The translations under genes were made by a program, and so were the position numbers. This document shows, piece after piece, positions 1 to 64,000 of a stretch of DNA of 64,000 nucleotides. Origin of the DNA: an uncultured Micavibrio sp. (lineage in GTDB: Bacteria > Pseudomonadota > Alphaproteobacteria > Micavibrionales > UBA1664); assembly GCA_964350795.1 (NCBI GenBank), contig CAYGLI010000003.1, positions 272-64,271 on the forward strand, in the 5' to 3' direction. The notes below the pieces were generated by a model that was not told the DNA's origin, made no database searches, and saw only the letters and a list, made by a program, of their open reading frames with translations. Every line of letters begins with the position of its first letter. Position 1 is the first letter of the stretch.

Positions 1-387
1 CAAACCAACAATCATTCCACGCACAACGCCGCCAATGACATACCCTGTTAAAATTTCCCACGGTGCGAATGGGGGCATCAAAACATCAATGATATTCCCC
101 TGCACCTTACCAATCACCAAGGATGATGATGTGTTTGCAAATGCGCTTTGTGCCATCGACATCATAATCAAACCGGGGACAAGAAATTCCATGTACGGCA
201 CACCCGCAATGCCGCGCCCTGTGTTTTCACCAAACGCCAACGTAAAGATGATATAAAATAAAATGGTCGTCACCACAGGCGCAATAATGGTTTGCAAATA
301 AACGTTCAAAAAACGCCCCACTTCCTTTTGCGCCAATGTTTGAATTCCAACCCAGTTTGTGGTCTCTAATGATTTATTATTTTGCAT
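1..387 (-). CDS. ABC-2 type transporter permease (YadH-like), C-terminal part cut by the window edge
   Basis: Absent from the ORF track because it runs off the edge. Hand translation from ATG at 387..385 gives MQNNKSLETTNWVGIQTLAQKEVGRFLNVYLQTIIAPVVTTILFYIIF...YMEFLVPGLIMMSMAQSAFANTSSS, colinear with YadH-type ABC-2 permeases. Confidence 0.8.
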   Translation of the reverse strand, partial: MQNNKSLETTNWVGIQTLAQKEVGRFLNVYLQTIIAPVVTTILFYIIFTLAFGENTGRGIAGVPYMEFLVPGLIMMSMAQSAFANTSSSLVIGKVQGNIIDVLMPPFAPWEILTGYVIGGVVRGMIVGL

Positions 388-416
388 GGTTATTTATGTA
401 GCATGTTTTGTTGAAA

Positions 417-1475
417 TTATAACCCTGTTTTTCTGGGGTCGAATGCGTCGCGTACTGCTTCACCTATGAATGTTAAAAGTGTCAACATAATCGCCAGTGA
501 GAAAAATGCCGCCAGACCCAACCAAGGGGCGTGGAGATTATTTTTCCCCTGCGCCAATAATTCACCCAATGATGGTGATCCGGGGGGTAGGCCGAACCCT
601 AAAAAATCCAAGGATGTTAAAATCGTAATAGACCCCGTTAATATGAACGGCATGAGGGTTAATGTCGCGACCATCGCGTTGGGTAACACATGGCGACGCA
701 TGATTGTGACGTTGGATATTCCCAATGCCTTGGCCGCGCGGACATAGTCAAAATTACGAGCGCGGAAAAATTCGGCACGAACAACATCAATTAATGATGT
801 CCAAGAAAACAAAAGCATAATGCCCAGCAATATCCAAAATGTCGGCGTGACGATTGAGGCCATGATGATGATAATAAACAGGACAGGCAGGCCGCTCCAA
901 ATTTCAATAAACCGTTGAAAAATCAAATCAACCCAACCACCGTAATATCCCTGAATTCCGCCCGCGATAATACCAATGACCGATGAAAAAATGGTCAGGG
1001 CAAGGCCGAATAAAATGGAAATGCGAAATCCATAAATCAACCGCGCCGTAACATCGCGCCCTTGATCGTCGGTTCCTAACCAATTATCAGCGGTCGGTTG
1101 TGAGGGTGCAGGTTCATCCAAATTATAATTAATAGTGTCGTAAGAATAGCGATTAATCGGCCAAATCATCCATCCCTTTTCATTGATCAGGTCGGCAACA
1201 AATTCATCGCGATATTCGGCCTCGGTCTCAAAATCACCACCAAAAATCGTTTCGGGATATTCGGCGATCATCGGAAAATAATGCCCGCCGTCAAAATGAA
1301 TATAAATTGGTTTGTCGTTAGACACCAATTCCGCGCACAACGTAATAATAAACAACACCATAAAAATCCATAGCGACCAATACCCGCGGCGATTGCCCTT
1401 GAATTGTTGAATACGACGTTGCGTGATGGGTGAGCGTTTATTTAATAAAAAAACAGCAGATAAAAAATCTATCAT
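417..1475 (-). CDS. yejE: peptide/microcin C-type ABC transporter permease YejE
   Basis: 352 aa. NRRGYWSLWIF N-terminus, NWLGTD, RAEFFRARNFDYVRAAKALG and LDFLGFGLPPGSPSLGELL are near-colinear with E. coli YejE as I recall it. Confidence 0.88.
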   Translation of the reverse strand: MIDFLSAVFLLNKRSPITQRRIQQFKGNRRGYWSLWIFMVLFIITLCAELVSNDKPIYIHFDGGHYFPMIAEYPETIFGGDFETEAEYRDEFVADLINEKGWMIWPINRYSYDTINYNLDEPAPSQPTADNWLGTDDQGRDVTARLIYGFRISILFGLALTIFSSVIGIIAGGIQGYYGGWVDLIFQRFIEIWSGLPVLFIIIIMASIVTPTFWILLGIMLLFSWTSLIDVVRAEFFRARNFDYVRAAKALGISNVTIMRRHVLPNAMVATLTLMPFILTGSITILTSLDFLGFGLPPGSPSLGELLAQGKNNLHAPWLGLAAFFSLAIMLTLLTFIGEAVRDAFDPRKTGL

Positions 1476-1487
1476 TATTTTTCAATA

Positions 1488-1680
1488 CCCTTTCTTTTTA
1501 ACGCGAAGCTCGCTAAGTTGCGCGAAGTAGACGCGAAGAAAATTGAATAAAAAAACTTCGCGTTTCTTCGTGAACTTCGTGTTAAAAAGAGATAGCCTAT
1601 GGATTGCCGCGGTCGCGATGCTCCCTCGCAATGACGAACTTCCTGCTATCCTGCTATCCTTAAATCCTACCATCCTATCT
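1488..1680. repeat. composite REP/MITE-like intergenic element (fullest copy)
   Basis: CGCGAAG x3 (1502-1538) faces CTTCGYG x3 (1556-1581) as a long imperfect palindrome. It is followed by TGGATTGC (1600), CGCAATGACGA (1627) and CTGCTATC x2 (1643-1658). Partial copies occur at 3431, 28255 and 63597. Confidence 0.7.
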
Positions 1681-2797
1681 ACCCTCGCCCTTCAAAATTA
1701 ATGCGTGGGTCGACCAGAACGTATGTAATGTCGGACACTAATTTCAACACCAACCCCATCAGGGTAAAGATAAAGAGCGTTCCAAACATCACGGGGTAAT
1801 CACGGTTGATTGTGCTTTCAAAGCCTAACAATCCTAAACCATCAAGTGAGAAGATAACCTCAATCAACAGCGCCCCTGTAAAAAAGATGCTCATGAACGC
1901 AGATGGGAAACCCGCAATCACAATCAACATCGCGTTACGAAACACATGTTTATATAATACGGCGCGTTCCTTTAAACCCTTGGCGCGGGCGGTTAAAACA
2001 TATTGTTTGTTAATTTCATCCAGAAATGAATTTTTGGTCAACATGGTTAAACCGGCAAATCCACTCACCACCATCGCGGCAACGGGCAAGACCATATGCC
2101 ACGCATAATCCATCATTTGTTGAATGAGTGTCATGTCCTCAAACCCATCGGATGTCAGACCACGCAGGGGGAAAATATCAAAATACCGTCCACCCGCGAA
2201 TAAAATAATCAATAATATTGCGAATAAAAATGATGGGATGGCGTACCCAATGAAAATCACCCCACTGCTCCAAATATCAAATTTTTCGCCATCCTTCATC
2301 GCCTTTTTAATACCCAGTGGAATAGATATGAGATAAATAATAAGCGTTGACCAAAGCCCCAGAGAAATAGACACGGGCAGTTTTTCAATCACCAAATCAA
2401 TGACGGATACATCCCTGTAATAGCTCTCGCCAAAATCAAACTTCAGATAATTTGTAATCATCAGGAAAAATCGTTCATGCATGGGTTTATCAAACCCGAA
2501 TTGTTTTTCCATTTGCTCAATGAATTCAGGGGGCAACCCTTGTGCCCCACGATATTTTGATGATGCACCCGTGGATGCGCCCAATGATTCACCAACCTGT
2601 TGATTAAGGTTACCAACCTCTGCGCCTGTTGAACCGCTGATACGTGCCGTGGCGTCGCTGCCCAATCCTTGTGCCTTGGCAATCATTTGCTCAACAGGTC
2701 CACCGGGCGCGGCCTGAACAATTAGAAAATTAATCAAAATAATCCCAAACAATGTTGGGATCATAAGCAATAATCGACGAAGGATATAGGAAGCCAT
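1679..2797 (-). CDS. yejB: peptide/microcin C-type ABC transporter permease YejB
   Basis: 372 aa. [44 protein letters not shown] and DPRINFEGR closely parallel E. coli YejB. Confidence 0.88.
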
Positions 2798-2811
2798 AAA
2801 AAAACTATATC

Positions 2812-3417
2812 CTATTCAGGGCGCTTGTTCCAAAACAAACATGTCCATTGTTCACCGTCATGTTCAAACAAAGACATGGATGCGGTTTTGACCTTTGGAT
2901 TATCAATAGGTGATGAAAGCAAGATAGGCGCAAAGCGGATAATGCCTCCGCTGCTTACAACACATGTCGTTTGCCCATCACGCGCTTGAATGCAATTATT
3001 GGCAAAATCAATCCATGATTGTTGCACCGCGCGGGGATCAACATCCCACCCATCGGGCACGACATTATAATCATCCCAATCTTCCAGAGATTTTTTACCA
3101 ATACGCGCAATAATGTCAGCCTCGGTTTTATTTTCATCCGCGCCATGATCGATTTCGTTGAATGTTTTGTCGGTTTGAATTTCAATATTTAAACCCGCGT
3201 CACGCGTCATAATTTGCGCGGTTTGTTGCGCGCGTTGTAATTCAGAGGCATATATTGAATCGGGAATAAGCCCCTCGCGTTTGATATACGCGCCAAGCGC
3301 ACGCGCCTGTGTCACGCCTGATTGCACCAACGGAATATCGGTTCGACATCCAACACGACGCGGTGTTTCATCGGGGTTGAACGTATTTCCATGACGGATG
3401 ATGAGGAGTTTTGTCAT
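2812..3417 (-). CDS. histidine phosphatase family protein (phosphoglycerate-mutase-like)
   Basis: 201 aa. Has the N-terminal RHG motif (LLIIRHGNT) and a downstream [10 protein letters not shown] segment typical of the family. Confidence 0.75.
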
Positions 3418-3430
3418 GTTTTATTTTTAC

Positions 3431-3454
3431 CACGAAGTCACGAAGTCACGAAGG
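3431..3454. repeat. CACGAAGT tandem triplet (short copy of the CGNGAAG repeat family)
   Basis: The sequence cacgaagtcacgaagtcacgaagg lies directly upstream of the phosphatase start codon. Confidence 0.6.
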
Positions 3455-3501
3455 TAAAATAAAAATTGACATAGGTTAATGCTTTAGAATAAATTAAGCT
3501 A

Positions 3502-3756
3502 ATGAAAGATATAAATGGTGAAGAAATCCATAGAGGCAGTGTTATTAGCATCACAGGTGTTTTTGCCGGTGTTGCAGTTAATGAAGCTGGACAACCAATT
3601 TCACCAATGAATTATAAAAAAACTCGATTTACTGGTACTGAAAGTCTGAAAGTCACAGGCACAAGAGATGGTGAAACATGCATTTTCATTCATGAAGGTT
3701 ATTCGTATGAAGCAGATCCTTTAAACAATCCTAAAATCACCATACTTGTTCACTAA
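3502..3756 (+). CDS. hypothetical small protein (84 aa)
   Basis: This is the only ORF in a 330-bp gap between two minus-strand genes. It has no obvious SD and no recognised motif, and its stop overlaps the kdsB stop by 4 nt. Confidence 0.3.
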   Translation: MKDINGEEIHRGSVISITGVFAGVAVNEAGQPISPMNYKKTRFTGTESLKVTGTRDGETCIFIHEGYSYEADPLNNPKITILVH

Positions 3757-4550
3757 CATCGACTCCTCAATAAACTTTCCGCTCTTGGGATATCTTCTGG
3801 GGAATCGACGCCACTGTGAATAACTTCGTTGGCGTCCACTTCAACACATTGAATGGGGATATCATTTTCAAGAAAGCGGAGTTGCTCCAACCCCTCTAAT
3901 TCTTCGTATTTTCCCTCGGGCAAATTCACGAATTTTTTGAGGATATCAAGACGATACCCATAGAGACCCAGATGTTGATAAACAGGGGATAGCGCACCAC
4001 CATGACGATATTTATCTTCCTTCCGCATCGCAGGCAAAATAGTTTTTGAAAACCACATCGCCTTGTTATTTTTATTGAGCACGGCCGTTGTGCCCGTGAA
4101 AGGCGTTGTTTGTTTGTTACGACGTAATTTATCCAGCGCATCCCAAGGCAATTGTTGGACGGGTGTAACGACCTGAGCATCAGGATTAGCCGAAAATTCA
4201 CGGATAACTTTTTTAAGTGCCGATACGGGTGTGAGGGGCGCATCCCCTTGCAAATTAATCACAATATCAGGTTCATTCGACAATTTTATTGCCGCCTCTA
4301 ACACACGATCAGACCCCGTTTTGCATGTATCGGATGTCATCAACACATCACGCCCCTGTGATTCACAATGGGTTTTGATGCGCTCATCATCGGTGGCCAC
4401 AATCACGGCGATATCCTTATACCCCTTTGCTGCCTCAATCGCCACATCGATTGTGTGGTCAATCATCGCCTTCCCATTAATCAACGCAAGCGGTTTACCC
4501 TCGAACCGAGTTGATCCATAACGCGCAGGGATGATAATTGCGATTTTCAT
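3753..4550 (-). CDS. kdsB: 3-deoxy-manno-octulosonate cytidylyltransferase (CMP-KDO synthetase)
   Basis: MKIAIIIPARYGSTRFEGKPLALINGKAMI and the NLQGDAPL motif. The start is placed at the second ATG (4550); the track ORF extends to 4583. Confidence 0.9.
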   Translation of the reverse strand: MKIAIIIPARYGSTRFEGKPLALINGKAMIDHTIDVAIEAAKGYKDIAVIVATDDERIKTHCESQGRDVLMTSDTCKTGSDRVLEAAIKLSNEPDIVINLQGDAPLTPVSALKKVIREFSANPDAQVVTPVQQLPWDALDKLRRNKQTTPFTGTTAVLNKNNKAMWFSKTILPAMRKEDKYRHGGALSPVYQHLGLYGYRLDILKKFVNLPEGKYEELEGLEQLRFLENDIPIQCVEVDANEVIHSGVDSPEDIPRAESLLRSRC

Positions 4551-4557
4551 GATGGAA

Positions 4558-4710
4558 TTACAGTTCCCATCTTTTTCCACCAACAGGAATATTTAATGTC
4601 TCAAGCCATTGGTCTTGTCTTTGACGCTCAACATTTAACGGTATTTCTTCTTTTTCTTGTGGTTGGCGATTTAAACCAAACATCGAAAATATTTGTTTTA
4701 GCTTTATCAT
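4558..4710 (-). CDS. possible 50-aa ORF translationally coupled to yejA
   Basis: Hand-read as MIKLKQIFSMFGLNRQPQEKEEIPLNVERQRQDQWLETLNIPVGGKRWEL. Its ATG overlaps the yejA TGA (ATGA at 4710-4707), and its stop lies 8 nt before the kdsB ATG. It is below the track length cut-off. Confidence 0.2.
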   Translation of the reverse strand: MIKLKQIFSMFGLNRQPQEKEEIPLNVERQRQDQWLETLNIPVGGKRWEL

Positions 4711-6482
4711 CACTCTGTCTCCTTCACCCACCATGTATCCATCGCACCTAAATCATAAGGTGCCTGAACATCTGGTTTACCAAATTTATCCCAATGCGCC
4801 ACGCGCCATGAATTAATGTGCCATTGCGGAATGGCGTGATATCCCCACAATAAAACACGATCAAGCGCACGGGTGCGGTGCACCAATTCCTCACGGGTTG
4901 GGGCGTTAATCACCTGCATCACCAACGCATCAACGACAGGATTTTTAATCCCCATATGATTGCGCGATCCGGGCATATCGGCCTTGGATGAATGCCAATA
5001 TTCTAATTGTTCATTACCGGGTGACAATGATTGCCCTGCACCACCAACCGTCATATCAAAATCAAAATTGGTCATGCGATCAACAAATTGCGGTGTGTCG
5101 ACAACGCGGAAATTGGCCTCAACCCCCATGCGTTTGAGGTTGCGGATAAAGGGGAGCACCCATCGTTCGAACTCCGCCTGACGATGCATAATTTCAAATG
5201 ACAATCGCTGTCCTGTTTTTTCATGCACACGTATTTTATCGTCGCCTAATTTATAGCCTGCATCCTCTAAAATCTGCATCCCCATGCGCAATTGGTCACG
5301 GTTATTTCCTGAGCCATCCGTCACAGGGTTTGTATAGGGTGTTGTGAATAATTCAGATGGCAATTGATCACGAAATTCGCTCAATATTTCCAATTCACGC
5401 CCCATTGGAATACCGCTGGATGCCAATTCGGAATTTTCAAAATAACTGTCGGTGCGTGTATAGGCATCAAAGGCGAATTTTTTGTTTGACCATTCATAAT
5501 CGAACGCCAATTGCAGGGCGCGTCGAACATCCCTGTCCGCAAAAACACCACGGCGGTTATTCATGATAAAGGCCTGCATGCCCGCTGGTTTCTGGTGACG
5601 AATAACCTCCTTAACAATACGTCCTGAATTGACGATATCGTTGTTGTATCCTGTGGCCCATGTTTTGGCGATATATTCCTCGCGGATATCATATTCATTG
5701 GCGAATAATGCCTCTAACGCAACCGTTGCATCACGGTAATATTGAATGGATATTGTATCAAAATTATAACGTCCCTTATTGACGGGTAAATCCGCCGCCC
5801 ACCAATTTTTGACGCGTTCATATGTAATGGATTTCCCATTATCAATTTTTGAAATTTTATATGGCCCTGACCCTAATGGCGGCTCAAACGTTGTTTTATC
5901 AAATTCGCGCGTTTCCCAATAATGTTTGGGTAAAATCGTCATTGCCGCGGCAATTAAGGGAAGCTCTTTATTCTCCGCCGTTTTAAAATTAAATATCACG
6001 GTTTTTCCACCGCCTGTAACATTTTCAATATCGGCGTAATAGGCCTTGTAAAATGGTGCGCCCTTTTCCATTAAAATATTAAATGTCCAAATCACATCAT
6101 CGGCCGTGATGGGTTGCCCGTCATGCCAAACGGCGTTGTCATGAATTTCAAATGTTGTTGATAATTTATCATCCGCAACGGTAATTGATTTTGCAATATC
6201 GCCATATTTTGAAAAGGCCTCATCCGCGCTTGAACTCATCAATGATTGATAAATCAAACCCAATCCGCTGGCGGGTACACCCTTGGTTATAAATCCATTC
6301 AGGGAATCAAATGTGCCGATGGTCGCATCAACATATGCCCCACCCTTTGGCGCGTCCGCGTTTACATACTCAAAATGGGTAAACCCATCCGCATATTTGG
6401 GCGCGCCATGCATGGCAATGCCATAGGATTGCGCATTGAGTGTGAGAGGGAATAACAAAAATAATAAAAATAAATATCGCAT
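4710..6482 (-). CDS. yejA: ABC transporter periplasmic substrate-binding protein (family 5, YejA-like)
   Basis: 590 aa with a signal peptide (MRYLFLLFLLFPLTLNAQS). Length and sequence are typical of the YejA/OppA-type SBP_bac_5 family. Confidence 0.8.
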   Translation of the reverse strand: MRYLFLLFLLFPLTLNAQSYGIAMHGAPKYADGFTHFEYVNADAPKGGAYVDATIGTFDSLNGFITKGVPASGLGLIYQSLMSSSADEAFSKYGDIAKSITVADDKLSTTFEIHDNAVWHDGQPITADDVIWTFNILMEKGAPFYKAYYADIENVTGGGKTVIFNFKTAENKELPLIAAAMTILPKHYWETREFDKTTFEPPLGSGPYKISKIDNGKSITYERVKNWWAADLPVNKGRYNFDTISIQYYRDATVALEALFANEYDIREEYIAKTWATGYNNDIVNSGRIVKEVIRHQKPAGMQAFIMNNRRGVFADRDVRRALQLAFDYEWSNKKFAFDAYTRTDSYFENSELASSGIPMGRELEILSEFRDQLPSELFTTPYTNPVTDGSGNNRDQLRMGMQILEDAGYKLGDDKIRVHEKTGQRLSFEIMHRQAEFERWVLPFIRNLKRMGVEANFRVVDTPQFVDRMTNFDFDMTVGGAGQSLSPGNEQLEYWHSSKADMPGSRNHMGIKNPVVDALVMQVINAPTREELVHRTRALDRVLLWGYHAIPQWHINSWRVAHWDKFGKPDVQAPYDLGAMDTWWVKETE

Positions 6483-6616
6483 GGTTATTTATACCGCCAA
6501 GATGACAAACCGCCAAGGGTTTTGTCTTTCTTACCTGTTTCTTAATTATTCCTTGCAATACTGTATGTTTAACGGTATTTATACCGCTGAAACACTTAGA
6601 TATATAAGAAGGGAGT

Positions 6617-6832
6617 GTGAGAACAATCGTACAGGTTAATGTGCATGACAATAATGTCGAACAAGCATTACGCGTTTTGAAAAAGAAAATGCAACGGGAA
6701 GGACTTTTCCGTGAAATGAAAGAACGTCGCCATTTTGAAAATAATGGAGAGAAGAAAAAACGCCTAAAGGCCGAAGCGGTTCGTCGCGCGCGCAAAGACG
6801 AGCGTAAGCGTCGCGAAAAACAAGGATTTTAA
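6617..6832 (+). CDS. rpsU: 30S ribosomal protein S21
   Basis: [40 protein letters not shown] start preceded by AAGAAGGGAG. Confidence 0.92.
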
Positions 6833-6870
6833 TTGATCCGTTTTTTGAAACACTTCTAAATCAAGATTTT

Positions 6871-6899
6871 AAAACCCCGTGATTTTCATGGGGTTTTTT
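6871..6899 (+). terminator. rho-independent terminator of rpsU
   Basis: Stem CCCCGTG / CATGGGG with a 5-nt loop, followed by TTTTTT. Confidence 0.75.
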
Positions 6900-6935
6900 G
6901 TTGAATACTCTTTATAAATATGTTAATAATAAATA

Positions 6936-7559
6936 ATGAACGTGGTTGAAATCATTACTGATGGAAGTTATGCCTACAAAAATATTGGGGTTGGCTGTAT
7001 TCGTATTAAAGAAAAAAATGATAATGGTGAATACAATTTTGTTGTTACATCCGGTGCCTTTAGGGCGCCAAAGATATCTTCATATGGGTCTCAAGCCGCC
7101 GAAGCTATGGCCGTTATCGTTGCGCTTAATGAACTTCAAAAGATTTCTTACACCGATAAAGTCATTATTTATTGCGATCTTGAACCTCTTTCTCAATATA
7201 TAAATGGGTATAGGAATAGAGTTGATCCATCCATAAAAAAGATCTTTGATGAATTGGATGAATGCTTATTACGTCACACTTCAGTTACATCCATGCACCC
7301 AAAGCATGCTACGCATTTACCAAATTATTTGCACGCAATTGCTCATAACGCCTCCGCAACAGAATCAGGTTCAAGAAAAAGAGAATCTACTGGTGAATTT
7401 TATATCGGCAAATATGCTCATCGTCCTAACCTAAATCCAAAATTAAAAGCAGGCAGAGCAGCAGTTGGACAACAATTTAATGGAATGGCAATTCTTGGTG
7501 AAGATAGAGCTATAAACTATCCAATGCACGATCCACGACACCCCAAATTAAAATTTTAA
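6936..7559 (+). CDS. RNase H-like (RVT_3 / archaeal-type RNase HI-like) domain protein with C-terminal extension
   Basis: 207 aa. IITDGSY ... SQAAEAMAVIVAL ... VIIYCDLEPL follows the D-E-D spacing of RNase H folds. The last acidic residue of the N..AD.LA motif is not evident (NYLHAIAH). Confidence 0.5.
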   Translation: MNVVEIITDGSYAYKNIGVGCIRIKEKNDNGEYNFVVTSGAFRAPKISSYGSQAAEAMAVIVALNELQKISYTDKVIIYCDLEPLSQYINGYRNRVDPSIKKIFDELDECLLRHTSVTSMHPKHATHLPNYLHAIAHNASATESGSRKRESTGEFYIGKYAHRPNLNPKLKAGRAAVGQQFNGMAILGEDRAINYPMHDPRHPKLKF

Positions 7560-8107
7560 AACCCACTATCGGGTTGCGCTAAATATTCTTCTTCTAATTT
7601 TGTGTTTTGACGTTCCAAAATATCGTTACGGTGGGGAAAGCGACCGAATTTTTTAATCACATCATAGTGACGCTTGGCATAGGTATAATATGTCGGATCA
7701 TCATCCTGTGTTGGTTTGAATAACCGCAGGGATGTTTCTTGGTCGGCCATATCCTCGCTATGTTCAAATGGTAAATAGGCAAAAACCTTTTCATTCAGCG
7801 TCATCATTGTATCGAATTTTTTATCAATAACATGATTGGCGATATTCAATGCCTTATGGTCGCTGGCGAACATTTTTGGCGTATCGCGATACATATTGCG
7901 TGGAAATTGGTCGAGCAAGATAATAAGTGCCAAGCACCCTTTTGCGCTATCGATCCACCCATCGTAAATATCTTGCATCGCAAGGGTGTAATCCCCCTCA
8001 AAACGGGCGGCGATTTCATTATCAAAATCAGGATTTTTTTGAAACCACTGGGCGGGTTTTGTTTCCTCGAACCAGAATTTTAGAATTTCGGATTTGGCGT
8101 CTCTCAT
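7556..8107 (-). CDS. DUF924 family protein
   Basis: ILKFWFEE...WFQKNPDFDNEIAARF...LDQFPRNMYR is the DUF924 signature. The start is placed at the internal ATG 8107 to avoid overlapping cheR; the track ORF extends to 8155. Confidence 0.75.
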   Translation of the reverse strand: MRDAKSEILKFWFEETKPAQWFQKNPDFDNEIAARFEGDYTLAMQDIYDGWIDSAKGCLALIILLDQFPRNMYRDTPKMFASDHKALNIANHVIDKKFDTMMTLNEKVFAYLPFEHSEDMADQETSLRLFKPTQDDDPTYYTYAKRHYDVIKKFGRFPHRNDILERQNTKLEEEYLAQPDSGF

Positions 8108-8111
8108 ACCC

Positions 8112-8939
8112 TTAAGAGTATATTGAGTCGTGAGGGATATAAAGCCCTCTTTCACCTGGCATTGGTTTAAATTTATCGGTTATCCCAACAACCGTTTCGG
8201 CACCGCCCAAAAATAAAAATCCATGCCTGGCGCAATGACCATATAATTCGGCCAAAACCTTGCCTTTGGTTTGAGCATCAAAATAAATCAAAACATTGCG
8301 GCAATAAATAATATCCAACATGCCGTATTTACCCATAGGGTTCAGCAGATTAAATTTTTCAAATCGCACCATGTTTTTAATATCATCATTTAAAAACCAA
8401 TCTGATCCCTTTTGTGTGAAATATTTCACCAACATTGTGATTGGCATTCCGCGTTGCACCTCGAATTGTGAGTATTTCGCGTTTCGTGCAATTGTTAGAA
8501 TATCCTCTGATAAATCTGTCGCGATAATTTCAAATTTATAGGCACCAAATTTTGCCTGATTTTCCTTTAACAACATTGCCAATGAATACGGCTCTTGCCC
8601 GCTGGAACATGCCGCGCACCAAATACGTATTGTCGATCCCGCCGGTTTTGTTTGCATGATTTTAGGGAGGACAACATCCGTGAACCGCTCAAACGGGTGA
8701 TTATCACGAAAGAAAAAAGTTTCATTCGTGGTCATTGATTCAACCACGTCGTGCTTAACCCCGGCATCGCCTGATTTCATTTTGGATACGACATCGGCAA
8801 TTCCCCCCAAATCAAGTTTTTTGATAACGGGTGACAAACGAGATTCCAATAAATATGCCTTTTCAATCGTAATAGATAAACCAGATTCCTTATATAAAAA
8901 ATCTTTCAGGTAATCAAAATCCGTTTGTGCGATTGTCAT
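8112..8939 (-). CDS. cheR: chemotaxis protein methyltransferase CheR
   Basis: 275 aa. TTNETFFFRD and IWCAACSSGQEPYSLAML motifs. Confidence 0.9.
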   Translation of the reverse strand: MTIAQTDFDYLKDFLYKESGLSITIEKAYLLESRLSPVIKKLDLGGIADVVSKMKSGDAGVKHDVVESMTTNETFFFRDNHPFERFTDVVLPKIMQTKPAGSTIRIWCAACSSGQEPYSLAMLLKENQAKFGAYKFEIIATDLSEDILTIARNAKYSQFEVQRGMPITMLVKYFTQKGSDWFLNDDIKNMVRFEKFNLLNPMGKYGMLDIIYCRNVLIYFDAQTKGKVLAELYGHCARHGFLFLGGAETVVGITDKFKPMPGERGLYIPHDSIYS

Positions 8940-8954
8940 GTTTTTTCTTTTTCT

Positions 8955-10004
8955 TTAAATATGTTCTTTAACCCATGGTGCAATATCATTCAATGGTAAA
9001 ACCGCACTGCATAACCCTTGTGTCGCAACCGACCCCGGCATGCCCCAAACAACACTTGTTGCCTCGTCTTGGGCAACACAATACCCACCAGATTCAATTA
9101 TTTTTCTTGCACCCTCTGTGCCGTCCTGTCCCATACCCGTTAAAATAACGGATAATATTTTTCCACTATAGTATTTTTCCAGTGATCGACACATCGGATC
9201 AACCGCTGGCTTACAAAAATTTTCTTGTGGACCGTCAGTCAAATTCACAACCACCTGCCCCATTGAATTTTTTGTAAATTCCATATGTTTACCGCCAGGC
9301 GCAAGTAACGCCTTCCCTTTTTCAAGAGGCATACCCGATTCGGCTTCGGCACATTCAAAACCTGCTTGTGATGAAATATGTTTGGCCAATAATGTTGTAA
9401 ATGTTGGTGGCATATGTTGTGTAATCACAACAGGTAAATTAATCCCTTTTAATTGTTTCATAAATTCAAACAGAGCCTGTGGACCACCCGTTGAACTGCC
9501 TACTGCAACAACTGATGCATGCCAATGCAAGGGTGGCTTTGCCCTTAAAACAACTTCATTTTTATACAATTTTGGTTTGGCCGTATCATCCGATTTGATA
9601 GTGCCTTTAATATTTTTAACCAGACGTAAAAGATGCTCTTTAAATTCTGCTGAACCACTCACCTGGCCTGCGCTTGTTGGTTTTGCAATATAATCAATCG
9701 CACCAATTTTCATGGCACGCATTGTAATTTCCGCATTATCAACACTTAATGTTGAACACATAATCACCTTGGCCTTGCGGTCGTGTTTGATGATTTCACC
9801 CAATGCGGTGATGCCGTCCATAACGGGCATTTCAATATCCATGATCACAACATCGGGTTTGTGCTCTTTATAGGCATCGACACCTTTTTGACCATCTGAG
9901 GCGGATGCAACCAATTCAATCGCGTCATCCCCCTCAAGGATACGCGATATAATTCCGCGAATGACCGCGGAATCATCAACGTGAAGAACGCGAATTTTGG
10001 CCAT
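8955..10004 (-). CDS. cheB: protein-glutamate methylesterase/glutaminase CheB
   Basis: N-terminal REC domain (VLHVDDS...DVVIMDIEMPVMDG) plus an esterase domain (GSSTGGPQAL, GMGQDG). Confidence 0.92.
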   Translation of the reverse strand: MAKIRVLHVDDSAVIRGIISRILEGDDAIELVASASDGQKGVDAYKEHKPDVVIMDIEMPVMDGITALGEIIKHDRKAKVIMCSTLSVDNAEITMRAMKIGAIDYIAKPTSAGQVSGSAEFKEHLLRLVKNIKGTIKSDDTAKPKLYKNEVVLRAKPPLHWHASVVAVGSSTGGPQALFEFMKQLKGINLPVVITQHMPPTFTTLLAKHISSQAGFECAEAESGMPLEKGKALLAPGGKHMEFTKNSMGQVVVNLTDGPQENFCKPAVDPMCRSLEKYYSGKILSVILTGMGQDGTEGARKIIESGGYCVAQDEATSVVWGMPGSVATQGLCSAVLPLNDIAPWVKEHI

Positions 10005-10369
10005 TAAACAAGGCCAACTTGTTGGAATTTTGTTTGTACAATATCGCTGTCGAATGGTTTCATAATATATTCATTTGCCCCGGCCTGAAGCGCACGTTGA
10101 ATAAATTCCATGTCATTTTCCGTTGTGCAAAAAATAACTTTTGGATCACTCCCGTTTGGCTCTTTACGCAGCGCCTCTAAAAATTCAATCCCTGTCATAT
10201 TGGGCATATTCCAATCTAATAACACACAGGTCGGCATGGCCTTTCGGCATTCAGCCAGTGCAAAAACGCCATCTTCGGCTTCAATGGCTTGAAATCCTAA
10301 ATCCTCAACAATACGACGAGCGACCTTTCGCACAACGCGGCTATCATCTACAACAAGACATGTTTTCAT
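10004..10369 (-). CDS. cheY: chemotaxis response regulator CheY
   Basis: 121-aa single REC domain (LVVDDS...LLDWNMPNMTG...KP) inside the che operon. Confidence 0.88.
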   Translation of the reverse strand: MKTCLVVDDSRVVRKVARRIVEDLGFQAIEAEDGVFALAECRKAMPTCVLLDWNMPNMTGIEFLEALRKEPNGSDPKVIFCTTENDMEFIQRALQAGANEYIMKPFDSDIVQTKFQQVGLV

Positions 10370-10396
10370 TTTTATTCTTCCCTTTATTTAAAATAA

Positions 10397-10894
10397 TTAG
10401 TGTACAGATTCCAAAAGTTTTGAGACATCTAAGATCAGCATTAATTGTTTTTCTGTACGGAATATCCCTGTTGAAATATCACGCCATAATTCATCCAATG
10501 TTGGCGGATTATCTTTCACGTCATGATCTTTGATCGAAATAACATCACCAACGCGGTCGATAACCAAACTATATAATTCTGAATTATGCTCCACCACCAC
10601 ACTTAATGGTGGTTTTTCACCTTCATATTTACCTAACCCCAAACGTTGGCGAACGTTAATTGCCGTCACAATGCGCCCACGAAGATTTAACGCTCCCGAC
10701 ACCTCTGGTGGCGCCAATGGAACACGTGTAAAAGCTATATTACCAAGAACATCCTGAATTTGCAAAACAGGGACACCAAATATTTGATCATCCAAATAAA
10801 TCACCAGATAATCTGATGTCGGGTCAGTGTCATCCGTTAAGCCCAATCTTTTTCGTTTAAAATTTGTGACTTCGCCACCTAAACTTGTGCTCAT
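10397..10894 (-). CDS. cheW: chemotaxis coupling protein CheW
   Basis: 165 aa with a CheW-like domain (FGVPVLQIQDVL...NLRGRIVTAINVRQRLGL). The start overlaps the cheA stop (ATGA). Confidence 0.88.
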   Translation of the reverse strand: MSTSLGGEVTNFKRKRLGLTDDTDPTSDYLVIYLDDQIFGVPVLQIQDVLGNIAFTRVPLAPPEVSGALNLRGRIVTAINVRQRLGLGKYEGEKPPLSVVVEHNSELYSLVIDRVGDVISIKDHDVKDNPPTLDELWRDISTGIFRTEKQLMLILDVSKLLESVH

Positions 10895-13635
10895 GATGCA
10901 ACTCCCGCCTTATCCTCTAATAATTTCGCATTTCGCAATGTATCTGATAATGCATTCAACAATGTCTCGCGATCAAATTTAGCCACATATTCTTGGAAAC
11001 CAACTTTAGCCCCTCGCGCTATATCTTTTTCCGTTGCATGTGACGTTAATGCAATCAATGGAACATTTGACCAACGGCTGCTTTTTAATTTTTCGGCAAA
11101 GTCAAATCCGTTCATTTCCGGCATTTCAATGTCACTAACAATCACATCAAAATGCTCGCCCTTTTCTAAAATTTCCATTGCCTCGATTGGATGTTCCGCC
11201 GTTTCCACGGAATATCCTGCAACACCTAAAATTGGCGCCAGCATATTTCTAAAAAACGGGCTATCATCAACAATTAAAATGCGTTTTTGTGTATCCATCA
11301 AATCTGGATTTTCAGAAAAATCTTCTATTCCATGATCGGCAAACCAATCACCATAAGCCTGCCCCAAATAATACCCAACATTAATAACATCGGTTGCCTT
11401 ACCCTGAATAATCGCACTACCCAAACAAGTTTCATTATCAGAATTAATTTGAACATTGATGTAGTCTTCTAAAATATCAATAATATTTGTGACCATCAAA
11501 CCCATGGAACGACGACCATCCGTGAACACCAATGTTGGTTGATTACCTTTGGATTTCAACTCCATTGACTCTTCAAATTTAATAAGCGGCATTAATGAGT
11601 TACGATACTGAATCAACATCTTACCATTTGAATATTCGATTTTTGATAAATCAACATCTTCCAACCTTGAAACCAATTGCAATGGAACGGCTCTGGGCAC
11701 ACCACCCTGACCTTCAAATAATATAAGTGATGTTTTCTGAAGTCCTTTATTTTTCTGAACTTCTTCTTTTTTCTCGGCGGTGTCAGACACATTAATATCA
11801 CCCGTTGCGCGCGCAATTCCACCTGGATCAAGAATCATAATCACCGTTCCATCACCCAAAATTGTATTCCCAGAAAATAATTCAATATGTTTGATAATGC
11901 TTGCGACTGGCTTCACAACAATTTCTTCGGTGTCATAAACCTTATCAACGACAATACCAAAATTATAGGCACCGACCTTTGCGACAACAATATATTGGTT
12001 ATCATTAACAGGTTTTAAATTTTCAACAGGTTCATCATCCGATGGAACCGTTTTTAATTTCAAAAGATCATCTAAATAAACAAGCGGAAGCAAGTGATCC
12101 CGCAGCCTATAAACAGGCGACCCCTTTATCATTTCAATTTTATTGACACCGTTTGACGACGCCATCACCAACTCCTGAACCGCCAATTGCGGAATGGCAA
12201 ATCGTTCATGCGATGATTCAACGATCAACGCCGATACAATCGCCAAGGTCAATGGAATTTTAATCGCAACCGTTGTACCCTCACCCTCAACCGAATCCAA
12301 ATCAATCGTACCACCGATTTTTTCAATATTGGTGCGCACAACATCCATCCCAACACCACGACCAGAAACCGCCGTTACGGCAGCCGCCGTAGAAAATCCA
12401 GCCGCAAAAATAAATTGATTTATCTGTTTGGGGGTCATTGCATTCAATTCTTCTTCGGTTGCAATACCATTTTCAATTGCTTTTTCACGAATGCGCGACG
12501 TGTTTAACCCCTTACCATCATCTTTAATTTCCATGATAATATGCCCACCTTCGTGATACGCATTCAGGATAATTGTTCCCGTTTCTGGTTTACCAACCGC
12601 CGCGCGATCTTCTGGGTTTTCAATACCATGATCAGCCGAATTGCGAACCATATGCGTTAAGGGGTCTTTGATTAAATCTAATACTTGACGATCTAATTCC
12701 GTCTCTTCACCATTCATTTGAAGGTCAATTTTTTTGCCCAATTCAATCGAGATATCACGAATAATCCGCGGCAATTTCGCCCATGCATTGCCCACAGGTT
12801 GCATGCGGGTTTTCATCACACCCTCCTGAAGATCGGAGACAACATGATTAAGACGTTGTAATGGTGCGGTAAATTGTTCGTCCTTGGCGTTGCGTAAAAT
12901 TTGCATCAATTGATTTCGAGTTAGAACCAATTCAGAGACCATGGTCATCAGATTTTCCAACACATCCACATTCACACGCAATGATTGAACGGGTACATTT
13001 GGTTTTCCCTGTACCACAGGCGCAATCTCTTTTTCCACAACAACAGCTGGTGCCTTCACCTCTTCCGCTTTGGATTGTTCAACAGGTTCACCCATATCCA
13101 CATCAGGAACGGAATCAAACGCAGCCTGCAAAACCGCGATATCATAATCACTCAACCCACCTTCATTCGCGGGGTTCGGATCACGCGATAGGCTTTCAAT
13201 ATCATTCGGATCGCTTGGCTCGGATTCCACTGACTCGGATACCCCCGCACCAACTTCGCGGCCTTCGTAAACAGCGTCTAATTTTTCAATAAGTCCCGCG
13301 TCATTACCCTCTGGTTCTGCACCATGCGCCTCCAACTCACTAATAATATATTTAATCTGGTCAACGGATTCTAAAATAAGGGTGACGTATTCTTCCTTAA
13401 CCTCTAAATCCCCATCACGGAAACGGCCCATCACGTTTTCACCATGATGCGCCAATTTTTCCAATCTACCCAGACCAAGAAAACCACATGTTCCCTTGAT
13501 TGTGTGCACCAAACGAAACAAATTCCCGATGATGGCTTTATCATTCGGGTTTTGCTCCAGCGCAATAAGGTCGTTGTCAATCAGCCCAAGGCTTTCATTG
13601 GTTTCCGCAATAAACTCAACAACTAAATCGTCCAT
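10891..13635 (-). CDS. cheA: chemotaxis histidine kinase CheA with C-terminal receiver domain (CheA-REC hybrid)
   Basis: 914 aa. Contains HPt (HTIKGTCGFLG), HATPase (DHGIE, GRGVGMDVV), a CheW-like domain, and a C-terminal REC (ILIVDDS...VSDIEMPEMNG). Confidence 0.92.
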   Translation of the reverse strand: MDDLVVEFIAETNESLGLIDNDLIALEQNPNDKAIIGNLFRLVHTIKGTCGFLGLGRLEKLAHHGENVMGRFRDGDLEVKEEYVTLILESVDQIKYIISELEAHGAEPEGNDAGLIEKLDAVYEGREVGAGVSESVESEPSDPNDIESLSRDPNPANEGGLSDYDIAVLQAAFDSVPDVDMGEPVEQSKAEEVKAPAVVVEKEIAPVVQGKPNVPVQSLRVNVDVLENLMTMVSELVLTRNQLMQILRNAKDEQFTAPLQRLNHVVSDLQEGVMKTRMQPVGNAWAKLPRIIRDISIELGKKIDLQMNGEETELDRQVLDLIKDPLTHMVRNSADHGIENPEDRAAVGKPETGTIILNAYHEGGHIIMEIKDDGKGLNTSRIREKAIENGIATEEELNAMTPKQINQFIFAAGFSTAAAVTAVSGRGVGMDVVRTNIEKIGGTIDLDSVEGEGTTVAIKIPLTLAIVSALIVESSHERFAIPQLAVQELVMASSNGVNKIEMIKGSPVYRLRDHLLPLVYLDDLLKLKTVPSDDEPVENLKPVNDNQYIVVAKVGAYNFGIVVDKVYDTEEIVVKPVASIIKHIELFSGNTILGDGTVIMILDPGGIARATGDINVSDTAEKKEEVQKNKGLQKTSLILFEGQGGVPRAVPLQLVSRLEDVDLSKIEYSNGKMLIQYRNSLMPLIKFEESMELKSKGNQPTLVFTDGRRSMGLMVTNIIDILEDYINVQINSDNETCLGSAIIQGKATDVINVGYYLGQAYGDWFADHGIEDFSENPDLMDTQKRILIVDDSPFFRNMLAPILGVAGYSVETAEHPIEAMEILEKGEHFDVIVSDIEMPEMNGFDFAEKLKSSRWSNVPLIALTSHATEKDIARGAKVGFQEYVAKFDRETLLNALSDTLRNAKLLEDKAGVAS

Positions 13636-13765
13636 ACTCTATTTTTTCCCACTAACATTGTACGTTCAAGAATCATATCGTGTTCAAACGCATAAGGCTA
13701 TGCCCAAAAAGATGCTTATTTAAACATCGTAATGATTAAATCTTAACAAACAGATAAAAGAGCGA

Positions 13766-14398
13766 TTAAACCGATAATGTCATGTGGATATGCGTGTCAG
13801 TCACGTCACAGGTCACGGCCAAACCAAATAAATCGCCATAGGCACGGGTGACATACCCGTGAATTGCCTTTGGCGTTAGATCATCAATCGATACGGATGC
13901 ATTCATGGCCTCGACCGATCCCTCTTTTGGTTTAATCGTTTCCCCAACACCCCTAACATGCATTGCACCATCAACCATTGTGATGGAAACCACACCGCCC
14001 TTTGGCATGGCCTCTTGCACAAATACCATCATGTTTAATAATGTTTTCATGTATCCTGCGGGCAAATCAACATCAGGAATATCATTCATCAAATCCCATT
14101 CCATCGTGCACTTTGTGCCCGCAATATAATTTTGAAATGTTTCATAAATCATTTTTCCCGAAACCTTTGAATCACTTCCACCCGCGCCATAACACATGCG
14201 GAATAGTTGCAGGCGAACCGATGCCTGACGCGCCGAATGTTCAATCAACCCCAACCCATCGGCAAGACCATCCGCGCCCATATCGGTTAAAAATTCAATC
14301 CCATTATTCACTGCGCCCACAGGGGACACAAGATCATGACAGATTTTGGATATCAAAATTTCAGATGCACGCGTTGGAATTGAATGGTCTAGATTCAT
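13766..14398 (-). CDS. chpT: histidine phosphotransferase ChpT-like protein
   Basis: 210 aa. SKICHDLVSPVGAVNNGIEFL ... HSARQASVRLQLFRMCYGAGGS parallels Caulobacter ChpT (CHDFISPASAI ... FTRVAFGASAS) from memory. Confidence 0.65.
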   Translation of the reverse strand: MNLDHSIPTRASEILISKICHDLVSPVGAVNNGIEFLTDMGADGLADGLGLIEHSARQASVRLQLFRMCYGAGGSDSKVSGKMIYETFQNYIAGTKCTMEWDLMNDIPDVDLPAGYMKTLLNMMVFVQEAMPKGGVVSITMVDGAMHVRGVGETIKPKEGSVEAMNASVSIDDLTPKAIHGYVTRAYGDLFGLAVTCDVTDTHIHMTLSV

Positions 14399-14463
14399 GG
14401 AATTAACTCCTTATTGATTTTTTAAAAGGCTATCACGGTCATTTTATGATGTCACCACCATGA

Positions 14464-14488
14464 TTAACGTACGTTAACGATTTGTTAA
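14464..14488. promoter_or_regulatory. TTAACGTACGTTAA palindrome overlapping a TTAA-N7-TTAA (CtrA-box-like) site
   Basis: TTAA occurs at 14464, 14474 and 14485. The first pair (N6) forms a perfect 14-bp palindrome. The second pair has the N7 spacing of the CtrA consensus. The site lies between divergent chpT and flhF. Confidence 0.45.
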
Positions 14489-14556
14489 GAATTATGGGTA
14501 GACAGTTGATTCGCGAATATTCATACTGAATTGGTGATTCTATTGTATAATAAACT

Positions 14557-15651
14557 ATGCGCCTAAAAACATTCTATGCAAAAAACATGACAGAAGCGAT
14601 GAAACAAGTCCGCGATACCCTTGGGGAAGACGCTATTATTATCGCCACGCGCGATGAGAATGGCGGTAAATCCGTGCGTGTTACCGCCGCCATCGAGCAA
14701 ATGGACGATTTGCCCGACCCTTATCCGCATGATTACGAACCCATCGCGACCAGAGGCGGGCAGTCCGTACCGAAATTTTCAAACGATACGCCAAATTATT
14801 TGCAATATGATGTCGAAGATGAATTTGAGGGGCAACTAACCGAACAATTAACCGATGTGATGTTACGACATGTTGTGCCCAATGATGTGATGGATAATAT
14901 TTTGGCCACGGCGGCAATGACGGGTTTAGGCAATGCCGAATCCGCACTTGCGGCCGCGCTTGATCATTTATTTGATTTTGTCCCGTTGCCTACCAAAACG
15001 CGAAAGGCCATTATGTTGGTCGGCCCACCAGGCACAGGAAAAACATTAATGGTTGCGAAAATGGCAACGCAGGCCGTAATGAACGGATTAAACATTGCCG
15101 TTATCACCACCGACACGGTTCGTGCAGGCGGAATAGAACAATTACAGGCCTTTACAAAAATATTAAAAGTGCCGTTGCAAAAGGCAAAAACACGCGATGA
15201 TTTGAACAAGGTTCTTGGTCAATGCACGGGGCATGATTTGATATTGATTGATACCGCAGGGACAAACCCCCACGACCCAGATGACATGGCACGCATTGCA
15301 CGATTGAGCGATGCCGGAAATATTGAACCTGTCCTTGCGCTCACCGCCGGAATGGATGCCGAGGAATCATCCGAAATCGCACGCAGTTTCGCCCTGTTGG
15401 GTGTTAAACGTATGTTGGCCACACGGTTGGATATTGCCCGCCGTTTGGGTGGCATATTGTCAGGCGCGCAAAAAGGTGGCTTATCCTTTTGCGATATCAG
15501 CTTTACACCAAAGGTCACGGACGGTATTTCACAATTAAACGCATCGACTTTGGCGGGGCTTTTAATTAATCCAGACAAGGCGTTAAAGTCTTTTCTTAAA
15601 CCAATTTCACAAAACCAATCTCAACGCAAAAGCGCAGGACGGATGTCATGA
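14557..15651 (+). CDS. flhF: flagellar biosynthesis GTPase FlhF
   Basis: 364 aa. SRP-type GTPase motifs LVGPPGTGKT and DTAGTNPHD, with an FlhF-like N-terminus (MRLKTFYAKNMTEAMKQVRDTLGEDAIII). Confidence 0.85.
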   Translation: MRLKTFYAKNMTEAMKQVRDTLGEDAIIIATRDENGGKSVRVTAAIEQMDDLPDPYPHDYEPIATRGGQSVPKFSNDTPNYLQYDVEDEFEGQLTEQLTDVMLRHVVPNDVMDNILATAAMTGLGNAESALAAALDHLFDFVPLPTKTRKAIMLVGPPGTGKTLMVAKMATQAVMNGLNIAVITTDTVRAGGIEQLQAFTKILKVPLQKAKTRDDLNKVLGQCTGHDLILIDTAGTNPHDPDDMARIARLSDAGNIEPVLALTAGMDAEESSEIARSFALLGVKRMLATRLDIARRLGGILSGAQKGGLSFCDISFTPKVTDGISQLNASTLAGLLINPDKALKSFLKPISQNQSQRKSAGRMS

Positions 15652-16469
15652 ATAAATTGCCCGAAACATCAAACGATCAACCCCAAACAAAGATGACTTT
15701 CCCCCAAGGAAAAAACATTATTGCCGTCGCAAGCGGTAAGGGCGGCGTTGGGAAAACATGGTTTTCCGTCACACTCACTCACGCGCTGGCTCGGTCAGGG
15801 AAAAAAGTCTTGTTATTTGATGGTGATTTGGGATTGGCGAATGTGGACGTGCAATTAGGCTTAATGCCAAAACGCGATTTAAATGATGTTATCCGCGGAC
15901 GGTTAAGCTTGGACAAGGTTGTTCAACGATACGAAGAAGGTGGATTTGATATTATCGCGGGACGTTCGGGTCAGGCATCCCTCTCCGCGCTCCCATCCCA
16001 ACGCCTTGCCATGTTGCGCGATCAAATTATTGATATCGCAAAGGATTATGACGTTGTTATCATTGACCTTGGTGCAGGCGTTGACCGCACGGTGCGTATG
16101 ATGTCGGCCTCCGCCCTTCGTACATTATTGGTCTCCACCGATGAACCAACATCATTGACCGATGCCTATGCCTTTATCAAATTAGGCGCGGCGGCGGGCA
16201 TGTCAAAACGTGTCAGCATTGTCGCAAACCAAGCCGCCAATACAATTGAGGGTGAAAAAACATATAAGACATTGTTAAAAGCATGCGAAAATTTCTTACG
16301 CCTCACACCCCCATTAGCGGGGATTGTCCGCCAAGACCCGCGGGTGAAAGATTGCATTCGGTCACAAACACCAATCTTGACAAGATCGCCCAATACAGAG
16401 GCCGCGCAGGATGTAGAAAAAATCGCAGCGTATGTAGAAAGTTTGATTAAAAAGGCCGCGGTGGGTTAG
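15648..16469 (+). CDS. flhG: MinD/ParA-family ATPase FlhG (FleN-like flagellar number regulator)
   Basis: Deviant Walker A (VASGKGGVGKTW). Directly coupled to flhF by a 4-nt overlap. Confidence 0.75.
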   Translation: MNKLPETSNDQPQTKMTFPQGKNIIAVASGKGGVGKTWFSVTLTHALARSGKKVLLFDGDLGLANVDVQLGLMPKRDLNDVIRGRLSLDKVVQRYEEGGFDIIAGRSGQASLSALPSQRLAMLRDQIIDIAKDYDVVIIDLGAGVDRTVRMMSASALRTLLVSTDEPTSLTDAYAFIKLGAAAGMSKRVSIVANQAANTIEGEKTYKTLLKACENFLRLTPPLAGIVRQDPRVKDCIRSQTPILTRSPNTEAAQDVEKIAAYVESLIKKAAVG

Positions 16470-16729
16470 GAAGGAAATCGCAACATTCTGCTAGGATTTT
16501 TTTGTATTAAATTATAGGCCGCACCAGCCAATATCGCGGTGGTTGTCCCTACACCGCCCAAACCAGCAATTACGACACCTGCATTTTTTAAACTATTCTG
16601 TACAACATCAAGCCCTTGTCCTGACATAGCAATTTCAATAAAAGTTCCCATGCCAGCGACAGCGAAACCAAACGCCATTGTGGCTGAACAACCAACGAGT
16701 ACACTTGTGAAAATTTTTTGCTTGTCCAT
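16466..16729 (-). CDS. hypothetical small glycine-rich membrane protein (87 aa)
   Basis: Two hydrophobic Gly/Ala-rich segments and no recognised family. Convergent 4-nt overlap with flhG. Confidence 0.35.
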   Translation of the reverse strand: MDKQKIFTSVLVGCSATMAFGFAVAGMGTFIEIAMSGQGLDVVQNSLKNAGVVIAGLGGVGTTTAILAGAAYNLIQKNPSRMLRFPS

Positions 16730-16859
16730 AATTTTTTCCTTTTCTTATTCATATTTAGCATACGGATAAATATGACGCAACAATTCCTTAGTGTCTTTGC
16801 GCCTTCCTTTCGGAGACACAATACTCTCATTATTTTATATTCTATGATATCCTAATCGA

Positions 16860-18836
16860 ATGAACACCATTAACCCTTATGGGTCATATATATTGCAGGG
16901 TTTGTATGCGAATAACGGCGCGTCTACCGCCGTTCAATCGGCACAAATTTTGGATGTTCCAACCACACTCAGAAATCTGGCGACCTCTCTGATATTAAAA
17001 GGTGAAGTCACACAAAACAGGTCTGATGGATCATCGGTCATTACAACACCACGAGGCGACGTGAATGTGCGATTGCAATCGCCATTGCCAACGGGGTCGC
17101 GGGTTGATATTCAAATCCCCAGCGGGCAATCACCCAAGGATGCCATCATCCAACCCACATTGGTAAAGGCCGTTCAACAAAATCAAAATGCTCAACAACC
17201 CCAACCGCAACAACAACAAGCACAAAGTCAGCCTGTTCAGGTGCAAACGCAAACCGTGCAATCGCAAATCATCACGGATGTTAAAAATTTACAATCAACG
17301 GTCACGCAGGCCACGCAAAACATTACCAACACAACATCAATATTAACAATTGGCCAGGCCGTGCGCGTCACGCCCCTCCCCATTGTTGCACAACAGAATT
17401 TTTTAACGACCGCCACCCTTACACAGCCTCAACCTATTGTGACGGCTCAATCAATATTACGGCCATCGCCTCTAACGCCCACATTGCCCTTACCACAATC
17501 AAGTGTTCCAATCATAAATAATGCGCCTATTACAACCTCAAGACCCGCACCGCAATTACCGATTACGGTGTCTTCAGCGGTTTTTCCTGCAAATAACATT
17601 GCGTTGCCTTTATCATCAGCGTCACAAACACAAGGGCAAATTAGTTTGATTACAAATGCCCCTGCCTTACCCAGACCCGTTTCATTACCCATTTCGTCTA
17701 TCACAATTACGCCTCCACAAATTCCGTCACAACCGATTGCAATTCCATTGGCTCAGGCTCTGCCAATTGGGACAATTTCAACACCGCCAACTCACAATAA
17801 TAATGTCATTATTTCAACATCACGGATTTTGCCATTACCAACACAGTCGGACGCACGTGTTACAGTCTTGCAATCACCACCGGTTCGTATCAATGCCCCA
17901 ACACCAACCCCACAAGGGGCACACATTCAACCGACAGTAACAACACCGCCACCGCCTTCATTTTCATTGACCGCACCAACAACAACCGCAGGCAATATCG
18001 TTGCCACGGTGACTGGGTTTGTTACGGACGCTGGCAACCCAATCATTCAAACAATCGGCAACAACAACCAAATTCAATATGCGACACTCAATTACCCTGC
18101 GCGCAATTTACCCGCGGGCACGCAAATCACGCTCAGCCCGATTCCATCGTCAAGCAACGTCACCATACCCGCAACCGCGCAACCATCATGGCAGGCAATG
18201 AACATCTTCATGGATGACATGACCCAATTTTTGCCGTCCGCTGTAATGCAAAATATTATGAGCCTCCTGCCCAACGTGACCCAGCCAAAATCATTTCCTG
18301 CCGCCGCATTATTGTTCCTTGCCGCGGCAAAGGGCGGTGATTTAAGTGGATGGCTGGGAAATCGAACGACAAAATTAATGGCCGAAACGCCGCAATTATC
18401 GAAAAAATTAATTGAAAATGTTATGCGTGATATCTCCACAAAAACGGGTAAAACCGCCACACCATCCGACCCACCCATGGTGCAATCATCGCCTGATTGG
18501 CGTGGGCATATTTTACCCCTATTGGTTGGTGGTGACATTCATCAAGCCATATTTTGGAATAAAGATTCCGATAATCATTCATCCCAAGACCCTGACAAAA
18601 AATCAGGAACAAGGTTTATTGTTGATTTAACCCTCTCACGCATGGGCGATATTTATTTCGATGGCTTTATCAATAAGGACAAAAAGATTTTTGACATGGT
18701 TGTGGTCAGCGAACGCGAATTGGCCAAGGGCATGCGCGATACCATCAAGACCATTTGGTATAAAACGCTTGAGGGAATGAATTTGGATGGTAATATGGAT
18801 TTCAAATTAAAGGGCACAAGGGACAAACATGCATAA
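16860..18836 (+). CDS. low-complexity P/Q/T-rich protein, possibly flagellar hook-length control protein (FliK-like)
   Basis: 658 aa with a Q-rich block and a long Pro/Thr/Ile-rich centre. The C-terminus (RFIVDLTLSRMGDIYFDGFI...VVVSERELAKGMRDTIKTIWYKTLEGMNL) loosely resembles the FliK Flg_hook domain. It sits after flhFG. Confidence 0.4.
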   Translation: MNTINPYGSYILQGLYANNGASTAVQSAQILDVPTTLRNLATSLILKGEVTQNRSDGSSVITTPRGDVNVRLQSPLPTGSRVDIQIPSGQSPKDAIIQPTLVKAVQQNQNAQQPQPQQQQAQSQPVQVQTQTVQSQIITDVKNLQSTVTQATQNITNTTSILTIGQAVRVTPLPIVAQQNFLTTATLTQPQPIVTAQSILRPSPLTPTLPLPQSSVPIINNAPITTSRPAPQLPITVSSAVFPANNIALPLSSASQTQGQISLITNAPALPRPVSLPISSITITPPQIPSQPIAIPLAQALPIGTISTPPTHNNNVIISTSRILPLPTQSDARVTVLQSPPVRINAPTPTPQGAHIQPTVTTPPPPSFSLTAPTTTAGNIVATVTGFVTDAGNPIIQTIGNNNQIQYATLNYPARNLPAGTQITLSPIPSSSNVTIPATAQPSWQAMNIFMDDMTQFLPSAVMQNIMSLLPNVTQPKSFPAAALLFLAAAKGGDLSGWLGNRTTKLMAETPQLSKKLIENVMRDISTKTGKTATPSDPPMVQSSPDWRGHILPLLVGGDIHQAIFWNKDSDNHSSQDPDKKSGTRFIVDLTLSRMGDIYFDGFINKDKKIFDMVVVSERELAKGMRDTIKTIWYKTLEGMNLDGNMDFKLKGTRDKHA

Positions 18837-19176
18837 AATTTTACTGGTTGATGATGACGATTCCCTGCGCGGTTTTGTCGCCGCCGCCCTTCGCAAAAAT
18901 GAATTCGACGTGATCGAGGCCAATGACGGTGACGCCGCATGGGATATGATGCAAACACAATCGTTCGATCTTTTGCTCACCGATATTGTCATGCCCAATA
19001 TGGATGGGGTTGAACTCTCCACCAAGGCCATATGCGCCGACCCCAATATCAAGGTGATGTTTATGACCGGATTTTCCGGAATGACGGGCGCGATTGAATC
19101 GAAAACAACCGTGATTTCAAAACCATTTCATTTGAATGACATCGTGGTTCAGGTGCAAAAAACTTTGGAAAAATAG
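18829..19176 (+). CDS. cpdR: single-domain response regulator CpdR-like
   Basis: 115 aa. ILLVDDDDSLRGFV...FDLLLTDIVMPNMDGVELS...KVMFMTGF closely follows the CpdR pattern. It overlaps the upstream gene by 8 nt. Confidence 0.7.
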   Translation: MHKILLVDDDDSLRGFVAAALRKNEFDVIEANDGDAAWDMMQTQSFDLLLTDIVMPNMDGVELSTKAICADPNIKVMFMTGFSGMTGAIESKTTVISKPFHLNDIVVQVQKTLEK

Positions 19177-19242
19177 CTTGCCAAGACAGCGCCAAGCGAT
19201 TAGAACTTCAAGAATTATTCTCAGTATTGTTTTTTCGAGAAT

Positions 19243-19317
19243 GGGTTGTTAGCTCAGGGGTAGAGCACTTGCTCGACACGCAAGGGGTCACTGGTTCAAT
19301 CCCAGTACAACCCACCA
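19243..19317 (+). tRNA. tRNA-Val (anticodon GAC) with encoded CCA
   Basis: Hand-folded cloverleaf. Acceptor GGGTTGT/ACAACCC, D stem GCTC/GAGC, anticodon stem CTTGC/GCAAG with loop TCGACAC, T arm ACTGG-TTCAATC-CCAGT, discriminator A plus CCA. Position 33 reads C, not U. Confidence 0.8.
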
Positions 19318-19320
19318 TTT
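19251..19320 (+). repeat. attL (within the intact tRNA-Val)
   Basis: Identical over 70 nt to 25470-25539. Confidence 0.85.
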
Positions 19321-19416
19321 AAAGCTAAGTTAAATCAACAACTTACCGCTTGTATCAGATTAAAACTCAAACCATCTAAATAGCCTATCCACAACCTGTC
19401 CACAGTGAGGTAACAG

Positions 19417-20412
19417 ATGGCGACAATACGTAAGATTAAGAGCGGTAAATTTGAAGTACAGATAAGACGCAAGGGCACTGTCCCAGTTAGCAAATCCTTT
19501 GTTAAGAAATCAGATGCCGAACAATGGGCTAGGCACATGGAAACCAAAGCAGATAGAGGCGATTTGCCGACTCCTGTTAAGGTTCTGGATAGTTATACTG
19601 TGAAAGATATAATCGAACGGTACAGGGACAACATAACCGTTAAAAAGCTAAGTGCAGACACAGAAACATACATTCTTGACGCCTTTCTCCGTCAGTCCAT
19701 ATCTAAGTTAAGTTTAGCACAAATAACAAGCTCCCACTTTATCAAGTACCGTGATAAGCGTTTAAAATCCGTCAAGGCAGGTACAATCAATAGAGAACTT
19801 GGAATTATTAAGCACGCTTTTGATATGGCAGATAGAGAATGGAATATTCCAATCCGTAACAATCCGCTATCTAAAATCTCAAAATTGAAAGTGAATAACG
19901 CCCGAAACAGACGATTAGTAACAGGTGAATATCAATTACTAATGGATGCGTTGGGACATACACGCAATGATTTGATAAAACCCATCATTAATTTTGCTAT
20001 CGAAACAGGAATGAGGCGAGGCGAGATACTGCGGTTAAAATGGAGTGATATTGATTATGATGCCAGAGTGTTATTTATACCGATTACCAAGAACGGACAT
20101 AGCCGTACAATTCCCTTAACTTCTAACGCAATAGGTATTTTACAGGGGCTAGAGGGGGAATATCACAACATTAATAACAAAGTATTTCCACTTAGTGGTA
20201 ATGCTGTAAAAATGGCTTGGCAACGGCTTGTAGAACGCTCAGGCATAAATGATTTGAATTTCCATGACTTACGACACGAGGCCATTAGCCGTTTTTTTGA
20301 ATCAGGTTTATCTGTTCCTGAGGTTGCTCTTATATCAGGTCATAGGGATTATAGAATGCTATTCAGATACACTCATTTAAAAGCTGAGGATGTTGCTGTA
20401 AAATTACAATGA
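19417..20412 (+). CDS. int: tyrosine-type site-specific integrase
   Basis: 331 aa. Catalytic pattern ETGMRRGEIL ... FHDLRHEAISR ... GHRDYRMLFRYTH (R, HxxR, H, Y). Adjacent to the tRNA. Confidence 0.9.
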   Translation: MATIRKIKSGKFEVQIRRKGTVPVSKSFVKKSDAEQWARHMETKADRGDLPTPVKVLDSYTVKDIIERYRDNITVKKLSADTETYILDAFLRQSISKLSLAQITSSHFIKYRDKRLKSVKAGTINRELGIIKHAFDMADREWNIPIRNNPLSKISKLKVNNARNRRLVTGEYQLLMDALGHTRNDLIKPIINFAIETGMRRGEILRLKWSDIDYDARVLFIPITKNGHSRTIPLTSNAIGILQGLEGEYHNINNKVFPLSGNAVKMAWQRLVERSGINDLNFHDLRHEAISRFFESGLSVPEVALISGHRDYRMLFRYTHLKAEDVAVKLQ

Positions 20413-20495
20413 GTTTTTTAGCCTGATTGTTTACAAAAACATTTTTTGTAGTAAAATCCTAAACATATATATAATATATATAGGGATAAACTATA

Positions 20496-21161
20496 ATGGC
20501 TAATAATAAACAACAAGATGATTACAAAAAGAAAAATGATGCCATGAAACTAGTGGCAGCAAGAATGAATCGAGCTGCGAAAGCAGAAGGGAAAAAAGCC
20601 GTTGAAGAGTTGAAAAAAATTAATCCAGATATGGCTGATTTAAAAATGTCATTAATTCCCAGTAATGTTTGCTTACCTTCTGCACAAATACCTTTTAAGG
20701 ACGTATATTTGAAAGTTGTTGATACGCTTGCAAGCAAGGAAGGGCTTACTAAAACACAAAAATTGATACTTGAGGAAATTCAAAATACTTATTTCTCAGG
20801 CATGGGAGTCATTAGCCCTAATGTGTGGACTAGAAAGCTAGTGCACTGGGCTGTAACTGAGGCACAAAAAAGATTGAATGCTAATATGGCTAAGCCAATC
20901 AATATTTTAGGATGCACGTCTCTTTCAGAAATCAGAATAAAAATGTTAGCCCATCAAAGCTATGGTCATGCCGTTATTCAGTACAGCGGTAAAATTGTAA
21001 TTAATAAACATCATGTAGTAGCAGGTAAAAAATCATTTAAAGTTATTGAGCGTGCCAATTCATATTATATACAAGTTCAAACGGGGGGAGGTAAATCTCA
21101 ATGGATACGTTTAGATTCTTTAATCTCATTATTAAGTAATCTAAAGCAAGAATATCTTTAG
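20496..21161 (+). CDS. hypothetical island protein (221 aa)
   Basis: Lys-rich N-terminus and no recognised motif. An inverted partial copy of the iteron core (TATATAGGGA, 20476-20485) lies just upstream of its start. Confidence 0.5.
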   Translation: MANNKQQDDYKKKNDAMKLVAARMNRAAKAEGKKAVEELKKINPDMADLKMSLIPSNVCLPSAQIPFKDVYLKVVDTLASKEGLTKTQKLILEEIQNTYFSGMGVISPNVWTRKLVHWAVTEAQKRLNANMAKPINILGCTSLSEIRIKMLAHQSYGHAVIQYSGKIVINKHHVVAGKKSFKVIERANSYYIQVQTGGGKSQWIRLDSLISLLSNLKQEYL

Positions 21162-21291
21162 TTTTTAACCATACCACTATCACGTAAATAATGGACTCTA
21201 TGAATCGATAGACTTCATTTTGGCACAATTATGCATGAGTTGCACTACACCGACTCACAGGACTCCTAATGGGCTTTAATCGCTATATATT

Positions 21292-21454
21292 ACAATACTC
21301 AGTTTAATTGGTTCCCTATATAGTAAAAATGGAATTAAAAATTTTTAAGTGTCTTCCTATATAGAGAAACTTACTAAGTAACAATTCCTACTAATCTGAG
21401 TGTTACCCTATATAGTATAAACAGAGCTAAAAAAGTAAGTGTTGTGCTATATAG
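21292..21454 (+). repeat. iteron-like array, core (C/G)CTATATAG, three copies preceded by AGTGT
   Basis: Cores at 21314-21323, 21356-21364, 21406-21415 and 21446-21454, plus a degenerate GCTATATAT at 21292. The extended form is rAGTGTnnn(n)CTATATAG. Spacing is 39-51 bp in a 380-bp ORF-free stretch. Confidence 0.6.
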
Positions 21455-21543
21455 TGAAAACTATACATTCCATTATTAATAATCAATCATGCTTAAGCTC
21501 TATCTATATTTATTGTCTCCACCAAAATAAAAATTGTCTCAAA

Positions 21544-22548
21544 TTAGGCTACTTTTTCATCATTTCTATTTTCATCTGTAATTCTTAAGGCAGACGAAAG
21601 TGATTTAGATATATGCCACATCATGACTGGTGGGACAGCATTTCCAAGAGCTTTATAATTTATTATTCTAGAGTTCGAAAGTTTAAATTTATCGGGGAAG
21701 GACTGTATTCTAGCAACTTCTCTTGGTGAAAACATACGGTAACGGTCTTTCTCCAATAAAACAGGGTCAGTGCTATTCAAGCTTACTTTCGCTAAATGTG
21801 AACTTACGGTATTGCATGGTTCGTTAATATCTTGGGCGCGCCCTTTATTCATAGTTTTGTAGTTTTTTGTTTTTAATAAGCCCTGAACTGCGCGATCACT
21901 AAAATAATACTCATCTTTAATATCTTTTTTATTTTCCAAAATATCCTTTATCGGGACAAATTTTTCTGTATGTGTTGCCTGAGGAAATGAAAAGTTAAAA
22001 GCATCTTCTGCATCACGAAACCCAACGATAAAAACTCTCTCTCTCTTTTGTGGAACTCCATATTCCTTAGAGTTTAGAAGTTGAAACCGAACGGTATAAC
22101 CACATTTTTCAAACTCTGATATTATCAACTTAAAGGCATCTCCTTTATTAGCAGACAGCAAACCCTTTACATTTTCAGCTATAAAACATCTTGGTTTTTT
22201 AACTTTTAAGATTCGGCACATTTCAAAAAATAATTTTCCACGGTCGTCTTTATAACCAAGTCTCTTAGGGTTTTGAGCAACAATAGAAAAGGATTGGCAT
22301 GGAAAACCTCCAATCATTATATCGTGCTCCATAACTTCATCATTAGTGATAGTCAGAACATCTCTAACTTCGCACTTATGCGAGAAATTTTGATTATATA
22401 TTGCGACCGCTTTTTCATCAAAATCAAATGCTTGTTTAATTTTAAATGGGTTTAGTGAATATTCTGTACCCAAAAAAGAAAAACCACCCTGTAGTCCTAA
22501 ATCCATTCCTCCACAGCCTGCAAATAAAGAAAACACGTTGTACGTCAT
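21544..22548 (-). CDS. DNA (cytosine-5)-methyltransferase (M subunit 1)
   Basis: Motif I FSLFAGCGGMDLG, motif IV GGFPCQSFS, ENV, QKRERVFIVG, RIQSFPDKF, GNAVPPVM. The ATG at 22548 overlaps the nuclease TGA (ATGA). Confidence 0.9.
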   Translation of the reverse strand: MTYNVFSLFAGCGGMDLGLQGGFSFLGTEYSLNPFKIKQAFDFDEKAVAIYNQNFSHKCEVRDVLTITNDEVMEHDIMIGGFPCQSFSIVAQNPKRLGYKDDRGKLFFEMCRILKVKKPRCFIAENVKGLLSANKGDAFKLIISEFEKCGYTVRFQLLNSKEYGVPQKRERVFIVGFRDAEDAFNFSFPQATHTEKFVPIKDILENKKDIKDEYYFSDRAVQGLLKTKNYKTMNKGRAQDINEPCNTVSSHLAKVSLNSTDPVLLEKDRYRMFSPREVARIQSFPDKFKLSNSRIINYKALGNAVPPVMMWHISKSLSSALRITDENRNDEKVA

Positions 22549-23987
22549 GATAAAACCTCTGCCCATTCACCTGATTGCTCCGTATACTTAATACTAACTC
22601 CATCTCTTGGCGTCATCTTAATTAAATCATTTTTGTATGCCGATACAGGATTTCGTATTATGAACAATTTTACACTTCCGTATGAAATCATAAGACGATA
22701 CACAAAATACAAATCTTGATAGGAATCTGCAGCCTGCCATTCATTCGGCGTCATGTGGAATGAGTAACTACTTAAATTTCCTTTGCTTACAGTAGTCTTA
22801 ACCTCAACATGAATATTTCGAAAATCGTCTTCTTCTCCTAAGAATGACTTAATATCAAATCCAACGCCAAATTGCTCAGGTATTTTTTGTATCAAATGAA
22901 TCAAATCCTCTCTACCTAACCCTGAAACTCTTATTTTTTCATGATTCAATATTATGGCTTCGCCAATATCCCCAATTTCTTTTGTTTTTAAGACACCATT
23001 TTTTTCTTTTTTGTCAGACAGAGTTTTCAGCGATCTTTTTATAATTGAGTTATCATCAGGCTCTTCAATTTCATCTGAAAGTATTAATGAAGATATATCG
23101 CTTTTAAATAGAGCTTCGTTAAGGTTCGTATTGATAAAATCAAACCATTGTGGTTGAAGCGTTTTAATATCTTCAATACTTAAATCTGCTTTAGTATACA
23201 AGACCTCATACTCTGGGAAAAATGTTGGTGTTTCTATATATGCATTAAAAGTTTCAAGATATTGCATTCTTGGATAATATTGATAATTGGGTTTCAGTTC
23301 CACTAAATCGGCTAACCCCATATAATCGAGTATATCACCTGCATAGCGAACAATATCTCCGCTAGTATCATAATCCACTGCTTCACTTCTATTTCTAATT
23401 AGTAGCTCAACCGTGTCTTTAGGACTCTGTTTTCCAGTTGTAACATCAAGATTATTAAAAATTAAATGAGTTGCCTCTGCTTTAGTTATCCCAAAATTCT
23501 TTTTTGTTTTTTGCCTTCCTAAAAGTAAAACTTGTAAAAGATAGCTCGTAGGATGAAATTTTATACCCTGTCGTATCATGTTAAGTGTTTCCTGTGGCTT
23601 AAGATGACCAGCTGGATATTGAAAATAATATAAAAAATATCTAAAGAACTCTATAAGGTCTTGATTTTCAGATAGCATTTCACAGAGCTTACTAGGCATT
23701 TTATCTGCTCCATCATATTGAAACAAACCAAACAATGCAGAAATCTCTGTCCTCCAATTCGCTATTGTTTTGTCCACTTTATTATAATTAGGAGGATACA
23801 TTTTGATAGCCTCATCTAACTTTAAATCGAATTCTTTTATATCAGTTCGGCCTATATTACAAACTTCATTAGCTATAAATAATAATACGCCCTCCACGTC
23901 ATTTTTAAAACGAGGCCTTATATGATGAATACGATAAGTGTTTTCGACATTATAGGTCATCAGCTTGTTCCAGTATTTGTTTTGCAA
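22545..23987 (-). CDS. putative restriction endonuclease with DUF3883-like PD-(D/E)xK C-terminal domain
   Basis: 480 aa. The C-terminus (GDIGEAIILNHEK...GFDIKSF...IHVEVKTT...FHMTPNEWQAA...YFVYRL) fits the DUF3883/NO VEIN-C nuclease-like pattern (D...EVK). It is sandwiched between two MTase genes and overlaps both. Confidence 0.6.
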   Translation of the reverse strand: MQNKYWNKLMTYNVENTYRIHHIRPRFKNDVEGVLLFIANEVCNIGRTDIKEFDLKLDEAIKMYPPNYNKVDKTIANWRTEISALFGLFQYDGADKMPSKLCEMLSENQDLIEFFRYFLYYFQYPAGHLKPQETLNMIRQGIKFHPTSYLLQVLLLGRQKTKKNFGITKAEATHLIFNNLDVTTGKQSPKDTVELLIRNRSEAVDYDTSGDIVRYAGDILDYMGLADLVELKPNYQYYPRMQYLETFNAYIETPTFFPEYEVLYTKADLSIEDIKTLQPQWFDFINTNLNEALFKSDISSLILSDEIEEPDDNSIIKRSLKTLSDKKEKNGVLKTKEIGDIGEAIILNHEKIRVSGLGREDLIHLIQKIPEQFGVGFDIKSFLGEEDDFRNIHVEVKTTVSKGNLSSYSFHMTPNEWQAADSYQDLYFVYRLMISYGSVKLFIIRNPVSAYKNDLIKMTPRDGVSIKYTEQSGEWAEVLS

Positions 23988-24981
23988 TAATTTCAGCCAT
24001 TAGAGGAGGGACAGCATTTCCAACTTGTCTATATTGACTCGTTTTAGAACCATAAAAAATAAAATTATCTGGAAATGATTGTAATCGGGCAGACTCTCGC
24101 ACTGTGGGAACCCTATTCCATTTATAATGAAAATGATGTCTATGCCCTGTGTCTATAGTATTGGACGGTTTTTCACTATTAAATCTTGTCCAAGCTATGT
24201 TTACTTTCCTCGTATCCTTCAGGTGGTCAGGCAAATTTTTATAATTCCCACCATCTGGAACTAACGCAATAATTGATTTAGTTTTGTCCGAGTGATTTGT
24301 TATTTCATGATTCCATATGCCTTTAGAGCCAATCCGCATCATCTTTTGATAGTCTGTATCTGGACTGGAATCATATAAATCACCATCATTTTTTGAGTTC
24401 TCTGGAAGGTCTGACAAAGCATCCTTAGAGGGCGTAAGAGGCTTTTCTATTGGGGCTATAATTATGCTTTTTCCATTTTTAGAACCAATAAAAAAAACAC
24501 GCCTTCTACTCTGTGGAACACCAAAATCTTTTGAATTAAGGATTTGATAACTAACCGTATAACCAAGATTCTGAATATCATGAATAATTTGATCTTTTAT
24601 TTTTCCTTTATCCATAGAAACTAAATTAGGAACATTTTCCATTAAAAAATATTTTGGTTTCAATGTCTCTAAAGTATGTAGATAGGCTTTATAAAGTGAA
24701 TTTCGGTCATCATTTGGATCTCTTTTTCCAGATATTGAAAAACCCTGACAAGGTGGGCCACCAATAACAATATCGACCCCTCTATATTTTTCTAAGTTTG
24801 GTATTGGCTTAGATAAGTCTGCAATGACACCCTCTGCATTATTGTGATTATTTACAAATGTAGTTATAGAATCTTTACAAGTATCAAAACCTGCCACGAC
24901 ATGAAAACCATTTCTTTCAAAGCCTTTTGATAAACCGCCTGCACCACAAAATAAATCTAATACCTTTTTAACCATGACCAT
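23950..24981 (-). CDS. DNA (cytosine-5)-methyltransferase (M subunit 2)
   Basis: Motifs LDLFCGAGGLSKGF, GGPPCQGFS, ENV, QSRRRVFFIG, TVRESARLQSFPDNF, GNAVPPLM. The variable (TRD) region is unrelated to that of M1. Confidence 0.9.
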   Translation of the reverse strand: MVMVKKVLDLFCGAGGLSKGFERNGFHVVAGFDTCKDSITTFVNNHNNAEGVIADLSKPIPNLEKYRGVDIVIGGPPCQGFSISGKRDPNDDRNSLYKAYLHTLETLKPKYFLMENVPNLVSMDKGKIKDQIIHDIQNLGYTVSYQILNSKDFGVPQSRRRVFFIGSKNGKSIIIAPIEKPLTPSKDALSDLPENSKNDGDLYDSSPDTDYQKMMRIGSKGIWNHEITNHSDKTKSIIALVPDGGNYKNLPDHLKDTRKVNIAWTRFNSEKPSNTIDTGHRHHFHYKWNRVPTVRESARLQSFPDNFIFYGSKTSQYRQVGNAVPPLMAEIIAKQILEQADDL

Positions 24982-25469
24982 ATTAGAAACAATTCATTGC
25001 TCCTTTGCAATATTATTGCATAAACTTACTTACTTTATACAAATAGTAAAAAATGTGATTGAGTTGATTTTTTAACGCAAATATAACTATCTCCATATAC
25101 ATAGAAATAATAAAATTAAGTGTATCTATTCCGCATATTTAAAAAGCGCCTAATGTATTCATAATCAAAAATTACAAATAACAATCGTGGCCATATCAAA
25201 AATATGACTTAAATTTTCGAGGGGGCTTTTATATATATAGTTTATTATAATTTCCCCCTTCGCCTACATCACAATAATAATCTATTATTTCTGGTACTCA
25301 AAAACAAGTATAACCTCTTTATTGTTAAGTTTTGCATCATGTGTCTCATAACTTCATCCACACTCTATCCACACTAAAGCATATATTAAACCTTGAATAA
25401 ATTAAGATGAAATAATATACTGACCGCTTAAAGGGCTGTTTAGTTGGTTTCTATTTCAGTCTGATACAA

Positions 25470-25539
25470 AGCTCAGGGGTAGAGCACTTGCTCGACACGC
25501 AAGGGGTCACTGGTTCAATCCCAGTACAACCCACCATTT
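25470..25539 (+). repeat. attR (3' 70 nt of tRNA-Val, no 5' acceptor arm)
   Basis: Identical to 19251-19320. The preceding bases differ (A vs T), so it is not a second functional tRNA. Confidence 0.85.
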
Positions 25540-25786
25540 CACAAAAAATTATCATCCACCCACATCCAATATAAGCCATAAAATCATTGGTAGAAAAGGA
25601 TTTTATTAATTATCGTGTCCGATAACGTCTACTCAAGACTATTTACATCTTGAAAATATGGGGGTATGCACTATAAAAACGCTTTTTATTAATTACATAA
25701 AAACACTTGATTTTATCTATAATGCTGTGTTAAGTTGTTAACATCTTATTAAGAAAATAGTTAAGTTAAACAAAGGATATAAAAAA

Positions 25787-26419
25787 ATGACACAGGGAAA
25801 CACAACAACACGATCACTCCGTGGTGATTTTAAAGGGGTCAGCATTTCACGTACTGCTGATGGAACATTAACAGTTGACGTTTCTGATCTTGGCGATGTT
25901 GATGTGACTGTTGTGACATCGGGTCACGGTCAAATTACGAAGCACGCGCCTGTTGAAGAACAAGATAATGTCCATACGGTTACAAAAGAAGCCTATAATA
26001 TTGGTGATGTTCTTCCCGATGGTTGGGTTGTTATGGGGCTGTCTAAAGACACAGGCATGCCATTCTCATGCGAACCTGAAGAAGGCGTATTGGATGGCTA
26101 TCAAGCATGGCATACAGGTGAAGACCATGCTGTAAAATTACGTGACGCTGGCAACCAAAATGCCCGTCAGCCAACGGACAAAGAATTAAACACAATCTGG
26201 GAAGATGTTGTTAAAGCGGGGCGTAATGACAATGCCAAGCTTAATACAAACGGTTCCAGACCGTACGGTAAATACTGGTCATCTACGCCGGATCCGAACA
26301 ACTCGGACGATGCGCGGATACAGTACCTAGGCGACGGCAGCAGGCTTTGGGACTATAAGGACGGCCGTCATGCGCGCGTCCGAGTTGTCCGCGACGAACC
26401 AGGTCTGAAGCTTGCGTAA
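25787..26419 (+). CDS. DUF1566 (Lcl C-terminal-like) domain protein
   Basis: 210 aa. ARQPTDKELNTIW ... YWSSTPDPNNSDDA ... ARVRVVRD matches the DUF1566 pattern (RLPT..EL, YWSST, vRcVR). Confidence 0.6.
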   Translation: MTQGNTTTRSLRGDFKGVSISRTADGTLTVDVSDLGDVDVTVVTSGHGQITKHAPVEEQDNVHTVTKEAYNIGDVLPDGWVVMGLSKDTGMPFSCEPEEGVLDGYQAWHTGEDHAVKLRDAGNQNARQPTDKELNTIWEDVVKAGRNDNAKLNTNGSRPYGKYWSSTPDPNNSDDARIQYLGDGSRLWDYKDGRHARVRVVRDEPGLKLA

Positions 26420-26454
26420 GACCTGTTAGTTATTCAATCATTTAATCATTTAAA

Positions 26455-26473
26455 AGCCGCGCGCAGCGCGGCT
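26455..26473. terminator. GC-rich hairpin, bidirectional terminator between convergent genes
   Basis: AGCCGCGC-GCA-GCGCGGCT forms an 8-bp stem. T/A-rich tracts flank both sides. Confidence 0.6.
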
Positions 26474-26488
26474 TAAATTTTACAGCAG

Positions 26489-26740
26489 TTAATTTTTGAG
26501 GAATCGATGGCGCAAAATGACACCATTGGATTTTGTAGGCTTATACATTACGATTAATTGTCTTTTTGGTGTATGTGTTTCAAAAGATAAGCTATCCGTT
26601 GAGTTGGTCGCAATCGATATATTCTCAAACTCTTGTATGGTACAAACTAAGCTTTCATCAATATTTTTTGCAAAAACAAAATGAGGAAAAATAAAAAAGA
26701 CAAATAATAATATTTTTCCAAGTATAGAAATATTTTTCAT
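26489..26740 (-). CDS. hypothetical small secreted protein (83 aa)
   Basis: N-terminal signal peptide (MKNISILGKILLFVFFIFPHFVFA). Very AT-rich. Confidence 0.4.
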   Translation of the reverse strand: MKNISILGKILLFVFFIFPHFVFAKNIDESLVCTIQEFENISIATNSTDSLSFETHTPKRQLIVMYKPTKSNGVILRHRFLKN

Positions 26741-26977
26741 TCAAATAACCCTATCTTCTTGTTGCTGGAAATATTGAAACTGACTATTCAAAGCCGTTGG
26801 ATTGGCCTTCACAACATCACATTTCGCTAAACTTAGATTTAATGCCTCGCAATAATCTATCACCTTCAACATGACGCCTCGAACATCGGTGGCTTCACAT
26901 TCAACATACTTCTTCCTAAACGCACCATTCTTATATTTTGGCGTGTGTTTAATTTCAGCTATATATTTATAACGCAA
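26741..26977 (-). CDS. hypothetical protein (78 aa)
   Basis: Abuts the downstream 83-aa ORF with no gap. It needs a TTG start and has no recognised motif. Confidence 0.3.
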   Translation of the reverse strand: MRYKYIAEIKHTPKYKNGAFRKKYVECEATDVRGVMLKVIDYCEALNLSLAKCDVVKANPTALNSQFQYFQQQEDRVI

Positions 26978-27210
26978 TGGTTTTGGCCTCCCTATTATGG
27001 CTTATTCGCTTGTGACGGATAATCAAATATACCACGATTACAGCATAGTAATCAAACTAGTAGAATAGGTTTAAATCCTATAAACTGTGAGTTAAATATA
27101 TAGCAATTTTCTAATCTAAATTCTTTCTGGGGGTACAATTGGGGGTATGTATTTTTTACATCTCCAATAAATTTATTCAAAATCAATCGTTTAATTTAAT
27201 TATTCGGTAG

Positions 27211-27227
27211 CAGTACAACCACCATTT
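27211..27227 (+). repeat. degenerate third copy of the tRNA-Val 3' end (decayed att site)
   Basis: 17 of 18 positions match 19302-19320 with a 1-nt deletion. Confidence 0.6.
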
Positions 27228-27243
27228 TTAAATATTACAAAAC

Positions 27244-28224
27244 TTACCCAAACAAATGTTTCACCGCGTCGCGTTCTTCGCGCAATTCGGTCTCTGTCGC
27301 TTTAATTTTTTCGGATGAAAATTCATCAACACTCAGCCCGTGAACAATTTCATATTGTCCGTTTGCACATGTGACGGGATAACCAAAAATAATGCCTTCC
27401 TTAATACCGTATGATCCATCGGATGGAATCGCCATGGACACCCAATCGCCATCCGCCGTCCCCAACGCCCAATTGCGCATATGGTCAATGGCCGCCGATG
27501 CCGCCGATGCCGCCGATGATGCACCACGCGCCTTAATAATGGCCGCGCCGCGTTGTTGTACGGTTGGAATAAATTCATCCTTATACCATCCATAATCGAC
27601 CAAGTCCTTGGCCGACGATCCATTCACAGTGGCGTTTGTAATATCAGGATATTGTGTCGCCGAGTGATTGCCCCATATCGTCATTTTTTTCACATCCGAT
27701 GAATGCGCGTCCAATTTATCACCCAATTGGCTGAGTGCGCGATTATGATCCAAACGCATCATTGCCGTGAAACATTTTGGATCAAGGTCAGGCGCATTCT
27801 GTTGCGCAATTAATGCATTTGTATTGGCAGGGTTCCCAACCACCAAAACCTTAACATCACGCGATGCATGGTCATTCAATGCCTTACCTTGTGGGCCAAA
27901 AATAGCGCCATTGGCCTCAAGCAAATCTTTACGCTCCATCCCTGCGCCGCGAGGACGCGCCCCGACAAGCAATGCAAAATCAACATCCTTAAACGCGACA
28001 TTCGGATCATCCGATGTCACAACACCCGCCAATGTTGGGAAGGCGCAATCATTCAATTCCATCACCACACCCTCAAGCGCAGGCAGTGCAGGCGTAATTT
28101 CCAATAAATGAAGAATAACAGGTTGATCCGCACCCAACATCGCGCCCGATGCGATACGGAATAATAATGCATATCCAATTTGCCCTGCGGCTCCTGTGAC
28201 GGCGACTCTGACTGGTGATTTCAT
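27244..28224 (-). CDS. mdh: malate dehydrogenase (LDH-unlike, long-type MDH)
   Basis: 326 aa. [37 protein letters not shown] and [16 protein letters not shown]. Confidence 0.92.
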
Positions 28225-28254
28225 AATGATAAATCCTTTCCCAAAAATGATTTT

Positions 28255-28285
28255 AGGGTATTAGGATAACAGGATAGGTGGAATT
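28255..28285 (-). repeat. partial copy of the tail of the 1488-1680 element
   Basis: The reverse complement CCTATCCTGTTATCCTAATACCCTAAAATC aligns with GCTATCCTGCTATCCTTAAATCCTACCATC at 1645-1674. Confidence 0.5.
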
Positions 28286-28374
28286 GGAAAGAGGTTTCTC
28301 TGGTGTGGATATTACAAAAAGAAAACAATCTTAAAAATATTTTAAGTTAACGCGTATCCATTTCCATTTCACCC

Positions 28375-28403
28375 TTGACAAAATAGGAATAAAATCATAT
28401 AAT
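28375..28403 (+). promoter_or_regulatory. orphan consensus sigma70-type promoter (TTGACA-17-TATAAT)
   Basis: TTGACA at 28375-28380, exact 17-nt spacer, TATAAT at 28398-28403. An ATG at 28410 sits at the expected +1. There is no annotated plus-strand gene downstream. Confidence 0.55.
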
Positions 28404-28530
28404 AACTCTATGATTTTAAACGTAAAAACAAAAGAAAAGACCGCAACAAAACACAAACTCTGGAACGAACTGAGTTTTTGCCGTTTTTCCCTTATATTTC
28501 AATCGATTAGATTATATAAAACAATCGTTA

Positions 28531-29961
28531 TTACAATGTATTGGTTAAATCCAACCCTTCGGTACGCAAGATTTCTTGAATCGCATCAAATAACTTAGTC
28601 AGATTTTCCTTCGTATCGGCCTCACGACGGATGGTCAGGCAATTTTGCGTATTGGATGCACGCATTAACCACCATCCATAATCATATTCAACACGGACAC
28701 CATCAATATCAATGACATTCGCCCCTTCGGATTTCTCGCGCGCTAATTTTGCCAAGCGATCAACGATGGCGAATTTTTTGGATTCTTCAACCTCTATACG
28801 AACCTCTGGCGTGGAAAAAAGTTCCGGCAAATCGGCGGTCAATGATGACACTGCGCCATCCGCCATATTCATCACATTCAACATGCGGATCGCACAATAT
28901 AGGCCATCGTCAAATCCATACCAGCTATCGCCAAAAAATATGTGGCCTGATAATTCACCTGATAATGGCGATTTTTCCTCGGCCATTTTTGTTTTTATCA
29001 GGGAATGTCCCGTTTTCCACATAATCGGGTTTCCACCCATTTTGGCAATCTCGTTAAACATGATTGGAGAACATTTTACATCCCCAACAATCGTTGCACC
29101 TGGGTGGCGTTTCAACACATCACGGCAATATAAAATCATCATGATATCGCATCGAATAACCTCGGCCTTTTCATTCACTATTCCAATGCGGTCGCCATCA
29201 CCGTCAAAGGCAATCCCAATATCACATTGTTTTTCCAAAACCAATTTTTGCAAATCAATCAGGTTTTTATCAACGGTTGGGTCAGGGTGATGATTTGGAA
29301 AATCACCGTCAATGTCATCGTAAATGACAAAATGTTCACCCGGTAATTTTGACACGATATCCGAAAGCACAGCCCCCGCCGCACCATTACCCGCATCCCA
29401 TGCCACACGCATTTCACGGTCTGGGTGCCCAACAAAATCTTTAACAATACGGTTCACGTATTCGGCGCGGATATCCAATTCGGTTTCCGTGCCGTAATCG
29501 CCTGTTGCCCAATCAGCCTCAGCCGCAATACGGCCAATTTCACGGATCATATCGCCATAAACTGATTTATTCTGAAGCACCATTTTAAACCCATTATATT
29601 CGGATGGGTTGTGCGATCCCGTAATCATAATCGCGCCATCAAATTGGCGATCCTTCGCGGCAAAATACGTCATGGGTGTTGGGCCAAGGGGCAGGCGTTC
29701 AACGTTCACACCAACGGTGCGAAGCCCATTCACAACCGCCGCGGATAATGATGGCGACGAATGGCGACCATCAAATCCAACCACAACGCGATCACCACCC
29801 GCACGACGAACCAATGTTCCAAACGACGCGCCAATCGCCCAAGCGTCCGCATCCGTAACATTGTCGCCCACGATTCCGCGAATATCATATTCACGCAAAA
29901 TCAATGGGTCGAATATATGTGGTTGGCGTGTGTTTTCTTTTTCAGTTTCAAGCGGCTGCAT
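28531..29961 (-). CDS. phosphomannomutase/phosphoglucomutase
   Basis: 476 aa. Active-site loop TGSHNPSEYNGFK, FDGDGDR, and GELSGHIFF. Confidence 0.9.
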   Translation of the reverse strand: MQPLETEKENTRQPHIFDPLILREYDIRGIVGDNVTDADAWAIGASFGTLVRRAGGDRVVVGFDGRHSSPSLSAAVVNGLRTVGVNVERLPLGPTPMTYFAAKDRQFDGAIMITGSHNPSEYNGFKMVLQNKSVYGDMIREIGRIAAEADWATGDYGTETELDIRAEYVNRIVKDFVGHPDREMRVAWDAGNGAAGAVLSDIVSKLPGEHFVIYDDIDGDFPNHHPDPTVDKNLIDLQKLVLEKQCDIGIAFDGDGDRIGIVNEKAEVIRCDIMMILYCRDVLKRHPGATIVGDVKCSPIMFNEIAKMGGNPIMWKTGHSLIKTKMAEEKSPLSGELSGHIFFGDSWYGFDDGLYCAIRMLNVMNMADGAVSSLTADLPELFSTPEVRIEVEESKKFAIVDRLAKLAREKSEGANVIDIDGVRVEYDYGWWLMRASNTQNCLTIRREADTKENLTKLFDAIQEILRTEGLDLTNTL

Positions 29962-30844
29962 GGTTTTTATCTCTCTTTATATATTTCTCTAAAATCTTAT
30001 ATGTCTCGGCGCCCAATTGTGGATCGGCGAGGGCAAAGGCCAAATTCGCTTCTATAAATCCAAGGTGATGACCGCAATCATATGTTTCACCTTTTAATTT
30101 AACCGATGTGAATTCTTGGCTCTTCATAAGCTCCTCCATTGCATCTGTCAATTGAATTTCCCCACCAGCGCCGATACGTCGTTGCTCCAAAATTCCAAAG
30201 ATTTCTGGTTGTAAAATATAGCGCCCTAAAATATGCAGGTTTGATGGTGCGTCCTCTGGTTTTGGTTTTTCAACCATCGCCTTGATTTTAGACACATCGG
30301 CGGTTTCATCCTCGACATCCAAAATACCGTATTTGTATGTCAGGTTGCGTTCAACAGGGCTGGATGCAATGATGTTTCCACCATGTGTTTTATACGCATC
30401 CATCATTTGCGCCATACATCCCGTTTCACCCAATGTCATCACATCAACAAGGAAAATCGCAAACGGTTCATCGCCAACCAAATTTTTTGCGCACCAAATC
30501 GCGTGCCCCAAACCCAACGCCCGTTGTTGAATCGTGATTTGCACATGACCAGATGGAATATCGCTATGTGATAGTTTTTCCAATAAATCCTGTTTGTCTT
30601 TTTCCTCTAGGGCATCCCTTAATTCAGGTTGAATTTCAAAATGTTGCGTAATGAGGGATTTTCCGCGGCCAGAAACAAAGATGAACTCTTCTATTCCTGC
30701 CTCCTGCGCCTCCTCGACCGCGCGTTGAATTAGGGGACGGTCAACAAGGGGTAACATTTCCTTTGGCAAGACCTTGGTTGCAGGCAGGAAACGTGTGCCC
30801 AACCCCGCAACGGGAAAGACGGCTTTTTTGACTGGTTTATTCAT
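29948..30844 (-). CDS. galU: UTP--glucose-1-phosphate uridylyltransferase
   Basis: KAVFPVAGLGTRFLPATKVLPKEMLPLVDRPLIQ and VEKP motifs. Confidence 0.92.
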   Translation of the reverse strand: MNKPVKKAVFPVAGLGTRFLPATKVLPKEMLPLVDRPLIQRAVEEAQEAGIEEFIFVSGRGKSLITQHFEIQPELRDALEEKDKQDLLEKLSHSDIPSGHVQITIQQRALGLGHAIWCAKNLVGDEPFAIFLVDVMTLGETGCMAQMMDAYKTHGGNIIASSPVERNLTYKYGILDVEDETADVSKIKAMVEKPKPEDAPSNLHILGRYILQPEIFGILEQRRIGAGGEIQLTDAMEELMKSQEFTSVKLKGETYDCGHHLGFIEANLAFALADPQLGAETYKILEKYIKRDKNHAAA

Positions 30845-30859
30845 AAGGGTGACAATAAA

Positions 30860-31102
30860 CTACTCTTTATCCTTATTCAATAAGCCATAAAGTTTGGTCA
30901 CAAGCGGTATCATCACCGCCGCCAATATTCCCGCAATTGGTAATTTTCCAATTAAAATCATTGAAAATATCAAAACAAGGCATAAACCAATCGCCAGCGA
31001 GAGCAGCGCCTTTTGCGCCTCTTCCTTGGTGGAGCGGCGCAAAAATTTATAAAGCGCATATCCACCAATCGCAATTCCGAATATGAGAAGAAGGAATGGC
31101 AT
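30860..31102 (-). CDS. hypothetical small membrane protein (80 aa)
   Basis: Three hydrophobic segments. The start overlaps the upstream ORF stop by 1 nt, and it lies upstream of galU on the same strand. Confidence 0.45.
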   Translation of the reverse strand: MPFLLLIFGIAIGGYALYKFLRRSTKEEAQKALLSLAIGLCLVLIFSMILIGKLPIAGILAAVMIPLVTKLYGLLNKDKE

Positions 31103-31533
31103 TAACCTAAAGCTCTATTAATTCTAGATTTTAATGCGCTTCCATTTTTTTCTTTAAGAAGTCTATCAATTTTACTTTGTGCACCGCTTACGCTACTGAA
31201 CATTCCATCAATAATATAAAGTGGTTTTACCCCATTTTGTTCAGCTTGCATTGGATTAGCTACATCATCGTCAGCCAGATTAATGTCAGGCCCATAAACA
31301 ACTCTATGGCGATCACCATAAAGAAAAAATTGAATTTCTTCCCCTGTACCTGTTCTCGCTCTGTTAACTTGTACCTTACAATCATATTCAGGAAATAGTG
31401 GGTTCTCTGGCAAATTGACTATACGACGATCAATGGTTTTTAAAACTTGTATCATTAATGCTTCATCAACATAGTAAAGCACTTCACCGACACCCATTTC
31501 TCCAATAATAATTTCTTCTTTTTCACTATCCAT
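31102..31533 (-). CDS. hypothetical protein (143 aa)
   Basis: AT-rich with no recognised motif. It is first in the apparent operon with the 80-aa gene, galU and pgm. Confidence 0.45.
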   Translation of the reverse strand: MDSEKEEIIIGEMGVGEVLYYVDEALMIQVLKTIDRRIVNLPENPLFPEYDCKVQVNRARTGTGEEIQFFLYGDRHRVVYGPDINLADDDVANPMQAEQNGVKPLYIIDGMFSSVSGAQSKIDRLLKEKNGSALKSRINRALG

Positions 31534-31566
31534 TTTAATTTCCTCAAAACTTGTTACTATATTTAT

Positions 31567-33258
31567 ATGTTTGACACTAAAGCACGATTATCGAAATTCC
31601 GTCAAGTTTTAAAGCGTCAAAAAATTGACGCCTTTATCATTCCTCAAGCCGATCGTTGGCAATCGGAACATCCTGATGATTGTGACCAGCGTTTGAAATT
31701 TATGACGGGGCTGGACGCCAGCGCAGGATACGCGGTTATTACCCAAGAGAACGCATGTGTGATGATTGACGGGCGATATGCCTTGAGCGCGAAAGAGCAG
31801 GTTGATACATCTCTTTTTGACATTGTGTACTATACCGACATCATGCCTGAACAATGGGCAATCAACCATATCCGCAAGGGTGGTGTGATTGGATATGATT
31901 CATGGTTACACACACGCAAAGACACGAAACGCATGCAGAAAACATGCAATGATGCTGGTGTTTATTTAACCTCAGTCGCGTATAATTTGGTTGATAATAT
32001 ATGGGATAATCAGCCCAAGCCTGTCTCGCAAATTGCCATTCATCATGACATTCAATTTTCTGGGCGATCTGTCGATGATAAATTATCCGACATTGCGAAG
32101 GTTATGGACGACAACAAAACAGACAGTGTGATTATCACTGCGCCCGATTCAATCGCGTGGATGTTAAATTTACGAACAATCGAAAATCCACAAGCACCCG
32201 GAATAAAAGGATTCTCGATTTTTGAAAAAAATGAAAATCGTGTGACCGTTTTTACCGATGTGGATTGTTCAGTATTCGATTGCAAACAAACCAAAATTTT
32301 TGAAATTGATTTTATTGCGCTTGATGAATTTCCGATGGCCGTTGCCCATTTTGAAAAAAAAGAACAGGTTGTTCAAATTTCAGAAAACGCGCCTGATTGG
32401 TTGACAGACCACATGAATGCCCCCGCAAGTGAGATTGTAAAAAAAGACGACCCCTGCGAATTGTTAAAGACCATTAAAAATGATGTTGAACAACAGGGAA
32501 TTCGTGACTCTCATTTACGTGATGCCACCGCGGTTAAAAACACAATAAATCACATTAAAAAACAAAAACAACTCACTGAAAAAAATATAGAATCATACCT
32601 TATTAAACAACGTCAAACGGCAAATTTATTTCGTGGCGTCTCGTTTGATTCGATTGTTGGATGGAATGCCAATGGCGCAAAAATTCATGGCGCGCCAACC
32701 GATACAATTATTGAAGGTGATGGATTATTATTAATCGATTCTGGTGGACAATATGATGATGGCACCACCGATATCACACGCACGATTGCGGTTGGAAACC
32801 CCACAGATGAGATGAAAAAAAACTATACGCTTGTCCTACGTGCCCATATTGCGCTTGCCACCGCCCTCTTCCCCAAAGGCACAACAGGCATACAATTAGA
32901 TGCCATCACCCGCGCACCATTATGGGCAAACGGTATTGATTACGCCCATGGAACAGGGCACGGCGTGGGACATTTTTTGAACGTGCACGAAGGCCCGTGT
33001 GGAATTTCACCGCGATCCAACCAACCATTATTGGAAGGTATGTTACTCTCTAACGAACCTGGATATTACCGCGAGGGCGCATACGGCATACGCCTTGAAA
33101 ATCTGATATTGGTTCAAAAATGCCCGAACCATGATGGGTTTTTATGCTTTGAAACCATCACAAAAGTGCCGTTTGACGAAGACTGCATCATCCGCAACAT
33201 GATGACCCCATCCGAATTAAAATGGCTAGATGATTATCAAGCGGAGACTACTCCTTAA
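31567..33258 (+). CDS. M24-family Xaa-Pro aminopeptidase (aminopeptidase P-like)
   Basis: 563 aa. Metal-binding signature [24 protein letters not shown], and IRLEN. Confidence 0.85.
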
Positions 33259-33736
33259 GCAATCGTGCCTTGTTGCGATTCCAATCACGCTCTTTAACCG
33301 TGGCACGTTTATCATGTTGTTTTTTTCCGCGTGCCAAGGCAATTGTTATTTTCGCCATCCCCTTATCATCAAAAAATAATTTGATAGGGACAATGGTCAA
33401 CCCTTCCTTTTGAACGCCACCAATCAGTTTGTTAATCTCACGTCGGTTCAAAAGTAATTTTCGCGGGCGTGCCATCTCATGTTGAAAAAATCGCCCTGCC
33501 TGTGTGTATTGTTGAATATTGGCGTTCAACAAGAAAATCTCCGTTCCTTTTTCTTTCACATACGCCTCATTGATACTGGCCTGCCCAAGGCGCAAAGATT
33601 TTACCTCTGTTCCATACAACACAATTCCGGCCTCAAATTCATTAATCAATTCATAATCAAATTTGGCGCGACGATTATGCGCAATCGTTACGTCCTTGGT
33701 GAGCATTCCAGATGAATTTTTATTCTTTTTAACCAT
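33248..33736 (-). CDS. smpB: SsrA-binding protein SmpB
   Basis: [32 protein letters not shown] ... [12 protein letters not shown]. The start is placed at ATG 33736 to match SmpB length; the track ORF extends to 33814. Confidence 0.9.
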
Positions 33737-33788
33737 AGCGTGGGTATCATGCATTTTCTTGGGTCTCCTATCAAGATAAACCTTTAAA

Positions 33789-35684
33789 ATGGAGCAATTC
33801 CGAATTATTGTCATTTGTATGAGATTCCTATTTTTATTTGCCTTAATACTTGTCGCATGGACACCATCCTACGCCGATGATATTGCCGCGGTGAAGGCCG
33901 CATCCAATAAAAATTATTCAGTGCAAACATCCTCCGCAACGGGCCGTTCACTGGTTGATTGGTATCGCTTGCGGCAATCCAATAATATTAGTTTTCGCGA
34001 TGCCGTCATATTTTTGAACACGCATAAAAACTGGCCTGATTTATCAACTATCCGAAAAAAAGCCGAGGAGTCCATCTCATCTGCCAATCCATCGAATGAA
34101 GTCATTCAATATTTCAATGCCTATCCTCCATTGACGGCAAAGGGAATGGATCATTATTTAAGCGCATTGATCGCCACAAAACAAACGGCACAGGCGATGC
34201 AAACATTGAAAAATTATTGGCCAAAGGCGGTTATTGCACCCAACGATCAGGATATGATTATCAATAAATATGGCCGATATTTAGGGTCACAAGACCATGA
34301 AAGGCGCCTGCGCCATATTATTCATGATAAACATTATACGGCCTCACGCGCACTCGCCCGAATATTAGGCAATGGATACCCTGAATTGGTTGAGGCAAAA
34401 ATCGCACTGATTGAGGGGAAATCTGATGTGAATAATTTGGTCGCAAAAGTTCCTGCAGGATTACGCAATAATGAGGCTCTCATGCTTGCCCGAACTCAAT
34501 GGCGGCGAAAAAACAACCATGATACGGGTGCCATCGATTTATTAAATCGCGCCCCAACCCATAACCGCATGTCCAACCCAAAAGATTGGTGGACAGAGCG
34601 TCACATTATGACCCGCCGTTTGATGGAGGAAGGGAAATGGGGCAGTGCCTATCAATTAGCCTCCAATCATCGGCAAAAAGATGGGTTTTCATTTGCACAA
34701 GCAGAATTTGTATCCGGGTGGATTGCGTTAAGAAAAATCGGAAAACCATGGGAAGCCTTCAAACATTTTGAAAATTTATTCAATGCAGTTGAAAGTCCAA
34801 TTAGTCGATCTCGTGGCGCTTACTGGGCGGGGTTAGCATCCGATACGCTCGGTCATTCAGAGGTTGCGATGCAATGGTATCGTGTTGCCGCAAAATACCA
34901 AACAACCTATTACGGACAAATGGCGGCGCAACGCATTAACCTGCCTTTGGCTTTATTGAATGAAACACCAATTCAGGTTACGCCCGAAGCTCGCCAAAGA
35001 TTTCGTCAAAATTCATTAATATCGGCCGCTATCTTACTTCATCGTTCTGGTCAAAATCGTGCGTCGAAACAATTTTTTGATGCCTTCGCCGATAGTGCAA
35101 AAAATGGTTTGGATTATTCCCTCTCGGCAGAGCTTGCAAAATCATTGGGATATAATGATGCGGCACTGAATATCGCCAAGGATGCGGAACGTGCGGGATA
35201 TTTAATGCCATCCTATTTATTCCCCGTTTTACCGGCCGCAAGAGAGAGAGGATACGCCATCCACCCTGCATTTAATCACGGCATCATGCGCCAAGAAAGT
35301 GCGTTTGATCAATATGCACAATCACACGCAGGCGCATTAGGCTTAATGCAATTAATGCCCGCCACCGCCAAAGAGACTGCGCAAAAAGCAGGATTACCTT
35401 ATTCAAAATCACGGCTAACATCTGACCCCTCTTACAATATGACTCTCGGGTCGCTCTATATTAAACAAATGTTAGATCGATTTGATGGCAATCGCACACT
35501 TGCCATTGCCGCCTATAATGCAGGTCCAGGGCGTGTATCAGGATGGGTCAAGGAATTTGGGGACCCTCGTGACCCAAATATTGACGAGGTTGATTGGATT
35601 GAGGGCATTCCAATTTATGAAACACGTAATTACGTTCAACGCGTGACAGAGGCCATCAACGTCTATTCCCGCCTCATACAATAG
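33789..35684 (+). CDS. soluble lytic murein transglycosylase (Slt-like)
   Basis: 631 aa. Signal peptide (an alternative start at 33819 gives [14 protein letters not shown]). SLT catalytic region [10 protein letters not shown]...[10 protein letters not shown]...AYNAGPGRV. Confidence 0.85.
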
Positions 35685-35762
35685 TAATAAAACACAAAAA
35701 ATCTATTTTTTGACTGTGCTTTATACTACTTTGGTATAGTATAAATCATAGGGGAGACAAAA

Positions 35763-36443
35763 ATGGAAATATTATTGGCGGACGACCATGTGTTGTTCAG
35801 GGATGCGTTAATTCAATTTATGGCGGCCTTAAAACCTGATTGGAATATCACGGTTTCTGATGATTTTGATTTCGCCCTTGAATGCCTTGATAAAAGTCAA
35901 AAATTTGACCTTGTCTTACTCGATCTTCGGATGCCTGGCATGAATGGCTTAAATGGCCTGGAAACTATTCGAAAACAATATCCTGAACAAATGATTGCTA
36001 TCCTCTCTGGCGTTGCCGAGGAACACCATGTAAAGGAGGCCATGGCCATGGGCGCGCAAGCCTATTTCCCTAAAACACTTTCTGGTAAGGCTTTGATTAA
36101 AGCCATTGAGTATATAAAAGCCTCAGGCCAAAAATTTGTTCCCATGGCGGATGATGGCACAAAAATTATGCCTGCTTATTTTGACGACCACGGCAATTAC
36201 GTTATTACCGAAACGCCACAGACGAAAGTTATCCCTCATAAAATATTGGATAGTCTGACAAAGCGAGAGGCGGAAGTTCTAACCTATCTTGCGCGCGGAC
36301 TTTCCAACAAAGAAATTGCTGACGAAATGGGCATCCAAATCGCCACGGTAAAATTGCATGTCAGCGGCGTATGCAAAAAATTAAACGCTGATAACAGGAC
36401 ACAAGCTGCCGTCCTCGCACACCAATATGGTCTAACAACATAA
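35763..36443 (+). CDS. LuxR/FixJ-family two-component response regulator
   Basis: REC domain (ILLADDH...LVLLDLRMPGMNG) plus a C-terminal LuxR HTH (LTKREAEVLTYLARGLSNKEIADEMGIQIATVKLHV). Confidence 0.85.
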   Translation: MEILLADDHVLFRDALIQFMAALKPDWNITVSDDFDFALECLDKSQKFDLVLLDLRMPGMNGLNGLETIRKQYPEQMIAILSGVAEEHHVKEAMAMGAQAYFPKTLSGKALIKAIEYIKASGQKFVPMADDGTKIMPAYFDDHGNYVITETPQTKVIPHKILDSLTKREAEVLTYLARGLSNKEIADEMGIQIATVKLHVSGVCKKLNADNRTQAAVLAHQYGLTT

Positions 36444-36494
36444 CGGCGACATCAAAGGTTAGATTTTATTGATAATCGGATTATACTGTAATGT

Positions 36495-36977
36495 ATGGAC
36501 GCAAAATTTTTTGACCCCAACCGTGAAGAAGATCAATTTGATATTTCAATTGATTATCATGGACAGTGGCACCATCAGGGATCACCCATTACACGGGATA
36601 AATTATCCGCCCTTTTTTCAACCGCCCTTCATTACGACATTGAAAAAAATGAATATTGGTTAGTTACACCGCACGAACAAGGACGCATTGAGGTTGCGGA
36701 TGTTCCCTTTATTATTATTGATTTTGAATGGAATAATGGTGACCTCATTTTAAAATCGAATTTAGGGCATGACATCAAGCCCGACGCTATAAACCCACTT
36801 TATTGCCGTGATAATGTGCCTTACTGTATTGTTAAAAATAATGTTCCAGCACGATTAAATCGGTTTGTCCGCGATCAATTGATTGATATCGCACTCTCGC
36901 AAAACGGATATAATGAAGATGAAAAAATATTGATATTAAAGGCCAATGGTCATGACCATATTATTGCCCGTTCATAA
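36495..36977 (+). CDS. DUF1285 family protein
   Basis: 160 aa. DISIDYHGQWHHQGSPITRDKLSALFS and the later PARLNRFVRDQL fit my recollection of DUF1285. Confidence 0.6.
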   Translation: MDAKFFDPNREEDQFDISIDYHGQWHHQGSPITRDKLSALFSTALHYDIEKNEYWLVTPHEQGRIEVADVPFIIIDFEWNNGDLILKSNLGHDIKPDAINPLYCRDNVPYCIVKNNVPARLNRFVRDQLIDIALSQNGYNEDEKILILKANGHDHIIARS

Positions 36978-38121
36978 AATTTCACCGCCACAATGGATGC
37001 GTGACCCTGACCTTATACGCGTGCTTGATACGCTTAATAATGATGATGTTAATGCGCGGATGGTTGGTGGATGCATTCGAAATCATTTTTTTAACAAAGA
37101 TATTTATGATATTGATATTGCATGTAAATTAGACGTTATCATATCGATTGAATTACTTACAAAAAATGGCATTAAGGTTATTCCAACCGGCATTGACCAT
37201 GGCACAATCACCGCACATTTAAACGATAAAAATTTTGAAATCACCACTCTTCGCCAAGATGTCGAAACGGATGGTCGCCACGCCGAAATCGAACCAACGG
37301 ACGACTGGGTTGAAGATGCCAAACGTCGCGACTTCACAATCAATGCATTATACGCCGACAGGGATGGAAGCATTTACGATCCACTGGAATCAGGTTTTTT
37401 AGACCTGCAAAACCACGTTGTACGATTTATCGGCAATGCTGAAACGCGCATAACCGAAGACGCTTTGCGCATCTTACGTTACTTTCGATTTTATGGCGAA
37501 TATCATGATGGAGAGGCCGACACAGAATCATTTAATGCCTGCGTGAAATTAAAAGACAAAATTCATGCGCTCTCCGATGAAAGAATCTACGATGAGATCT
37601 TTAAAATTTTAAAATTAAATAACGCGTATCGTGCGATTGAGTTAATGACAAATGCGCAAATTTTTCCAATTGATCTGACCAATATTGATGAATTAAAAAT
37701 ATTAATTAATTTACAAAACCAACTTCAAAAACAAAATTTATTATCACGATATTGTATTTTAAAAATTGATAAAAAATACATTAAAAACAATAAACAAAAT
37801 ATCTTTATTAAAAAATTAAATGAATTTATTTTATGGTGGAATAGTAATATAAAATACGCGTTGTATTTATATGATCGCGACGTCGTTATTCAAGGCCTGC
37901 TCATTCTAAAATCAAAAAACTATAATGCCATTGACGACATGGTTATTGCCAGCGCGATGAATGACAAAATCCCTGAATTTCCAATTATCGCAACAGATAT
38001 CATGACCCATTTCAGAATCCCTGAAGGACGTGAAGTCGGCGAAAAATTAAAACAAGCCGAACAAATTTGGATTGAAAGTGATTTCAAATTATCTCGTGAT
38101 GAAATTATAGAACGTCTGTGA
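36946..38121 (+). CDS. cca: CCA tRNA nucleotidyltransferase / poly(A) polymerase family protein
   Basis: 391 aa. RMVGGCIRN...DIDIA head domain, RRDFTINAL, and EDALRILRYFRF. Confidence 0.8.
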   Translation: MVMTILLPVHKISPPQWMRDPDLIRVLDTLNNDDVNARMVGGCIRNHFFNKDIYDIDIACKLDVIISIELLTKNGIKVIPTGIDHGTITAHLNDKNFEITTLRQDVETDGRHAEIEPTDDWVEDAKRRDFTINALYADRDGSIYDPLESGFLDLQNHVVRFIGNAETRITEDALRILRYFRFYGEYHDGEADTESFNACVKLKDKIHALSDERIYDEIFKILKLNNAYRAIELMTNAQIFPIDLTNIDELKILINLQNQLQKQNLLSRYCILKIDKKYIKNNKQNIFIKKLNEFILWWNSNIKYALYLYDRDVVIQGLLILKSKNYNAIDDMVIASAMNDKIPEFPIIATDIMTHFRIPEGREVGEKLKQAEQIWIESDFKLSRDEIIERL

Positions 38122-38142
38122 TTTTCAAAGTAATTTGAAAAA

Positions 38143-39003
38143 CTAGTCCCACTTTGCAACGGGGGGAAGTGACATCAAAATAGCCTCTGTATTCCCGCCT
38201 GTTTGCAAACCAAATGTTGTGCCGCGGTCGTAAACCAGATTAAATTCAACATACCGTCCACGTTTAATCAACTGCGCCTCGCGGTCTTCGTCGCTCCACG
38301 GAATATTCATGTTTTTACGAACCAGCGCGCAATATGTATCGCGGAATGTTTTACCGACATCTTGGGTGAATGCAAAATCCGCATTCCAATCGCCGCTATC
38401 CAAATAATCGTAAAAAATCCCGCCGACGCCGCGCCCTTCGTTACGGTGCTTGATAAAAAAATACTCGTCCGCCCAATCTTTGAATTTATCGTAATCTGCG
38501 CATGGATGACGGTCGCAACAGGCCTTAAACCCGTCATGGAAAAATTGTGTGTCTTCCACGATATCAAAAATGGGATTGAGATCACCACCACCGCCAAACC
38601 ATTGTTTTGACGTGATAATCATGCGTGTGTTCATATGCGCGGGTGGCACATGTGGGTTGCGATGATGCGCGACAAGCGATAATCCAGACGCCCAAAATTC
38701 GCCGCCATTATCCCCGCTGCCCGGTATTTTCTTGGCGAATTCATCGGAAAATTTTCCGTGAACGGTTGAAATATTCACCCCAACCTTTTCAAAAACTCTT
38801 CCTTTCATCACTGACATTTCACCGCCACCACCATGTGTTCCATCGCCCGTGTCACGATCCCATTGCTTGCGCGTAAATTCCCCTGCGGGCAATTCCGAAA
38901 ATTGCCCTTGGGTATAGTCACGCTCTATCGCCTCAAACTCCGCGCAAATACTATCGCGTAATTCTTTGAACCAATTTTGTGCTTTTTGTTTTTGGTCTTC
39001 CAT
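38143..39003 (-). CDS. hemF: oxygen-dependent coproporphyrinogen III oxidase
   Basis: 286 aa. [58 protein letters not shown]. Confidence 0.92.
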
Positions 39004-39452
39004 TATTTCACCTGCCTCAACGCCTCACCCGTAATCATGGCGCAGGCATTAATAACATTCATTGAGCGTGCCTGTCCATGCATTGGAATAAGGACGCGCC
39101 CATCGACAACCTCATGCACATTATCGGGCACGCCAACACTTTCACGCCCCGCCAATAATGTATCGCCGTCTTGAAATTCAAATTCGGTATAGGGCACAGA
39201 TGCCTTGGTTGTCATGAGGATAATACGCCCTTGATGATCCTCACGGAATTTATTCCACGAAATATGTCGTTCAAAATCAACCAAATCAATATAATCCATG
39301 CCTGTGCGTTTGAATTCACGTTCTTTCCATGCGAAACCAAATGGTTCAATCAAATTTAATTGAATACCAAGGCACGCACATAAACGCATTGCCGACCCAA
39401 CATTTTGCGGGATATCGGGTTGATAGAGGGATAGTGAAATGTTTTTTATCAT
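39003..39452 (-). CDS. trmL: tRNA (cytidine/uridine-2'-O-)-methyltransferase TrmL (SpoU family)
   Basis: 149 aa. [17 protein letters not shown] ... [11 protein letters not shown] ... [12 protein letters not shown]. Confidence 0.85.
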
Positions 39453-39545
39453 GTTTTGTTGTATATTCCATCTTCAAACCATTTACAAACCTTTCTAAAA
39501 GAACAATAATAACAACGATAAAAAATTATAGAGCGATAAGAACAA

Positions 39546-40079
39546 ATGGCAAAAAAACCAAAACAATCAAAAAGAGATTTTCTGTATTTAACCGCCGCCG
39601 CAACGGGTGTCGTTGGTGCCGCGGCGATGGGATGGGCGTTTATCGATTCCATGAACCCTGCTGCGGACGTGTTGGCATTGGCATCAACCGATGTCAATAT
39701 TGCCCCCATTGAGCCAGGACAAGCCATCACGGTCATGTGGCGTGGGAAGCCTGTTTTTGTCCGTCGTCGTACACCTGAGGAAATTGAAGCCGCCCAAGCA
39801 ACCGATGTTGCACAATTACGTGACCCACAAAGCGATACAGACCGTACATTAGACGGCAAGGCGGAATGGTTGATTGTTGTTGGCATTTGCACACATTTAG
39901 GATGCGTTCCGCTAGGTCAAAAACCCGCCGAAATTCGCGGTGAATATGGCGGTTGGTTCTGCCCTTGTCATGGGTCTCATTATGATACATCTGGTCGTAT
40001 CCGCAAGGGCCCTGCACCAACGAATTTGGCCGTCCCTGAATACGAATTTACAACCGATACAACGATAAAAATTGGATAA
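39546..40079 (+). CDS. petA: ubiquinol-cytochrome c reductase Rieske iron-sulfur subunit
   Basis: 177 aa. Tat-like N-terminus ([11 protein letters not shown]) and Rieske boxes CTHLGC and CPCHGS. Confidence 0.93.
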
Positions 40080-40084
40080 GCATA

Positions 40085-42274
40085 ATGGCAAATAAAGACA
40101 GACAACCTTTTGATAATTCGGTCGTGGAATGGGTGGATAGCCGCCTACCAATCTTTACGATGATACAAAAAGAATATGGTGTATTCCCAACACCGCGCAA
40201 TTTCAATTACTTTTGGAATTTCGGTGCCTTGGCCATGGTGTTTTTGGTTTTGATGATTTTGACTGGTGTGTTTTTGGCCATGAATTACACCGCGCATGCG
40301 GATATGGCGTTTAATTCGGTTGAGCGGATTATGCGTGATGTGAATTTGGGGTGGATGTTGCGTTACATGCATATGAACGGCGCGCATTTCTTTTTTGCCG
40401 TCGTTTACATCCACATATTCCGTGCCATGTATTACGGATCTTATAAAAAACCACGTGAATTACTTTATCTGTTAGGTGTTTTGATTTTCGTCCTGATGAT
40501 GGCGACGGCCTTTATGGGCTACACCTTGCCTTGGTCACAAATGTCAGGATGGGGGGCAACGGTTATTACATCCCTGTTCTCCGCCGTTCCGTTTGTTGGT
40601 GAGGCGTTGGTACAATTATTATGGGGAGGGTTCAGTGTTGATAATCCAACATTAAACCGTTTCTATGCCCTGCATTATTTATTTCCGTTTTTGATTGTGG
40701 GTGTGGTTGTGCTCCATGTTTGGGCATTGCACGTCACGGGGTCAAATAACCCATTGGGTGTTGAACCAAAAACAAAGCGTGATACATTGCCGTTCCACCC
40801 TTATTACACAATGAAGGATATGTTTGGTATTACCGTTGTGTTGGTATTGTTTGCGTTTGTTGTTTTCTTTGCGCCAAATTCATTGGGACATGCCGATCAT
40901 TATATCCCATTTGATCCATTGGTTACCCCACCACATATTGTGCCTGAATGGTACTTTCTGATGTTCTATGCCATTTTGCGTGCCATTACATTTGATTTTA
41001 ACATCTATGTCTTTGCGGGTATGGGGTTAATGGCTGTTGCCGTTGTACCGTTATATATGAACCGTGATAAGCAATTAAATGTTCCTCCAATTTTAGGAAT
41101 TGGTGCATTGGGTGGTATTTTATTCTTACTTGGTTTTGTCGCGCAAGACGCAGGTGGTAATTTGGTTAAACTGCCATTCACTGAATTCAAATTGATTTCT
41201 GCGAAATTGGGTGGTGTGTTGGCCATGTTTGGTGCGATTGTTGCGTTGGCCTTAATGCCATGGTTGGATTGGCACAAGGTTCGCTCTGCGCGTTTCCGCC
41301 CAATGTATAAATTTTTCCTTATATTATTTGTGATTAACGCAGTGATATTAGGCATTATGGGTGCCAAAGTTGCCGAGCAACCATGGGTGATTATTTCACA
41401 ATTGGCGACTGGATATTACTTTGCATTCTTCTTTGTGATTGTACCCTTGCTCTCACGCATTGAGGTTGCAAAACCATTACCACGTTCCATTTATGAAGAA
41501 GTGGTTAAGAAGGTTGCCGTTGTTGCACTTGTTATCGCCGTATCCTTTGGTGGATTAACATCAACCGCCAATGCCGCGGGCGATGCCCCAACACCGCCAT
41601 CACGCGAATGGTCGTTTGATGGTATGTTTGGAACATTCGATAAGGCCGAAAAACAGCGCGGATTTCAGGTTTATAAAGAGGTCTGCGCCGCATGTCACGG
41701 GATGAAGAAATTATCATACCGTAACCTGACCAGCCTTGGATATTCCGAAGATCAAGTTAAGGCCATCGCAATGGAATATGAAGTAACCGATGGACCAAAT
41801 GACGAGGGGGACATGTTTACACGCCCCGCCCGTGCATCCGACCGTTTCAAATCACCTTTTGAAAATTATCAGGCCGCACGATACGCCAATAATGGCGCAC
41901 TGCCTGTTGATTTATCCTTAATTGTGAAGGCACGTCATTATGGCGCGGATTATATCCATGCCTTACTAACGGGATATAAAGAAGCCCCAGAGGGCGTCGA
42001 GATGAATGCAGGTATGCATTATAATGAATATTTTGCTGGTAATCAAATTGCCATGTCTGCTCCATTAATCAATGATCAAATTCCATATGCTGATGGCACG
42101 CCCGCAACGGTGGAACAAATGGCACATGATGTTTCCGTATTTTTGGCATGGGCCGCAGAACCATCGCAGGATGAGCGCAAAAGGATTGGATGGAAGGTTC
42201 TTATCTTCCTAACATTCCTGTCCGTCATCATGTATCTGGTGAAGAAAAAAGTCTGGAAAGATGTTGAGAAATAA
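40085..42274 (+). CDS. fbcH: fused cytochrome b / cytochrome c1 precursor (fbcH-type)
   Basis: A single 729-aa frame. The cytochrome b part has [15 protein letters not shown] and related motifs. An internal signal-like segment ([26 protein letters not shown]) follows, then cytochrome c1 with CAACHGM and a C-terminal TM anchor. Confidence 0.88.
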
Positions 42275-42282
42275 GAAATTTC

Positions 42283-42309
42283 AAAAGCCCCTAACACAGG
42301 GGCTTTTTT
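42283..42309 (+). terminator. rho-independent terminator after fbcH
   Basis: Stem GCCCCT / AGGGGC with a 5-nt loop, followed by TTTTTT. Confidence 0.8.
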
Positions 42310-42345
42310 AATGACAAAACCACAATCTCGTGTTAAAAACCCCGC

Positions 42346-44154
42346 ATGACAACACATCCGTTAGAGCATATTCGTAACTTTGCCATTATCGCCCATATTG
42401 ATCATGGGAAATCGACATTGGCGGATCGCCTGATTCAAACATGCGGCGGATTAACCGAACGTGAAATGTCCGAACAGGTTTTGGATAATATGGACATTGA
42501 AAAGGAACGCGGCATTACGATCAAGGCGCAAACAGTTCGCCTGTCTTATACCGCCAAGGACGGCATTACCTATCAATTGAATATCATGGATACACCTGGT
42601 CACGTTGATTTCGCGTATGAGGTCTCGCGATCACTCGCCGCATGTGAAGGGTCACTCTTAATCGTTGATGCCACCCAAGGGGTTGAGGCGCAAACATTGG
42701 CAAATGTTTATCAGGCGATGGATAATGACCATGAAATCATTCCCGTGATTAACAAAATCGACCTCCCCGCCGCCGATGTTGATAAGGTCAAGGAACAAAT
42801 TGAGGACGTGATTGGTATCGACGCATCGGACGCGTTAGAGGTCTCAGGAAAATCAGGAATTGGTATCGATGATTTGTTAGAGGCCATCGTCACGCGCCTA
42901 CCCGCCCCAACGGCACCTGCCAATGCCCCAACCAAGGCATTGTTGGTGGATAGTTGGTACGATTCCTATTTAGGCGTTATGATTTTGGTACGTGTCATGG
43001 AAGGCACATTAAAAAAAGGCCAAAAAATTAAATTCATGAAGGCCAAAACAGTTCAACAAATTGATCGTGTAGGAATATTTTCACCAAAGGCAACGATGTT
43101 GGATGAATTAGGCCCCGGGGAAATGGGTTTCATCACTGCATCGATTAAGGAAATCAGCGATACCAAGGTTGGTGACACCATCACGGATGAAAAAACACCC
43201 ACGGCTCAGGCCTTGGCAGGGTTTAAACCATCCATCCCGATGGTGTTTTGCTCTCTCTTTCCCGTTGATGCGTCTGATTTTGAACATCTACGCGACAGTC
43301 TTGGAAAGCTTGCCCTCAACGATGCCTCCCTCCATTATGAACCCGAAAATTCTCAGGCTCTTGGCCTAGGGTTTCGATGTGGTTTCCTTGGCCTTTTACA
43401 CATGGAAATTATTCAGGAACGTTTATCCCGTGAATTTGATTTAGACCTTATACCAACTGCGCCATCCGTGGTTTATAAATTGCATATGACTGATGGCACG
43501 GTTAAGGAACTTTATAATCCAGCCGATATGCCCGATGTCGTGAAAATCGATAAAATCGAAGAACCATTGATCAAGGCTACTATCCTTGTCCCTGATGAAT
43601 ATTTAGGTGGATTACTACAATTATGCGAGGAACGCCGCGGCCGTCAGGTCACATTAACCTATGTCGGGTCACGCGCCATGTTGGTGTATCGCATTCCATT
43701 AAATGAGGTTGTTTTTGATTTTTATGACCGCCTCAAATCAATATCCCGTGGATACGCATCATTCGATTATGAATTGGATGGATACCAAGAAGAGGACTTG
43801 GTGAAGATGGATATCCGCGTCAATGACGAGGCCGTGGATGCATTGGCCATGATTGTCCACCGCACGCAGGCGGAACGCCGAGGCCGTCAATTATGCGAAC
43901 GGTTAAAAGAACTCATCCCCCGTCAAATGTTTAAAATCGCCATTCAGGCCGCGATCGGCGCCAAAATCATTGGCCGTGAAACGCTATCCGCCCTTCGCAA
44001 GGACGTCACCGCCAAATGTTACGGTGGCGATATTTCGCGCAAGAAAAAACTGTTAGAAAAACAGAAAAAAGGTAAAGCCAAATTGCGCCAATACGGAAAC
44101 GTAGAGATACCGCAAAGCGCGTTTATCAATGCCCTTAAAATGGGGGATGGTTAA
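42346..44154 (+). CDS. lepA: translation elongation factor 4 (LepA)
   Basis: 602 aa. [34 protein letters not shown], and the conserved LepA C-terminal domain. Confidence 0.95.
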
Positions 44155-44182
44155 ATTTTAAGAATTTGTCTAGAATATATTA

Positions 44183-44821
44183 ATGATTGATACTGCTAGA
44201 CTAAACTTACTAATTACATTCTTAGGTGGAATTTTTATTCTTATCGGAACCATTTTTTCAGAAAATATAAGTAACTATTTCTTCCCTCCTAATGAATTAA
44301 CCTATGAAGTTATTGCGCACAGCGAAATAGATGACCTAACAATATTAAACTTAAGTATTGTAAATGGTGGACAGAAAGTTCAAAAAGATGTTTCTATAGA
44401 AATTAGTAAGAGTACAAAAGCTCCAAACAGCAAGGGCTTAATAGCTTATGAAAGCAATAAAGATATTATTGCTAAAGAAGGCAAATCAAAATACATTTTC
44501 TCAATAGAAAACCTCAAAATTGATGAAAGATTAAACTTATCTTTAGTATTAAATGAACCATATTTATTTTATAATGAATATTATGGTGGATTGCGCGATG
44601 TTAAAATTATATCAGATGAAAATGTTGCTCAGCAGGTAACAAAAAACAGCTATTTTGAAGATATAAAAACAGCAATATTTTGGATTGCTTTAGTTGGTTT
44701 TATTCTTTTGATAATACTAGGATTCATTTTGGAATTTATTTTAACACCAGAGCAGAAAATTAAAATGTTAAAAGATAACATAAAAAATAATCAAGATAAG
44801 ATAAAAAAACTAAAGCCTTAA
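44183..44821 (+). CDS. hypothetical membrane protein (212 aa), very AT-rich
   Basis: N-terminal TM (LLITFLGGIFILIGTIF) and C-terminal TM (IFWIALVGFILLIILGFILEFIL) with a Lys-rich tail. No recognised family. Confidence 0.45.
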   Translation: MIDTARLNLLITFLGGIFILIGTIFSENISNYFFPPNELTYEVIAHSEIDDLTILNLSIVNGGQKVQKDVSIEISKSTKAPNSKGLIAYESNKDIIAKEGKSKYIFSIENLKIDERLNLSLVLNEPYLFYNEYYGGLRDVKIISDENVAQQVTKNSYFEDIKTAIFWIALVGFILLIILGFILEFILTPEQKIKMLKDNIKNNQDKIKKLKP

Positions 44822-44966
44822 CCCACCAACGCCAATTCTTCTAAACCCGCTTTCATCCTGTCTTTAAACGCCTCTTGTCCCAAACAGGCTAATCTTTCGC
44901 TTGGTTTGGAGCGATACACATCATAGGCATATATCTGTTGTTCGGGTGTTTGTGGGAATTTACCCC

Positions 44967-45293
44967 CTAAACCACAATCCTTAAAATCATTTCACCTTCA
45001 CGGATAATGACGGTTTTGTGGGCGCGGCGCATCATGGGAATTCCGGCACCTCGGCAAAACATCATAAGGGCGGCAGCGATAAAGTCACGCGAGAACGTCA
45101 CCATTTTCTTTTCACCATCTTGGGGGTTTTCCAAAAAAATATTGATTTTATTCGCATCAAGACCGTCTTCCTCAATTTTTTTAATCATGCCAGCAATCAT
45201 TTTGGGGGCATTTTCTTGTTTGAGAGACAACTTATACAAGGCCTGATAGGTTTCGGTCATATCAAAAATGATGCGGCGGTCTTCACGGGGCAT
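44967..45293 (-). CDS. hypothetical protein (108 aa)
   Basis: Divergent from cheZ with no recognised motif. Confidence 0.4.
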   Translation of the reverse strand: MPREDRRIIFDMTETYQALYKLSLKQENAPKMIAGMIKKIEEDGLDANKINIFLENPQDGEKKMVTFSRDFIAAALMMFCRGAGIPMMRRAHKTVIIREGEMILRIVV

Positions 45294-45376
45294 AATTATC
45301 CTTGTATGCTGTTGGTTAGAAAATGTTAACTTCTATTTATTAAATTAGATTAAACTATTAAAAAGATTTTTATACA

Positions 45377-45991
45377 ATGACACAAGCCCCCGTAAACAAT
45401 AATAATGATAATAAAATTGATGTTGATGAAAAATTGACAGCATTGGAAAAATTTATTGCGCGTCGTTTCGATGAAATTTCGATGGAAATTGAGGCGACAT
45501 CCCAATTAATGGAAATGGCAGAAGAGGACGCAGGCAAACGTTTCGTTGATATGTTGGGCATGTTAAACGCCATTTCATTTGCTGGTGATGGCACATCCCC
45601 CGCCAATTCAGGGAAAGAATTAGAATCCGTTGTCAAAGAAACAGAAAAGGCCGCGACAACCATCATGGATGCCGCTGATAATATTAAAAAAACGCTTGAG
45701 GCCAACGAGGACATGTTCGCCCATGATATGCATTCGGCATCAGTATCCGAATCAATCTTTAACGATATTCAAACCATAATCATGGCATGCGAATTTCAGG
45801 ATTTGGTATCACAACGCGTCACGACATCTGTTCGTAATATTCGTGATATTCAGGAAAAATTAGATGCCACCTTATCCAAATTTGGAATTGATACCAAATC
45901 CGCCAAGGACCCTATTAAAAACGAAACCTCTGCCGCTACATCATCCGAAGAAACAGCGTCACAAGGCGATATTGACGCGTTATTTGACTAA
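45377..45991 (+). CDS. cheZ: CheZ-like CheY-P phosphatase
   Basis: 204 aa. IIMACEFQDLVSQRVTTSVRNIRDIQEKL parallels E. coli CheZ [28 protein letters not shown]. The C-terminal ASQGDIDALFD resembles the CheY-binding tail ASQDQVDDLLDSLGF. Confidence 0.65.
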   Translation: MTQAPVNNNNDNKIDVDEKLTALEKFIARRFDEISMEIEATSQLMEMAEEDAGKRFVDMLGMLNAISFAGDGTSPANSGKELESVVKETEKAATTIMDAADNIKKTLEANEDMFAHDMHSASVSESIFNDIQTIIMACEFQDLVSQRVTTSVRNIRDIQEKLDATLSKFGIDTKSAKDPIKNETSAATSSEETASQGDIDALFD

Positions 45992-46058
45992 TTTCCTGCT
46001 GTTAATAAAATATTCACCTTTTTCCCATAAGATTATTGAATAAAGTAAAGAGGATTAA

Positions 46059-46658
46059 TTGAGTATGACAGCACTATCACAACAAATGCAGGGGAAAATG
46101 ACGCTTGTTTTAAATGACCTGCGCCATAAAACGTTGGCCCGCATGACCGAAAGAGGCGAGCGTATTAAAAACCGCCCTGCCGTTGATGACAGTTTCAAAC
46201 AAATTCAAAGCCACCAAGTGATGCAAAAGAACGATGACGGTGCAACAATCCTTGGCGCCGCCATCGGCATTCCAGGGTTAGAAGGCGTGGCGGAATCCGT
46301 CGCTGACGTAGCTATCGAGCTCTATGGTGATCGCAAGGCCACGTTTGCACGACCACAGGATGATGAAGAGCTATCCCCAAAACAAAAATTAAAAATCCGC
46401 GAAGAAAACCGAATGGATTTAGAGGTATTTCAAAATTTAGATGATAAATTAAATACCCTGAACACGTACATCGCACAGGGTTACAAATTGGGTTTGGATT
46501 GGAATGGTGAATTAATTCCATGGGAAGAAATTGATACGCCAAAACAAACCATGAAAATAACACCCGAGGAAGAATTGGGTTTAAGGGCGGATAATTTAAA
46601 TCATGCGCCTGCGATGAATTTAAACCGTGCACCAACATCCATGTCAATGCGTGCATAA
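46059..46658 (+). CDS. hypothetical protein (199 aa)
   Basis: Same strand as cheZ, 67 nt downstream. SD-like AAAGAGGA upstream, TTG (46059) or ATG (46065) start, no recognised motif. Confidence 0.45.
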   Translation: MSMTALSQQMQGKMTLVLNDLRHKTLARMTERGERIKNRPAVDDSFKQIQSHQVMQKNDDGATILGAAIGIPGLEGVAESVADVAIELYGDRKATFARPQDDEELSPKQKLKIREENRMDLEVFQNLDDKLNTLNTYIAQGYKLGLDWNGELIPWEEIDTPKQTMKITPEEELGLRADNLNHAPAMNLNRAPTSMSMRA

Positions 46659-46713
46659 TAACCATAGATTTTTTTGCACTAATCCTGCAAAATGGTAAGC
46701 AGGACATAAAATC

Positions 46714-47577
46714 ATGATGCTTCTTAATACATCCCTCCTTCGCGAGAGATTTACAATCACAGAAAAAAACTCAACCCAACAACCGATACAGGCGTTGGGA
46801 AATCGCATTTTATTGCCTCTAAAATCAACAAATGGTGAAATATCGGAACGATTTGTTATTCGTGCCCATTCCATGCATATGGCCCTCTCCATGGCCGCGG
46901 CAATTACAAATAATTTTTTTGAATATGGCCCCATCATTAACCGTATGGTTAAATTTCCATGGCGGGATATATGGTATGATATTTCGTCAGATTTCGAACG
47001 ACCTCATAATCCCGATACATGGATATCAATCTATCATAATGGACGACCAATCTATCAAGATGGCGCGCATCATCCATTTTTGGATATTGTTGAGCAATGC
47101 GACATTAAAAACCGTGAAGAATATGACCGTGCTATTCCATTGGCCGTGGATATTTTCAAACAAGCGGGCAAAGACGTTGAAATTCAACATGATGTCAATA
47201 TCGCCAGTGTGATAGGTGTGACAGAAGGCAAAACACGTTGTGGCCTTATTTTACGCTCCCCTACACGCACAACAACCTTTAATTTCACAATGCAAGTAAA
47301 CCCTGATAAAGAATTTCAACCCGCGCCTCATCATGGTTTAGAGTTAGCGGCATTATACCTTGAGGCAATTCAACTGGCCGTTTCCACTGGATTTGTAGAG
47401 AGAAAGTTAGAGGAAGGTCATTTACGCGAAACATCAAACGCGGCCAAAAAAGCCAAAGCGTCCTATCATCGTATCGGTCGATTGAATAAAGAAATAGAAG
47501 GGTTTGAAACAATGTATGACATTCGATATCGCCCCGAAAAACCCGATTTTGTCGCCTTAATGAAGGACGATAATTAA
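46714..47577 (+). CDS. hypothetical protein, tandem paralogue A (287 aa)
   Basis: Shares with the next gene SLLRE.FTI, ALGNR, IR.HSMHM, PDTWI, HH.F.DI.EQ, ILR.P, KEF and the C-terminal IRYRPEKPDF, in the same order and at the same length. Confidence 0.6.
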   Translation: MMLLNTSLLRERFTITEKNSTQQPIQALGNRILLPLKSTNGEISERFVIRAHSMHMALSMAAAITNNFFEYGPIINRMVKFPWRDIWYDISSDFERPHNPDTWISIYHNGRPIYQDGAHHPFLDIVEQCDIKNREEYDRAIPLAVDIFKQAGKDVEIQHDVNIASVIGVTEGKTRCGLILRSPTRTTTFNFTMQVNPDKEFQPAPHHGLELAALYLEAIQLAVSTGFVERKLEEGHLRETSNAAKKAKASYHRIGRLNKEIEGFETMYDIRYRPEKPDFVALMKDDN

Positions 47578-47579
47578 GC

Positions 47580-48440
47580 ATGGATAATATATCCCTCCTT
47601 CGTGAAAAATTCACTATTCGGGATTTAGGGATAGATTCAGGTGCCGTCATTGCACTTGGTAATCGTCTGCATATTGATCTGCCAAAACAAAAAACACCCC
47701 TCATCATTCGTGGTCATTCCATGCATATGACATTGCGATATGGTGCCGAAATTTTGAAACATTTATCCTATATCAGCCATGTCGAAGATATTAAGACCCT
47801 AATTGATTGGGAGGCGTTATGGGATAAATTAATTACACCCTTTGAAAAAGACAACGTGCCTGACACTTGGATTACACTTTATTATCAAGGTAAAATTATT
47901 TTTCAATCTGGGCGTCATCATATGTTTTTTGATATCATTGAGCAGACAGAATTTAAAAATATTGGGACGTCACAACAATACGATAAATCAATTGTTATGG
48001 CACAAAATGCCTTTCGCCAAATGGGACGCAGCGTGATGATTGAACAAGAATCACATGTTGGATTTGTGTTGGACGTCGACCCAAAGGAAATGCGATTTGC
48101 CATTATTTTGCGAACCCCCGAACAAAAGGCAACATTTATTGTCAGGATGTCTGATAACAAAGAATTTAAAATCAAACCTTATGATTACGTATGCATGCAA
48201 TTGGCGGCTGACTATATCGAGGGCATTAATATGGCGGTGAGATCAGGATTCATGGATCGGGACATCGCCTCAAATGTTATTTCACAATATTCCGAAGGGA
48301 TGAAATTATATCGCAAAATCCAAAAACGATTGAAATCAATGGAAATTGGTGTAGGTCAGGCAGAACGAAAATATACCATCAGATACCGTCCCGAAAAACC
48401 TGATTTCACGGTTATTCAAAAAGAATGCTCGGACAATTGA
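47580..48440 (+). CDS. hypothetical protein, tandem paralogue B (286 aa)
   Basis: Starts 2 nt after paralogue A and is colinear with it over its full length. Confidence 0.6.
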   Translation: MDNISLLREKFTIRDLGIDSGAVIALGNRLHIDLPKQKTPLIIRGHSMHMTLRYGAEILKHLSYISHVEDIKTLIDWEALWDKLITPFEKDNVPDTWITLYYQGKIIFQSGRHHMFFDIIEQTEFKNIGTSQQYDKSIVMAQNAFRQMGRSVMIEQESHVGFVLDVDPKEMRFAIILRTPEQKATFIVRMSDNKEFKIKPYDYVCMQLAADYIEGINMAVRSGFMDRDIASNVISQYSEGMKLYRKIQKRLKSMEIGVGQAERKYTIRYRPEKPDFTVIQKECSDN

Positions 48441-48485
48441 AAATAAGCTTGATTTAAACCACCAATATATGTTTATTGTGAAATA

Positions 48486-48854
48486 ATGAAAAAAGCATTT
48501 TTACTTGCATCTTTATTCTGTATAACTTCTCCAACACATGTATCGTCTGCAACGGTATTATTTGGCGAGCGTTTGACTCCAACAATATCGGCACCAAACA
48601 CTAATAGCTTACATCAATACAGACCGCCTAAAAGAGATTTTATTGAGGCATGTCATATAGACAACAGAGAGATTTTTTATTTGCTACAATCAATACTCTC
48701 TTCAAAAAGTCAAACTAACCTTAGCGGTTGGTGCTTTGACGAGTATAGAAAAAAGATCACAGATGAAATATGTCCATATAGCGCCGTAAATAGCACACCC
48801 ACTTGTGATCTCTTAAGACAACGAATTTCAGGCGATAAGCCTAAATTCTATTAA
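48486..48854 (+). CDS. hypothetical secreted Cys-containing protein (122 aa)
   Basis: Signal peptide (MKKAFLLASLFCITSPTHVSSA) and several Cys in the mature part. AT-rich. Confidence 0.45.
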   Translation: MKKAFLLASLFCITSPTHVSSATVLFGERLTPTISAPNTNSLHQYRPPKRDFIEACHIDNREIFYLLQSILSSKSQTNLSGWCFDEYRKKITDEICPYSAVNSTPTCDLLRQRISGDKPKFY

Positions 48855-48907
48855 AGGTTTGATAGTAAATTAAAAAATAATTAAAACTAAGCTTAGTTGT
48901 TTTATAA

Positions 48908-48936
48908 TTGACATAGTTTAAATTCTGCGATTTAAT
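48908..48936 (+). promoter_or_regulatory. sigma70-type promoter TTGACA-17-TTTAAT (copy 1 of a duplicated promoter)
   Basis: ATTGACATAGTTTAAATTCTGCGATTTAAT lies 35 nt upstream of ATG 48971 and is near-identical to 49481-49510. Confidence 0.55.
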
Positions 48937-48970
48937 TACAATATTATTTTCTTTAAAAAAGGAAAAAGAC

Positions 48971-49474
48971 ATGGATAAATTAAAATCAGCCATTGTCGGG
49001 GCTTTGATGATTGGAACGGCATCAAATGCATTTGCAGACACTGTAAATCCAGACAATCCGTATGCTTATATTCCAGAGGAATTAGCAGAATTGCTAAATC
49101 AACTTCCCCCAGAAATCGCGATGGAAACCTATAACCACCTAACCGAATACACGCAATGTATCGAAAAAGGTGGTGCGGTTGACGCCGGTTCAACCGCAAT
49201 GAATATGATGAACATTATGGTAGAATATAGCTTAAATCAACTTAATGATTTTGTTAACTCTCCTGATGAATTCGAAACTATACCCATGCCATCTTATGAA
49301 GGAGCGGTGGTTTGTGCAAGCCAATATGAGGCATGGGGATTGTTAAATGGTGGCCGATTGGCCAACGCATTTTGTGATGAAACAGGACAAAGAATTTTAA
49401 ATTTCAGCCGTCCACTTGATGCGGATATCGGACTTCCCGCAAGACAAGCAGCACCGACTTGTAATGCATTATAG
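48971..49474 (+). CDS. hypothetical secreted protein (167 aa)
   Basis: Signal peptide (...GTASNAFA/D), four Cys, SD-like AAGGAAA upstream. Confidence 0.5.
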   Translation: MDKLKSAIVGALMIGTASNAFADTVNPDNPYAYIPEELAELLNQLPPEIAMETYNHLTEYTQCIEKGGAVDAGSTAMNMMNIMVEYSLNQLNDFVNSPDEFETIPMPSYEGAVVCASQYEAWGLLNGGRLANAFCDETGQRILNFSRPLDADIGLPARQAAPTCNAL

Positions 49475-49481
49475 ATTTTTA

Positions 49482-49510
49482 TTGACATAGATTTAATTTT
49501 ATGTTTTAAT
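49482..49510 (+). promoter_or_regulatory. sigma70-type promoter TTGACA-17-TTTAAT (copy 2)
   Basis: ATTGACATAGATTTAATTTTATGTTTTAAT, followed by GAGGAG SD and ATG 49545. Confidence 0.55.
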
Positions 49511-49544
49511 AAGTTTAACGAATTTATTTTGAGGAGAAAATGAA

Positions 49545-50006
49545 ATGAAAAAATTATTAACAGCTACTGCCTTAGTAACTGCAGGCATGACGTCAAGCGC
49601 ATTTGCGGAAACTTGCTACCCAACAGCTGATATTCAATTTACAAATGATGAGGGTGTTAACACCACTGTTTATGCAATTGTAGATGAGCCAATCAATTTT
49701 GAAAGAGAAAGATCAACTGGGATATATATTCATCCAGAAGATGCCAAAAATAACGCAATAGCCAAAACAGGAAGAAATTTATCTATTAACGCTATGGTAG
49801 CCGTTGTAGTAAATGATAGATTGAGAGATCAGTTTGGTAGTGAAGCGGGTCCTGGTTTAACATCACACCTTGTTGCGCCAGCTACACTGTGCGTTTCTGA
49901 AGATGTAGTGAAAGGCCTTGAAAAAGACGCAAGTCCTGTTCATGATACTGGCATTAAATATCAAGGCGATGAATCAAAAGTTAGTGTTTGGGCTTTGAAA
50001 AAATAA
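49545..50006 (+). CDS. hypothetical secreted protein (153 aa)
   Basis: Signal peptide (...GMTSSAFA/E) and a strong SD (GAGGAG). Confidence 0.5.
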   Translation: MKKLLTATALVTAGMTSSAFAETCYPTADIQFTNDEGVNTTVYAIVDEPINFERERSTGIYIHPEDAKNNAIAKTGRNLSINAMVAVVVNDRLRDQFGSEAGPGLTSHLVAPATLCVSEDVVKGLEKDASPVHDTGIKYQGDESKVSVWALKK

Positions 50007-50027
50007 CTTAACTAATAACGTTTCTTA

Positions 50028-52706
50028 CTAACCCTTCGCCATATCACGCAACACGTAATGCAAAATTCCACCGGCGTGGTAATAATCCACCTCGTCGGCG
50101 GTATCCAGACGCGCCAATAATGTGACATCCTTGGTTGTGCCGTCCGCGTAAGTGATTGTCATGGCGACATCTTGTCCCGCGGTTAAACCGCCTGACACAC
50201 CCGTGATATCAAATGTTTCATTTCCTGTGATATTTAGGCTGTCACGACTATCTCCGCCTTTGAACTGCAATGGCAAAACACCCATACCAATCAGGTTAGA
50301 TCGGTGAATACGTTCAAAGCTTTCGGCAACAACGGCCTTTACACCCAACAGGCGTGTTCCCTTTGCCGCCCAATCACGGCTTGACCCTGTTCCATATTCT
50401 TTGGCCGCAATCACAACCAATGGCGTATTGTCGTTTTGATATTTCATCGCCGCATCGTAAATCGGCATTTGTTCACCCGTTGGCAAGTATTTGGTATAAC
50501 CACCCTCTACATTATCCAACATCATATTTTTAATACGGATATTGGCGAATGTCCCGCGTGTCATGACCTTGTCATTCCCACGGCGTGATCCGTAAGAATT
50601 AAATTCACGCGCAGGAACCTGATGTGACATCAAATACGCACCCGCAGGTGAATCTTGTTTAATCGATCCCGCAGGTGAAATATGGTCTGTCGTTGTGGAG
50701 TCCCCTAAAATCACCAACGCCTTTGCGCCTTTCACGTCACCACCATGCGTTCCATCCAATGTCATGCCATCAAAAAATGGCGGGTTTTGAATGTATGTTG
50801 ATGCATCAGACCAAGCATATGTTTGCCCCGTCACGGTTTTGACGTCTTGCCATTCTTTTGGCCCTTTGAACACATCGGCATAACGTGTTTTAAACATATC
50901 GGGTGTCAGTGCGTTTTCAACTTCCTTGCGAATTTCTTCGTTGCTTGGCCAGATATCTTTTAGATAGACATCGTTGCCGTCTTTATCCTTGCCCAAGCTG
51001 TCTTTGTAAACATCAATTTTCATTGATCCCGCCAGCGCATAAGCCACAACCAATGGTGGAGAAGCCAAATAATTCGCCTTGATATCAGGGTTGATACGTC
51101 CTTCGAAATTACGATTTCCTGACAATACGGATGTCACGGTCAAATCACCATCCTTCACGGCCTTTGATATTGCCGCAGGCAATGGCCCTGAATTCCCGAT
51201 ACATGTTGTACAACCATACCCGACAAGGTTAAAGCCCAGCGCGTCCAAATCGTCCTGCAATCCTGCACGGTTCAAATAATCTGTTACAACCTGTGACCCT
51301 GGTGCCAGAGATGTTTTCACCCATGGTTTCACCTTCATGCCCAATTTATGGGCATTACGCGCCACCAACCCTGATGCAATCATCACGGATGGGTTGGATG
51401 TGTTTGTACATGATGTAATCGCCGCAATCACAACATCACCATCAGTAATTGTATGGTCCTTGCCCTCAACGGCGATATCCTTGCCACCAGCACCCAATGT
51501 TTTTAGGTCTTCACTAAATTGCTTAGCCGCCTTTGATAATAAAATTTTATCCTGTGGGCGTTTTGGCCCTGCGATGGATGGCTCGACGCTACCCATATCC
51601 AATTCCATTGTATCGGTAAAGACTGGGTCAGGGGAATTGGCATCGTGCCACATGCCCTGTGCCTTGCAATATTCACGGACTAGCTCAACACGGTCGGCAT
51701 CGCGGCCTGTAAATTCCAAATAACGGCATGTTTCTTCGTCAACAGGGAAGAACCCACATGTTGCACCATATTCAGGCGCCATATTGGAAATTGTCGCACG
51801 GTCGGCAAGGGACATGTTTTGCAATCCATCACCGTAAAATTCAACGAATTTTCCAACCACGCCCTTTGCACGGAGCATTTGCGTCACGGTTAAAACGAGG
51901 TCTGTCGCCGTTGCACCTTCCTTTAATTTTCCTTTTAATTTAAATCCGATAACCTCGGGGATTAACATTGATACGGGTTGTCCCAACATCGCGGCCTCCG
52001 CCTCAATACCACCAACACCCCAACCAAGGACACCAAGCCCGTTAATCATTGTCGTGTGCGAATCTGTCCCTACTAATGTGTCAGGATAGGCAATATCCTT
52101 GCCGTCTTTATCTTTTGTTGTCCAAACGGTTTGACCCAAATACTCCAAGTTCACTTGGTGGCAAATCCCTGTTCCAGGTGGAACCACACGAAAATTATCG
52201 AATGCTTGTTGTCCCCATTTTAGGAATTCATAACGTTCGGCATTACGCTCAAACTCGCGCTCAACATTTTCTTGGAATGCCTGAACCGTTCCAAATTCGT
52301 CTACCATCACCGAATGGTCAATGACCAAATCAACAGCCGATAGCGGATTAATTTTTTTGGCACCACCGCCCAATTTCACAATCGCCTCGCGCATTGCCGC
52401 CAAATCCACAACGGCGGGAACACCCGTAAAGTCCTGTAACAGCACACGTGCAGGGCGATAGGCAATTTCCTGTGTTGATTTTTGTGTGTCCAACCACCCC
52501 TTGAATGCCTCGATATCAGGCACAGACACAGATCGTCCATCTTCGTTACGGAGCAAGTTCTCTAATAAAACTTTGAGTGAGAAAGGAAGGCGTGAAAGAT
52601 CGCCTAATTTTTCTTCCACAGCTTTTATCGAGAAATAATCATACGACTTTCCCCCAACCGAGAGCGATTTGCGTGTTTGTAGTGTATCGTGACCTGTGCG
52701 TGACAT
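50028..52706 (-). CDS. acnA: aconitate hydratase A
   Basis: 892 aa. Fe-S ligand regions ([20 protein letters not shown]) and the swivel domain are typical of AcnA/IRP-type aconitases. Confidence 0.95.
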
Positions 52707-52828
52707 ATGAAAAACCCCTTGATTTTGCAGTTAAAAAGTTGCTATGAATAGATTGTATCAGAAATAATCTGACATGAAATGAATAATAAACGGTTAACAA
52801 AAATCGTGATTATTGAGGGAGAGATAAA

Positions 52829-53623
52829 GTGCAAGAAACCATAAGCAATCCTATTGAAGATATTAACACAAAAGACTTTATTTGGGTTGTTCGTGCGATA
52901 TACGAAGGATATGATGAAAACGACGAACATGCAGAATTAGTTCAAGAGCTACATGGTGCTTTTATTAATCAAGTTCGAGGCAATTACGGCGCTTATCTAG
53001 AACAAGCACTGCTTGCATACGATAATCCGGAAGAAGTAGACACCTCAGACATATCAACAGATTTTTTTAGTGAAATGTTACGTGATTTTTCACATGCAAG
53101 AATGATATCTCTTGCAAAATTATATGCTTGCCTTGTTCAAATCGAAGATCATTATGAGTTAGCCGACGAAAATGGAGTTAAACCTTCTCAACTTCTGAAA
53201 AAAGAACTTGATAGCTGCCTGAAAGGAACAAGAGAACAACTCATCTCTAATTGTACAACAAAAGAAAGATTCTCTCACGTTAGTGGAACTATAGACGGGA
53301 TTCCAACATGGGCCGTTATCAAGGATGTTAAGTATATTATTGAAAAACCAGAATCGATTGGTAACCCAATGGTCTCCCCCCTCTTTTTTATTCCAGAATT
53401 TTTTAAAGACGCGATAACACTTATTAAACATGAAATTGCCTTTTGTACCGCCGCCACGGATATTTTTGGATTATCCGACGAATTAAAAAGTGAACTTTTT
53501 GAAAATTCCGATTACCACAACGACCTATTAGAGGATATAGATTTAGCGTTTGAAAAATTTAATCAAGATCCAAAAGTTCAAAGATATTCACCTAAAAAAC
53601 CTGTTGGTATGGTTATTCACTAA
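52829..53623 (+). CDS. hypothetical acidic protein (264 aa)
   Basis: GTG start after GAGGGAGAG. No recognised motif. AT-rich. Confidence 0.4.
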   Translation: MQETISNPIEDINTKDFIWVVRAIYEGYDENDEHAELVQELHGAFINQVRGNYGAYLEQALLAYDNPEEVDTSDISTDFFSEMLRDFSHARMISLAKLYACLVQIEDHYELADENGVKPSQLLKKELDSCLKGTREQLISNCTTKERFSHVSGTIDGIPTWAVIKDVKYIIEKPESIGNPMVSPLFFIPEFFKDAITLIKHEIAFCTAATDIFGLSDELKSELFENSDYHNDLLEDIDLAFEKFNQDPKVQRYSPKKPVGMVIH

Positions 53624-54300
53624 CGACACAACGCCGCGACGCGTTCATATTCCTCTAATGTATCAACACCTTGTTGATTGGCGGATCGTTCGGCATAGAG
53701 TTTATCGCTTACGGCCTTTAGCTGTTTTTCCATGTAATCATTGATTTTTTGTTGATATTTGCGCGCATCCCTCTCTGGTTTTGGTCCAACAATGCCAACT
53801 TTACGCACGGCATTTTCCAAATCACGTTTAAAAATCGGGATGTATTTTTTAACAATTTCACGATCAACAAACACATGTTTCATTTCATGTTCCAAAATGG
53901 CTTTATGCTTACACGACCCCTGCCTATGATCCCGCGCGATATAGATTTTAGGGGAAATGCGCAACGATACCTGCATATTATCAATCCATTGGCATGTTTC
54001 ACGAGACCGCGGATAGGTGACCTTGGCAACCTGAATGCGGGATTGAATGGCAATCCCCCCCTTCATCAATCCACCGACATGCGTTTCAACATTGCGCCCA
54101 TATGGGTTTTCGGTATCAATTTCCATGCGGTTCATTTGTGATTGGGATTTGGTGAAATCATATTGGATATTATCGCTGTCCCATACAATATTAATTGCCC
54201 CCATTGGTTTGGGTTCACACGTCACCGCCGCATAAGACGGCGCGTGTATCAACATCGCGAGAATAAAAAAGAAAAATGAGAAACGAAACATACTTTGCAA
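53620..54300 (-). CDS. putative secreted zinc metallopeptidase (HExxH; DUF922/COG5661-like)
   Basis: Signal peptide (FFFFILAMLIHAPSYAA) and an HEMKH motif in ILEHEMKHVF. The size and layout resemble predicted secreted Zn proteases. Confidence 0.35.
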   Translation of the reverse strand: MQSMFRFSFFFFILAMLIHAPSYAAVTCEPKPMGAINIVWDSDNIQYDFTKSQSQMNRMEIDTENPYGRNVETHVGGLMKGGIAIQSRIQVAKVTYPRSRETCQWIDNMQVSLRISPKIYIARDHRQGSCKHKAILEHEMKHVFVDREIVKKYIPIFKRDLENAVRKVGIVGPKPERDARKYQQKINDYMEKQLKAVSDKLYAERSANQQGVDTLEEYERVAALCR

Positions 54301-54355
54301 TTTACCAATTCTTGTTTATTAAGGATAGCATAAGATTAATTAAAAGGACTTTAAC

Positions 54356-54649
54356 ATGGTTATATTAGGGCAACTTCTCATTTTCCTTATCGAAATTTAT
54401 ACATTTATTATTATCGCCAGCGTGATTGTGTCGTGGCTTATTGCGTTTAACGTCATATCCGCCGATCACCCCACAACGCGCAACCTATTGCGTTTGCTTG
54501 GTCGGGCGACAGACCCCGTCATGCGCCCCGTACAAAAATATGTTCCCTCCATTGGTGGGATTGATATATCGCCCATTATTGTGATTTTTGGGCTAATGAT
54601 ATTACAAAATATCGTCGCTCGTATTTTCTTTACGGGGATATATTTATAA
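54356..54649 (+). CDS. YggT family membrane protein
   Basis: 97 aa. The pattern IIIASVIVSWL ... DPVMRPVQKYVPSIGGIDISPII is typical of YggT. Confidence 0.75.
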   Translation: MVILGQLLIFLIEIYTFIIIASVIVSWLIAFNVISADHPTTRNLLRLLGRATDPVMRPVQKYVPSIGGIDISPIIVIFGLMILQNIVARIFFTGIYL

Positions 54650-55501
54650 ATGACCGCACGGGTAATTGACGGCAAGGCGATAGCCTCTCAAATGAATGAA
54701 GAAACACGCTACATTCTGGCTGATCAGGATATAAAACCACGATTGGCGATTATTTTGGCGAATAATAACGACGCTTCGCGTATCTACATCGCGCGTAAAA
54801 TTGACATTGGTCAATATGTAGGGATTGACCCTATTTTGATTGAATGCCCTAAACATTGGACAACTCAAAATATTATTACAAAGATTGAGGAGTTGAATAA
54901 TGATCCAGAAATTCATGGTATTTTTATACAGCTTCCGACTTTTGCTCACCTTAATCACAATGATATTATCAACGCCATTGATCCGCGTAAGGATGTCGAT
55001 GGCCTAACTATTACCAATATGGGAAAATTATTATCTAGTGATGATAGTGGACTTGTGCCTTGCACTCCCCAAGGTGTCATGGATATGTTTCGTCATGAAA
55101 AAATTGAATTATCAGGTAGGCGCGCCGTAATTATTGGACGATCCCTCTTATTCGGAAAACCAATGGGGCAATTATTATTAAACGCCGATTGCACGGTCAC
55201 TCAATGTCATTCCAAAACGGTTGATTTACCATCCATCACCCGCCAAGCCGACATCCTCATCGCCGCGGTTGGCCAACCCAATATGGTTAAGGCCGATTGG
55301 GTTAAAGATGGCGCGATTGTTATTGACGTTGGAATTAATCGCATGGATGACGGCACATTATCAGGTGATGTTGATTTTGACGCAGTATCCAAAATCGCCA
55401 ACGCAATAACCCCTGTCCCCGGCGGTGTAGGGCCAATGACGGTTGCGTGTTTGTTAGGGAATACGGTAAGGGCGTGTCAGAATATTCGCCAAAGCGATTA
55501 G
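54650..55501 (+). CDS. folD: bifunctional methylenetetrahydrofolate dehydrogenase/cyclohydrolase
   Basis: 283 aa. VIDGKAIA, DVDGL, CTPQGV, VIIGRSLLFGKPM, ITPVPGGVGPMTVA. Confidence 0.93.
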   Translation: MTARVIDGKAIASQMNEETRYILADQDIKPRLAIILANNNDASRIYIARKIDIGQYVGIDPILIECPKHWTTQNIITKIEELNNDPEIHGIFIQLPTFAHLNHNDIINAIDPRKDVDGLTITNMGKLLSSDDSGLVPCTPQGVMDMFRHEKIELSGRRAVIIGRSLLFGKPMGQLLLNADCTVTQCHSKTVDLPSITRQADILIAAVGQPNMVKADWVKDGAIVIDVGINRMDDGTLSGDVDFDAVSKIANAITPVPGGVGPMTVACLLGNTVRACQNIRQSD

Positions 55502-55505
55502 AGTT

Positions 55506-56180
55506 CTATTTTAGATTTTGAATAAAAAATCTGAAAACTTCTCTCTGTGCTCGGCTGAATAATAAATATTCAGGGTGCCATTGAACACCATAAATTTTAT
55601 CTTTTTTGTTTTCAATGGCTTGGACAATATCATGGTCATCTCTGGCGACCACACTCAACCCTTCTCCCAAGTCTTTTATGGATTGGTGATGGATGCTATT
55701 TACACGCAAAATTTCATCTTCTTTTTGTGTGTTTAAAAATGATTGTCCTTTGGCGTGTATTGTTTTTCGATAAAACGCCTTTGCCCAAAAGGATTGTGGT
55801 AGATAAAGCTGGTCAAAAACTTTTTTTAAATCCGTGAATAATGTTCCGCCACAATGAATATTCATCAACTGCATGCCACGGCAAATTCCTAAAACTGGTT
55901 TTTTCTTGCTCAAGGCCATATCCAGCATTGCAAATTCAAAATTATCCCGCGAAACATCATACTCGACAAGATGATCCAATGGTTCGCCATAACGGGATGG
56001 CTCAATATCAGACCCACCGCTTAGGATCAGCGCATCAAAATCCCCATCATATTGGCCATCTTGCGGTGTCAAAATAACAATATTTGCGCCTACCATCCAT
56101 AAGGACAGGCGAAAAAACAGACGCGTCACATCCATCTTTCTGTAAGGGCGCGTTACTATAATAATTGGTTTACTTTTCAC
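55506..56180 (-). CDS. class I glutamine amidotransferase-like / peptidase C26 gamma-glutamyl hydrolase family protein
   Basis: 224 aa. Nucleophile elbow GICRGMQLMN and GVQWHPE, as in the PuuD-type family. Confidence 0.8.
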   Translation of the reverse strand: MKSKPIIIVTRPYRKMDVTRLFFRLSLWMVGANIVILTPQDGQYDGDFDALILSGGSDIEPSRYGEPLDHLVEYDVSRDNFEFAMLDMALSKKKPVLGICRGMQLMNIHCGGTLFTDLKKVFDQLYLPQSFWAKAFYRKTIHAKGQSFLNTQKEDEILRVNSIHHQSIKDLGEGLSVVARDDHDIVQAIENKKDKIYGVQWHPEYLLFSRAQREVFRFFIQNLK

Positions 56181-57108
56181 CGTAACCCCATTGGTTTTCT
56201 AATATATTCAACCAATCTGACCCAAAAGGGTCAGAGAATGATTTAATATTTTGGTGATACATATCGGCCATGTTTTCTAATTTTTTAGTGTCTTTTGATA
56301 ATATTTCAACCTCAAGCCACCAATCATACTCCTGTGAGAAACTCCACCCGTTTTGACCCAATTTACAATCGGGCAATCGATAGTGAAATGTTGGTCGCGC
56401 TTTAACCAAATCTTGTTTTTCCTTGCTCAAACATTCCTCATGCAAATACGCCCATAACGGATATATATCCAACGCATAATTTCTATCAGGGATATATTTT
56501 TTATAAAACTCAATCAGATTTACCAATGCGTCGAATTTTTGTTCTATCAAACCAATACCAAATTTATGGGGATATAGTTTGTTATACCCACTTATAATTC
56601 TTGAAAAATCTTGTCTTGTTTTTTCAGCCAACCACACTTGTAGTAAGAAAAACGAAAGCAACATATTTTGAAAATATGACACATCGGTTTCTTGTGTTGA
56701 AACATTCAAATGCACGCCAAACGCAAAAATTGGATTATCCTGTGTTCCTTTTGCCCCTGCCTGATATAAAGTTGGAATAACGGAATCAAGTTTGTTTAAT
56801 TTTTCAATATTGATGGGTGGAAAGACAATTTCAACAGGGACAGAGGCAAGCCTCAATAATTCACTACTAGACTGTTCCAGTGATTGTAACAATTTATTGT
56901 CTTTGTTTTTATTCGTGTATTCCGCAATTTGATGCGCCAATCGTGCGTCCAATTCAACCTTGATATCGCCAAGCTCGCTGTTTTCAACCACAGCCTCACT
57001 ATGATTTATTTTTTGAATATCACCGTGAAAAAGGCCAACCAATAAATCGGCTGTCCCTAAAACATCAATCCCATAGAATTCAATTTCAACACCAATCTGA
57101 CGGGACAT
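56170..57108 (-). CDS. putative amidoligase (Amidoligase_2 / glutamine-synthetase-like fold)
   Basis: 312 aa. N-terminal GVEIEFYG, PVEIVFPPI..., and FGVHLNVS fit the remembered Amidoligase_2 pattern (GxExE ... E.v.P ... G.HvHv). Overlaps the C26 gene by 11 nt. Confidence 0.5.
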   Translation of the reverse strand: MSRQIGVEIEFYGIDVLGTADLLVGLFHGDIQKINHSEAVVENSELGDIKVELDARLAHQIAEYTNKNKDNKLLQSLEQSSSELLRLASVPVEIVFPPINIEKLNKLDSVIPTLYQAGAKGTQDNPIFAFGVHLNVSTQETDVSYFQNMLLSFFLLQVWLAEKTRQDFSRIISGYNKLYPHKFGIGLIEQKFDALVNLIEFYKKYIPDRNYALDIYPLWAYLHEECLSKEKQDLVKARPTFHYRLPDCKLGQNGWSFSQEYDWWLEVEILSKDTKKLENMADMYHQNIKSFSDPFGSDWLNILENQWGYGEK

Positions 57109-57127
57109 AGGCTTTCCTTACGCTTAA

Positions 57128-58591
57128 TCACTCACCTTGTGCCTTCGTAAATCCAGGTTTACCATTTTCAAATTCATATAATTTTTCGACCTTCACAAAT
57201 GGAAGTTCGGATGCATAAAGATTATCCAACAATTTGGTAACCTGTGCATTCATCACATCGCCCGTGCCGTTTGATTTAAAACGGAGCGTCCATAGGGGTG
57301 AGCAGAATGTTTCACCCTGCCCATCAGGCCAAACCTTTGTTCCACGGTTGGATATGATGGATAAATCCAACCCTTCAACCAACGCCTGACGTGCCATGGA
57401 TGCCAATTCATCCGACCCATCCGCGCGATCTGCGCCACGCCATTCGACATACACATCAACGCCAATTAATTTTTTGCCAACAACATCGCGTTTTTTGAGT
57501 GGCGGCAATTTCAGGCCACCCCCTTCGGATGGATAGCTGACCGCTGCCATGGTTTTTGGCTTTTGACCCATACGCTCAATCACGGCCTTGCAGAAATCTT
57601 CTGTTCCAACGCGTTGTTTGCTCACGCCTTCCTTATATATATCGCCTGTGTGGATGCCGTCTTCGATGGTTTTTAACCATGCGTTATGCACCTTTTCCGC
57701 GACATCGCCCTGCCCGATATGGGTTAGCATCATGATGGAGCCAAGCAATAACCCTGAGGGATTTGCAATGCCCTTGCCCGCGATATCAGGTGCGGTACCG
57801 TGCATCGCCTCGAACATCGCGCAGGTTTCGCCAATATTTGCGGAAATTCCAAGGCCGACAGATCCCGTCACCTCGGCGGCAATATCGGACACAATATCCC
57901 CATATAAATTTTCAGTCACAATCACATCGAATTCCAATGGATTGGACGCAACACGCGCCATACCAATATCAACGATATAGCGTTCTTGTTTGATATCTGG
58001 ATAATCTGCGCCAATTTCTTGGAAAACCTCATAGAATAAGCCATCAGCCATTTTCATGATGTTGTCTTTCACCATACATGTCACTTTTTTACGACCATTG
58101 GCGCGGGCATATTCAAACGCATAACGGCAAATGCGTTCCGACCCTGCGCGGGTGATCATTTTGATGGATTGCACCGCACCGTCAACTTGGGAATATTCAA
58201 TCCCTGCGTATAAATCTTCTTCGTTTTCACGCACGACAACCAAATCCATCCCTGGAAAATTCGTTTCAATGAATGGATGAAACGCAACACATGGGCGCAC
58301 ATTCGCATATAAACCCAATGTTTTACGCACCGTCACGTTTAATGATTTAAATCCGCCGCCCATCGGGGTGAATATTGGTGCCTTGAGGAACACCTTTGTC
58401 TCGCGAACCTTCTCCCAGCTCACCTCCGAAAAGCCGTACATAATACCTTGGGAATAGAGCTTCTCACCAATTTCGATTTCATGAATATCAAGACGCGCCC
58501 CTGCGGATTCTAAAATCCTAAGCGTGGCATCCATAATTTCAGGGCCAATACCGTCCCCGCGTGCAACCGTGATTGGTGTGTTTTGTGTCAT
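57128..58591 (-). CDS. icd: isocitrate dehydrogenase (long, Rickettsia-type, about 480 aa)
   Basis: 487 aa. ITVARGDGIGPEIMDATLRIL and NLYGDIVSDIAAEVTGSVGLG (isocitrate/isopropylmalate DH family), plus a C-terminal extension of about 130 aa. Confidence 0.85.
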   Translation of the reverse strand: MTQNTPITVARGDGIGPEIMDATLRILESAGARLDIHEIEIGEKLYSQGIMYGFSEVSWEKVRETKVFLKAPIFTPMGGGFKSLNVTVRKTLGLYANVRPCVAFHPFIETNFPGMDLVVVRENEEDLYAGIEYSQVDGAVQSIKMITRAGSERICRYAFEYARANGRKKVTCMVKDNIMKMADGLFYEVFQEIGADYPDIKQERYIVDIGMARVASNPLEFDVIVTENLYGDIVSDIAAEVTGSVGLGISANIGETCAMFEAMHGTAPDIAGKGIANPSGLLLGSIMMLTHIGQGDVAEKVHNAWLKTIEDGIHTGDIYKEGVSKQRVGTEDFCKAVIERMGQKPKTMAAVSYPSEGGGLKLPPLKKRDVVGKKLIGVDVYVEWRGADRADGSDELASMARQALVEGLDLSIISNRGTKVWPDGQGETFCSPLWTLRFKSNGTGDVMNAQVTKLLDNLYASELPFVKVEKLYEFENGKPGFTKAQGE

Positions 58592-58662
58592 AGCTTATCT
58601 CCATTAAAGATTTTAATAAGAGAATTACAGAGGAATCTTATATGAAAGTAAAGAGAGATATC

Positions 58663-58983
58663 TTACGCAGCTTTAGTATAAAGATGACCCTTTTGAGAAC
58701 TCTCACGTGGTTTAGTGACACGAATCTCAACCTTACGATCAAGTTTTAAAAGAAATTGTACAAGTCTATCGATTGTAAAACCGTCAAGTTTACCCTTTTT
58801 TAATTTTGAAATATCAGGCTGTTTTGCGCCAATAACAATAGACGCCTCAGCCTGAGTTAAATTCCGACCTTGAATAATATCAAGAATTTTCAAAGCCAAG
58901 TCAGATTTAGCCTTAAAATCAAAAGGACTGTCGATTTTTAAATCTTGATAAATATTACCTGATGATTTAATAACTTTAGTCAT
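58663..58983 (-). CDS. XRE-family HTH antitoxin (HigA-like)
   Basis: 106 aa. NIYQDL...LTQAEASIVIGAKQPDISKLKKGKLDGFTIDRLVQFLLKL. The ATG overlaps the toxin stop (ATGA). Confidence 0.75.
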   Translation of the reverse strand: MTKVIKSSGNIYQDLKIDSPFDFKAKSDLALKILDIIQGRNLTQAEASIVIGAKQPDISKLKKGKLDGFTIDRLVQFLLKLDRKVEIRVTKPRESSQKGHLYTKAA

Positions 58984-59328
58984 TTTTTATCTCCTTTTTT
59001 CCTTTTATCTTCAGAAACCGCTTTTTTAAAATTTCTATCAATTATGTCTTTATCTTTTGCGGGAACTGATATCCCACTTTTCGACTTTTTATGGAAGCTA
59101 TGTAACACATAAATTCCAGTCTCTAATTTTGCTATATAGACAACTCTATAAGCCTCTTTATCATGAGATTCCTTTATTTCACAAATCCCATTTGATAATG
59201 GAGAAAAACCTTCTGGTATTTGCCCCTCTTGCACTCGATGAAGCTGAAATCCTAAAAGTTTTTTTCACTGGATCTGGGAAATCAATCAAGTTATCAATAG
59301 AATTTCCAATCCAAAATAATTCCTTCAT
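58980..59328 (-). pseudogene. RelE/ParE-superfamily toxin (Gp49/HigB-like), frameshifted in an A7 run
   Basis: The frame from ATG 59328 gives MKELFWIGNSIDNLIDFPDPVKK. After the A7 run (T7 at 59259-59265 on the plus strand), the remainder (GFQLHRVQEGQIPEGF...AYRVVYIAKLETGIYVLHSFHKKSKSG) is in another frame. Removing one A restores a 115-aa family-typical protein. Confidence 0.7.
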
Positions 59329-59387
59329 AATACAACTACTATAACATATTTAGATTACTAAAAAATAGTTAAAATATAGTAAATTTA

Positions 59388-60611
59388 CTATATTTTCTTA
59401 GTCGTCGGTCCAAATCGTAATATTAAATACGCCAATATTGCCGAACTTAATGACCCGATAATCACGCCCATCCGCACCGCGGCGGCTTGGTCGCGTGTGT
59501 CGAAGGCCAACTCACCGATAAAGAGTGACATGGTAAACCCAACACCACACAGTAATGATACGGCATATAATTGCCACCAATTTGTGTTTTTTGGCATGGG
59601 GGATAAACCGACCTTAATCACAATCCATAAAAGAACAAAAATTCCAATTTGTTTCCCAAAAAACAACCCCTTCGCGATACCCAATGTGACGGGGTTAAAC
59701 ACATCCGCAATTGTCATGCCCGCGAACGATACACCCGCATTGGCGAATGCAAAAACAGGCAACACCATAAAGGCAATCCATGGATGAAGCCCATGCTCAA
59801 GATGTTTTAGCGGCGATTGTTGAGGATTATTTTTGTCCCCCAATGGAACAAACATCGCGGTAATCACACCCGCCAATGTCGCGTGCACACCCGATTTTAA
59901 AACCGCAAACCACAAGACGAATCCTAACAACATATAGGGTGCAATCGTCATTACCTTCATACGGTTTGCACCAATTAAACCAAGTAAGGCTACCGCGGCA
60001 AACATCAATGGAATGATATTCACCGTTTCGGTATAAAATAACGCAATAATTACAATCGCACCCAAATCATCAATAATCGCAATCGCGGTCAAAAGAATTT
60101 TAAGTGAAACAGGCGCTCGCGACCCAACCAATGCCAATATCCCCAGAGCGAATGCAATATCCGTTGCCGCAGGAATTGCCCACCCTCTTATTAATTCTGG
60201 GCTGTCCATATTCAGATAATAATAAACAAGTGCCGGCACGGCCATACCACCAACCGCCGCCAACGCCGGAAGCAAGGCGCGATCTCGGGATGACAACTCC
60301 CCCTCCATAAATTCCCGTTTAATTTCCAAACCCACAAGGAAAAAGAAAATCGCCATCAAACCATCATTAATCCATAACAATAATGGTTTTGAAATTTTCA
60401 GCGCGGCAAAGCCATCAATGGATGAAAATCCAATTGTTAAATAGACTTTTTCTAAAATATATTCGTAATATTCATACAATGGCGTATTCGCGATAATCAC
60501 CGCGGTTAACGCCGCAAGCATCAATAAGATACCGCCAGAAGCCTCCATCTTAAGAAATTGCTGTATTGGTGTTAAAATTCTACTTTGATTATTAGGGGAT
60601 TTTTGTTTCAT
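59388..60611 (-). CDS. nhaA: Na+/H+ antiporter NhaA
   Basis: 407 aa, polytopic. WINDGLMAIFFFLVGLEIKRE and ATDIAFALG motifs. Confidence 0.92.
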   Translation of the reverse strand: MKQKSPNNQSRILTPIQQFLKMEASGGILLMLAALTAVIIANTPLYEYYEYILEKVYLTIGFSSIDGFAALKISKPLLLWINDGLMAIFFFLVGLEIKREFMEGELSSRDRALLPALAAVGGMAVPALVYYYLNMDSPELIRGWAIPAATDIAFALGILALVGSRAPVSLKILLTAIAIIDDLGAIVIIALFYTETVNIIPLMFAAVALLGLIGANRMKVMTIAPYMLLGFVLWFAVLKSGVHATLAGVITAMFVPLGDKNNPQQSPLKHLEHGLHPWIAFMVLPVFAFANAGVSFAGMTIADVFNPVTLGIAKGLFFGKQIGIFVLLWIVIKVGLSPMPKNTNWWQLYAVSLLCGVGFTMSLFIGELAFDTRDQAAAVRMGVIIGSLSSAILAYLILRFGPTTKKI

Positions 60612-60660
60612 GAGAATGAGTATAGAATGATTTGCAAATCATAAAAAGTAAAATCATTAC

Positions 60661-61578
60661 ATGTTGCGTAACCTTCTTCTGACCAGTCATCTTAGCCATT
60701 TTCAGGCCGCATCCTATGCTGTTTTGGCTTATTTTTTATTTGCATTATCCGACGGGTTTGCAAAATTATTGATGGCTGATGGGTGGGAACGCAGCATGAT
60801 TTTGGTCATTACCAGCATTCCATCAATGATCACCCTGACATTATTTATGATCAAAAGACATGGCATTAAAAATGCCCTACACACAAATTATAAAACACTT
60901 CATATTATTCGATGCCTTGCGTTAATTGGTGTGACGTATTTTGGGTTTAAGGCTTTGCAGCATTTACAACTTGCCGATTTTTACGGCATTGTTTTTTCAA
61001 CGCCTTTGGTCGTAACATTAGGGGCATTTTTATTTTTTAAAGAACGAATTTCATTAACCGAAATTATCGTTATTTTAATTGGATTTTCAGGAACATTAAT
61101 AGTTGCCCAACCGGATTTTAATGATTTCAATATTGGATATTTATATGGATTTGGTGGTGTCATATGCGTAACTATTGCTGCACTTAGTGTGCGCAAAATG
61201 GGGCGTGAAGAAGATCCGTATTTGTTTGTCATCTTCGCCAATTTAGGAATTACATTAGCCAATATTGGCCCTGCATTATATTATGGCCTTCCCCTGGAGA
61301 TGACGTTAACTCATGGTTTTATTTTTATCGTTTATTGTATTGCTATTCCTGTTGCGATTTTGGTTTTAAGTGCCGTGTTTTCACGTGCACCAACATTGGC
61401 GGCCGTTGCACCATTTCAATATTCACAAATTATTTGGGGAACGGCGTTTGGTTATATCGTCTTTCATGATATTCCATCATTCACAACAATACTTGGCAGT
61501 GTCATTGTGATTAGCTCAGGTCTATATATTTTATTTTATCACCAGAGACAGCGAAATAAACCAACGCTAGCCAAGTGA
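60661..61578 (+). CDS. EamA/DMT-family transporter
   Basis: 305 aa, about 10 TM segments in two EamA-like halves. Confidence 0.7.
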   Translation: MLRNLLLTSHLSHFQAASYAVLAYFLFALSDGFAKLLMADGWERSMILVITSIPSMITLTLFMIKRHGIKNALHTNYKTLHIIRCLALIGVTYFGFKALQHLQLADFYGIVFSTPLVVTLGAFLFFKERISLTEIIVILIGFSGTLIVAQPDFNDFNIGYLYGFGGVICVTIAALSVRKMGREEDPYLFVIFANLGITLANIGPALYYGLPLEMTLTHGFIFIVYCIAIPVAILVLSAVFSRAPTLAAVAPFQYSQIIWGTAFGYIVFHDIPSFTTILGSVIVISSGLYILFYHQRQRNKPTLAK

Positions 61579-62046
61579 TTTTTTATCCTCACTCCGTTTG
61601 TAAACGTAAATTCCAAGAACGGATAAACCCACCGCCCAAATAGCGGACAGCGATTCAATTGCCTCAATCACCACGCTCGCCTTATCCGTTTCGAACACCA
61701 TAATATACGCCACACCAAACATTTGTGCCGCCCATGTTAGTGCCATGAGATACCCAAAGGTCGGACGCATCCGCCGTACATATTTATCATCTGATAAAAT
61801 TTCCGCACGCAGGGACGTATTAATCTCTGTTAATTTTTGTGTGTCTTGAACCGCCAATTGTTCGATATGCCGATTGGCCTCCTTCATTTGATCAATCGAA
61901 ATCGCGCCATTGGTAATTTCTTTCTCAACATCCTTTAACGCTTCGCTGGCATTTTTTGCGAAATCATTATCGATTTTTGAGAGAACCTTTGACAATGTTG
62001 TGGTGAGGAATGACAAACCGAGTTTTCCTAAAAGTGTTTCTAGCAT
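61567..62046 (-). CDS. putative holin (3TM, gene-transfer-release type)
   Basis: 159 aa. A long amphipathic N-terminal half is followed by RRMRPTFGYLMALTWAAQMFGVAYIMVF and two more hydrophobic segments. The ATG abuts the hydrolase stop. Confidence 0.5.
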   Translation of the reverse strand: MLETLLGKLGLSFLTTTLSKVLSKIDNDFAKNASEALKDVEKEITNGAISIDQMKEANRHIEQLAVQDTQKLTEINTSLRAEILSDDKYVRRMRPTFGYLMALTWAAQMFGVAYIMVFETDKASVVIEAIESLSAIWAVGLSVLGIYVYKRSEDKKSLG

Positions 62047-62532
62047 TTAACTCTCCAATTTAAAAAACACATGCGTGCCAAATTGTGCGATGGGCTTAAT
62101 CCCCAACGACCATTTTGGTGCAACGGCCGTTGTGTGATAATGATCTGCACCATTGGTGATGTCCGCGCCCAAATCACCATAAACCGCACGACGTGCAATG
62201 CGTAGGCATGTTGCAAAATGAATATCTTTTGCATCCACCGCCATTAATTTTGGACGGTTCGGGTCACCTGGATTCCAACAGGAAAATTGATACGGCGTTT
62301 GACACACACTCACAATATCATTCCCCCACCAAAATTTTCCACCTTTTGATTGGGCATGTTTCGCGCGATTCAAAACCACATGCGCCACGGCCTCCATGCC
62401 TTGTTGAGATTCCGATCTGGCCTCGCCATAAATTGTGCGTGCCAAAACATCAACCTCTAACCCCTTAATAAAGTCATCTGCCGCGGCCTGATCTCCATCC
62501 TTCATTTCAATGATTTGATGTGTTGTTCCCAT
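62047..62532 (-). CDS. cell wall hydrolase (SleB / Hydrolase_2 family) endolysin-like
   Basis: LARTIYGEARSESQQGMEAVAHVVLNRAK ... YQFSCWN ... HYH pattern. The start may be the internal ATG at 62505. Confidence 0.75.
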   Translation of the reverse strand: MGTTHQIIEMKDGDQAAADDFIKGLEVDVLARTIYGEARSESQQGMEAVAHVVLNRAKHAQSKGGKFWWGNDIVSVCQTPYQFSCWNPGDPNRPKLMAVDAKDIHFATCLRIARRAVYGDLGADITNGADHYHTTAVAPKWSLGIKPIAQFGTHVFFKLES

Positions 62533-62836
62533 GGGTTGTTATCCTTTCAACTTGTTTGTCTAGTTTTGATTCAATCCGCAAAAGATGTGCGACCAATCGT
62601 GTTTCCAAATTCCGCAAATCCGTTTGTGTGGAGTATGTTTTCGCGACTTCTAATTTATAAGCCGACAGCGATTCCCGCATTTGCGAATGTCGCGTCTCCA
62701 ATAATTGATGCAGATGATCGAGACGCGTTTCATATTCCTTCCGCCCTCGCCAAATCATCACGAATAATGATGTTGCAATTGGGATGTCGACAACCGTCAT
62801 CCACCAAATCATGTAAGATGGAAAAGTCAGATCCAT
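62507..62836 (-). CDS. hypothetical membrane-anchored coiled-coil protein (lysis accessory?)
   Basis: 109 aa. N-terminal TM (MIWWMTVVDIPIATSLFVMIW) followed by heptad-like helical sequence. First gene of the three-gene cassette. Confidence 0.45.
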   Translation of the reverse strand: MDLTFPSYMIWWMTVVDIPIATSLFVMIWRGRKEYETRLDHLHQLLETRHSQMRESLSAYKLEVAKTYSTQTDLRNLETRLVAHLLRIESKLDKQVERITTHGNNTSNH

Positions 62837-62859
62837 ATTTATTTTTCCTTTTGATAATA

Positions 62860-62892
62860 AAAAAACCCACCAAAAGGTGGGCTGGTTTTTTT
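62860..62892. terminator. bidirectional rho-independent terminator
   Basis: AAAAAA-CCCACC-AAAA-GGTGGG-CTGG-TTTTTTT. On the minus strand it follows the stop of 62908..63552. Confidence 0.75.
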
Positions 62893-62907
62893 AATTCGTA
62901 TTCTTGG

Positions 62908-63552
62908 TTAAGGCCGACGCGAAGGTGTTTTCACCGTCGATAAATCAATCCGATTTTGTGTCGGATGAATAACATAACCATCGATAATTGTGATGGGCTT
63001 GAGGATGTTCAAATCTTCTGGTGGGCACAAAGCAACACTGTATGGTTGAACAACCAATTGAAACCACACACTAAAGTCTTCCCCCTTACCGTAAATTCCT
63101 TTTGCAAAATTTAAGCCTTGAAAATGGTTTTCTAATATTTCTATATACTTCTCAGCAACAGCTTTTAAATGATCGCTTTCATCTTCCGATTCTGCAGAAA
63201 GGACTGACATTAAAACCTGTTTATAATACGTAGTATAAATTGTTTCAAATCTCGGTTCATATACTTCTTTGTTACCAAAGTCGTCAAAAGCTATAAATCC
63301 TGCTGGCACCTCTAAAGGTCCATAATCAACAGAAAAGAGCGCAACTTCATCTATTTCTTTCTCACTAAAATCATATTTTGACTTGATCTCTTCAAATCTT
63401 TTTTCATCAATAATCGTTTGAGGAAATACAACAGCAACAACCTGAAAACATAGTGTTGAGTTCAGCTCTAATATATCACGAGGCGTGCCAAAGGCTTTAT
63501 TTCCAGCACCTTTTAATTGTTTCAATCGTTGTAAATTTTGGTATCTACTCAT
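62908..63552 (-). CDS. hypothetical protein (214 aa)
   Basis: AT-rich, has its own terminator, no recognised motif. Confidence 0.45.
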   Translation of the reverse strand: MSRYQNLQRLKQLKGAGNKAFGTPRDILELNSTLCFQVVAVVFPQTIIDEKRFEEIKSKYDFSEKEIDEVALFSVDYGPLEVPAGFIAFDDFGNKEVYEPRFETIYTTYYKQVLMSVLSAESEDESDHLKAVAEKYIEILENHFQGLNFAKGIYGKGEDFSVWFQLVVQPYSVALCPPEDLNILKPITIIDGYVIHPTQNRIDLSTVKTPSRRP

Positions 63553-63596
63553 AACCCACTTAAATTATATGAAAATAAATTAAAACACAAGAAAAA

Positions 63597-63671
63597 CTTT
63601 GCGCGACTTCGCGTGACTTTGCGTTTCAAATCAAACCTTCTGGATTGCATGGTCAGGCCACGCAATGACGA
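63597..63671. repeat. partial copy of the 1488-1680 element
   Basis: CTTYGCGYGA x3 (63597-63626), TGGATTGC (63641) and CGCAATGACGA (63661) appear in the same order as in the copy at 1556-1637. Confidence 0.65.
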
Positions 63672-64000
63672 TCATGTTTTCGCCTTAAAAATTGTTGCGT
63701 TGGGACTCCAATTTTTACGTGTGCCCCTCTGTTTGCCTGATGCAATGCGGATGGGCTCTTGGGACAAGGCACCCGCCACCGCGTCCAATCCATCATCGCG
63801 TCCGTTTTTTGCACTTGGTCGCCATTCACGTATTTCATTAAAGAATGAAGTTTGTTTTATACATTCATGAACCGAGAGAGATTCCGATGCCAAAACAACA
63901 TCAAACGATTCCAAAATGCGGTGTGATTTTGGCATACGATTTGAATATTCAATGACCGATGAATGAACCCCCATCGCACGGCATTCACGTCGTAATATTG
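63672..64000 (-). CDS. phage terminase large subunit-like protein, C-terminal end (5' part outside window)
   Basis: The frame stays open to the window edge. The tail FFNEIREWRPSAKNGRDDGLDAVAGALSQ resembles the terminase-6C ending (...fP.g.hDD.vDAl..al). Confidence 0.4.
   Translation of the reverse strand, partial: ILRRECRAMGVHSSVIEYSNRMPKSHRILESFDVVLASESLSVHECIKQTSFFNEIREWRPSAKNGRDDGLDAVAGALSQEPIRIASGKQRGTRKNWSPNATIFKAKT

Follow-up and report, generated by a model that had tools for sequence, protein, structure and literature searches.

The window, i.e. the whole stretch of 64,000 nucleotides analysed here, contains a 6.2-kb island at a tRNA-Val gene, which carries an integrase and a three-gene restriction-modification (R-M) cassette. 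The following features were located:

19243..19317, plus strand: tRNA-Val(GAC), integration target and left island end (ARAGORN; Rfam RF00005, 64 bits)
19251..19320, plus strand: left-hand member of an att-like pair of perfect 70-nt direct repeats (repeat family D1; identity 100% at a spacing of 6219 nt)
19417..20412, plus strand: tyrosine recombinase/integrase, 331 aa (PF00589, 2.9e-29, Int_N; phrog_1 integrase, 3.4e-62)
20496..21161, plus strand: orphan ORF, 221 aa, without family match
21544..22548, minus strand: downstream m5C methyltransferase (M1 in the first-pass annotation), 334 aa (PF00145; start at the ATGA overlap)
22545..23960, minus strand: R, very probable BpuJI-family type IIS restriction endonuclease, 471 aa (PF11564 and PF13020)
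23950..24981, minus strand: upstream m5C methyltransferase (M2 in the first-pass annotation), 343 aa, or 341 aa from an ATG at 24975 (PF00145)
24982..25011, minus strand: conserved leader 5' of the cassette genes, a likely site of ribosome binding (alignment with related locus L084)
25470..25539, plus strand: second, right-hand 70-nt repeat, covering a 3' portion of tRNA-Val and marking the right island end (repeat family D1; Rfam partial tRNA, 37.8 bits, model positions 9-63)

The locus displayed all the characteristics of a tRNA-integrated island: an intact tRNA, the 3' portion of that tRNA directly repeated at the opposite end, an adjacent tyrosine integrase, and an atypical composition, with a GC content of 0.32-0.36 in the island versus 0.41-0.48 in the flanks. 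The orphan ORF at 20496..21161 had no Pfam, NCBIfam, PADLOC or PHROG match, and found itself alone among 5.8 billion proteins; its AF2 model was unusable (pLDDT 42). The similarity between the window and locus L084 (82% nucleotide identity) was confined to window positions ~21567-25011. The cassette moves as one unit, and the locus represents a clean case of an R-M cassette shifting between unrelated integrase backbones.

On the minus strand, positions 21544-24981 were occupied by three intact, overlapping ORFs, encoding an m5C methyltransferase (MTase), the nuclease R and a second m5C MTase. Both the ORFs and their junctions were as described in the first-pass annotation, which had reported an M2-R-M1 order with overlapping coding ends. 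The upstream MTase and R genes overlapped by 38 nt when R was read from a TTG start (22545..23987), or by 11 nt from an ATG start (22545..23960; ATGACCTATAA). The R and downstream MTase genes overlapped by 4 nt at an ATGA junction, with the downstream MTase spanning either 21544..22566 or 21544..22548. In the source gene calls, the ATG starts were chosen, giving an R protein of 471 aa and a downstream MTase of 334 aa, and the ATG start of R aligned with Met1 of BpuJI. The cassette is tightly coupled, with gene overlaps of 11 and 4 nt. A mini-ORF (MNCF) located between a Shine-Dalgarno-like AAGGAG and the start of the upstream MTase was not conserved in L084, and was attributed to chance. Operon signals are not claimed here because the promoter/terminator scan performed no better than on shuffled sequence (32 promoter-like sites versus 29.6 expected).

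Residues 1 to ~285 of R corresponded to the DNA recognition domain of BpuJI, which has been crystallised with DNA (2VLA, 5HLT). This domain was recovered by Pfam (PF11564, 4.9e-85, profile positions 1-278 of 278), by phmmer against the BpuJI N-terminal domain in the PDB (2vla/5hlt, 1e-17), and by Foldseek with the AF2 model of R (5hnf/2vla, E 1.6e-15, TM 0.84-0.86). The N-terminal part of about 340 aa, initially described as being of unknown fold, thus consists mainly of a domain whose structure is already solved. Behind it, a low-confidence linker (residues ~286-325) led to an AHJR-like PD-(D/E)XK nuclease (residues ~326-471), with a NOV_C/DUF3883 match at the C-terminus (PF13020, 8.8e-11). 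The PADLOC REase_II model covered R over its full length (4.3e-33). Residues D369 and E386-V387-K388 were invariant in 28 homologues and aligned with D348 and E367-V368-K369 of BpuJI, in line with the D...EVK nuclease domain of DUF3883 type originally proposed. The C-terminal fold of the AF2 model gave only weak matches with the Hjc resolvases 2eo0, 2wiw, and 2wcz (E 0.2-0.7).

In BpuJI, the D348/E367/K369 triad was established by mutagenesis, the C-terminal domain was placed among the archaeal Holliday-junction-resolvase-like PD-(D/E)XK nucleases, and the activation mechanism was dissected in 2007 (PMC1874659). A nuclease partner of this type can thus no longer be called poorly characterised, as it had been at first. 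Other defence proteins containing a NOV_C domain were considered as well: PD-T4-1, TmtA, and PDC-S36 (PADLOC) share the C-terminal nuclease domain with R (E 1e-15 to 1e-8, residues ~304-460 only), but possess neither a BpuJI_N recognition domain nor a flanking MTase pair. The assignment of R to PD-T4-1 or TmtA was rejected because the matches spanned the C-terminal domain only.

Both MTases matched PF00145 from end to end (2.7e-76 for the upstream and 4.4e-75 for the downstream protein), and FxGxGG, PCQ, ENV, QxRxR, and GNAVP were all present in the two translations, as expected from the full m5C motif sets noted earlier. The target-recognition domains (TRDs) of the two window proteins exhibited 16-18% identity, versus ~40% in the catalytic core, which agrees with the previous remark that these regions share no visible similarity. 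Each MTase was far closer to its counterpart at the BpuJI locus, with 52% identity for the upstream protein (54% within the TRD) and 48% for the downstream protein (52% within the TRD), whereas upstream-type and downstream-type TRDs were 16-19% identical. Judging from sequence, each window MTase is thus the positional orthologue of one BpuJI MTase, and this extends to the TRDs. No member of the Vsr family was detected by Pfam in the eight proteins scanned at 19.4-27 kb, which include all five island proteins, and the gene tables of related loci list no Vsr-family gene; the reported lack of a Vsr-type repair gene therefore holds over this interval.

BpuJI is a type IIS enzyme of Bacillus pumilus that recognizes CCCGT, and its published system has one m5C MTase gene on either side of a single R gene (Sukackaite et al. 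2007 NAR; PMC1874659). The Bacillus safensis BpuJI locus (L086) exhibited the same M-R-M order and orientation as the window, and there too the upstream MTase gene overlapped that of R by 11 nt. Among related loci from both clades described below, the order upstream-type MTase, R, downstream-type MTase was kept in 141 out of 168, and the remaining loci were all truncated contigs or carried frameshifted MTase genes. With the shared gene order and overlap, the orthologous MTases, and an R protein combining a BpuJI_N recognition domain with an AHJR-like D...EVK nuclease, the three genes very probably form a BpuJI-family type IIS R-M operon of order M-R-M. The system is an ordinary member of an already characterised family and nothing categorically new, since its "unknown fold" and its "poorly characterised" nuclease are textbook BpuJI features.

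HgaI and enzymes of the FokI/Nt.BspD6I type likewise combine an asymmetric site with separate recognition and non-specific cleavage domains, and HgaI also uses two m5C MTases. The AF2 model of R even displayed a distant overall similarity to Nt.BspD6I (E ~1e-5); however, the cleavage domain of R is NOV_C/AHJR-like and not of the FokI type. From the first-pass interpretation, the idea of a type IIS-like module with an asymmetric site and one m5C MTase per strand can be retained, being strongly supported by the BpuJI homology and the gene layout, but BpuJI replaces HgaI as the fitting archetype.

BpuJI cleaves DNA near its asymmetric site in a Mg2+-dependent manner, and its dimer is activated by cognate-site binding (PMC1874659). 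By analogy with this biochemistry, the N-terminal domain of R, putatively made of two winged-helix/HTH subdomains and an N-terminal arm, would bind an asymmetric 5-bp site as a monomer. Binding would lift the autoinhibition of a dimeric C-terminal nuclease, presumably a Mg2+-requiring Holliday-junction-resolvase-like PD-(D/E)XK enzyme with D369, E386, and K388 as catalytic residues, which would then cut near the site. Each m5C MTase, with its own unrelated TRD, would methylate the cytosine-bearing site on one strand; both strands being methylated, one by each enzyme, host DNA would be protected.

R proteins fell into two clades, and the window R shared 27-28% identity with R.BpuJI. The 34 fixed differences counted between the clades lay mostly in the N-terminal arm and the D2 helix. 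Both clades kept the D1 helix with its N67/N68, whereas Q208 of the D2 recognition helix of BpuJI was replaced by a fixed arginine (R205) in the window clade. According to PMC9240713, the N67A and Q208A substitutions abolish DNA binding by BpuJI. In the upstream MTase, a single difference was fixed between clades: residue 281 was an arginine in 71 out of 71 window-clade loci and an asparagine in 61 out of 61 BpuJI-clade loci. This residue co-varied perfectly with the R clade over the 132 loci, even in cross-clade pairs of upstream MTases that were 82-88% identical. The downstream MTase exhibited five fixed TRD differences. As a general tendency only, Asn and Gln read A, and Arg reads G.

CCCGC was written down as a prediction before a blind differential avoidance test, in which 512 5-mers were compared between the BpuJI and window clades in cassettes and in host flanks. 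CCCGT was the word most depleted in the BpuJI clade, with an observed/expected ratio (o/e) of 0.42 in cassettes and 0.67 in host flanks. In window-clade cassettes, the most depleted word was CCCGC (o/e 0.38; 57 observed versus 151 expected), which was also the lowest in absolute terms (z -7.7), although k-mer counts from homologous cassettes are not phylogenetically independent. In window-clade host flanks, CCCGC ranked 6 out of 512, a moderate effect (o/e 0.76, bootstrap CI 0.61-0.89). CCCGT was not avoided in the window clade (o/e 1.20 in cassettes and 0.97 in flanks), and the BpuJI clade showed the reciprocal pattern. Six-mer extensions of CCCGC displayed no consistent extra depletion. Neither word was avoided in the window outside the island (o/e 1.0-1.06), and over the full 64 kb the ratios were 1.03 for CCCGT and 0.99 for CCCGC; a lack of avoidance would be expected for a recent acquisition, and these counts lend no support to CCCGC.

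Based on the fixed residue switches and the blind 5-mer results, the window system probably represents a sister clade of BpuJI with the target 5'-CCCGC-3'/5'-GCGGG-3', and not CCCGT/ACGGG. The predicted switches are Q208 to R205 in R and N281 to R281 in the upstream MTase, together with the TRD changes in the downstream MTase. The clade comparison thus provides a specific prediction, with R281 of the upstream MTase and R205 of the R protein as its switches, and is relevant to the question of how R-M systems made of several proteins can alter their specificity while the host survives.

A BpuJI-family system with a site that is neither CCCGT nor CCCGC, such as a longer or degenerate relative, appears unlikely. 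The specificity was deduced indirectly, and the five fixed TRD differences in the downstream MTase, together with the many changed positions in the N-terminal arm and D2 helix of R, imply that more than one base could have changed. However, CCCGC came first of the 512 5-mers in the cassette test, with the absolute z-score given above, and its six-mer extensions showed no consistent additional loss. Still less probable is a true BpuJI isoschizomer, recognizing CCCGT/ACGGG, whose clade differences would reflect neutral divergence. The two window MTase TRDs share 52-54% identity with their BpuJI-locus counterparts, and TRD identities of ~50% are also compatible with an unchanged CCCGT; the conserved D1 recognition helix with its essential Asn and the closeness of some upstream MTases across clades point in the same direction. 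Against this, the avoidance of the two words is reversed between the clades, the Q208 residue essential for binding by BpuJI is replaced by an invariant Arg, and residue 281 of the upstream MTase tracks the R clade without exception. A stabilising role is known for R-M cassettes carried by small islands. A module that no longer restricts, either with a decaying or silenced R and two surviving MTases or mainly serving as an addiction cassette that stabilises the island, is very improbable: no clear promoter was found, and L085 and L087 carry frameshifted MTase genes next to an intact R, which suggests that decay occurs in the BpuJI-type family, but in the window the three ORFs are intact with every catalytic motif present, the translation-coupling overlaps are preserved, and the closest relative (82% nucleotide identity) also keeps three intact ORFs.

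The CCCGC target favoured here is that of FauI and SmuI (type IIS, CCCGC(4/6)), from Flavobacterium aquatile and Sphingobacterium multivorum, respectively; Flavobacterium genomes also occur in the window clade. The FauI system also comprises two m5C MTases. Cleavage by FauI falls at a fixed 4/6 position, with ~15% slippage, whereas the cut positions of BpuJI vary in the vicinity of its site (PMC1874659). Should FauI and SmuI belong to the window clade, the specificity would already be known and the co-evolution map alone would be new. The literature searched provided no usable account of the FauI genes, or of a CCCGC methylome tied to the BpuJI-type family. The "CCCGC/GCGGG" example in PMC8112702 was discarded as a case of CCCGC methylation, as it really corresponds to a CCGC motif, with the extra C resulting from cleavage constraints.

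More tentatively, and with somewhat less than an even chance of being right, we propose that a small number of concerted substitutions shifted the whole three-protein system from CCCGT to CCCGC within a large sister clade of BpuJI. These substitutions would be the exchange of N281 for R in the upstream enzyme, Q208 and neighbouring residues of the D2 helix and N-terminal arm in R (with Q208 changed to R), and the five positions that differ within the downstream MTase TRD. If true, this would be a natural, traceable case of one restriction enzyme and two separate MTases switching specificity together, and could inform efforts to engineer type IIS specificities. We found no published description of the window clade. 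Public annotation labels such R proteins just "DUF3883/NO VEIN domain-containing protein", and this widespread type IIS R-M family is therefore under-annotated. The window clade was found in at least 282 species genomes, including many Patescibacteria, as well as genomes of Flavobacterium, Flavobacteriaceae, and other Bacteroidota.

The cassette consists of three genes encoded on the minus strand, with R, the middle protein, between two m5C methyltransferases (MTases). The MTases are named here by position, and the label M1 as used by the BpuJI authors may differ.

23950..24981, minus strand: upstream m5C MTase, 343 aa
22545..23987 (from TTG) or 22545..23960 (from ATG), minus strand: R
21544..22566 or 21544..22548, minus strand: downstream m5C MTase

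ORF coordinates and junction sequences confirmed the three ORFs and the overlaps described in the first-pass annotation: the stop codon of the upstream MTase falls within the start region of R, with an overlap of 38 nt (TTG start) or 11 nt (ATG start; ATGACCTATAA), and the R stop shares ATGA with the downstream MTase start. The ATG starts of R and of the downstream MTase are likely to be the correct ones, since they correspond to the source gene calls (471 aa and 334 aa, respectively) and since that of R aligns with Met1 of BpuJI. The start of the upstream MTase was ambiguous: on the contig of the nearest relative (L084), the start lines up with the window ATG at 24975, which would give 341 aa, the length that the cluster representative also has. 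The annotated ATG, at 24981, is preceded by an AAGGAG at a distance of 18 nt (region 24975-24997), with a 4-codon mini-ORF in between, which is not conserved in L084.

Both MTases matched PF00145 and TIGR00675 end to end, and the complete canonical m5C motif set is visible in each translation, as had been noted. They share 31% identity overall and 16-18% in the target-recognition domain (TRD), between motifs VIII and IX, which bears out the earlier remark that these regions show no visible similarity. The reported absence of a Vsr gene also held, with none of the 8 proteins scanned in 19.4-27 kb matching a Vsr family.

R was characterized by two domains. The N-terminal part, previously described as being of unknown fold, corresponds to the BpuJI DNA-recognition domain, for which crystal structures are known: PF11564 (BpuJI_N) matched over the complete profile at residues 12-282 of the 480-aa TTG form (4.9e-85), and a PDB sequence search retrieved the BpuJI recognition domain (2vla, 5hlt; about 1e-17). 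An AlphaFold2 model built from 28 homologues (mean pLDDT 76.5) gave four BpuJI N-terminal domain structures as top Foldseek matches (E 1.6e-15 to 2.8e-14; target-normalised TM 0.84-0.86), followed by the FokI-like nickase Nt.BspD6I (about 1e-5). The C-terminal part carries the proposed DUF3883-type nuclease domain (PF13020, NOV_C; 8.8e-11), and its model weakly matched Hjc resolvases, D212, SPARDA nuclease domains and NhoI. The best PADLOC match for R was a type II REase model, over the full length (4.3e-33). D369, E386, V387 and K388 are invariant in the 28 homologues, and D369/E386/K388 align with the BpuJI catalytic triad in a 238-sequence alignment covering both the R relatives grouping with the window protein (window clade) and those of R.BpuJI (BpuJI clade).

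BpuJI is a dimer that recognizes an asymmetric site, CCCGT, which its N-terminal domain binds as a monomer; the C-terminal domain is a PD-(D/E)XK nuclease resembling archaeal Holliday junction resolvases, with D348, E367 and K369 proved by alanine mutagenesis (PMC1874659). This nuclease domain is autoinhibited until cognate DNA is bound by the N-terminal domain (PMC1874659). We recovered BpuJI as a 462-aa protein of Bacillus safensis (P0127), encoded between MTases of 367 aa and 350 aa (locus L086), with the same 11-nt overlap between upstream MTase and R as in the window. Each window MTase has its positional orthologue at this locus, with identities of 52% overall and 54% in the TRD (upstream), and 48% and 52% (downstream); R and R.BpuJI share only 27-28% identity. 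The window cassette thus belongs to the known BpuJI-family kind of type IIS restriction-modification system. The earlier type IIS reading of the module was right, BpuJI having the same anatomy, but the case for novelty fails, as the R family is already characterised biochemically and structurally.

R has more than 2000 relatives; such proteins were located in at least 282 species genomes, from Patescibacteria, Gammaproteobacteria, Bacteroidota, Clostridia, Bacilli, Treponema, cyanobacteria and one Bathyarchaeota MAG. The best 120 are all two-domain proteins of ~470 aa, publicly named only "DUF3883 domain-containing protein". We compared 168 loci (84 from each clade); upstream-type MTase, R and downstream-type MTase were immediately adjacent on the same strand in 141, and the remaining 27 were all truncated contigs or had frameshifted MTase genes. 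In two BpuJI-clade genomes, an MTase gene was split beside an intact R: the downstream one in B. safensis GCA_040720855 (L085, 7389-8440; 153 + 125 aa) and the upstream one in the BpuJI-clade locus L087 (4882-5993; 174 + 151 aa). These could be sequencing errors, or decaying systems with a supposedly lethal genotype.

In the alignment of 120 window-clade and 118 BpuJI-clade R proteins, 48 positions were at least 90% conserved with the same residue in both clades, including the D1 recognition helix K-T-x-x-N-x-R-T-E-I and the catalytic residues. Another 34 were conserved inside each clade but differed between clades, and were concentrated in the D2 helix (S204 Y205 Q208 H209 I210 E212 N215 in the BpuJI clade; G201 D202 R205 Y206 A207 D209 D212 in the window clade) and the N-terminal arm. 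In BpuJI, the mutations N67A and Q208A cause loss of DNA binding (PMC9240713). The window clade retains N67 and has an invariant Arg in place of Q208. The upstream MTase had 107 positions identically conserved across clades and one fixed difference, in the TRD motif TIDTGH[R/N]HHFHY: R281 in 71/71 window-clade versus N281 in 61/61 BpuJI-clade loci. This rule was kept even in cross-clade pairs that are 82-88% identical (L030/L090 and L077/L168), which points either to a single-residue switch of very recent date or to recent exchange of this gene across CCCGC-type and CCCGT-type systems. Downstream MTases fell into two clean groups matching the clades; 12 differences are fixed between them, of which the TRD holds five.

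Adenine is typically read by Asn and Gln, guanine by Arg. From these tendencies and the Arg-for-Asn/Gln switches, we predicted a change of site from CCCGT to CCCGC, and recorded this ahead of an avoidance test, in which maximal-order-Markov observed/expected (o/e) ratios were calculated for all 512 strand-symmetric 5-mers, separately for cassettes and host flanks in each clade. The positive control worked, since, of the 512, the known BpuJI site was the one most depleted in the BpuJI clade relative to the window clade, both in cassettes (o/e 0.42, CI 0.30-0.54; window clade, 1.20) and in host flanks (0.67, CI 0.54-0.82; window clade, 0.97). Ranked in the opposite direction, by depletion in the window clade relative to the BpuJI clade, CCCGC came first in cassettes (o/e 0.38, CI 0.27-0.49; 57 observed for 151 expected, z -7.7; BpuJI clade, 0.86) and 6th in host flanks (0.76, CI 0.61-0.89; BpuJI clade, 0.91). 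Six-mer extensions brought no consistent added depletion, and the site is accordingly predicted to be the 5-mer. The window cassette contains neither CCCGC nor CCCGT; the window's host DNA showed no avoidance, which fits recent acquisition but is uninformative. That R and both MTases were retargeted in a coordinated way, with CCCGT giving way to CCCGC, is moderately probable as a computational prediction, and it is the sole element of wider interest here. Two type IIS enzymes, FauI of Flavobacterium aquatile and SmuI of Sphingobacterium multivorum, recognize CCCGC; if either belongs to the window clade, REBASE may already contain this specificity implicitly. Further 5-mers with strong avoidance in the pooled host flanks of all 168 loci were the classic restriction-modification sites CCAGG/CCTGG, GGACC/GGTCC, GCAGC and GACGC, indicating that the test picks up restriction pressure generally.

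The cassette lies in a minimal integrative island, which begins with the following features.

19243..19317: tRNA-Val(GAC) gene, directly upstream of the integrase
19417..20412: tyrosine integrase

The 3' part of the tRNA gene recurs as a perfect 70-nt repeat at 25470..25539. The 6.2 kb bracketed in this way (19243-25539) has a GC content of 0.32-0.36, versus 0.41-0.48 in the flanks, and contains only the integrase, one orphan ORF and the cassette, surrounded by ordinary chromosomal genes (CheA, an FlhF-like protein, a response regulator, Mdh and phosphomannomutase). The nearest relative of R (P0002, 86% identity) is encoded on L084, a JGI metagenome contig, whose positions 2886-6330 share 82% DNA identity with about 21567-25011 of the window, over the cassette only, beginning some 30-60 nt before the first ATG and ending at the last stop codon. 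The L084 cassette adjoins a different integrase, with only 28% amino-acid identity to that of the window; the cassettes being similar but the integrases unrelated, the cassette moves between mobile backbones.

The orphan ORF (20496-21161, plus strand, 221 aa), located between integrase and cassette, had no match in Pfam, NCBIfam, PADLOC or PHROGs and retrieved only itself among 5.8 billion proteins; its single-sequence AF2 model was unusable (pLDDT 42). The intergenic stretch separating this ORF from the downstream MTase 3' end contains an imperfect 33-nt direct repeat (21309-21341 and 21401-21433; 79% identity, 92 nt apart). Elsewhere in the window, GC content fell to 0.32 at 44-45 kb and 0.35 at 48-49 kb; ORFs lacking a Pfam match in these patches (44183-44821, 47580-48440 and 48971-49474) may be further cases of horizontal acquisition. 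The gene nearest to the island on its right side (25787-26419, plus strand, 210 aa) encodes an Lcl C-terminal-like domain, with a score of 33.6 bits, just under the Pfam cut-off of 34.9, and may hint at the host lineage.
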